This document shows, piece by piece, positions 1 through 64,000 of a stretch of DNA of 64,000 nucleotides. Position numbers and translations under genes: made by a program. The notes beneath the pieces are model-generated. The model saw nothing but the letters and a program-made list of their open reading frames with translations. It was not told where the DNA came from and did not search any database. This stretch comes from Malacoraja senta (taxonomy: Eukaryota): NCBI GenBank assembly GCA_038087875.1, contig CM075989.1:16122001-16186000 (forward strand), read 5' to 3'. Numbering within the stretch: the first letter of the stretch is position 1; each line of letters starts with the position of its first letter.

Positions 1-2029
1 TATATATCCATTAAAAAAGTGCATGTATTCTGAGCAAGAATCTAATTACCTTGCAAGACTTTTTTTTAAACTATTTCCAGATACTCTTATTAACCAATGT
101 TGAAAGGAAACGGGTTGTACCTTTAAAATGCACATTTATATTTACCCTCTCATTTAAAATCCCATTCCTTCAGGAAAGTAATTGTTTCTAAATGTAAATT
201 ATTAAACAATAAAATGTATCAGAGGTATTACAGCCCGGGCAGAAGTTCAAAGAGTTGTCATATTTTGTTGCATACTTTTCCCTTATGTGTAATGCGCATG
301 GCTCATTTTAATGCGGCTATAAACATTCAGCTTTTACATAAAATGTTCATTTCACTACCACAAGTTTTATAAAACTTCAGTTCAATTGTCCAATTTCCAC
401 AGGTGGCCTTCCTCTTGGGTTCTTTTACGTTTCAGTAGCTTAGGTTTTCTCAGCTACATTTTCCAGGGCACTGTTTTGTTTCCTTGGTGGCTCTATTTCT
501 TGCCAAGGTTATTCACTGCAATGGGGACCAACGTTTTAAACTGTACTCTATCTGGGCTGGCTACTGACGACATTGATTCTCTTTGGCTCATTAATAATGT
601 GTTAAGCTCCTCTCCACAAATGTTATTAAAAAAAACCCAACTGTTTCCTAGCAGGATTTAACAGCATTTACCTTCTGGGAAAAAATTGACTGGTTTCACT
701 GTGAGAAGTGCACAACACAGTTGAGCATTAAATACAAGTATTTTGTATTTACTAGGTATTAAAACAAGACCAAACTTGAGAACAGGCTGTTTAGGAAGAA
801 AGAGGCCCTAATCCACCAAGCTCAACATCCATTAATTAAGCTCACTGCCTGCCTTTGTGAAATCAATTTGTATACTTCACTACAAAACCTTTACTCCCTT
901 TGCATACGGTATCTAGTTCATCGTACTCCAGCATATTTAGACGTGTAAAAAAAGGTAGCTGTAACATGCTTTGTGTATTGTTCTTTGCTATTTTAAGTAT
1001 CATGCAAACTAATAATTTAGAACCGAGGGCAGAGTGATCATCAAGTAGGGTGACGTGCGCTATTCCACATCACATGCCCAATGCTGTGATAAGAGAAGCC
1101 TCTTAATTTTTGAGGTCACTGAAGTAATGCAAATTACTTCACAGATCAGTTTAAGAGCATCAGTACCGGGAAGGGCTTAGAAGACAGTGAAATTTCGCAT
1201 TACTGTTTTGACTAAAAAAAAAAGTGTGAATGAGGAAGTCCTTTACACCATTTCCTCCTTTAGACCATGATGTGGAACGAAGGACCTCTTCCTGTGCTGT
1301 ACTCTTCTACGTTCTTCCTCGATCCCTCCCCAAACCCCCTCCTGACTATCCAATTTGATTCCCATGGTGCAGCACAAAAAGGTACTGCCGTCCTTAGCCA
1401 AGGCACTTTGCACTCTAAATTTGGCTGCTGCAGGCATTTGTCTACTGGGCATGGCCCTGACGTTATCAACGTGGTTTATAAACTAAACACTTCAAACTCG
1501 CGTCAATAAATCAAAAGAGATAAAGCACCCAGAAATGTAAACAAACAGCGGGCTACAAAGTTCCATATTTTAACACAAAGTTATTCTAAAGAGGTGCCTC
1601 GAGGTTTACTGATGCAGTTGAGAACTTTTGATTACAGCCTTTGAATCCCCTGTAAATTTTACAATACACATTCCTTTTATTCATTTAGCTCAAAGGATTT
1701 CCTTTGCCTGCTGTGTGTCCGTTTTCCAATCTTGTTAAATGCACAAAACAAATGGAACAATTTCGGATCATATATTTCACAGTGAGCAACAGTCAGAAGC
1801 ACAAGTCCATTACTTCATTAAATCTTTGAAAGTGTTCGCTCGATGCATTGCCACAATGCATTTAATTGATATATAAAGTTAAAGGGCCTAAAAGAGAATA
1901 GTGGCGATAACTTTGGGGCAATGTGCAATAAGCAAATGACACCCGCAGCAGCCAAATTCAGAGTACAAAGTGCCTTGTTTAACGGAGTAAGGAAGGCCTT
2001 TGTTTTTATGCTGCACCACAGGAATCAAA

Positions 2030-2340
2030 TTGTATGTATTGGAAGGAACTGCAGATGCTGGATTACACCAAAGATAGATACATAAAAGCTGGCGTAACTC
2101 AGCGTGTCAGACAGTATCTCTGGTGACGTTTCAGGTCGAAACCCTTCTTCAAACAGAGTTGGGGAGAGGGAAACGAGAGATATGAAAAGGTACATAGAAT
2201 AAATGAATGAAAGATATACAAAAGGAGCAAGGGGAATCACAGAGGGGGTGCAGCGAGAGATGGTATTGCAGAACTTTCAGAGAGCGATGGAGAACTTCTT
2301 CAAAGTAGGCATAACTGGAGAATATTTCACAGTGGAGGAC
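2030..2340 (-). mobile_element. Penelope-like element 3' terminal fragment with degenerate hammerhead-like core
   Basis: Same tail family as 61255-61931 (ggaactgcagatgctgg...taactcagcg...); minus-strand ttgaagaagggtttcgacctgaaacgtcacc at about 2121-2152. Confidence 0.6.
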
Positions 2341-2409
2341 AAAATTGTGTAATGTGTATGATCAGGAGGGGGGTTGGTTGGGGGAGTAGGGCACAGAACA
2401 ATATAGCGC

Positions 2410-2830
2410 AAACAATATAGAACACAGGCCCTTCGTCCCATAATGATTATGCCAAACATTATGCCATGACCAACTCTTATTCTGCCTGTGCATAATCCAT
2501 ATCCCTCCATATCATGTGGCTATCTGAAGGCCTCTTAAAACACCACTATTGTATCTGCCTCCATCACCATCCCCAGCTGCATGTTTGAGAAACTCACCAC
2601 TGTGTAAAAACCCTGGCCCACACATCTACTTTAAACTTTTCCCCTCTCACCTTAAAGCTACGCCCACTCGTCTGGCATTTCCATCCTGGGAAAAGGATTC
2701 CAAAAGCTTCCCCTGTACATGCCTCTCATAGGTTTAAGCACTTCTATCAGGTTTCACCTCAACCTCTTGCAGAGAAAACAATGCGACAATGTACAACCTC
2801 TCCTCGTAGCTAATACCCTCTAAACCAGGC
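2410..2830 (-). mobile_element. Degraded CR1-type LINE 3' fragment
   Basis: caggcccttcg 3' tail followed by sequence similar to the 3' end of the CR1 at 39175-41790 (cccctctcaccttaaagcta, tctatcagg). Confidence 0.6.
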
Positions 2831-3163
2831 ATCAATCATCTACAACCCATTGGGATGACATTGATTTCTCCAACTTTAGGTGACTTCTACGAACATCTCC
2901 CGTCCCCATGACCTCCACTAAAAGTCCATAAACCAGCACCACAGTTTGTAACGATGTATCCCATTTGGGCTCACAACGTCTCCAGCCAAAAATCGGTCTA
3001 TCAGAGAACTTCCTTGCCCGAGACTATCTGTTACCAGCCCCAATTTGTCCTGGTTCCCCCCACCCCCACTTTGCTTCGAGTTACCTCCCCCCCCCCCCCC
3101 CCACTAACCCTATTCATTTTCTCCAGAGATGCTGCCTGACCCACTGAGTTACTCCAGCATTTT

Positions 3164-3833
3164 CAAAGGTTCATAGGTCAGTTTATTGTCACATGTACCA
3201 ATTAAGGTACAGTGAAACTCGAATTACCATGCAGCCATACAAAAAAAAGACACACAACTACATAAAAGTTAACATAAACATCCACCACAGCGGATTCCTC
3301 ACTGTAATGGAAGGCAATAAAGTCCAATCTTCTTCCTCTTTATTCTCTCGTGGTCGGGGCAGTCGAACCATCCGTAGTCGGGGCAATCGAAGCTCCCGCA
3401 GCCGGTGATCAAAGCCCCCGTGTCGGGCGGTCGAAGCTCCTGCGGCTTGGAGCTCCCGATGTCGGTCTCTGACCAGGGACCCCAAGCTCCATGATGTTAA
3501 AAGTCCGCAGGCTCCCGCAGTTGGAGCTATAAAGTCGATCCCCGACATGGACCGCCAGCTCCGCTATGTTAAGTCCGCAGGCTCCCGCAGTTGGAGCTCC
3601 CGAAGTGGGTCTCCAGCAGAGGCCGCCAACTCCTTGATGTTAGGCCGCAGTGGGAACGGAAATATGATACGAAAAAAATCGCATCTCCTTCGTGGTAAGA
3701 GATTTTAAAAGTTTCCCCCAACCCCACACCCGCCCCCACATAACACAAGCTAAAGTACACTAAAACATACATTTAACACATACTAAAAATACAACAAAGG
3801 CAGGGACAGACAGACCGATTGTTGGCGAGGCAA
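3164..3833 (-). mobile_element. GC-rich non-autonomous retroposon with internal tandem repeats, inserted in a Penelope-type tail
   Basis: Reverse-orientation relative of 52813-53462 (shared termini and gtccgcaggctcccgcagttggagct repeats); catttt is present on both sides. Confidence 0.7.
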
Positions 3834-5112
3834 CATTTTGTGTCCCTCTTTGATATAAACCAGCATCTGCAGTTCCTTTTTATTACATTATATCATTCTG
3901 TTAAACCACCTCTGCACTCTTTCCAAAGCCTCCACATCCTTCCTGTATTGAGGCGACCAGAACTGCACGCAATACTGCAAATGTGGCCTAACCAAAGTCC
4001 GATAAAGCTGTAAGAGGAGGAACCAGTGGGGTTGTGCTATGATTTCCTCAAATAGCAAATTGATGGATGGTGGAAGAACAGATGGAAGAGAGCCACAAGT
4101 CATAACCAGGGTGGTTGGATGGATAAAGTCTTGGGCTTGAAAAGGAGGTGGGGCAGCACTATAGTAGAGTAGCACATTACTTAAAGGCCTATCTGAGGCA
4201 AATTGCTGATCCTGGACTCCATGTCTAGGGACCCACCAAGAAAAGCAGCATTTAGCAAAGCAAACACAAGGAAATGGTTTGAAATAGGCAACTGGTCAGG
4301 CAATATTGATTGAGAAAAACAATATTCAAGTTTGGTGACCTTTCTTCAATGAAGCGAAACATCAATTCCCTTTTATCGCTCATGTGATGATGTCCATTGC
4401 AGTATTTTCCATTTGGCATTTCAATTATCCACACTTTTGCTTATGACTAAATACTGCAAACGTTTGTTTCTGCGCATGGGACCTACTCTGCCCCTGGGGC
4501 AGGCACGCAGGATCCAAAATCCCACGGGGCGTGGTCTGGCGTGTACAGCATGGAACTTGATGCAAGTGCATGCGTCAAAGCTCGTCGATCATTAGCAGGG
4601 CAGTTGTAAGGAAAGCACAGAGGAAAACTATTTTTTAGAACCCACGAGTCCATGGTTTCACTTTGAAAGGCATTCCATTGAAATTGAATCAAACAACATC
4701 CAAAAAACATGGTGCAATACAATCCAGTTTCTAGGCATATTTATATTATCAGCAGAACCATAGTGAATAAGGACAGCACTGTTTCCAGTGGGTGCTCTAC
4801 TTCAGCACAGATAAATGGTCATGCAAGCACTTCTTCAGGAAAGAATACCACTTACAATATGAGTATTATAATATATTTTAGTTCAAACGTCATCAATGCA
4901 GGAGATACTCCCACAAGGTTCTCAATAACATTGAAACAAAAAACATCAAAAAACAACACAGAAAGGATATTTTCCTGAAATAGAACCCATCATTCCAAAA
5001 GCATTATCACCTTTTCTCAATTTTAAAGCAAGAGCTCGGAAGCAACCATTTAATTGCCATTTAATTAATGGAAACCAAGTCACTGTAACCAGCAATATCT
5101 TCAGATATTTAC

Positions 5113-5296
5113 CTGCTGGGGCACCAACCCACGCCAATCCCAAAACGCCATCATCAAAATCACGATCTGTGAACACGTAGGCTAAGCAATAATCATCGTG
5201 ATTCTGTTCCGAATTGAGTTCGAGAAATTTCTCCACTCCAATATTCGCAAACCTAAATGGGTTGCTTCTATCTTTTTCGTGGTTAGTGGTGTTGAT
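5113..5296 (-). CDS. ADAM10: ADAM10 coding exon (equivalent to exon 8, metalloprotease domain), 184 bp
   Basis: ttttcag|ATC AAC ACC...CCA GCA G|gtaaa. Translates [61 protein letters not shown]. Confidence 0.98.
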
Positions 5297-5831
5297 CTGA
5301 AAAGCAGCATTATTTGTGTTAGATAGCAAGCTGAAGAAGGACAAAGGTTGCAACAAAAATATTGTACATAAATAAAATGTGAGGAAATGCATTCCATTGT
5401 ACAGTTAATCCAACATCCTTGGGACTTTAGTGATCAAGAACTGGCAGATTTTGCAGACCATTGGACATTATTGCAATTATTACTCGCACACTTAAATTTA
5501 CTACTTAGATATTACACGTGGCACAAATTTCTCAGCAAATCCGATGTGTCAAAAGGACCGACGGAACCGGACCTTCAGTGTGGCTAGGCAAGTGCAAAAT
5601 CAGCAATCCGAGAACGACACAGAACCATCAGGATCTCCGAACTATTGGAGATTGGAAAGTCAGAGTTACACTGTACAAAGAGTTTGTCTCTCTGGCATTG
5701 CTTACTGGTGACAAAAAAATCTCACTTTTCTGCTTAACTCCAACATGAAGCGCAAAATGCCAGAAATGTTTGTGATCAAGTCCCCTTAGGCTTCTTGTAG
5801 ACACAAATTAGTATTATATATAGGTGTCACA

Positions 5832-6130
5832 GGGGCAGCACAGTGGCGCAACGGTAGAGCTGCTGCCTTACAGCGTCAGGGACCAGGGTTCGGTATATGT
5901 AGGTAGTTGGTACGTTCTCCCTGTGACCTTGTGGCTTTTATCCGGATGCTCCGGTTTCTTCCCACACTTCGCAAACATGTGCAGGTTTGTAGGCTAATTG
6001 GCTTGGTAAAAAATGCAATTTGCCCCAATGGCTGTAGGATAGTGAAATGTGCAGGGATTTCTAACCAATTTAGAGATACAGCGCAGAAACAGGCCCTTTG
6101 GACCAGCGATCCCCGCACACTAACGCACTA
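5832..6130 (+). mobile_element. tRNA-derived V-SINE (HE1-like), followed by a short inverted SINE tail
   Basis: Head gcacagtggcgcaacggtagagctgctgccttacagcg and V-domain ctccggtttcttcccacac. Confidence 0.8.
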
Positions 6131-6512
6131 GACTAAAAAAAGTACACCTGGATTTCAAAGACAATCTGCAGAGACAATTTCAAAGCCCATCCTAATGAAA
6201 GCCATTAAAAGATATGTAATAATAGGACCCATTCTCCCCAATATTTATTTCTGCTTGGTTAACAAATACAATTCCAAAGAACACGAGGTCGACAGTCAGC
6301 AATAATGAGAGGGGATTGTGTAATATAATTTTCATGTTATCAGAATTCCAATGAAGGCAAGGCAAGGCAAGTTTATTTGTATAGCACCTTTCAACCACAA
6401 GGTAATTCAAAATGCTTTACATAAAACATTTAAAGTGAATATTGATTACGTAAAAAACAGTAAAAATACAACCAACGTTGAGGCACAATTTAAATCATAA
6501 AATAATACTCAC

Positions 6513-6605
6513 TCGCACTCTTTTCACCATAAAACTGATATTTCTGATTCCTTGAAAATCAGTCGTCTGGTAAATTGTATCAATTGCTTTAACGTGGCTG
6601 GAAAT
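6513..6605 (-). CDS. ADAM10: ADAM10 coding exon (equivalent to exon 7, metalloprotease domain), 93 bp
   Basis: ttccag|ATT TCC AGC...GTG CGA|gtgagt. Translates [31 protein letters not shown]. Confidence 0.97.
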
Positions 6606-7845
6606 CTGGAATTGAAAACAAATGTTTTTAATTCCCCACCATAAATACAGATTAGGTCAATTCTTTTGCTCAAATACCCACAAGTAACAATCAGAAATGT
6701 AATTTTTCAATTTCCAAGTGAAAAATCTTAAATACTTTCAAACACTAATTCAAAGAAGTTTTCATGGAATTTTCTCAACAGGCGATGCCTCTGCATGTTT
6801 GTAGCCCAGTTCAAACAAACAATCTAAGATACTGCTACAACTATCAAAGCATAATTAGTGAAGGATCATTCATCCTGTGGGAAAAAAGGACACGCCTAAC
6901 ACGTATTGCAATTTTCAAATAAAGCTGTGCCTAACTAAAGAAGTTTAAAGCTTTTCAAACAGAAATGCAGGCAACAGCTTAATTATCCATGACTTATCTA
7001 ATGGGCACTGTTCAGTAACTGGCAGCACCAAGGGAATAGCCAGCCCACATCAAAAACAATGGATAGAACAGATGCAATCATTCTTCAGACTCCAGGATTC
7101 GTATTGCTTTGTGGTCAGATAATTGCATGCTGGAATCCTAAGTACTGATTCTAGACTTTTCTTTATGTTAGCTCTTGGAGAATGGATGGATGCAATGGGA
7201 AATATCCTTACCAGGATGTTCCCTAAATGAAATTATGAAAACTACTGCAAATGCAATTTTTTGTTGTTGAATTTTGTTAATGTTTAAGAATAGATTTTGA
7301 ATTTGGGTCCACTTTGTCTTTACACAAACAAAGGCTCCTTGGTAGTTTTCTCAACACATAGGTTGAAATAAATGACTGCCTTATTGGGTTAATACTCAGT
7401 ACATCCATTATTTAAGTTTAACTCAGAACTTTCAAATGTTCTTTCAAACCAACCACATGGCATCGGGCTGTGTCAGGAATGTAAGTTGCATCTACAGAAT
7501 TTCGTACAACAGATCACATTCATAGTAATTTTCTTCTCAAATCTAACCAAAACATTGGTTGCTCTATCCTCCATTTATTTATTTCTCAAAAAACGAACAA
7601 AAGAAAACAGTCAGTTCAACTATTTGGAATTCAGATCAGCAAGCATCTAATGGCAAAGCAATATGAATGCTTGTCTGACCATCATACTTTGTAGCTCATC
7701 TCATTTGTCCTTCACATGTGCATTGATTTTGCAAACTTATTAAATATCAATACATCCAATAAAACAAGTTTGATTTCATTGCATGCAAACATACAATTGA
7801 TGGGCAAAGCACTTTTAAATTGAACAATTTATTGCCTTTTCATAC

Positions 7846-8007
7846 CTGAGCTATTACTGCCTCTCTTGAACCATAGTAGTTAAAGAACAGATGATCAGTT
7901 GAATAAAGAGCTGACATGTGTTTTTCTCCTCTGGAGATGCCCGCCGTTTCCTCAAAATAATTTGGTTCTTGATTGCCTTCGTGTTCATGTTCAAAGTTCA
8001 CAGGCGC
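7846..8007 (-). CDS. ADAM10: ADAM10 coding exon (equivalent to exon 6, prodomain/metalloprotease boundary), 162 bp, with an internal compensated frameshift
   Basis: ctgcacag|GCG CCT...GCT CAG|gtatg. The C-terminal part TDHLFFNYYGSREAVIAQ matches ADAM10. The central 63 nt match ADAM10 (ILRKRR...EKNTCQLFIQ) only in the +1 frame. The acceptor position is less certain than the donor. Confidence 0.9.
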
Positions 8008-8679
8008 CTGTGCAGAGCAAACCACAAAGAGTTGACAACGTCATCCCACTTGGAACAATATTAAATGGTGCCACTGATTTCCAAGTACTATGCCAGCCAG
8101 GCTATGTTGTAGGTTCTCTGGTTGGCGTCAGCCTCAAAGGAATAATCGAGACCATTTGTTTCTCTCAGAGTAGTGGAGAGGTTGCATTTGCCGCTTTTAA
8201 AACGGTCCAAATATGATTTGAAATGTTAAAAATAAGGAAAATAAACAGTAACCCATTTAATTTAATTAGGCAGTACTAGCTTCAAAGTTACTTGCATCGA
8301 ACCGAATGTGATCCTTTGAAGTATATCCTCAACTGCACATGGTAATATGACAACTACCTTAGTTAGCTGACTAGGCAAGGAATAACCCCTAATCCTTTGA
8401 ACGTCATGACCCAAAACGTTACCCATCCATTGTCTCCAGAGATGCTGCCTGACCCGCTGAGAATTACTCCAGCATTCTGTTTCTACCCCTAATCCTTTGT
8501 ACACTATGAAGAGTTCCAAGTTCGTTATTTATTTTATAAAAATTAAAATCATAATACTAAACTCACTCGAGGATTAATTCTAAACAGAATGCTGGAGTTC
8601 TAAGCAACCTGGTCGTAGAAAATTGTACATTAAAATTCTGTGAAAGTATTTCAAAGTAGAAATAAATAATGCACTCTCG

Positions 8680-8990
8680 ATGATGCTTTCTTCTGAACGC
8701 TATGTTGAACCAAAGCTCCACCTGCTCTCTTGGGTGGACTTAAAAGATTGCATGGAGTCATTTTGAAGAGCGACAGAGACTCCACCAGCATACGGGCCAA
8801 TGGTTCTCCCTTGCTCACCATCGCAAAATGATGGCTTTATCACATAGCCTTTTGTGGACGCTTCCTGTGTGCAGATTGTTGGTGCAGTAATAAAAGCAAT
8901 TGCACTTCAAATGTGCTTCACTGGTCGTTAAGTGTTTCAGGACATTCCCCCAGCTCGTGAATAGCACTATACAGAAAGGCAATTCAATTC
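8680..8990 (+). mobile_element. Old Deu-domain SINE (SacSINE1/AmnSINE1-like)
   Basis: ctgctctcttgggtggacttaaaagattgcatgg...cctgtgtgcagattg...cacttcaaatgtgcttcactgg...cactata resembles the recalled Deu-SINE consensus; not aligned computationally. Confidence 0.55.
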
Positions 8991-9699
8991 CACAATAATA
9001 GGATTGGACACATTTCAGAACGTGTAAATGGAGATTTTACAGGAAAGTGTCTTTACAGTAAAATTTACATTAGAACTTCATGTACACAAAACAAAAAATT
9101 CTGAAACGATAAAAAATAACACTCAGTAATTCAGTCAGGTTTCATTAGCTAATTTAACATTTTAGAAACATCTGTATGCTTGTACTGTGCACTGCTCTCT
9201 TCGTCCTATGTTTTAATTGCACACCCTTTAATGTCCTGCAGACTAAAAGTATCAATTCTATCGAGTTGATTCATCTCCCATTCTGCTATTAACCTAATCC
9301 TTCCACAAGCCTGGAACAGCCAATCTTTTCAATGTACTTTATCTTATCACCGACACTCTCCAACAATGAGTTTAGCATTTCAGATAGGTTTCAAATGAAC
9401 AGGATATTGTCTTTGAATAACAAATGTTAATTCTGTTACCCTGTAATCCAATTTTTTTTAAATCACAATGTGGAATTTTATCAAATACGAATGCTTAATT
9501 GTCAAGTTTCAGATGTATTTTTTCTTGATGAATTAACAGATGATTATTCAAATTTTCTTTGGCTTACACATATCTTTTTGAAGCTTTGATTAAGGATCTG
9601 TAATGGCATGTAAATGTTAAAACAAGATCCCAAACAAATTTGTCCAGCAGTTTTCATACCCAACTGTTTACCAAAGTACTTCATTAAATATTTTTGAAG

Positions 9700-10650
9700 T
9701 GCAAAGTCATACAGCATGGAAGCAGGCCCTTCGGCCCAAATTGCCCATACAGACCAAGATGCCCCATCTACTCTAGTCCCACCTGCCCGTGTTAGGCCAT
9801 TATCCCTGTACTTGTCCAAATGTTGTTACAGTACCTGTCTCAACTACCTCCTCTGGCAGCTCCATACACCCACCAAAAAGTTGCCCCTCAAATTCCCATT
9901 TAGTCTTTCCCCTCTCAGCTTAAATTGTCCCCTGGTTCTTGATTCCCCTACTCTGGGTGAAAGACTGTGCATTTACCCTATCTATTCTCCTCGTGATCTT
10001 ATATATGTCTATAAGAACACCCCTCATCCTCCAGACCTCCAAGCAATAAAGTCCTAGCCTGCCCAACCTCCATCTATAGCTCAGGCCCTCAAGTCCTAGC
10101 AAAATCTTCTCTGCACTCTTTCCAGTTTAACGACACCTACAGCAAGGTGACCCGAAGGAAAACGGAACACAAGACTTCAAATGTGGTCTTACCAATATCT
10201 TATACAACTGTAACATAACATCCCAACTTCTATACTCAATACCCTGACTTTAGTTTAGTTTAGAAATACAGCGCGGAAACAGGCCCTTCGGCCCACCGGG
10301 TCCTCGCCGACCAGCGATCCCTGCACATTAACACTATCCAACACACACCAGGGACAATTTTTACATTTACCAGGCCATTTAACCTACAAACCTGAACGTC
10401 TTTGGAGTGTGGGGGGAAACCGAAGATCTCGGCGAAAACCCACGCATGTCACGGGGAGAACGTACAAATTCCGTACAGACAGCACCCGTAGTCGGAATTG
10501 AACCCGGGTCTCCGGCGCTGCATTCGCTGTAAGGCAGCAACTCTACCGCTGTGCAACCATCCTCTCTATCTGCAACACCACTTTCAAGAAACTATGTACC
10601 TGCACTCCTAGATCCCTCTGCACTCCGACACTCCCCAGGTCCTTGCCAGT
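9700..10650 (-). mobile_element. CR1-type LINE 3' fragment interrupted by a SINE
   Basis: ORF remnants LEGLSYRWRLGRLGLYCLE and VQRDLGVQVHSFLKV are typical of the CR1 RT C-terminus. Confidence 0.8.
10249..10560 (-). mobile_element. V-SINE (HE1-like), near full length
   Basis: (tttag)n tail, V-domain and tRNA-like head, nested within the CR1 fragment. Confidence 0.85.
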
Positions 10651-11026
10651 CAGAGTTGTTAGTATAAAGGGCAACCAATTCAAAGACCCACAATATAAAG
10701 GAGACAAATTCAATAATTTTGGTTGAGGCAGAAACATTGGGCAGGACATCTAATCTTCCCTGTTCTTCTGTGAATTATGTCATGGGACCTCCAATTCAGA
10801 GTTACGGGATGTGAGGTTTAACTTCTCAGTTGAAAAAAAATATTCCTGGCAGTGCAGAGCTCCATTATCAGCACTCACCATTCAAAACTTCATTCTGCAC
10901 TTGTGCTGCTAGAGAGGAAAACAGCAGTAAACCTGATATGAGCTAATGTATTTTATCCATTCTGCACTCTCAGACAAGTGATGCATTACAATTGGAGTCC
11001 ATATGTTAGAGATGTAAACTGCTTAC

Positions 11027-11130
11027 CTGTGATGTTGGCTCTTCTACCGAAAGCATCTGGTACTTCTTCATTCTTTCAAACACCGAATGGTCTGCACATC
11101 CTCCTGCTGGTCCATATTTGTGCGGGTATT
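11027..11130 (-). CDS. ADAM10: ADAM10 coding exon (equivalent to exon 5, Cys-switch-like region), 104 bp
   Basis: cctag|AA TAC CCG...TCA CAG|gtaagc. Translates (K)[34 protein letters not shown]. Confidence 0.96.
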
Positions 11131-11489
11131 CTAGGGAGGATTAAAAATAATATTTCAGCATATCTGCAGTTACAACAAACACAAGAGTGCCTAACTATAG
11201 TTGCACTAACATAAAACATCGAATGTACAACACAGCTCACAATGTCTATGCTGAACATGATGCAATGTTATTTCCTCTGCCTGCATGCTATCCATATCCC
11301 TCCATTCCCAGCATATCCATGTGCCTACCTACAAGCCTCATAAATAACACTAGTTTAGTTCCAGATATACAGCGCGGAAAAATGCCCTTTGGCCCACCTG
11401 GTCCACACGGAGCAGTCACCCATTCACACTAGCTCTGTGTTATCACACTTTCTCATCCGCTCCTGACACACCAGGTGCAGGGAGTTATG

Positions 11490-12270
11490 GAGGGAGCGGT
11501 CTCTGCGGAAAGCCAGAAGGGGAGGAGATGGGATGATGTGGCTAGTGGTGGGATCCCGTTGGAGGTGGCGAAAATGTTGGAGGATTATCTGTTGTATGTG
11601 ACAGCTGGTAGGGTGGAAGGTGAGGACAAGGAGGACTCTGTCCTTGTTACGAGTGGGGCAGTGTGGGGGGGGGGGGGATGGGGAGTGAGAGCGGAGCTAC
11701 GGGATATAGAGGAGACCCTGGTGGGAGCCTCATCTATAGTCGAAGAGGGGAACCCCCGTTCCCTAAAGTATGAGGACATCTCCGATGCCCTGGTTTGGAA
11801 CACCTCATCCTGGGTGCAGATGCGGTGTAGACGGAGGAATTGGGAGTAGGGGATAGAGTCCTTACAGAAAGCAGGGTGGGAAGAAGTGTAGTCCAGATAG
11901 CCATGGGAGTCAGTGGGTTTGTAGTAGATGTCGGTCAGCAGTCAGTAGTCTCTCACTCCCCATCCCCCCCACTCGTAACAAGGACAGAGTCCCCCTTGTC
12001 CTCACCTTCCACCCTACCAGCCGTCGCATACAACAGATAATCTCTGACATTTTCGCTTCTCCAATTTCAGGTAGTCCTTGCTTTCTCCCTCCTTCCCCTC
12101 CCCAGCTCTCCCACAGCCTACTGTCTCCACCTCTTCTTCCCGCCCCCCCCCCCCACCCCCACATCAGTCTGAAGAAGGATCTCGTCCCGAAACGTCACCA
12201 TAACTCCCTGCACCTGGTGTGTCAGGAGCGGATGAGAAAGCTCCATAGCTGCTACCTCACCCGCTGAGAC
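11490..12270. mobile_element. Rearranged Penelope-like element (minus-strand ORF piece plus inverted plus-strand piece and 3' tail)
   Basis: Minus-strand ORF FQTRASEMSSYFRERGFPSSTID is the PLE RT C-terminal region; an inverted copy of about 11583-11690 lies at about 11950-12055; hammerhead-like core at 12169-12196. Confidence 0.8.
12165..12200 (+). ncRNA. Putative minimal hammerhead ribozyme (Penelope terminal repeat)
   Basis: CTGAAGA (12169-75), stem II gga-tctcg-tcc, GAAAC (12189-93), GTC. Both catalytic boxes are intact; stems I and III are minimal. Confidence 0.6.
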
Positions 12271-13245
12271 AGAAGAAGATGGTCAGTCTTTAAAGGTCCC
12301 AATCCAAAACACTGACTCAATTTCCTTCCACAGGTGCTGCCTGCCTGACCCATTAAATTCATCCAGCATTTAGTTTTTTGCTCAGTTCCTTTACAGTTGT
12401 GTACTAACGCTTGACTAATTCACAGTTAAAGTTACTGCCTTGATATGCAAATGTTATTTACACCAAAAGGAATGACTTCACAAACATGCTATTCAAAGAG
12501 ATTTGTTGCAGATACAATCACAACCAGCGTCGGAGCAACATCCAACCTTGCAATGCATACATGTCCATGATATTCTGATATTATTCTACATCCCTCCAAA
12601 ATAAATTAACCTCACTGTCCATGAAGCAATGCCGTTGATAATTTACAATGATTTAATTGGAATATTATTCAAGAAAGTTATCCCTTGGACTCATCATCTA
12701 ATTAAAAGTTTCAGGGACAGGGGCAGATTGATTAAAAAACAGACTCTGGGGAAAGCACGGTCAGCTTCCCTCACTACTATGTAGAGCTACAGATAATTTT
12801 TACTTGATGACAGTTTAATCCATTATCAAACAGTTTCTTTAAGCCATTATTCAATCATGCCTTTTATTTCCAAGTTTAGTGCTGCAGTCACGTTAATTGG
12901 AATGTAAATGTGGCATTAAAATGCGGCTTTACATTAATATTTGCCACATTCTGGGTCATGACACACTAATTCAAAGAAACCACATGTGTACTTGGATGGA
13001 GGAATAATTCTGCTTAATGCAAAACAGATACTCCCACGCTTTACCCACAAAACACACGGTTTGTATCCTCCACTATGTTTCTGAAAGAATAGTTGCAGGG
13101 CGTTGCTTTATTTTTAGTTTACAGGGGTCCACATGGTATTATCATCTAAATTTGCCAGTTTTGGGCTTAATCGTTTAAAATAAAAAAACAGGACATATCA
13201 AGAAACCGCAAGACATCTGCCTGCTCCATACAATATTGCTTCATA

Positions 13246-13600
13246 TGTTAACCTCATTAGTGCTTTATCTGTCACATATGCAACTGCAGAGTGAAATTCT
13301 TTTTGCATATACAACACACGCAGGCGCCGCCATTTTAGGCGGCATTATTCAAAGTCCAAAATCCGGTCCATCCGCGCACTCAATGTACTGGAGAAGTTCC
13401 AGCAAACCAACATCCCTCTCCTCACTCAGCCATCTTTGTGTCCTGGGAGTGCTTCCTGCAGCCTACCCTGAAGGCGCTGGAAGCATTACCCCAGTCACCC
13501 TCCTACCGGTCGACTCCTAGCGCCCAATGTCCTTAATGGTTACGCTGTCTGCCAAGCTTTCAGTGGGTTCCCCGATTCCATCGACCTGGAGCCTTCATAA
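13246..13600 (-). mobile_element. Short retroposon-like insertion with 14-bp target-site duplication
   Basis: aatattgcttcata at 13232-13245 and 13601-13614; Rex1-type tail (tttatctgtcacat...gtgaaattc) at the left end. Confidence 0.65.
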
Positions 13601-14895
13601 AATATTGCTTCATACGATAGCCTAGTGTCCGAACACAACATCAAGAAGCTATTCAATTCAGCCAACCAAGTCTGTGTTTGCTTGATCTCTTTTGTCGCCG
13701 AAATAAACTAGTTCCTTTTGTGTAGAACCAGCTACATGGAATCTGTCAATTACAAAATCACCATAAAGTGGTTCATTACTTTTACAAGTTTTCATTAGGA
13801 CACAAACTTTGCAATGAAGTGACATGTCCCTATTGTTATTCAAGCGGCCAATATTCAAATCATTACCATCACACATGCCATATTCTTCTATGGGTTTTTT
13901 CCAGACTGGCAGAGATAAAGCCAGCATTTCACCAGAAATAGTTTTTACACATCACTGTTGTATCTTTGCTGAAATACTGGATCCAATTCTGTAAATTACA
14001 TTTTAGAGAGAACATTAAAACTTAAGGGTGTTAGGTAGCTTTATTAGAATAGCTAAGATTAAATAAAGGGAAATTCTTTCTATTGCTAGGAAGATCAACA
14101 ACCACGGGATCCAAGATAGTTATTTTAATACTACATCATATTAAAGAGAATTTTTAGATAGTTGCAGAAGAATCAGAACCGGTGAAAATCAAATGAAGTT
14201 TGTAAATGTTAATCTCAAATGCACTACATGGAGTAGTGGTAGAAACAAGGCACTGGTCAAACTTTCAATAAATAATTGCTTATTTAACTTAAATGAACAA
14301 TTAAGTGGTAAAATAACCCAAACATGAATTCTCAAACAAAATTTGACATCGAGCTACTCGAAAATCATGATAGACAAGCAAATGTTCACTCAGAGATTAA
14401 TGTTAAGTTTGCATCATAAAATGAGAAAAACAGAAAATTCAGGCTTAAGGCTCATACACCCAAAGGAACAGCCACCGATTTAGTATTAAAATAACAGATA
14501 GGCAAGAAGCCAGTGTTAGTACATTCAACTTCCAAGGCTGTAAGAAATCCTAGGGTAAGGACAGGTTAATAAACCATAAAGGGATTTGAAAAAAAAGTTT
14601 GAGTACTGTGTTATTGAAGTGCTATTGAATCAAAGTCAGACATGTAATCATGACAATCCTGAAAATCCAGATGTAGTAAATATACGGTGCTTTATGCGAC
14701 TTAAACAAGAATATGTTGTCTCTCACGACACTTCGCTAGTTCTTCCTTAATGGGCATGCCTCTGCTGTTGGCCAAGATCCTCAAGCCGCAACAATGTCTT
14801 CAATAATGGATTACTGCAAGTGGCATCATAACTGAAGGATCCTCAAGTACCTCAGTAGCTGGATGCTACTATCACTTGCACCACACACTATGGAC

Positions 14896-15299
14896 CAAAG
14901 ATGCTATAGCGAGCAAGATAGTCCACTTGACGAAAAAGACGTGGTACGGTCATGGGCAGATTCATGGGTAATTTAAGGCCCCATTTCCGTAACCGGCTTC
15001 CGTCTCCGCACCAAAGATCCCATCGGATAATAGTGCGGAGACAGAAGCCGGTTACGGAAACATCCTCGTAAAAAGAAAAGTTATTTGGTAAAAATCTTCT
15101 CCTCATTTCAGAATTTTAATTTATTAACACAAACTGTTCCCCTGCAACGTTGATGACACTGCGAGTCGAATCGGGTCGGGTCGGGTCCGGTTATGGAAAT
15201 GGATGAAAAAAAGACCCACGTTCCGTTCCGTTGCGTACTACACGTCAGCCCATTGCATTTAGCAGGAATGGTCTATCTTGCTCCGCTATAGGATCTTTG
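14896..15299. mobile_element. Non-autonomous DNA transposon (MITE), hAT-type
   Basis: TIRs of about 30 bp (caaagatgctatagcgagcaagatag / ctatcttgctccgctataggatctttg) and a perfect 8-bp TSD ctatggac (14888-14895, 15300-15307). Confidence 0.9.
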
Positions 15300-17645
15300 C
15301 TATGGACCTTGAAAGGCATTCGAGCACCCTCCTCTGTAGAGCCACAAAAGCCATGTAATACAGCACAGGAACAGACCCTTCAGCCCACCTACTTTGTGCT
15401 GATCATCAAGGACCTACTTTTAGATTAATCCTACACTACCCTCCATTCCGTTCAACTCCCCCCACATTTTACCATTTGTCTGAATACAATGGGCAATTTG
15501 CAGTTACCAAATAACTTAATCAATCCATGCAGCAACAGGGAGATATACAAATTCCACACAGACAGGACTGAACTAGAGTTGCTGCAGCCTGTGCCCAACT
15601 GGGACACCCCCCACATACCTCCAAAACTGTATCATAATTATATTTCTGCTGAAATACTGGCTTGTGTGGAATGGTTAATACACAAATGTTATATGGTGCA
15701 TGCCTAATACAAGATAATCAGATACACTATCGAGACTAATGTAAGTACACAATCCTATTCCACATCTTGCACAAATTCATCAAGTACAATCCAGCACAAT
15801 CTACACTGATGAAAATCAAAATGGACTGCTTGGTGTCCAAACAAATCTTCAAACATATTGAATTTGAAACTGCAAAGTGGAAAATAACAAAAAATCAACT
15901 CAAAGAACATTTGCATTTTTGTGACTACATTAGTCACTTTCACAACACTTCTTTAATCAGTATCTCGTGTAAAATACAAGGTTGAGAGCCATCTGGCTGG
16001 CTGTTTATTTGCTTGAATGGATTCTGAGAGCCCTCTCTAATGCAGCTCAAAATCCACAGACAGCACCTCATTAACTGTGCAGTTGCAACACCCAGGAGTA
16101 TAATTTAGGGCCGATCACATACAAACCACAAGCTGTAATGTCGGGAGGAGTCACTCTTCCTTTATAAACTGCTTAAATTGTACTTTCATGCCCTCTTGCA
16201 ATGGGTACTTTGGCAAGGGCATCAGCTCCCATCTTCAACAAGTGTTTAGTTACTTCTATGTGCAAAATAAAGCACACAAAAATACATGCATGGGTTCAAG
16301 CACATCTCAAGTCAACCATATAATATATTGCCATTATCTGGTAAAATAGCTGCTCACTATAGGGACAATAAAAACAGATACTTTTCTGCATACTGCCTCA
16401 TTGCATTTGTGTGTCCAAATGACACGACTTGTACAAAATACTTCCATCTCAATTCTTGCAGAAAATATTATGATCCATGCCAAATCATGACATATGTGTG
16501 AAGCACATTTTGCAGATTTACTTTCTTCCAGATTTTGTCATTTCTAGTCTTGATGAGTAAATCAAGCACAAATGTGAAAGGAAACAACTTTAGTCTTTTC
16601 TACATGGAGAGCATGGCACCATCTGCAAATGAAATCAATGCCTACATTCCAAAGTGCCATGAGCTAACAAAATAGCTACCTTGGCAGTTCGGCGAGTTTC
16701 AAATAGTCATAAGTAAAAAGATGCAGTTGCTGCGAGGGACACCAAAGACAAAAATCACGAGGCAAGGAACTTGGAATAGATCCAAAACAAAACCATCCAA
16801 CCACTTTCAGAATTGCTGTCATCAATAGTCTAGCTGAAGACACAAGCAGCTCCAAAAATACTGCCTGTAGAAAGCAGAATTGACATTTTAGATAATAAGT
16901 TAACTTTCATAACAGTTTCTTTATGGCTATCTGGTACTGCTTTGACATTCTTGGCAAACAAATCAACCCACAAAATGACTATATTATTAGCTGCCATGAA
17001 TGGAGGGAGTACAATTTAGGTCTGCCATGCCAACCCTCTCCAAAACAGAAAAGATTGATTTGTTGGACTTTCCCATTTTGTTAGCATTGCTGTATACAGA
17101 TATTTGGCCTTCAAATATGGTCATCTAAAACTCTTCTGCCCTAAAAGGTTTCTCCATTTCTCCAAACTAAAACTCATTCAGATCGCAACTGAAGACGGCA
17201 TGCAATGACTCTGCGCCCTTGTGATGCACATCATCTGTTTCACAGGAAGTTTTCACACTGGATACAGATAATTGCTAGATATCATTCCAGAACAGACTTC
17301 AGTCAGGTACATGCCTTAAGAGAATCAACTGGAACTCCAACCACTCCTTTCAGCATGACTGCAAGACAATGTTCATTTGAATTCATTATGTTGAGTGTAG
17401 GACAAGATAACATAATACATGCAAAACTAGCCTTTTGCTTTTCAGGAATGGTAGACGGGACATGATGGAAAAACAATGTGAACAGATCCATCGCTGGGAT
17501 TATCAAAACTTCACTCACTTCAAAGATGTATTGCTTTAAAAAAACATTTGCTGTTTTAATCCTTTTAACTTCCATTTGAGTGAAGACTGACTTCTCAGAA
17601 TCTCTCTGTTAACTTCTACAGGGATATACAACAAATCAGGACCAA

Positions 17646-17834
17646 GGTACACAAAAATGCTGGAGAAACTCAGCGGGTGCAGCAGCATCTATGGAGCGAA
17701 GGAGATAGGCAACGTTTCGGGCCGAAACCCTTCTTCAGTCTGAAACTCCTTCGCTCCATAGATGCTGCTGCACCCGCTGAGTTTCTCCAACATTTTGTGT
17801 ACCTTCGATTTTCCAGCATCTGCAGTTCCTTCTT
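17646..17834. mobile_element. Fold-back Penelope-tail element with hammerhead core and 13-bp TSD
   Basis: Inverted arms of about 58 bp (17646-17704 / 17746-17803); minus-strand CTGAAGA-a-gggt-ttcg-gccc-GAAAC-GTT at 17711-17738; aaatcagga(c/t)caa at 17633-17645 and 17835-17847. Confidence 0.8.
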
Positions 17835-18044
17835 AAATCAGGATCAACGGTCTTTTAGCAACTCTTCCAACAGATGCAGCCCAACCTGCTGAATATTTCC
17901 AGCATTTTTTATTTTTATTTTAGATTTTCAGAATCTATATTTTTATTTGATTATCACTTGATGATCCTCGTTTCTGCTTTAGCCATTTTCTCTGCATTTT
18001 ACTCATTTTTGTGAACTTTAGTACATCGTAATTTTCCACTTTTA

Positions 18045-18330
18045 CAACTTGGAAGAATTTAGAGACAGTCAAGCAGTTTCCATAATCGGATTTGGAAAAC
18101 TGCTCTTTGTAGGCAACAGCCACTGTATCGAAGTAATTATTCTTCTGGACCGCCACTGTTTTGATGAGTGGTGCACCCTGTATGAAAGCAGACACACCAA
18201 AACTAGAATAATTCAAGTGTTCACAACTGTGACTATTGAATCCATCCACCAGGTATGTGTGGCGAAAGAAAAACACTCATTGGTGCTATTAACCAACCGA
18301 GATGGAACGAAATTCAAAGAAGGAGAAGGC
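18045..18330 (+). mobile_element. Possible very old RTE-like LINE remnant
   Basis: Broken-frame peptides KNLETVKQF and TVLMSGAPCMKADTPKLE*F resemble LINE RT C-terminal motifs; weak, judged by eye only. Confidence 0.3.
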
Positions 18331-19889
18331 ACAGCCATGATCAGCTAGTGTTTTTAGTGCAGGAAGGAAGGAATATGTTGTCTTATCCGAATCCATGACA
18401 TTTTACAGAGTTTACAGCACAGCCTTTCGTTCTGCCATTGATTCTGTTGAAAAGGTCGAGGCCTGCATCAAATGTAAAAAAGTACTTGTTCTTCATCATG
18501 ATTTTCAACATCTAGGGACAGAGAATGCCTTTTCAGTTGGTTCCCTAAACAATTAGTAAGCCTTTTCTTGTCTAGCTTGCCATCAGCTGAGATTGTACAA
18601 TGCCAACAAACAATTCCATTCAACTAGATCACAAGCTGCTTTCTGCACATTAATTCTCCAATTACAGCCAAAATTCAAATATATAGTGGGTGCCTAGACA
18701 AAGTACAGTTTTGTTGAATTAATCAGGTGCCACTGGACATTTTCAAGGTTAAAAAAAAAATCTTGCTGGACCAAATATCTCTTTGATCCTAGAAGAGCAT
18801 TCAATGACATGCATTCTATCCAAACTAAAAACAATCAAAGGCAAAAATGTATTTTTTGTTAAATTCATATGTGCAGTATTCAAATGTTGGTTCGATCCAG
18901 CAACATCTGATCCAACATCACAAATTCTTATTCACTTTGTAGAAGCATAACCATGATATAAGATGTTCGATTTCCACAATGTAGCTCGTGGACAGAAAGC
19001 TGGACAGAAAAGATTTCAAGCTTTCAATACAAACTTGTTTTTGCTTTATTACTCTGTACTGGAAAATAGTATTTGAAGATTTCCCTCTACAAAAACTTCT
19101 TTATACTGACTACTGTTCATACATAATCACTGACCTTTTGTCAAAAAAGGCAAAGAAGAATTCAGAAATTAAAGAAGCTCATGTGACAGTAACCAAATAG
19201 TTTAACCCCCGAACTGAAACACTTTCACATCGACATCTCCCCGTCGCCCAATACTCAGTAAAAGGCAGCTGTTATGCATGGTTTTCTGACTTCATTGTAA
19301 ATGAAGACTGAACATATTCTTTTCACTGCAGACAACATAATCACATACTTGTTAGAATGTAGTCCTTGTTTCACAAGTGAAAGGCAGCACATTGCAATGC
19401 AAATCATCAGCAGTTGCCTTAGTGAGACTAATTGTAAGCTATAGCTTGAAAATGACGGTGGGTGTAAAGAATACTCCATAAATAAAAAGGTGCAAAGCTC
19501 CCTTTATCTGGCAATAGCAGCAGTCACACACCAAAGCACATGCAATCAAAGAACAATAAAATGTCCCTCAGAAACATCAAAATAAATTTATGTCAAGAAC
19601 ACTGGAGTAATACATTTTCAGTAATTGGAAATAAGGTACTTTAAGGAAATGGAAATGATTACACTCAAAAGAAAGGGTTTATGAAACTTTTACCATTGAC
19701 TACTCTGCAAACAGAAATGGGATTTGACCCCATTTTCTTTCTATAGACATGACCCGAATACTGTTTGTGATAATTTTAAAACAGGAGCAACATCAAAGAA
19801 TGTTTTTTTGGCTTTATGGAACAAAACTGAAAGGGCTATTCTGCTGACTTCATCCCAAAATATAAACAGTGCTTTTTACATATCACCTT

Positions 19890-21820
19890 CATAGAGTCAC
19901 AGTGTGATACAGTGTGGAAACAGGTCCTTCGGCCCAACATGCTCACACCGGCCAACATGTCCAGCTACGCTAGTCCCACCTGCCTGCGCTTGGTCCATAC
20001 CCCTACTCTGGGCAAGAGACTCTGCCCATCTACCCGATCTATTCCTCTCACGATTTTGTACACCTTTATAAAATCACCCCTCATCCTCCTGCACTCCAAG
20101 GAATAGAGACCCAGCCTACTCAACCTCACTCAACCTCTCCCTATAGCTCACACCCTCTTGCCCTGGCAACATCCTCGTAGATCTTCACTGAACCCTTTCA
20201 AGCTTGACAATATCTTTCCTATAACATGGTGCCCAGAACTGAACATAATATTCTAAACGCAGTCTCACCAACGTCTTATACAACTGCAACATGACCTCCC
20301 AACTTCAATACTCTATACTCTGACTGATGAAGGCCAATGTGCCAAAGCCTTTTTGACCACCTTATCTACCTGCGACTCGACCTTCATGGAACCATGTACC
20401 TGTACTCCTAGATCCCTCTGTTCGACAACACTCCCCAGAGGCCTACCATTCACTGTGTAGATCTTACCCTTGTTAGGTAGACACAAAATGCTGGAGTAAC
20501 TCAGTGGGTGAGGCAGCATCTCTGGAGAGAAGGAATGGGCGACGTTTTGGGTCGAGACCCTTCTTCAGACTGATGTCAGCCTTATTAGATGTCCCAAAAT
20601 GCAACACCTCCCACTTCCCTGTATTAAATTCCATCAATCATTCCTCAGCCCACCTGGCCAATCGATCCAGATCCTGCTGCAATCTTTCACAACCATCTTC
20701 ACTATTTGCAAAACCACCCACTTTTGTATCATCAGCAAACTTTTTAATCTTGCCCTGTATGTTCTCATCCAATTGATGTAGATGACAAACAGTAAGGGGC
20801 CCAGCACTGAACCATGAGGCACACCACTAGTCACAGACCTCCAGTCAGAGAAACCTTCCACCATCATCCTCTGCTTCTTCCCATGGAGCCAATTTGCTAT
20901 CCATCCAGCTATCTCTCCCTGGATCTCATGCGATCTAACCTTACAGAGCAGCGTACTATGTGTAACCTTGTCAAATGCTTTACTGAAATCCATGTATGCA
21001 ACATCTACAGCTCTGCCCTCATTGAACTTTTTGGTCACGTCTTAAATTTTTTTTTTTTAAATCAGATTTGTGCGACACGACCTTCAACTAACAAAACCAT
21101 GCTGACTATCCCTACTCAGTCCTTGCCCGTCCAAATGCCTGTATATCCTATCCCTCAGAATACTCTCTAGTAACTTTCCAACTACAAATGTTAAGCTCAC
21201 CGGCCTATAGTTCCCAGCATTTTCCCTGCAGCCCTTTTTGAAAAGAGGCACAACATTTGCCACCCTCCAGTCTTTCAGCACCTCTCCTGCATTTAAGGAC
21301 GACTCATAAATTTCAACCAGGACTCCCACAATTTCCTCCCTGGTTTCCCACAATGTCCCTCGGATATATTTGATCATGCCCTGGAGAATTGTCTACCTTC
21401 ATACACGATAGTACCTTCAGTACTTCTTCGACAGTAGCACTGACTGCTCTCAAGACACTTCCATTGACTGCTCAAGTTCCTCCGTCCTACTGTCTTCAGT
21501 AAATACAGAGAAATACTCGTTGAGGACCTTGCCCATCTCCTGTGGCTCCACACAGAGGTGGCCGCTTTGATTCCTGGGAGGTCCCACACTCTCTCTAGTT
21601 ATCCTTTTCCCCCTTTATGTCTTTATAAATCTTTGGGATTGTCTAATGCTACCTGCCAGAACTATCTCCCTGGCCCCTTTTTGCCCTTCTGATCTTCTTT
21701 TTCAGTTTACTCCTTAGTTCCGAAAACTCCTCCAGGGATGCACTTGATCCCAGCTGCCTATACCTGTCCCAAAACAATTGTTTTTGACCATGCCTTAATT
21801 TCCCTCGTCAGCCAAGCTTC
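19890..21820 (-). mobile_element. Degraded CR1 LINE (RT region) with a Penelope-tail insertion at about 20477-20579
   Basis: ORF pieces WRVANVVPLFKKG...NYRPVSLT, YMDFSKAFDKV and VTSGVPHGSVLGPLLF, with frameshifts. Confidence 0.9.
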
Positions 21821-21889
21821 GTGGAGGATATTGAGTGTTTCTCCCAGTGTGGAAAATAAACTTATTACCTAATCCAAAATATACAAGGT

Positions 21890-22172
21890 ACGGGGCGTAG
21901 CGGTTGGATTGCTGCCTTACAGGGCCAGGGACCTGGGTACGATCCTGACTATGGGTGCTTCCTGTATGGAGTTTGTACCTTTTTCTTTTTGAATGTTTGT
22001 TCTTTTCTGGGTGGTCTAGTTTCCTCCATCACTCCAAAGGCATACAGGTTTGTAGGTTAATTGGCTTAGGTAAAATTGTAAATAGTCCCTGGTGTGCAGG
22101 AATCGCTGGTTGTCGCGGATTCAGTGGACCGAAGGGCCGTTTCCGCGTTGCATTTCTAAACTAAGCTAAACT
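21890..22172 (+). mobile_element. V-SINE (HE1-like)
   Basis: tRNA-like head, V-domain and ctaaactaag tail. Confidence 0.75.
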
Positions 22173-22299
22173 CTTGTTGTGGCAAACTATAGTAGGGCCA
22201 CGTGGTAGCTCTGATATAGACATTTGACTCTTGGGATGTGGTTTAAGGAACTGAAAATTTCCTCAGCTGCAACTAAGTGTACCCAATTAAGTTGGGGTG

Positions 22300-23330
22300 T
22301 ATAAACTGGAAGCCCATGGCATCAGAGGTGGTGTATTACATGGTATGGATTAAAACATTGGTGCATGATAAAAATTTGAATAAATGGGTCCTTTTCAGTC
22401 TGGAAGGAGGTAACTAGTGGAGTACTTCCGGGATCAGTTCTTGGGATGCAATTGTACACTATTTACATTAACGACATGAAAGAATTAACACTTTCAAAAT
22501 TTGTCAAAGATACAAAAAATAGATGGAAGGCATGATGTAATAAGGATAGAGTGATTTTGGCAACAAGATACTGATAGAATGAGTTAATGGACAAAGCACT
22601 GGAAATGGGAGTTTAATGTGGAAAGTACAAGGTCATGTTCTTCGGTAAGATAAATAAAATGGCAGATTATCTAAATAGAGAGACTTGCAGTGAGTGAAGT
22701 ACAAAGGATCTAGGCGTTCCAGTACACAAATCATAAAAGCTAGCAGGCAAAGTTCATTGTAAATAAGAAGGCAAACAGTAGTTTATCCTTCATTGCAAAG
22801 AGATCAGGTTTTTAAAAAAAAGGTTTTGTTGCAGTCGAGTGTAGGCGAGGCCTCATGTGGAATACTATAGACAGTTTTGATCCCATTACCCCAAAAATAT
22901 AATAGTAAGAGGGGGCAGTACAAAGAAGATTCACTAAGCTAATTCCCAGGATGAGACAATTGTCCGACAAGATGGAATAAATGTTTTGGCTCTGTATTTC
23001 ATTGAGTTTAGAAGAATAAGGGGTGATCTTATTCGTACATGCAAGATCATAAGGGCACTTGACAGGGTGGATGTCGAGATGTTTTCATCAGCGACAGGCT
23101 CAGACAAGGAGACAACCACAAAATAAAAAGAGGCCTATCATTTAAAACTAAGGTATGTAGAAATGTCTTCAAAAAGGTGATGAATAACTCAAATACATTG
23201 TCCCATGGCGAGTGGAAGCTGAAGTATTTAAAATGGAGAATAAATATTTGATAGATCAAGCAAGTGGGTATGGAGAAATAACACAGATGGCGAGTTGAGA
23301 TTAGCAGAGATTAGCCTAATCATATTAAAT
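22300..23330 (+). mobile_element. Old degraded CR1 LINE RT/3' fragment
   Basis: gtaactagtggagtacttccgggatcagttcttggg (VTSGV.QGSVLG-like) and gagtttagaagaataaggggtgatcttatt (EFRR.RGDLI). Confidence 0.75.
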
Positions 23331-23779
23331 GGTGTGGCAGTCTTGAAGGGCTACTCAGCTCCTGGTTTGTGCCCTTGTGATTCTGTATTGGCTACAAATA
23401 GTCACAATTGCCCCCAGCAAATCACAGCAGGGGTTCCTCAGGGGAGTGACTGGCCAGCCATTTTCAGCTGTTTTTATCAAAATAACTTCTTTCATCATAT
23501 GGTCAGAAAGGATGATGTTTATGCAGAATTCAGTCCCATTGCCACTTCCTCAACAAACAAAGCAACGCATATCTTCATTTTTGAAGAAAAATAATTAATT
23601 ATTTCATATGAAGGAGCCTCAAGCAGACCTGCGCAAGAGAAAGTAAGCTGGGTTAGCAGTGAAGGTGGAAGAGGGTGATGGGTGTAATGGCTACTTATTT
23701 TGGAGTGCAGTCATGTGGCAGATGGGATACAGATACACTACAATGGTTGTGTAACTGTTTGCTGTTGTATCTACTGAGT

Positions 23780-24325
23780 ATTGAGCATAGAAGGGTGGGA
23801 TGCTATGTTATAGATGAACAAGTTGTTGGTCAGGCTACATTTGGAGTATTGCGTTCAGTTTTGGTCATCCTGCTATAGGGAAAGATATTGTCATGCTAGA
23901 AAGAGCCTAACGCAGGCAGGTGGGACTAGTGCAGATGGAGCATCTTGGTCAGCATGGCAGGTTGGGTTGAAGGGCCTGATTCCAAGCAGTATGACTCCAT
24001 GACTATTTTGTGGTATGCAGAGTGCCTGCTGGACATGGCTGTACCAGCTTGTTGAATATACCCACCATTTACAAATCCTCTCAGGTCCCCTTACATTTTT
24101 TCCCCTCTCACTTTAAACCTACGCCATCTAGTTTTAGGCTCCCCTGCCCTGGGGAAAAGACCATCTACCTTATCTATGCCCCTCATAATTTTGTAAGCCT
24201 TTGTAGAGGGCATCCCTCAACCTCCTCACTTCAGGAAAAAAGTAATTCCAGTCTCTTCTTACAATGCAAGCCCTCCAATCCCAGCAACATCCTTGTGAAC
24301 ATTTTCTGCACCCCCTCTAGTTTAA
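23780..24325. mobile_element. Two short CR1 3' fragments in opposite orientations
   Basis: LVRLHLEYCVQFWS on + (23814-24002); CR1 3' sequence on - at about 24080-24320. Confidence 0.6.
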
Positions 24326-25207
24326 GTCAAACAGAAACAATCTGCTAAAACATTCACAAGTCAGTGTTTTCTTCAAAACTGCACTTATTTAAATCTGTTT
24401 AAAAACAATATTCTGAATAATACAACCAAACCTCGTTTCAAAGGAGTTGAAAAACAATGTTAAAGTCAAACTTCCTGTTTCAGGCTTCCTGTAGTCTTGG
24501 CTGGTTTCCTGTACATTAACATCTTGTTAGATTTATCCTGAACTACATGCAAACTGATCTATTCACAGCCACTTGCTAATTGAAAATCAAGTTGGCTGGT
24601 ACATTCTTCTATCCCAGCAGTGCGTGTAAGGTCAACCCACCAAGTATTTCATATATTTTCACGTTGGCTCAGTCTTGCAGTACATTACAGGTTTCAAATA
24701 GAAACGAAAGTACAAACCATTAATGCAATTAGATATTCAAAGGAAGTCACATCAATTAACAGGCGAAAAGAGTCACGATACTTCAGAGATTATTATTCAA
24801 ATAGCTCATTTTAATTGTGCCTCACTCACTAACCAACACTCTGCAACTTCACTGATTTTACTCTAGATTATATACGCTCAAGATTCATTTTGCTCTATGT
24901 AAATGACCCGTACGGGATTACATTTGTCTAGTCTTTTATTGATTATCTGACACAATGGAACTCACTAAAGTCCAATAACAGCCTATGGTCAAAATCCAGA
25001 TCTACACTCTCCTGAGTGGAAAACGTGAGAAAGTTGTCCAAAATACATATTCATGCTGCAAATCAAACTGTAAAAGGGCACTTATGAAAGAATTAGTGTG
25101 TCAAATACAAGAGAAACAGGTTTGCCACCACAAGGACGTTCGTCATATTGTTTGAAAATTTAACATTTTCATTCTTTACCAAAAAAGCAGTACTGCATTA
25201 AAACTAC

Positions 25208-25280
25208 TCTCAACATATCCATCCCCTCAACAATCCAATCCCTCAACATATCCAATCCCCTCAACATATCCAATCCTCAA
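25208..25280. repeat. Short minisatellite, about 17-18-bp unit (ctcaacatatccaatcc), about 4 copies
   Basis: Direct tandem copies visible in the sequence. Confidence 0.8.
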
Positions 25281-25467
25281 GAAAATCCTTGTGATGTCGC
25301 TGAAGGTAAATAACCTTTCGCAATACAGCAGAGGCCTAGACTAATTGTTCAAAGACATTCATGTTTACCACCGCAACGGGGGAAATTAAATTGGTTACAT
25401 AATTCGGAATTTAAAAAGTGAGCAATTGTGACCACTGCTGCACCTTGCATACTACTGGTGTGTAAGG

Positions 25468-25750
25468 AGCAGCAGTGGCACAGCTGGTAGAGCAGCTGCC
25501 TCACAGTGCCAGAGACCTGGGTTTGATCCCGACCTTGGGTGCCGTCTGTGTGGAGTTGAACGCATGTTTCTTCGGGTGCTCCGGTTTCCTCCCACATCCC
25601 AAAGACATGCGGGTTTGTCTGTAGGTGCCTGTAAAATTGGCGCCTACTGTGTAGGCAGTGGAATAACATAGCACAAGTGTGAACGAAAGTCGGCATGGAG
25701 CAGAGGGCTTATTTCCATGCTGTATCTCGAAAGCTAAAACTTTCTAAACT
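25468..25750 (+). mobile_element. V-SINE (HE1-like)
   Basis: gcagcagtggcacagctggtagagc head; gggtgctccggtttcctcccacatcccaaagac V-domain. Confidence 0.8.
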
Positions 25751-39174: not shown

Positions 39175-41790
39175 ATACATAGATACATAGAAATTAGGTG
39201 CAGGAGTAGGCCATTCGGCCCTTCGAGCCTGCACCGCCATTCAATACGATCATGGTTGATCATCCAACTCAGTATCCCGTACCTGCCTTCTCTCCATACC
39301 CCCTGATCCCTTTAGCCACAAGGGCCACATCTAATTCCCTCTTAAATATAGCCAATGAACTGGCCTCAACTACCCTCTGTGGCAGAGAGTTCCAGAGATT
39401 CACCACTCTCTGTGTGAAAACGTTTTTCCTCATCTCGGTCTTAAAGGATTTCCCCCTTATCCTTAAGCTGTGACCCCTTGTCCTGGACTTCCCCAACATC
39501 GGGAACAATCTTCCTGCATCTAGCCTGTCCATCCCCATAAGAATCTTGTACGTTTCTATAAGATCCCCTCTCAATCTCCTAAATTCTAGCGAGTATAAGC
39601 CAAGTCTATCCAGTCTTTCTTCATATGAAAGTCCTGACATCCCAGGAATCAGTCTGGTGAACCTTCTCTGCACTCCCTCTATGGCTATAATGTCCTTCCT
39701 CAGATTTGGAGACCAAAACTGTACGCAATACTCCAGGTGTGGTCTCACCAAGACCCTGTACAACTGCAGTAGAACCTCCCTGCTCCTATACTCAAATCCT
39801 CTTGCTATGAAGGCCAACATACCATTCGCTTTCTTCACTGCCTGCTGCACCTGCATGCCTACTTTCAATGACTGGTGTACCATGACACCCAGGTCTCGCT
39901 GCATCTCCCCATTTCCTAATCGGCCACCATTTAGATAATAGTCTGCCTTCCCGTTTTTGCTACCAAAGTGGATAACCTCACATTTATCCACATTATACTG
40001 CATCTGCCAAACATTTGCCCACTCACCCAGCCTATCCAAGTCACCTTGCAGTCTCCTAGCATCCTCCTCACAGCTAACACTGCCCCCCAGCTTAGTGTCA
40101 TCCGCAAACTTGGAGATGTTGCTTTCAATTCCCTCGTCCAGATCATTAATATAAATTGTAAATAGCTGGGGTCCCAGCACTGAGCCTTGTGGTACCCCAC
40201 TAGTCACTGCCTGCCATTGTGAAAAGGACCCGTTTACTCCTACTCTTTGCTTCCTGTTTGCCAGCCAGTTCTCTATCCACATCAATACTGAACCCCCAAT
40301 ACCGTGTGATTTAAGTTTGTATCCTAATCTCTTATGTGGTACCTTGTCGAAAGCCTTCTGAAAGTCCAGATACAACACATCCACTGGTTCTCCCCCATCC
40401 ACTCTACTAGTTACATCCTCGAAAAATTCTATAAGATTCGTCAGACACGATTTACCTTTCGTAAATCCATGCTGACTTTGTCCAATGATTTCACCACTTT
40501 CCAAATGTGCTGCTATCCCATCTTTAATAACTGACTCTAGCAGTTTCCCCACTACCGATGTTAGACTAACTGGTCTGTAATTCCCCGTTTTCTCTCTCCC
40601 TCCCTTCTTAAAAAGTGGGGTTACGTTTGCTACCCTCCAATCCTCAGGAACTACTCCAGAATCTAAAGAGTTTTGAAAAATTATCACTAATGCATCCACT
40701 ATTTCTGGAGCTACTTCCTTAAGTACTCTGGGATGCAGCCTATCTGGCCCTGGTGATTTATCGGCCTTTAATCCATTCAATTTACCCAACACCACTTCCC
40801 GACTAACCTGGATTTCACTCAGTTCCTCCATCTCCTTTGACCCGCGGCCCCCTGCTATTTCCGGCAGATTATTTATGTCTTCCTTAGTGAAGACGGAACC
40901 AAAGTAGTTATTCAATTGGTCTGCCATATCCTTGTTCCCCATGATCAATTCACCTGTTTCTGACTGCAAGGGACCTACATTTGATTTAACTAATCTCTTT
41001 CTCTTCACATATCTATAAAAACTTTTGCAGTCAGTTTTTATGTTCCCTGCCAGTTTCCTTTCATAATCTATTTTCCCTTTCCTAATTAAGCCCTTTGTCC
41101 TCCTCTGCTGGTCTCTGAATTTCTCCCAGTCCTCTGGTATGCTGCTTTTTCTGGCTAATTTGTACGCATCATCTTTTGCTTTGATACTATCCCTGATTTC
41201 CCTTGTTATCCACGGATGCACTACCTTCCTTGATTTATTCTTTTGCCAAACTGGGATGAACAATTTTTGTAGTTCATCCATGCAGTCTTTAAATGCCTTC
41301 CATTGCATATCCACCGTCAACCCTTTTAGAACTAATTGCCAGTCAATCTTGGCCAATTCACGTCTCATACCCTCAAAGTTACCTTTCTTTAAGTTCAGAA
41401 CCGTTGTTTCTGAATTAACAATGTCACTCTCCATCCTAATGAAGAACTCAACCATATTATGATCACTCTTGCCCAAGGGGGCACGCACAACAAGTCTGCT
41501 AACTAACCCTTCCTCATTACTCAATACCCAGTCTAGAATAGCCTGCTCTCTCGTTGGTTCCTCTACATGTTGGTTTAGATAACTATCCCTCATACATTCC
41601 AAGAAATCCTCTTCCTCAGCACCCCTGCCAATTTGATTCACCCAATCTATATGTAGATTGAAGTCACCCATTATAACTGTTTTGCCTTTGTTGCACGCAT
41701 TTCTAATTTCCTGTTTGATGCCATCCCCAACTTCACTACTACTGCTAGGTGGCCTGTACACAACGCCCACCAGCGTTTTCTGCCCCTTAG
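39175..41790 (-). mobile_element. Young 5'-truncated CR1 (HER1-like) LINE: partial APE endonuclease plus reverse transcriptase ORF2 and 3' UTR
   Basis: Uninterrupted ORF to the stop at 39269, with VYRPP, MGDFN and SDHN (APE) and NYRPVSL, LDFQKAFDKV, GVPQGSVLGP and KFADDTKL (RT). 8-mer tail (tctatgta)n at about 39175-39192; tgtttg on both flanks. Confidence 0.97.
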
Positions 41791-42295
41791 TGTTTGGAGT
41801 GTGTACGTTCTCCATGTGACCGGAGCCTTGCACAAAACATTATTCCCATATCATGTATCTATACACTGTAATGGCGCAATTGTCTTTCCGCTAACCAGAT
41901 AGCACGCAATAAAAGCTTTTCACTGTACCTCGGTACCTTTGACAATAAATTAAACTGAACTGATCTAATGATCTGGCCTCTGCACTAGTGGGAGCGGGGA
42001 ATTACAGACTTTCACCACCTATGAGAGATTTCTACATTTCCCACTTTCAAAAGACTGGCCCTTATTTTGTGGCCACGTCCCTTTGATTGTGACACTTTAA
42101 ACAAGTTTGACAGTTCTCTAGAGATGACCGCAAAATGTCAGGGCACAGAGGAAAATCCACACCAGGGCTTCTTGAAAATGGCATAGTAGAACGGCCATCG
42201 GTAAACCATAATCAATCTTTCATCCAAGTTACACTCCCATAACCTCTGCACGGTACAGAAGACGACCCCAGATCCATTACCATCTGTAGTCAGTG

Positions 42296-43110
42296 GGGGC
42301 GCTGCGAGTCAGTGCCCTGCCAGCAGCGTGTTCGTTATTTTGACTTTTTGGTTTTTTTTTTTAGTGTATCCAAGTATTTGTTTTAGTGTCTCTTGGTGGG
42401 TCGTGTGTGGGGGGGTGGTGGGGAGGGGAAAGGGGGGAAACCGCTTTTGGTCGCCTCCTCGACGGAGAGGCGACTTTTTCCATGTCGCCTCTCACGCGGC
42501 CTAACACCATGGATTGGAGTGGCCTTTCCCGGAGATGGGCCAGGAGTTTCAGCAGTGGGCGCAGCGTGGACTTTTCCACCGCGGAGCGGGCGAACCTTTG
42601 CCGGGGGTCGCCAGAGAGGAGTGCTCCGTTCGCTGGCCTTGTGACTTTGGCATCATGGGGTTGTGGTCTGCGGAGCTTCTAGCCACGGGTGCAGCATGGA
42701 CTTACCATCCGGATCTTGGGATCCCTTGCCGGGGATCCCCGGATAAGAGCTCCGACTGCCGGCCTGCAATATTCTGAAGCCGCTGTCTGCAGAGCTGCTA
42801 GCCACGGGTGCGGCGTGGACTTACCATCCGGAGCCTGGGATCCCTCGCCGGGGATCCCCAGAGAAGAGCTCTGACCGCCGGCCTGCGGCCTACAACATCC
42901 TGAAGCCGCCGTCTCCGGTAAGAAAGCGCCGATTCGGGCACTCCAAGCCGCGGAGTATGTTTGACCGTCCCGACGTCGGAGTTTCAATCATCCCGATGAG
43001 AGGGCCTATACATCGGGCTGTCCGTAGCGGCGACTACGGAGGGTTCATGGCCCCGACCACGGGTGAACAAGGAGGAGGACTGACTGAACTTTGTGCCTTC
43101 CACCACAGTT
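42296..43110 (+). mobile_element. GC-rich non-autonomous element with about 118-bp internal tandem repeats
   Basis: ctagccacgggtgc...ggacttaccatccgga...gggatccc...gaagccgc repeated (about 42679-42796 and 42797-42915); 3' block gaactttgtgccttccaccacagt is shared with 52813-53462. Confidence 0.65.
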
Positions 43111-43894
43111 TAAAGAACGACTTCATCCGCACAGAAGTATGAAAGAGCATCACAGGATGGTATACCAGGCAGTTTAATGACTCATCTGTCTAGTAAAGTA
43201 CTACTTTCTCAGTAATGCCCTGGAGCATTTGCCAAGATTTCTTTCAAATCTAGGTTTGAATGTATAATCTTTTGATTCAGAGGAACCATTTCTACAAGTG
43301 TTAGGAGGATTAATTTTGAAGTGTACGTTTACATATAGCAATTAATCCAAGTAGTTTCTAGTTTATTAAGGTGAAAACCATGCAACAACAGTTATTAACA
43401 GCTTCAAGATTGTACTCAAGGAAAACTTAAATAAATTGGTTGCAACTTGTCCAAAACACGTGAATATTTCTCTCTTACGTGGCTGCTGATGTGAGCATTA
43501 TTTTCTTGCCAACAATGATTTAGGAGCTACATAATCACCAGGTTCCTAATTAGCACATTGAAAATGTGAAAAAATAAGTGTGTTGATTTAGTGTCCCTTT
43601 TACCACCAGTAGTTCAGCATTAAAAATACATTGTTTGAAAAGATTTGTTTTTAAATACAAAATTGTCAAATGCAATGTAAATATATTTGACAAAAATTTG
43701 ACTTCTTGCTATTTCTAAACAGCGATGCTTGAAGGCCTAATTGTTTGGATTGATCCCAGTATGAGTACACAATCTGGTGAAATGGTTCTTAGACCTGGTA
43801 TCAGGTATTTGTGAAGGGTGAATACAGAGCCCTAGAACGTGAAGATCAAATGATATCACTAGTAGTTAAATAACAACCCTCTATAATTGGTTGA

Positions 43895-44042
43895 AACAAA
43901 GAACTGCAGACACTAGCTAATACCAAAGATAGTGCTGGACTAACTCAGCGGGTTCGGCAACATCTCTGGAGCAAAAGGATATCCTTTATCTCCAGAGATG
44001 CTGCCTGACCTGCCAAGCTACTGCAGCATTTTGTATGTATCT
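43895..44042. mobile_element. Fold-back Penelope-tail element
   Basis: gctggactaactcagcgggttcggcaacatctctggag-(caaaaggatatcctttat)-ctccagagatgctgcctgacctgcc inverted arms. Confidence 0.6.
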
Positions 44043-45319
44043 CTATTATTGGTTGTTGATTTAACAAAGACAACCAGGCTTCTGTGGAAAAAGGCCAAAC
44101 ATCATTCATTCAAATTACAATATAACCCAAAGTACATGTTAACCAAAGTCAGATCAACTCTTTGGCAACTTGCTTAAAAGTGTAAAAGATACTGTGTGCT
44201 AGTTCCAGTTTTAAATGAAACACAGCGGTTGGCTGGGCAAAGGACTGACAAAATCCCATGTCGTCAACCAGCCAAACTGTGGATCAGATAAAGGCTCCAA
44301 GCAGTTGCCCAAGCACATGCATCATATCCCACGGCACCACTAGGAAATAAGAAGGGAGAACTGGCAGTGTAATGAAGATTATTTTATTTCTCCACCCACG
44401 AGTTCTCATTAATATTCACAAATCCTCACTAAGTATCTAATTGCATAATTGCGGGAAAATTAATTGTTGTTAACTAGCTACAGAGCATTTCAGGGTACTT
44501 ACACCCACACTGAAGGGCCTCTACATGACAGACTTATTTCAGTGCAGTTTCCCATGAATGAATCCCAAAATGTTGCACGAGAATTCACTCCCATTTGTTC
44601 TACCTCGTCCCTTATGCTTGAGGGTATCTCATGCAAAAAAAGATCTGGCACATACGTTGCTAAACATTCCTTTCACATTTCCCAAAGATACTAGCTCCTA
44701 ATTCCTTTGTTTTGAGCTTTTTCCTGAGTGCTCGTTTCCATTATTGGAGCCAGGAAGGAAACCAAATACACATATCCTCAACTGTTCGTGAATAAAGAGG
44801 AACTTGCAAATTGTGTAGTCCCAAGAATAAATTCACCAAATCCTTCGCCAGATTTACCAGCAAAAACACTGATGCTAATACTTTTAAAATTCATATGAAA
44901 CAGAAAAGTGATGTTGAAAGATAACACATCAGTTCATTGATAAATAATACTAATAGGTCGGCTTTGAAACATGTAAAATTAAAGCTAGGTTGTGTTTTCA
45001 AATATGTAATTCTATTTATTGAGTTACCTCATTCTAGACCAAGCTTTGAATGCTCATTTTAACTAGAAAAATTGTAGTAATACCTTCAATTTTCATTGGT
45101 CATTGTTTAATTAATTCTTAAATTTAATCAAATTAAACTGTTTTATCTGGACAGCTGTCTGAGTAAGCATTGTCCATTAAAAAAAAAAGATTGAATTTCA
45201 AATAGCCAATATGATAGCAATTAACTTTTAAAGTCTGTTCTTCAATATTAAATGTGAAATTGGAAATCAGACTCCGCATTAGATCATAGAGCCCCTGAGT
45301 AATGACTTGCCAAATATTT

Positions 45320-46492
<1,173 letters not shown>

Positions 46493-46642
46493 ACTAAGCG
46501 ACATGTTACTCTAAGCAACAAGCAAAACATCAGTAACCAAAAATAATTTGTACAACTACTCAAAACTTAGATCATTTATACTCTTCACTTTGGTACTTTC
46601 TCCACAGTCCCTAATTTTGTGTCACATGCACAGAGGTACACT

Positions 46643-46937
46643 TTAAACTTTAGAGATACAGCGCAGAAGCAGGCCTTACGGTCCACCAAGTCCACGCCGA
46701 CCAGCGATCACTCCCTACACTTCCATTATCCCCCACACAAGTGACAATTTTTTCCGAATCCAATTAACCTACAAACCTGCACGTCTTTGGAATGTGGGAG
46801 GAAACCGCAGCACTGGGAGAAAACCCACATGGTCACAGGGATAACGTACAAACTGTACAGACAGCACCTGTAGTCAGGATCTAATCCGTGTCACTGGCGC
46901 TGTAAGGTAGCAACTCTACAGCTGCATCACTGGGCCA
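46643..46937 (-). mobile_element. V-SINE inserted into a Rex1-type 3' tail remnant (46612-47065)
   Basis: The tail sequence tgtcacatgcacagaggtaca resumes after the SINE as cagtgtaaagcatttctgttgtgcgctatccagtcagc. Confidence 0.75.
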
Positions 46938-47754
46938 CCCAAAGCACAGTGTAAAGCATTTCTGTTGTGCGCTATCCAGTCAGCAGAAAGACCATACATG
47001 ATTACAATCAAGGCGTCCACAGGTGTACAGATACAGGAAAAACGTTTAGTGCAAGATAAAGTCCAATCCTCCCCCATCTTCCCACCCCAGCTGTAATTTA
47101 TAATCGAGTGAAACATTCATGATAGTCAAATTTAATTAAATTATATGATCATGAATGTGTTTTTAAATAACACCTAAGATTTGAAAGAAACAGTTGCTGC
47201 TGGAGACTTGGCTACCTGTGGTATTTTTCATGTTCCTTTTCAATAGGTTTATGGAAGTTCTTCAGCCCATGCCTACAATTCACAAGTTTTTCTGCCCACA
47301 AAACTTTTCCCATCCATATACCTTCTTAATGTCAGGAATAAAGAGACATCAGAATTATATGAGTTAAAAGATTAACCTTGTAAGAATGAGTTGCTGGTGC
47401 TATAAAATGTAGGAGAAGCAAGAGCCGTTATGATCTGGAACTCAGAACTTCCAAAAGGTGGCAGATACACAGTCATTATTTTATTTCAGAAAGGGTGCTG
47501 TATATGTGGTCAAGAAACACTACGATGAAAGAGGGGGGCATGGGTCTAATGGAATTGTTCCACTGGATGTCAGTAAAGAAATGGTGGACTGAATGGCCTC
47601 CTCCTGTGTCAAAGGCAGGCTTGCTACGATATTAAACAATGGTACTCACCTACAGGGTCATTGTCAGGCTTGCAAGCCATCAAAAGCAAGGCCCAGGAAA
47701 AATAAATCATTGTTCACAAGGGTGGAAGTTCTCCCCCAAATGCTAAGTTCGAAG

Positions 47755-48180
47755 GCACCGGGCCTGTACTTGCTGAAGTTTAGAAGGATGAGGGGGAGGG
47801 TAGGGGGGGGGGACCTCATTGAAACTTACCAAATCGTGAAATGCCTGGATAGAGTGAATGTGGAGAGGATGTTTCCATTAGTGGAAAAGTCTAGGACCAG
47901 AGGCCATAGCCTCAGAATAAAAGGACGTACTTTTAGAAAGATGAGGAGGAATTTATTTAATCAGTGGTGAATCTGTGGAATTCATTGCCACAGAGGGCTG
48001 TGAAGGCCAAGTCAATGGATATTTTTAAGGCAGAGATTGACAGATTCTTGATTAGTAAGGGTGTCAGGGGTTGCAAGGAGAAAGCAGGAGAATGACGTTG
48101 AGAGGGAAAGATAGATCAGCCATGATTGAATAGTGGAGTAGACTTAAAGGGCCAAATGGCTTAATTCAGCTCCTTGAACT
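47755..48180 (+). mobile_element. CR1 3' fragment
   Basis: GLYLLKFRRMRG...DLIETYQIVK...ERMFPLVEKSRTRGHSLRIKG, plus the 3' UTR. Confidence 0.85.
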
Positions 48181-49006
48181 TATATCTAGGCAAATTCAAA
48201 TGGAGGAATGAATACTAAAGAAAAATGGCAAGGAATCAATAAATTAATGACATTATTCTAATATTTGATGCAAAACAAACTTTACTCTGGGTGAATAGGT
48301 GTGGCCACTGTCAAAGACAATGAAGAATATAAATTCAGAAATAATAACACATTCTCTGTTAGAATAAAAATCTAGGTAACAACAGTAACATAACCAATTA
48401 TAATCAAGGACAAAGATAGAGGCTTCTGGAAGATAGCAGCTTCTGTTAAATGTACAGGCTTAATAATTTCGGGAAATATCTCCAGTTCCTATTGACAACT
48501 GCTAGTGCATATCTTCGATACATTATGAAGAGGCGAGCAAATATGACATCTGTGCAGATTTTGATTATTACCAATTTGAAGACGTACACAAAATAAAAAA
48601 TTTAAAGTCCAAATCAACATTTTATTCCACTTTTTGAAAAATTAAACTAATCTTTATTCATATGAATAAAGTTGCTACCTTTCCAAATCACAGTTCAGTT
48701 TCCATAAACATAAAAAAGACTATCTCTTGCATTGCCATCTTTCCATTCATATGCCATTCTTAATTAAACTAATCATGCCAAGTCATGCCAGCATCATAAA
48801 ATACAGTGGAAAATGAGCAGATGCCCCACGATGAAATACTATAATTGGGTCTCATGCTTTAAGAAGCTCAAGCTTCTGCTGTTGACTTGGGCGACAGACT
48901 TGAAAGCAATGATGAGTCTTGGCTTTCAGTGCTTTACTAAGATTTTACACAATCTCACAGCTGCCTCTGTACCAGCTTTTGAATCACTTTGATAATTCGG
49001 GATGTT

Positions 49007-49308
49007 TTTAGTTTAGTTTAGAGATACAGTGTGGAAACTGGCCCTTCGGCCCACAGAATCCACACCGACCAGCGATCCCCGCATTCTAACACCATTCTAC
49101 ACACACTATGAACAATTTTACATTGATACCAAGCCAACAAACCTGTACGTCTTTGGAGTGTGGGAGGAAACCGAAGATCTCAGAGAAAACCCACGCAGGT
49201 CACGGGGAGAATATACAAACCCAGTACAGACAGCACCCATAGTCAGGATCAAACCCGGGTCTCTGGCACTGTAAGGAAGTAGCTCTACTGCTATGCCACC
49301 GTGCCGCC
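49007..49308 (-). mobile_element. V-SINE (HE1-like)
   Basis: (tttag)n tail, V-domain and head. Confidence 0.85.
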
Positions 49309-50764
49309 CAAGTATAAAATAAATATAGTGGGCACATAGATGGTGTGGGTTTGTTGCTGCCACCTCCCCAGGCCAACATACTGGATAAGCTCCAGGCCAG
49401 TGCACAGGAAACTGCACAGGGCAGGAGCAGCAATTGATTAAAGACCCAAAATTATCAATCTATCATCTTTCCAGGTCCAGAGTTTAAATAAAACACAGCA
49501 AACAAGAGCTTCTGGTGGGCGGATTACTCTCAACATGGGTAACAACTCAATCAACCCGAGCAGTTAGATGAAAATACATTTCTACCACCATTTTGTTTCT
49601 TCCTTGGAAAAGGGTGGCTAAAAGATTCAAACCATCACTAAAATGTCCTCTCGCTCAATAAATTCATTGGTTTTAAGGAACTATTGCTGGAAATATCAAA
49701 TGTTTGATTTTTAAAAAAAAAACTCAGTTTTTCCTCTCCACATGCAAGATTTTATCTCTGATTTCTAGCCAAATAGAGGCATTGAGAAACAATGTTAAGG
49801 TGTTAAAGTTCATGTAAAAATGTGTTGATACATCCTAGTACAGTTTAACATTCACACATTTGTAATGACAGTACTTGTAAACTTTTGCACTTCAGCATCG
49901 AGGTAACTAACTGCCAGCATGAAGACTTTAGACGTCATGGCACAAATTTAATCTTCAAATCACTAAAACACATGACATTAAATGCATTTGATGTGGGACA
50001 GGAACAATGATCCACCCTTCTTAAATCAACCACCATTGTAATAAGCAGGAAATATCAAGGCCCAATGAAAACAAGTGAAAGACTTTCCGATTGCAAGCCT
50101 GAATGGTGAGTGGCCAAGGCTAACAGGCCAGGCTGTGAGACCTGGTGGAAAATTAATGATGAAAAACAAATGCTATTTCCTTTTCACAAAAAGTGATAGC
50201 CCTATCCATTCCATTATCAATCTGCACTTAGTCATCAGCAATAGTGTGTTGGAATATCTCCCTTAGGCAATGCTGCAAGTGGTACTTGAGCACTAATAAC
50301 CCACCTGTCAATGGTTTGGGTTCCACCAGGGCACTTGGATTAAACAAAATGCGGACAAAATTGCTCTGGTTGCTAAGTGGAAATAAATGTTTATGGCACA
50401 CATGCCGAGCAATTATAGCAGCTTAATGGAATTGGCTCAGTTGTTGCACACCTGTTCAGCTAAGTCGATCAACATAACCTTCAATTCTTTTCTCCCTCAT
50501 ATTGGTCTAGGTTCCCCATTATTGCACCCGTGCTCTTGTTCACTGCCACTCCACATCATTCATACTAAGTTCCACATTCTCGATGACTTGTTAGCTTTGC
50601 CTGAAAACACCCCTGCTTTATATTTTCTAAAAGCTTTTGTTTGATGCTTTAATACCTTACGTTTAATAGGACATGTTTCAGTTGGACCCTTTTAAGCCAG
50701 AGACCTTTCCTAATGGTTCCTAATGTGGTGAACCAAACTTAGTATTACACGCTAACATGCAATA

Positions 50765-51200
50765 ACAAGGAACTATCGATGCTGGTTTACCAAAGAACAA
50801 AACTGGAGTAACTCACCGGGTTAGGCAGCATCCCTGGAGTACATGGATAGGTGACATTTTGGGTCAGGAACCTTCTGCAGACTGATTGCAGGAAAGGGGG
50901 ATGGGGGACAGGGGGAGAAAGCGAAAAGAGAGGTGGGACAGTGCAGAGCATGGCCGGTAATAGGTGAACATGGGTGAGGGAGTGGGAGGGGGTCGACTGT
51001 CAGATTGTTGAACAAAGACCAAAGACAAGTGTGAGTCAAAAGGATAAAGAGTTGCGAATGTGAAGCAAGAGGGTAGAAGTGTCACAAATTGTGAAGCCGT
51101 TGAAAGGATTGCAGGTGCAGGGCGACTGTGTGTGGATTAGTTATCTAAAATTGGAAAATTCAAATGTTCATACTACTGGATTGCAAGCTGCCAAGAGGAA
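50765..51200 (-). mobile_element. Penelope-like 3' fragment
   Basis: Family tail (ctggagtaactcaccgggttaggcagcatc) and the end of the GIY-YIG region (tggaaaattcaaatgttcatac). Confidence 0.6.
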
Positions 51201-51342
51201 ATTAGCATTGCACTAATAAGTAAGAGTAACGAATGATAAACAAGTTGCTGTAGAAAACTCCACTGTGCCCTTTATTGCCAACTTAATTTTGTCTGCAGAA
51301 TCGATTTTCAGAAAGCAATAAGAAATCGACCATTTCTTTAGC

Positions 51343-51470
51343 CAGTGAAGAAGGGTCTTGACCCGAAACGAGAATCTGAAGAAGGGTTTCGACCCCAAAT
51401 GTCACCCATTCCTTCTCTCGAGATGCTGTCTGTCCCGCTGAGTTACTCCAGCATTTTGTGTCTACTTCCA
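51343..51470 (+). mobile_element. Penelope tail with two tandem hammerhead-like cores
   Basis: gtgaagaagggtcttgacccgaaacg followed by ctgaagaagggtttcgaccccaaatgtcaccc. Confidence 0.6.
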
Positions 51471-52812
51471 TTTCTTTTGCCACATTGATATCAAAGTGCA
51501 GAGAGATGTCAGTGTACTCTCTCTCTCTCTCTGGAATAACTGTAGAAGATTTGAACCTATTTTGGCAACTTCATGGTCATTTTCTGTTGCACCAATGCTA
51601 CAAATTATTTTTGGATTAATGATTGATATTCCAGTCCCGAACAATGAAAGCCATGGAGCTCTCTCTTGCCTTCCTTTTTCCAGATATTCATCAGAGTGCA
51701 AAACTGTCACTGTGTGACCCGTGTGTAAAACTGGAAGGAGTTGAAGTTGCCAGTGATGGGAATATTTGTTGCCCCTTTTGTGGCTAATTTAGAACAACAT
51801 TCCAATTCCAACTCTAGCTTCTCCAGACTTTCCTCCCAAAACCATTTCAGTAAATCTCTTCTGCAACCCCTCCAGCACCATCACACTTCCTGCAATGTGA
51901 CCACAACTGTGCACAATACTCAAGCTGTGGCACAACTGCTTTTATTTGCAGCTCAAGTGTAATGTCTGCTTGTGTATTCCACGACTTAATAAATAAAGGG
52001 AAAGATTCTATTTACCTTCAGACATAGCTTATTGACCTATCCGGCTGCATTTGCTGCTATACTATTCAATATCGTTCCATTTAGCGCATATTCCCCTATT
52101 TGTAGCATCTCTCCAAAATGCATTACTGCTCATGAATGGATTACATGTTATTTGCCACACTGCTGCGGAAGCTGCCAGACCATTCATATGTTTCAACACT
52201 ATGACGTTTTCTGCCATGCCATGAAACAAAGCCTACAAGATGAAAACTCTTGGGCACACGGCACATTGTGACCAGCATGTTCTCTCCAACTCGCACATCA
52301 CACTGATATGGGGGCGGTGGGGAGAACATGGAGGTGCCCTTTATCATTGCTAGGTCTAAATCCTGGAATCACATCTCCATTGGCCTTGTGGGAGTACTTT
52401 GCCAGAACTACAACAATTCAAAAGGCAATTAAGGAGAGGTCATATGCACTGGCTTCGTCAGCAATGCCTTGATCCTGAAACACAACAACTAAATCATTTA
52501 ATATTAAGCACAAAATGCAAGGGACCCAGAATCTCTCTTGTAACAGGCTTTCAATAAAACAAACACTTATTAACCATTACTTTGCCGAAATCCAGAGATA
52601 TAATCAAATTCTTCTTATTGAGCTGCCATGTTACCTCTGCAAAGAATTAAAAACTGTTGCTGGCTTGGGGTTTTAAATTATGCTAACTGTTTCTACACTA
52701 ACTGATTTGTGTCTTTCTAAATGTAGGTTCATATAGTCCTTTGAAATGAATGTCAGTAACTTGCCCATCAACAAAGTTTCACTGACAATTACTTGATTTA
52801 TCCCTTTTTAAG

Positions 52813-53462
52813 CCGGGTGGCACCAGCAATGGCTGCCTCGCCAACAGTCTGTCTGTCCCTTCCTTCTTTGTTGCTCAATAGTATGTGTTAAATGTATATG
52901 TTAGTGTTCTTTAGCTTGTTTTATGTGGGAGATGAGGGAACATTTTTTAAAAATCTCTTACCTCAACGGAGATGCGATTTTTGTCCGTATCGTATCTCCG
53001 TCCGCACTGCGGCCTAACATTGAGGAGCTGGCGGCCTCTGCTGGAGACCGACCTCGGGAGCTCCAACCGCGGGAGTCTGCGGACTTAACATCGTGGAGCT
53101 GGCGATCCCTTTGCCAGGGATCGACCTCGGAGCTCCAACCGCGGGAGCCTGCGGACTTTAACATCGTGGAACTTGCGGTTCCTGGTTAGAGACCGACTTC
53201 GGGAGCTCCAAGCTGCAGGAGCTTCGATCGCCCTGACAGATGGCTCGACTGCCCCGACCGTGGGAGAATAAATAGGGAAGAAGATTAGACTTTATTGCCT
53301 TCCATCACAGTGAGGAATGTGGGGAATCAGCTGTGGTGGATGTTTGTGTTAACTTATGTAGTTGTGTGTCTTGTTGCTTTTTTTTAGTGCCCGTATGGTG
53401 ATACGAACATCACTGTACCTTAATTGGTGCACGTGACAATAAAGACCTTTGAAACCTTTGAA
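52813..53462 (+). mobile_element. GC-rich non-autonomous retroposon with internal tandem repeats and Rex1-type 3' tail
   Basis: ggagctccaaccgcgggag(t/c)ctgcggactt(t)aacatcgtgga repeats; ends cactgtaccttaattggtgcacgtgacaataaaga followed by (cctttgaa)-like repeats; related to 3164-3833. Confidence 0.75.
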
Positions 53463-53699
53463 CCAGCAGTATGTTACTAGTCCTCCAATCCTCTTACACA
53501 GGTGCTGTAGACCGAGGGGATTGAAAAACTGCAGGAAATGTCTTTGCAGACTTCTTCCATCGAGGAGCATTGGATGCACGTTATCTGGGGTTAGTGTTTT
53601 ATCCATTTTGCAAGATAACAGCTCTTTTAATATTTATCCCATCCAATATATTATACCTCGTCTATCTTAGTGCGGCATTCACATATATCTTTGGAGGAA

Positions 53700-54180
53700 G
53701 GAAGGAGTCAAAGGGTTGTTGGAGAGGGTTGCTTTTCTATTTGGAGGAGTATCACCAGTGGAGTGCCACAGGGGTCAGTGCTGGGTTCACTGCTGTCGTT
53801 TAACATTGTTGGTAAATTTGCAGAAAGCAACAGAATAAGTGTTATAGTACACAGCAAGGAAGAATATCCAAGTTTACAACAAACAAGATCCAAATCAGTT
53901 GAGAAGATGGTCCAAGGAATGGCAAATAGAACTTGATTCTGACGAGTCTTTCATGCACATTCTCCCTGTGACCATGTGGGTTTCCTTCAGGTACTTTGGT
54001 TTCCTCCCACATTCCAAGATGTGCAGGCTTGTAGGTTAATTGGCCTGTAAATTTCCCCTAGTGTAATGGGAGTGGATGCAAAATTGGGATAACATAGAAC
54101 TAGTGCGAATGGATGATCGATGGTCAGCATGAGCTCCGTGGGCCGAAGAACCCATTTCCATGCTGTCTCTCCAAACTAAA
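53700..54180 (+). mobile_element. CR1 RT remnant (about 53700-53940) followed by a 5'-truncated V-SINE (about 53955-54180)
   Basis: WRSITSGVPQGSVLGSLL; V-domain tttcctcccacattccaagatgtgc. Confidence 0.7.
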
Positions 54181-55634
54181 ACATGACATCTGAATTATTA
54201 GGTTTTTCTACCATAAATTGTGATCAGACGCTTTGCCATTCCCACAATTAGATTTGACAATACCCCAAATAGTCTTAGCTATTTGTGATCTCTGACATTT
54301 CAGACTCTTTCTAAACCCAGAGGAACACATTGACTAACCAGACCAGCTAAAAATGCCACAAAACAGCACCCAAAAACTAAATTCCAAGTTTGCAACTTTA
54401 GTGAAAGTTGCAAATCAAATATGAATTGATTTAATTGCATTATTGCAGCAGACAGTTTTGATAACCAATTACAGCAAACAATGTACAACAAAAATCTCCA
54501 AGCCTGGTCATGGCAGACAATTCGATCAGAGGCCCACAAAGACTGCAGACAGTTCATTAACCGTGCAGCAGAATCTCATCCTCACCACACAAGTTGACAA
54601 TATGAATAATTTCTGAGATTTACACAGCTGACCAAGTCCTGAACCAGGTTCTCGCCACGTCAATGGTACTGTAACTCCGCCACTAAAATAGCCCAGTGTC
54701 GCAGCGACCAGCTTCTACAATTCCCCAAGAAATTGGCAACTGCCTGCTGAACCTGTGTACAAGGTTCAATCTAGTGGGATTCATTGAATCCATTCAATGC
54801 AAGAGAAATAAATAGCTGGGTGGTAGAAGGCAAACTTTGCAATTTTCTACAAGTTGATTTTATCCAAAAACTTAAGCATTATCACATTTTCACTGTATTT
54901 TCCATTACTTCACATAAACGTTTTCGGTATCCTAAACTCCAGCCGTTTTAACAGCAAGCAAGTCTCGGCTGTGGACTAACTGCGTGGTAAAACATTTCAG
55001 GGAATGGGGCAGCATTACGACAGCAAGATCTACATTGTTCACGAACTGGCTTCGGTAACTTACTTCAGCTAAATGCGGGAGTGGAGCTTCAAGCACAGGC
55101 AGCTCAGCGAACCAGAGCCACCAAAATTATTATTTTATAGTGGAAGTGCTGAAACCCATTTATTTTTAATGCCAGCTTTGTTTGACGGCACGAGTAATTG
55201 CATCCCATCCGTCGGTTCTGCAACTCCTCCCAAACCCCTGGCGTGCGCACCTTTGTACAGAGGTGGTCTAACAGGAATGTACTGTGGAACACAAGTCAAG
55301 CAAAAAACTTGGAAATATGCAGCAGTAACCAAAGCATTTCTCTCCAGCTATTGCTACCTGCAAAGCCACAATTTAGCTTACTGTGCAAACTCAATTAGGA
55401 AGCATGATACTTCTGCAAATAGCATTACAAGTCTATTAGCATGCAATTGAAACTCCAGCATATTTCATCCAGGATACAATGGTGGCAAGCCTGATGGAAA
55501 ATGTTGCTCAAACCCTTAGCTGCTAATATTTTATTTTGATAATCAATGACAGTAAGTGTTTTGTCTATTTTTTAAAAAGGGCTATTTGTTCAATTTCTAT
55601 TATTTTCTGTAAATGGCTAGACCTTTAGTATTCA

Positions 55635-56023
55635 CTAGACCAAGTGGGACCCGTTGGGCCCCGTCCCCCAAACGCGGTGGGGGGGAGCAGCGTCACACGG
55701 GAGGGCTGGTCCCCGAATGCGGTGTCGGCGCTCGCCCCGGAGACAGGCACCCCCCGGAGCCAATGACCCCCATCACCCGTTCCCCCAACGTAATCCTTTT
55801 GCCCAACGCAATATTCCACCACTCACCCATAGCCCCAACTGCGCAGGCGCAGCTCATTTCCTCATCCCCCAACACTCCCTCCCCCTCCTCTTACACCCTC
55901 CCTCTTCTCTCCCCTCACCTCCTCCCCTCCTCTACCTCTCCCTCCCTCTCCCTACCCTCAGTTACTCCCCACCCTCAGTTACTCCCTCCCACCAGACAGA
56001 CAAGACTTTTAATAGTATATAGA
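55635..56023 (-). mobile_element. Non-autonomous Helitron (389 bp)
   Basis: Minus strand: A|TCtatatactattaaaagtc...GGGCCC-aac-GGGTCC-cacttggt-CTAG|T. 5' TC, 3' CTRR, GC hairpin 8 nt before the terminal CTAG, A|T insertion, no TSD. Confidence 0.82.
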
Positions 56024-56069
56024 TATAGAGGGATTTGGGGGTTCAAGTCCACAGGTCTGCAAAATGTGG

Positions 56070-56650
56070 CACCACCACATGCTTTTGTCAATTGGGGCGA
56101 TGAGTTTAATAGTTGAGAACTCAGCTGAATAAATCTTTGGTAGGGTCACATGTGGAGTATTGTGTGCAATTCAGGTTGCTGAATTACAGAAATGCTTTGT
56201 TACAGGAGGCTTTGGAAAGGGGGCGGAAGAGGTTCACAAGAACAGCGCCTGCATTAGCTGTAAAGAAGATATTGGACAAATTGAGATTGTTTTCTCTGGA
56301 GTGAATGTTGAGTGGTGACCTGATATATGCAGGCAAAATTATGAGGGGCATAGATAAGGTAGATAATCAGAATCTGTTTACCCCCTCAGAAAGGAAATAT
56401 CAAACATTAGAGGCCATAGCTTTAAAGGTGAGGTGGTGTGGGGTGGATTAAAAGGAGATTCAGAGGGCAAGTTTTTTTTGTAATAGATGCCTGTATGACT
56501 CTTTGGGAGGAGTGGAAGTAGATATGTGGGCAGCATTTGGCCAGGCAGACGAATAGACTAGCAATGGAGGGATATAGACCGTTTGCAGGCAGATGGGATT
56601 AGTTTAAATTGGCACCATGATTGGCACAGACGCTGTGTGCTGTGAGCTGT
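56070..56650 (+). mobile_element. Degraded CR1 3' fragment
   Basis: LVGSHVEYCVQF...ALERGRKRFTR...LDKLRLFSLE. Confidence 0.75.
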
Positions 56651-57089
56651 TTCATTTCCTGCTTTGAAAGAAAAGGTTCATTTTGAGCTCACACGAAGTG
56701 TTACACAAACCTTTGCTATCATTTTTCTTCAGCAAGGTACTTTCACAGGTATAGCCATTAACAGTGCCAGGATACCATAAAACAGGCAATGAAGATGAAG
56801 GGCAATGCCAAGGATGCAGGCTATGATAGAAGCAATGAAAGTTTCAAAGCATGAAAGTGCTTGTAAAAGGCGGTTTCATGAAATGTGAAAATAGTATTAA
56901 CGCAATGATTTATTTTGCTATTCCCTCCAAAGCCAAGAGGGATTACAAATATAAAATGCAATGTAAAAGGCCTAATAAAAAAAAATAGGTTTAGATCCTT
57001 ACAATAGTTTAGGATTCAAAAATGGAATTGCATGATGCATTTTATTTTATCTGGGAATAATCTTGAAGCAGAGTAAAGACGTGAATGAA

Positions 57090-57990
57090 ATAAGACATCT
57101 TAATGATTTGATTGAATTTATGGAGGTGATGAAAGTGATTGATGAGGGTTTCAGTGAGTCATTTGATCAAGTCACTCACAGTCGGCTGATCCAAAAGATT
57201 ACGATGCATGGGATCCACGGTGACTTGGTCATTCAGATTCAGAACTGGCTTAGCCAGAGCGTAGTGGTGGAAGGGCACTATTCCAGCTGGAGACCTGATG
57301 TGTACTGTCAAATGTGACATGTTGCATTTTAGGAGGTCCAATGTAAGAGATACAAGACAACGCATTGATATACAGAGGAATATTGGAGTCCAAGTCCATA
57401 GCTCCCTGATAGTGGCAACACAAGTAGGCAGAATGATATGCTTCCTTCATCAGTTGCATATAAATGTCAGGAAGTCATGTTGCAGCTTTGTTTAGGACAT
57501 ATCTGGAGTACTGTCTGCAGTTCTGGTCACCCCATTACAAGAAGGATGTGAAGGCTTTGGAGATGGTGCAGGAGGTTATCAAAATGCATCCTGGATTAGA
57601 GGCTATTAGCTACAAAGAGAGGCTGAACAGACGTATTACTTTCTCTGGAACCCTAGATGTTGATAGGGTACACAGTCTGAACCTTTTTCCCCAGAGGGGT
57701 AATGTCAAGGGCTACAGGACATAGTTTTCAAGTGTGAGGGGAAATGTTTAAAAGGTGTAGGGCAAGTTCCCCACCCCCCCCTGCAAGATTGTCGGATGCC
57801 CAAAACGCATGGCTGGGGTAGTAGTGGAAGCAAATACAACAGTGACATTTAAGTGTCTTTGAGATAAGCACATGAATATGCAAGAAATGGAGGGATATCA
57901 TGTGCAGTCAGAGATTAGTTTAACTTGGCACCATGTTAGGCACAGACGTTTGGGCCAGAGGGCATGTTACTGTGTTGCACTGTTCCATGG
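57090..57990 (+). mobile_element. Degraded CR1 RT/3' fragment
   Basis: FDQVTHSRLIQKI.MHGIHG and LEYCLQFWSPHYKKDVKALEMVQ. Confidence 0.8.
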
Positions 57991-58084
57991 AAGTCAAGAG
58001 CAGCACAGAAAAAACAAGAAGAGGGCAATTAAGTGCACCAGAAAACACAGGTTCCACATATCCCAACACGAACATAAGCCAAAA

Positions 58085-58395
58085 GGGCGGTCACGGTGGC
58101 ACAGCGGTAGAGTTGCTGCCTTACAGCGAATGCAGCGCCAGAGACCCGGGTTCAATCCCGACTACGGGTGCTGTCTGTACGGAGTTTGTGCGTTCTACCC
58201 GTGACCTGCGTGGGTTTTCTCCGAGATCTTCGGTTTCCTCCCACACTCCAAATGCGTACAGGTTAATTGGCTTGGTAAATGTAAAAATTGTCCCTAGTGG
58301 GTGTAGGATAGTGTTAATGTGCAGGGATCGCTGGTCGGCGCAGACCCGGTGGGCCGAAGGGCCTGTTTTCGCGCTGTATCTCTAAACTAAACTAA
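58085..58395 (+). mobile_element. V-SINE (HE1-like), near full length
   Basis: gggcggtcacggtggcacagcggtagag head, V-domain and (ctaaa)n tail. Confidence 0.88.
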
Positions 58396-58857
58396 AAATG
58401 GGCACACAGTAAGAGAGAGAATGATAGAAGCCACACAGGCATGATGAGGCCAGTGCAACATGAAACCTGAATATCTGATTTTTGCGCTTATGACAAGAAA
58501 TAATGCTTTGTGTGATCAAAGAATTAATAGACTGAAATTTATGCCAACTGCAAGGAATAAAGGGAATGTATTGGGCTGAGGTTTTGTATATAAAACTAAA
58601 CAAACAAAGCAATAAATAAATTTATGCTTTTTTCACCCAAAGATTGCAGTAAATTCAATGAAAGTGGCGAGGAAGGTAATTATGGCTATAATTCTATTCA
58701 CTTTGAATCAAATTAATTTTCAAAAGTTACTTTTGTGCACCTGGAACTGTCCAAACTATTTTCATTTACCAACAAGGCAGTTGACAGAAGAGTTGAATCC
58801 CACGAGCACAAATCTCATGGCTGACTCTCCAGTGCAATACCAAGGATCATTGGATTG

Positions 58858-59637
58858 ATGAGAGACACCATGTTTAACCGATCGCAACAACCTGGAGCTC
58901 AATGCTCTTAAGACAGTGAAATTTATAGTAGACCTTAGGAGAGCTCCCCCTCCCCTCACTCACCATCAACACCAGTCACATCTGTGGAGTCGTTTAAGTT
59001 CCTGGGAACCATCATCTCCAAGGACCTTAAATGGGGGGCTACCATCGACTCCACAGTCAAAAAAGCACAACAGAGGATGTACTTCCTGCGGCAGCTGAGG
59101 AAGCACAATGATGGTCCAATTCTATACGGCCGTCGTAGAGTCTGTCCCCGCCTTCTCCATCATGGTCTGGTTTGGCTCAGCCACCAAGCACGACATCCGA
59201 AGGCTGCAACGCATCGTGCAATCAGCTGAAAAGGTTATTGACTTCAACCTTCCCTCCATTGAAGAACTGTACACTGCAAGGGCCAGGAAGCGAGCGGGTA
59301 AGATCATCTCTGACCCCTCTCACCCTGGCCACAAACTCTTTGAATCACTTCCCTCTGGAAGGCCACTCTGAACTGTCAAAGCTGCCACAGCCAGACATAA
59401 AAACAGCTTTTTTCCACACGAGTAGTAGCTCTACTCAATAACCAAAAATCTGTAGCCTCCCTTTGCTCTGGTATTTTATTTAATTCACATGTTTAATCAA
59501 TAATGTTTTATTATAAATGTTTAATGTTTTAGGTGTCATTCCTAACTGTCATTATGTCATGTTGTCACTTGCGGGCAGAGCACCAAGGCAAATTCCTTGT
59601 ATGTGAATACTTGGCCAATAAACTTATTCATTCATTC
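58858..59637 (+). mobile_element. 5'-truncated Rex1/Babar-type LINE
   Basis: ESFKFLGTIISKDLKW...KKAQQRMYFLRQLRK, MVQFYTAVVES and DPSHPGHKLFESLPSGR; aataaac followed by (attc)n tail. Confidence 0.9.
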
Positions 59638-61121
59638 AAGTCTCTCAAGACAAGACATTTACCCAAGGACAAATATGCACCACCGATGAAAAGTCAATTA
59701 AAAAATACAGACTAATTATCCCTCAGTAAAGGAAAATATGTGACCATCAATCCAGAAAGGCAAATGATCTACTCATGACAATAATTCGGTTTGAGCGATC
59801 TGCTGTGCACATTGGTTTCTATATTCATTACAAGAATGACAACACATCCAAGATATTTCATGAGCCATTGAAAACTATGGTGTGTTCTGATGACAGTAAA
59901 GGTACTATATTTCTATCATTCAGAATTTAATTGCAACAGAGGGGAAAAAAACACATTATTCCCCATCATTCCCTAGTTAGAAAATAATCAATGCAGTAAC
60001 TATTAATTTAATGCTCAAGGCATAATGGATTAAATGGCCAAGCCATTTTGCTGAAGTACCTGCATTTTTGTAGCTTCAATTGTCACTGGCCACATCCTAA
60101 GCAAACAACACATTGCCTGTATTTAGTAGTCTTATTACCCAATACAAAGATGTACAGCAGTTTGCATTGTGACATCCAATGCCATGCTCATTTGGATCCA
60201 TGCTTTGCATTTCCCAAAGTGGGGAAGGCAGCCTACCACAAGATAATAAACTCGTTTTTTACCTCAAATGATGTCAGTGACATTCACTCGAAGCCACAAA
60301 ACATTAGGGAAAAAATGTGCACAATTAGATCCTGATAAAGCTTCCCTTGCAATCCAGTTTACAATTAAATGCATGGCTCAAAAATTATGAGGCTAATTTT
60401 CTCTGCCTTTCTCACCAATTGCTCTTTCTATTCAAAACACATGTAGTCTGTATTCAACAAGCACAAAAATTATAACCTCTTTATCTGAGGGTTCAGGATC
60501 AGCTAATTGAGCAGCTGATCAAATTTATAACAATTCTCAAAGGCAAAGATTCTCAGGCAGTTACCATCTGTTGAATTCAAATGAAAATTACACCATGCCA
60601 AATCCGTGTGAAGAACGATCAGCAGAGTTCATTAACGGCTCCACGAGCAATGCCCTTCGTCTAGTCCCAACCATTGAGTTGAATTAACGTTCAGAGACAG
60701 CTGGTGTGTTGCATGGATTTAACCATCAGCCCCTCCTCTCTACCGCCCACACACCCAATCCCATTTAAACTTCGCCACAACACTTAGTGTCAATAAATCC
60801 AATACCATGTAGGCTAGTTAAATTCTTTAAAAACAGTATCTTGTGTTTGCATATTATATATTAAAATTATATTGAGACTGTGCCTTGCCAGGTAATATTT
60901 ATTATATTTTGCCATTATTTAGAGGGCACAAAATATGCCAAAACTCAGATTCGAATAGCCAACAACTTGCATGTTTTCATCAGTGCTTTTGTTACCAATG
61001 CAATACAAGAAAATGCCACTGGAACGTACCATCCATTTGAAAAACTCGAATTAATATCACAGATGGAGAATTTTAGGAGCCATGTGGCTATATAAATATT
61101 TTTATTAAAACTAGTATTTTT

Positions 61122-62118
61122 ATTAGAGATACAGCACTGGAAACATGCCCTTCGGCCCACCGAGTCAGTACCGACCAGCGATTGCCACACATTAATATTA
61201 TCTTATACGCATGCTAGGGACAATTTACGCTTATACCAAGCCAATTAACCTACATATTCTTCCCTTCCCACCCGCACCACCCCCTCCCCGGGCACTTTCC
61301 CTTTCAACCGCAAGAGATGCTACACGTGTCGCTTTACCTCCCCCCTCTACTCCATTCAAGGACCCAAGCAGTCGTTCCAGGTGCGACAGAGGTTCACCTG
61401 CATCTCCTCCAACCTCATCTATTGCATCCGCTGCTCTAGATGTCAGCTGATCTACATCGGTGAGACCAAGCGCAGGCTTGGCGATCGTTTCGCCGAACAC
61501 CTCCGCTTGGTCCACATTAACCAACCTGATCTCCCTGTGGCTCAGCACTTCACTTCCCCTCCCATTCCAAATCCAACCATTCTGTCCTGGGCCTCCTCCA
61601 TTGCCAGAGTGAGTACCACCGGAAACTGGAGGAGCAGCACCTCATATTCCGCTTGCGCAGTCTGCATCCCGGTGGCCTGAACATTGACTTCTCCAATTTC
61701 TGGTAGCCCTTGCTGTCTCCTCCCCTTCTCAGCTCTCCCTCTTCCCTCTGGCTCCTCCTCTTCCTTTCTTCTTCCTGCCCCCCCCCCCACCCTGCATCAG
61801 TCTGAAGAAGGGTTTCGGCCCAAAACGTTGCCTATTTCCTTTGCTCCATAGATGGTGCCGCACCCGCTGAGTTTCTCCAGCATTTTTGTCTACCTTCGAT
61901 TTTCCAACATCTGCAGTTCCTTCTTGAACATTTAACCTACAAACCTGTATGTCTTTGGAGTGTGAGAGGAAACCGATGATCTTGGAGAAAACCCACGCGG
62001 TCACGCGGAGAATGTACAAACTCCGTACAGACAGCACCCGTAGTCGGGATCGAACTCGGGTTTCTGGCGCTGCAAGCACTGTAACGCAGCAACTCTACTG
62101 CTGCGCCAATGTGCCGCC
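61122..62118 (-). mobile_element. V-SINE split by a Penelope insertion (pieces about 61122-61254 and 61932-62118)
   Basis: The SINE sequence resumes after a duplicated ttaacctaca (61245-61254 / 61932-61941). Confidence 0.85.
61255..61931 (+). mobile_element. 5'-truncated Penelope-like element: GIY-YIG endonuclease end plus hammerhead-bearing tail, 10-bp TSD
   Basis: RQRFTCISSNLIYCIRCSRCQLIYIGETKRRLGDRFAEHLR; ctgaagaagggtttcggcccaaaacgttg at about 61802-61830. Confidence 0.9.
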
Positions 62119-63014
62119 CACACCACAAAGGCTGCCTCAATTGTTGGGGACCCTAAGCTCGAATGATTCGGCTTCAGTCTCTAAAATAACTCAGACCTGC
62201 ACTTCACAGCTTTCACTCGTCTTGTTTCCTTTATCAACATGCCCTCATTAATCTATCCACTAGACTGGCTTGTGAACATCATATCCTCCCAATAACTCTA
62301 ACCTAAATTTATCAGAAATATTCCCTTTGTATCCCTCACCTTCTCTGCAACTTAAAACTAGTTTAACTTAAAACACTTTTTCCAGTTTTGATGAAATGTC
62401 ACTGATTCTCTTTCCATGGCTGTTCTCTGAGGTGCTGAGTGTTTCTAATATTCACCATTTTAATTTCATCCTGGAATTTTTTTATGACAGATTGTCATAT
62501 GCATTTAAAAAAAAGCCATAATAAACACTTAACACCAATAGTTTCCACGGATGGTATCAAGTATTTACTTTTTGATCGAAGTCGCTTTCCAAGTATTCAG
62601 CCATAAATACTAATTGAATAGCTGTACATGTCTGGCATTTTACTTTTAATTTCCTCATTTACTGTTTCTTAGCAATTGATTAAGTAGAACAAATCAATGT
62701 TAATTTAGTATTAGTGCGATCATACATATTGAATGGATACCGCATCAATTGAAGGTTTACTCTAAAAACATTTAAAGAATTAGTACACTGAGGAAAAACC
62801 ATCAGTATGGCTAATGAGTTACACAGTGTAGCTTAAAAATTGTTTGATTACTTTATCAATACCTCTGGGTTCAAGATTTCAATTTAAACATGGATAAAGT
62901 ATATTGTAGATTCTCAAGAGAAACAGATTTTCAATAATTTGTTGACTCCTGACATTTCTGCAACATTTGTAAAAAGTTTAGATTTGCAAAGGAGTGAAAA
63001 GATATTCTAGATTA

Positions 63015-64000
63015 TCTAAATGTTACTAAAATTGTGTGTGTAGGCGTGAGTGCGTGACGTTTCAAAACTCCGCCAAAACGGTACACGATAGCGCTACAAT
63101 TTTTGGCCCACCTTACTCACCATTATCCTGGGATGTAAAACGGACAAGTTTTGTTATGATTGATGTTTTATTTTAAAGGTTATTGACATTTTAAACTTTA
63201 CAAAAGGCACTTTAACACTTTTCCACTTGCCCTTACCATCAGCCGCGTCATAATGAAGTCACAATGGGACCCCGAATCTTATTTACATAAAAAATCTTGA
63301 TTTTTAAAAAATCCGTCTTAATCAAATCTTCCGTTTTCATTAACAGCTAACATTGTGTTTAGGTTTCTAAAAGAAAAAATGCAATATTTAAATGCAATAG
63401 CGATTTTCATTGTGGGGGGGGGGGGAGCTTTAAAAAAAAACACCACGATTTTTATTGTGGGGTGGGATGGGGAAAGGTGAGGAGTGGGGAAGCAGGGGGA
63501 TAGAGGAGGAGGAGGGGGAGGGAGGGGAGAGGGGTTATGGAGGGAGGGAGGGACTGAGGGTATCCGTGTGTGCGGATTTTAAATTAACTGAAAGTCTCCC
63601 CGCGCATGCGCAGTGGGCCCGGTATCCGCGCGTGCGGGATTTGAAATGGCCATGGTGCTGAGGCTGGAGCGAGGTCTGGGGACGACGGCGTCCGGGCCCG
63701 CAGGGAGGGCGAGGAGTGGGACCTGGGGCAATGACTAAGCCGCAGCATCGGCATCCCGCCGGCTCCAGGCCGCTCGGCCCGGCCCCCCGACAGCCACCGC
63801 CTCAAGTACGGGATTTGAAATGACAGCGGCCCTGAGGCTGGGACTAGGTCTGGCAGCAGTGGCGTTGCTGCTCCGAGCCCGCGGGGAGGGAGAGGAGCAG
63901 GACCCAGGGCAAGGACTAGGCCGCAGCCTCGGCTTCTCCCTCCCCCGGCTGCAGTCCACTTGGCCCGTCCCCCCCGACAGCCCCCACCTCAAGTACAATT
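63015..64000 (+). mobile_element. Probable Helitron-like element (5' part, runs off the window end) with GC-rich tandem repeats
   Basis: A|TCtaaatgttactaaaa resembles the 5' end of the 55635-56023 Helitron; both have a G-rich tract followed by gcgc(a/c)tgcgcagt. The 3' end is not visible. Confidence 0.5.
63635..63995. repeat. Two diverged tandem GC-rich units (63635-63808, 63809-63995)
   Basis: Both begin cgggatttgaaatg and end ccccccgacagcc...cctcaagta. Confidence 0.85.

Follow-up and report, generated by a model that had tools for sequence, protein, structure and literature searches.

A 64,000-nucleotide stretch of the Malacoraja senta assembly (hereafter the window) carries an exon of the ADAM10 gene that translates without a stop and in which 63 nt are written out of frame between two single-base indels. 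As written, the encoded protein lacks the convertase site at the boundary between its prodomain and its catalytic domain, which raises the question of whether this skate harbors a natural compensated frameshift or whether the frameshift is confined to the written sequence.

The minus strand carries six consecutive ADAM10 exons in order, each bounded by AG and GT and in phase with the next: exon 3 at 37880..37998 (119 nt), exon 4 at 31355..31513 (159 nt), exon 5 at 11027..11130 (104 nt, ending in phase 0), the exon of the prodomain/catalytic boundary at 7846..8007 (162 nt, phase 0 to 0), which we take to be exon 6 after the human gene structure, exon 7 at 6513..6605 (93 nt), and exon 8 at 5113..5296 (184 nt). 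Exons 3–5 and 7 were delimited by tblastn, AG/GT ends, and phases, exon 6 by tblastn with the proteins P0001 and P0029 and its AG/GT ends and phases, and exon 8 additionally by protein search. Exon order and phase identify the gene as an ADAM10 ortholog, the top protein matches are named ADAM10, and the best match of the window exons is ADAM10 of the skate Amblyraja radiata (P0001), which marks the genome as skate-like. Relative to skate ADAM10 (Amblyraja radiata XP_032906527.1, Leucoraja erinacea XP_055517192.1), the window has a small number of substitutions, among them Asn in place of Asp at 7974, and thus probably belongs to a different skate; its exons 3–5, 7, and 8 align to P0001 without a single gap (tblastn identity of the window exons 85–98%, with intron overhang counted in). 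The two indels of exon 6, by contrast, are confined to the written window and missing from P0001. Sensitive tblastn placed neither exons 1–2 nor exons 9 onward within the window; exon 2 went undetected in the 26 kb that precede exon 3, and a G+C-rich stretch at the end of the window (63450–64000) matched neither of the first two ADAM10 exons in the same search.

Several retroelements share the window with these exons. What is presumably intron 2, preceding exon 3, contains a young LINE element at 39272–41839 (minus strand), whose reading frame stays open for 856 codons and encodes endonuclease (PF14529) and reverse-transcriptase (PF00078) domains. Further retroelement fragments are found at 46102–46566, 45806–46219, and 20637–21041 on the minus strand and at 61249–61677 on the plus strand; these include reverse-transcriptase pieces, one of them adjoined by a match to PF09004 (ALKBH8_N), and a weak GIY-YIG match below the curated cut-off, which is presumably Penelope-like.

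Spliced from exon 5 (11130–11027), exon 6 (8007–7846) is entered in phase 0 behind an AG acceptor and read without a stop to its GT donor, as the first-pass annotation had described. Residues 16–36 of this reading are unlike ADAM10, and because this 21-residue stretch is foreign, the written exon aligns to P0001 at 57% only (tblastn). The 63 nt in question (7899..7961, minus strand) read as normal ADAM10 in the +1 frame, where they encode a 21-residue peptide identical to residues 216–236 of P0001, far beyond chance, so that the ADAM10-like character proposed for this frame holds to the letter. The two indels likewise lie where they had been placed, in the plus-strand TTT at 7961..7963 and TT at 7899..7900, although the short A runs to which they were attributed are merely 2–3 bases long. 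The pair consists of one +1 and one −1 event 63 nt apart with no stop between them, and thus restores the frame; directly behind the second indel, a TGA at 7897–7895 is the first stop that the shifted frame would meet. A site of the form R-X-[K/R]-R is present in the +1 frame and missing in the written one: a convertase site had rightly been expected at this boundary, with the difference that the skate sequence is RKRR rather than the anticipated RKKR. Against a large protein database, the written exon matched only P0001 among five candidates, at 65% identity, the otherwise blank result being weak evidence. The 21-residue +1-frame peptide found no match in the PDB, the query probably being too short, and the whole exon matched three chains of human ADAM10 through its 3′ part.

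We then compared the segment across related proteins, scoring 136 of them (120 listed of 378 matches plus 16 cluster members, 14 of 29 cluster 1 members being unlisted) and counting a segment match at a score of at least 50. The normal +1-frame segment was present in 125 of the 136; all 125 keep the cysteine, and 124 keep R-X-[K/R]-R. The shifted peptide as written occurred in none of the 136, its best score being 27, and the other 11 proteins, without a segment match, look like fragments or gene models that lack the segment. A comparison with cartilaginous fishes, suggested by the first-pass annotation and carried out here at the protein level, gave an intact segment in 18 of 19 proteins, the remaining one being a 90-residue fragment without the region. 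The segment cysteine is conserved and has a presumed structural role; a literature search for its disulfide partner in ADAM10 returned no relevant paper. The human sequence just past the convertase site is visible in PDB chains 8esv_A and 6be6_A. According to PMC9863580, the boundary site of ADAM10 has the form R-X-[K/R]-R and is RKKR in human, a second site lies upstream, and ADAM10 activity in cells is lower once the convertase sites are replaced. Separately, ADAM10 of Heptranchias perlo (P0126) is the sole protein among the 125 without R-X-[K/R]-R; it reads R-K-P-R, with Pro in third position and a minimal R-X-X-R left, and may reflect either true variation or an error.

To compare the written sequence with sequencing data, we considered 24 public runs listed for positions 4500–9500 and compared four of them over 7500–9300. 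X1 and X2 come from the matching organism (organism A), carry different sample codes, and have sampled-word fractions of 0.91 and 0.82, respectively; they do not necessarily come from the assembled individual. X3 and X9 are runs of two relatives. The comparison is based on Logan contigs rather than raw reads, and such contigs may drop heterozygous variants; per-contig counts cover the X1 and X2 locus contigs in full. None of the 24 runs is an RNA run, and the data have no bearing on expression.

Both exon indels were missing in all four runs, which have one base less at 7961, at full listed depth, and an extra T behind 7898. The runs thus show two bases where the window has three (7961–7963) and three where it has two (7899–7900), and so support the +1 frame with its RKRR. 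This run-length check had been proposed beforehand, and on the contigs of the four runs it returned normal lengths, the outcome that had been set down for an artefact. A third window-only indel was detected 350 bases away in the intron, at the plus-strand CC of 7547..7548, where all four runs, relatives included, have one base fewer. Over 7500–8450, the X1 contig (depth 22.8) differs from the window by these three gaps and by no other letter, and over 8435–9300 by no letter and no gap. X2 likewise shows three gaps and no other letter over 7500–8450, at a depth of 3.3 that is below the caution threshold of 5; two of its bins near 8537–8658 are uncovered. At substitution sites that set the window apart from the relatives (e.g., 7974, Asn vs Asp), X1 and X2 have the same letters as the window and so fit its organism, yet at all three indel sites they agree with the relatives. 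The two substitutions of X3 within the segment (E to E and E to D) fall on third positions of the +1 frame and would fall on first positions of the written frame. As a separate observation, the stretch 8400–8490 belongs to a short repeat of very high copy number that is probably SINE-derived; contig depths there add up to millions in each of the four runs.

Since all four compared runs lack both exon indels, we consider these very probably to be assembly consensus errors and think it likely that the ADAM10 of this animal has kept its normal convertase site and cysteine, in line with the paired errors that the first-pass annotation had favored. The loss of the furin site and of the cysteine, proposed in the same place, applies to the written sequence only. 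The real protein likely keeps RKRR and the cysteine, and the frameshift pair is likely a feature of the written sequence rather than of the animal. The errors would come from a short, poorly polished stretch (about 7547–7963) in which runs of 2–3 bases were miscounted, a known failing of noisy long-read consensus. Two of the three slips landed in the exon; they have opposite signs and are separated by no stop, which would hide the pair from gene predictors.

The form of the differences points the same way. All three are window-only single-base indels, lie within 415 bases, sit in runs of 2–3 bases, and are accompanied by no substitution, which fits a local consensus error. Real divergence at this locus, as seen in the X3 contig over 8433–9300, comprises 20 substitutions against five indel events, one of them of a single base; at X3 rates, and subject to this small sample, three out of three differences would be indels with a probability of about 0.008, and single-base indels with a probability of about 6e-5 to 4e-4. 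Three indels out of three are therefore unlikely for real variation, as divergence here consists mostly of substitutions. According to PMC8081667, on long-read vertebrate assemblies, short consensus-calling indels are the commonest errors of CLR assemblies and result in frameshifts in genes that were locally left unpolished, with hummingbird TLK1 as one such case. The window resembles these errors in form (single-base indels, short runs, a frameshift, and a local unpolished stretch), is free of substitutions, and is contradicted by the matching X1 and X2 data over 7500–8450. It differs from the cases described there in that two of its errors cancel, so that neither a stop nor a change in length flags the gene. 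If three errors strike 951 bases, two of them hit the exon with opposite signs at a probability of about 0.04, and among random exonic pairs of this type about 38% would be stop-free; hidden pairs are thus expected occasionally genome-wide. Several observations run counter to a consensus error, however. The window is not error-rich overall: 659 nt of the five other exons are free of indels, 8435–9300 is identical to X1, and the LINE frame is open for 856 codons, so that a local error patch must be assumed. The position of the second indel directly before the shifted-frame stop is also a mild coincidence.

That same position would also be seen in a real pair under selection. Both indels might lie on a haplotype private to the assembled animal and probably heterozygous in it; the encoded ADAM10 would lack the cysteine as well as the convertase site at the boundary and would therefore mature poorly. 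This explanation, which we regard as improbable, would account for a frame restored directly before the first stop and for neighboring exons without errors, and contigs, which may drop heterozygous variants, cannot show the absence of an allele. A selected real pair would also end before the shifted-frame stop, but so must any stop-free pair. A haplotype of this kind would further need three single-base indels and no substitution, and if X1 and X2 came from the same heterozygous animal, the ancestral allele would appear at three sites in both runs in about 1.6% of cases, assuming random choice. It would also have to break a segment kept in 125 of the 136 proteins. According to PMC8935012, real compensated pairs (pCFM) are known in vertebrates, and the window pair has their form: one base is inserted and another deleted some tens of bases away, and the frame is regained. 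The same paper reports 624 candidate genes, most of them in a single species, warns of sequencing and assembly noise, and keeps six after filters that call for several species and independent support; its pCFM genes also tend to be less conserved, whereas the window pair hits a highly conserved segment. High-confidence pairs are thus seen in several species and in independent data, while the window pair is known from one sequence that is contradicted by all four runs: it is missing in both runs of the matching organism, in both relatives' runs, and in the 136 proteins checked. As a single sequence that independent data do not support, it falls short on both counts. A literature search for ADAM10 frameshifts in skates found no paper. 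Taken together, a natural compensated frameshift that segregates as a polymorphism in an essential sheddase, stop-free and deleting the boundary site and a conserved cysteine, appears highly improbable, and retains a slight probability because contigs can drop heterozygous alleles, X1 and X2 may come from other individuals, the rest of the window looks clean, and the stop coincidence persists.

The remaining explanations are less probable still. The ADAM10 copy in the window could be a paralog or pseudogene, recently duplicated or in decay, with the contigs of the runs stemming from an intact copy. A short extra depth in one exon bin (7866–7926) of X1 and X9 would be compatible with this, while there are no substitutions relative to X1 over 1801 bases of intron and exon at the locus, depth is flat at about 20–23, and one contig is found at each indel site, leaving a second copy very improbable. 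The extra depth is small and comes from short pieces that leave the indel sites uncovered and could stem from a related gene or match by chance. With two bases at 7961–7963 and three at 7899–7900 in the runs, the frameshifted allele or paralog offered as the more interesting alternative in the first-pass annotation finds no support. Another explanation would take the written sequence as real and have the convertase site rescued by splicing into the +1 frame at a different acceptor, past the AG near 7976. AG dinucleotides for such an entry do occur at 8048, 7976, and 7967, but each tested +1 entry passes the site and then meets two stops at 7856–7851 before the donor, so that the acceptor suggested near 7975 leads to a reading that ends at a stop; the indels are in any case missing in the runs, and we judge this explanation to have next to no probability. 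Among nine AG sites from 8060 to 7896, only those at 8007 and 7950 are open to the donor, and neither yields the convertase site.

Cancelling indel errors of the type favored here leave a full-length, stop-free gene model that checks for stops or truncation would miss. A comparative study could therefore report the false loss of a maturation site. The cluster of three slips flags the stretch of about 7547–7963 for re-polishing. If the pair were a true allele, it would provide a natural test of ADAM10 maturation without the boundary site. Overall, ADAM10 of this skate appears normal, and the biological weight of the frameshift is likely nil.
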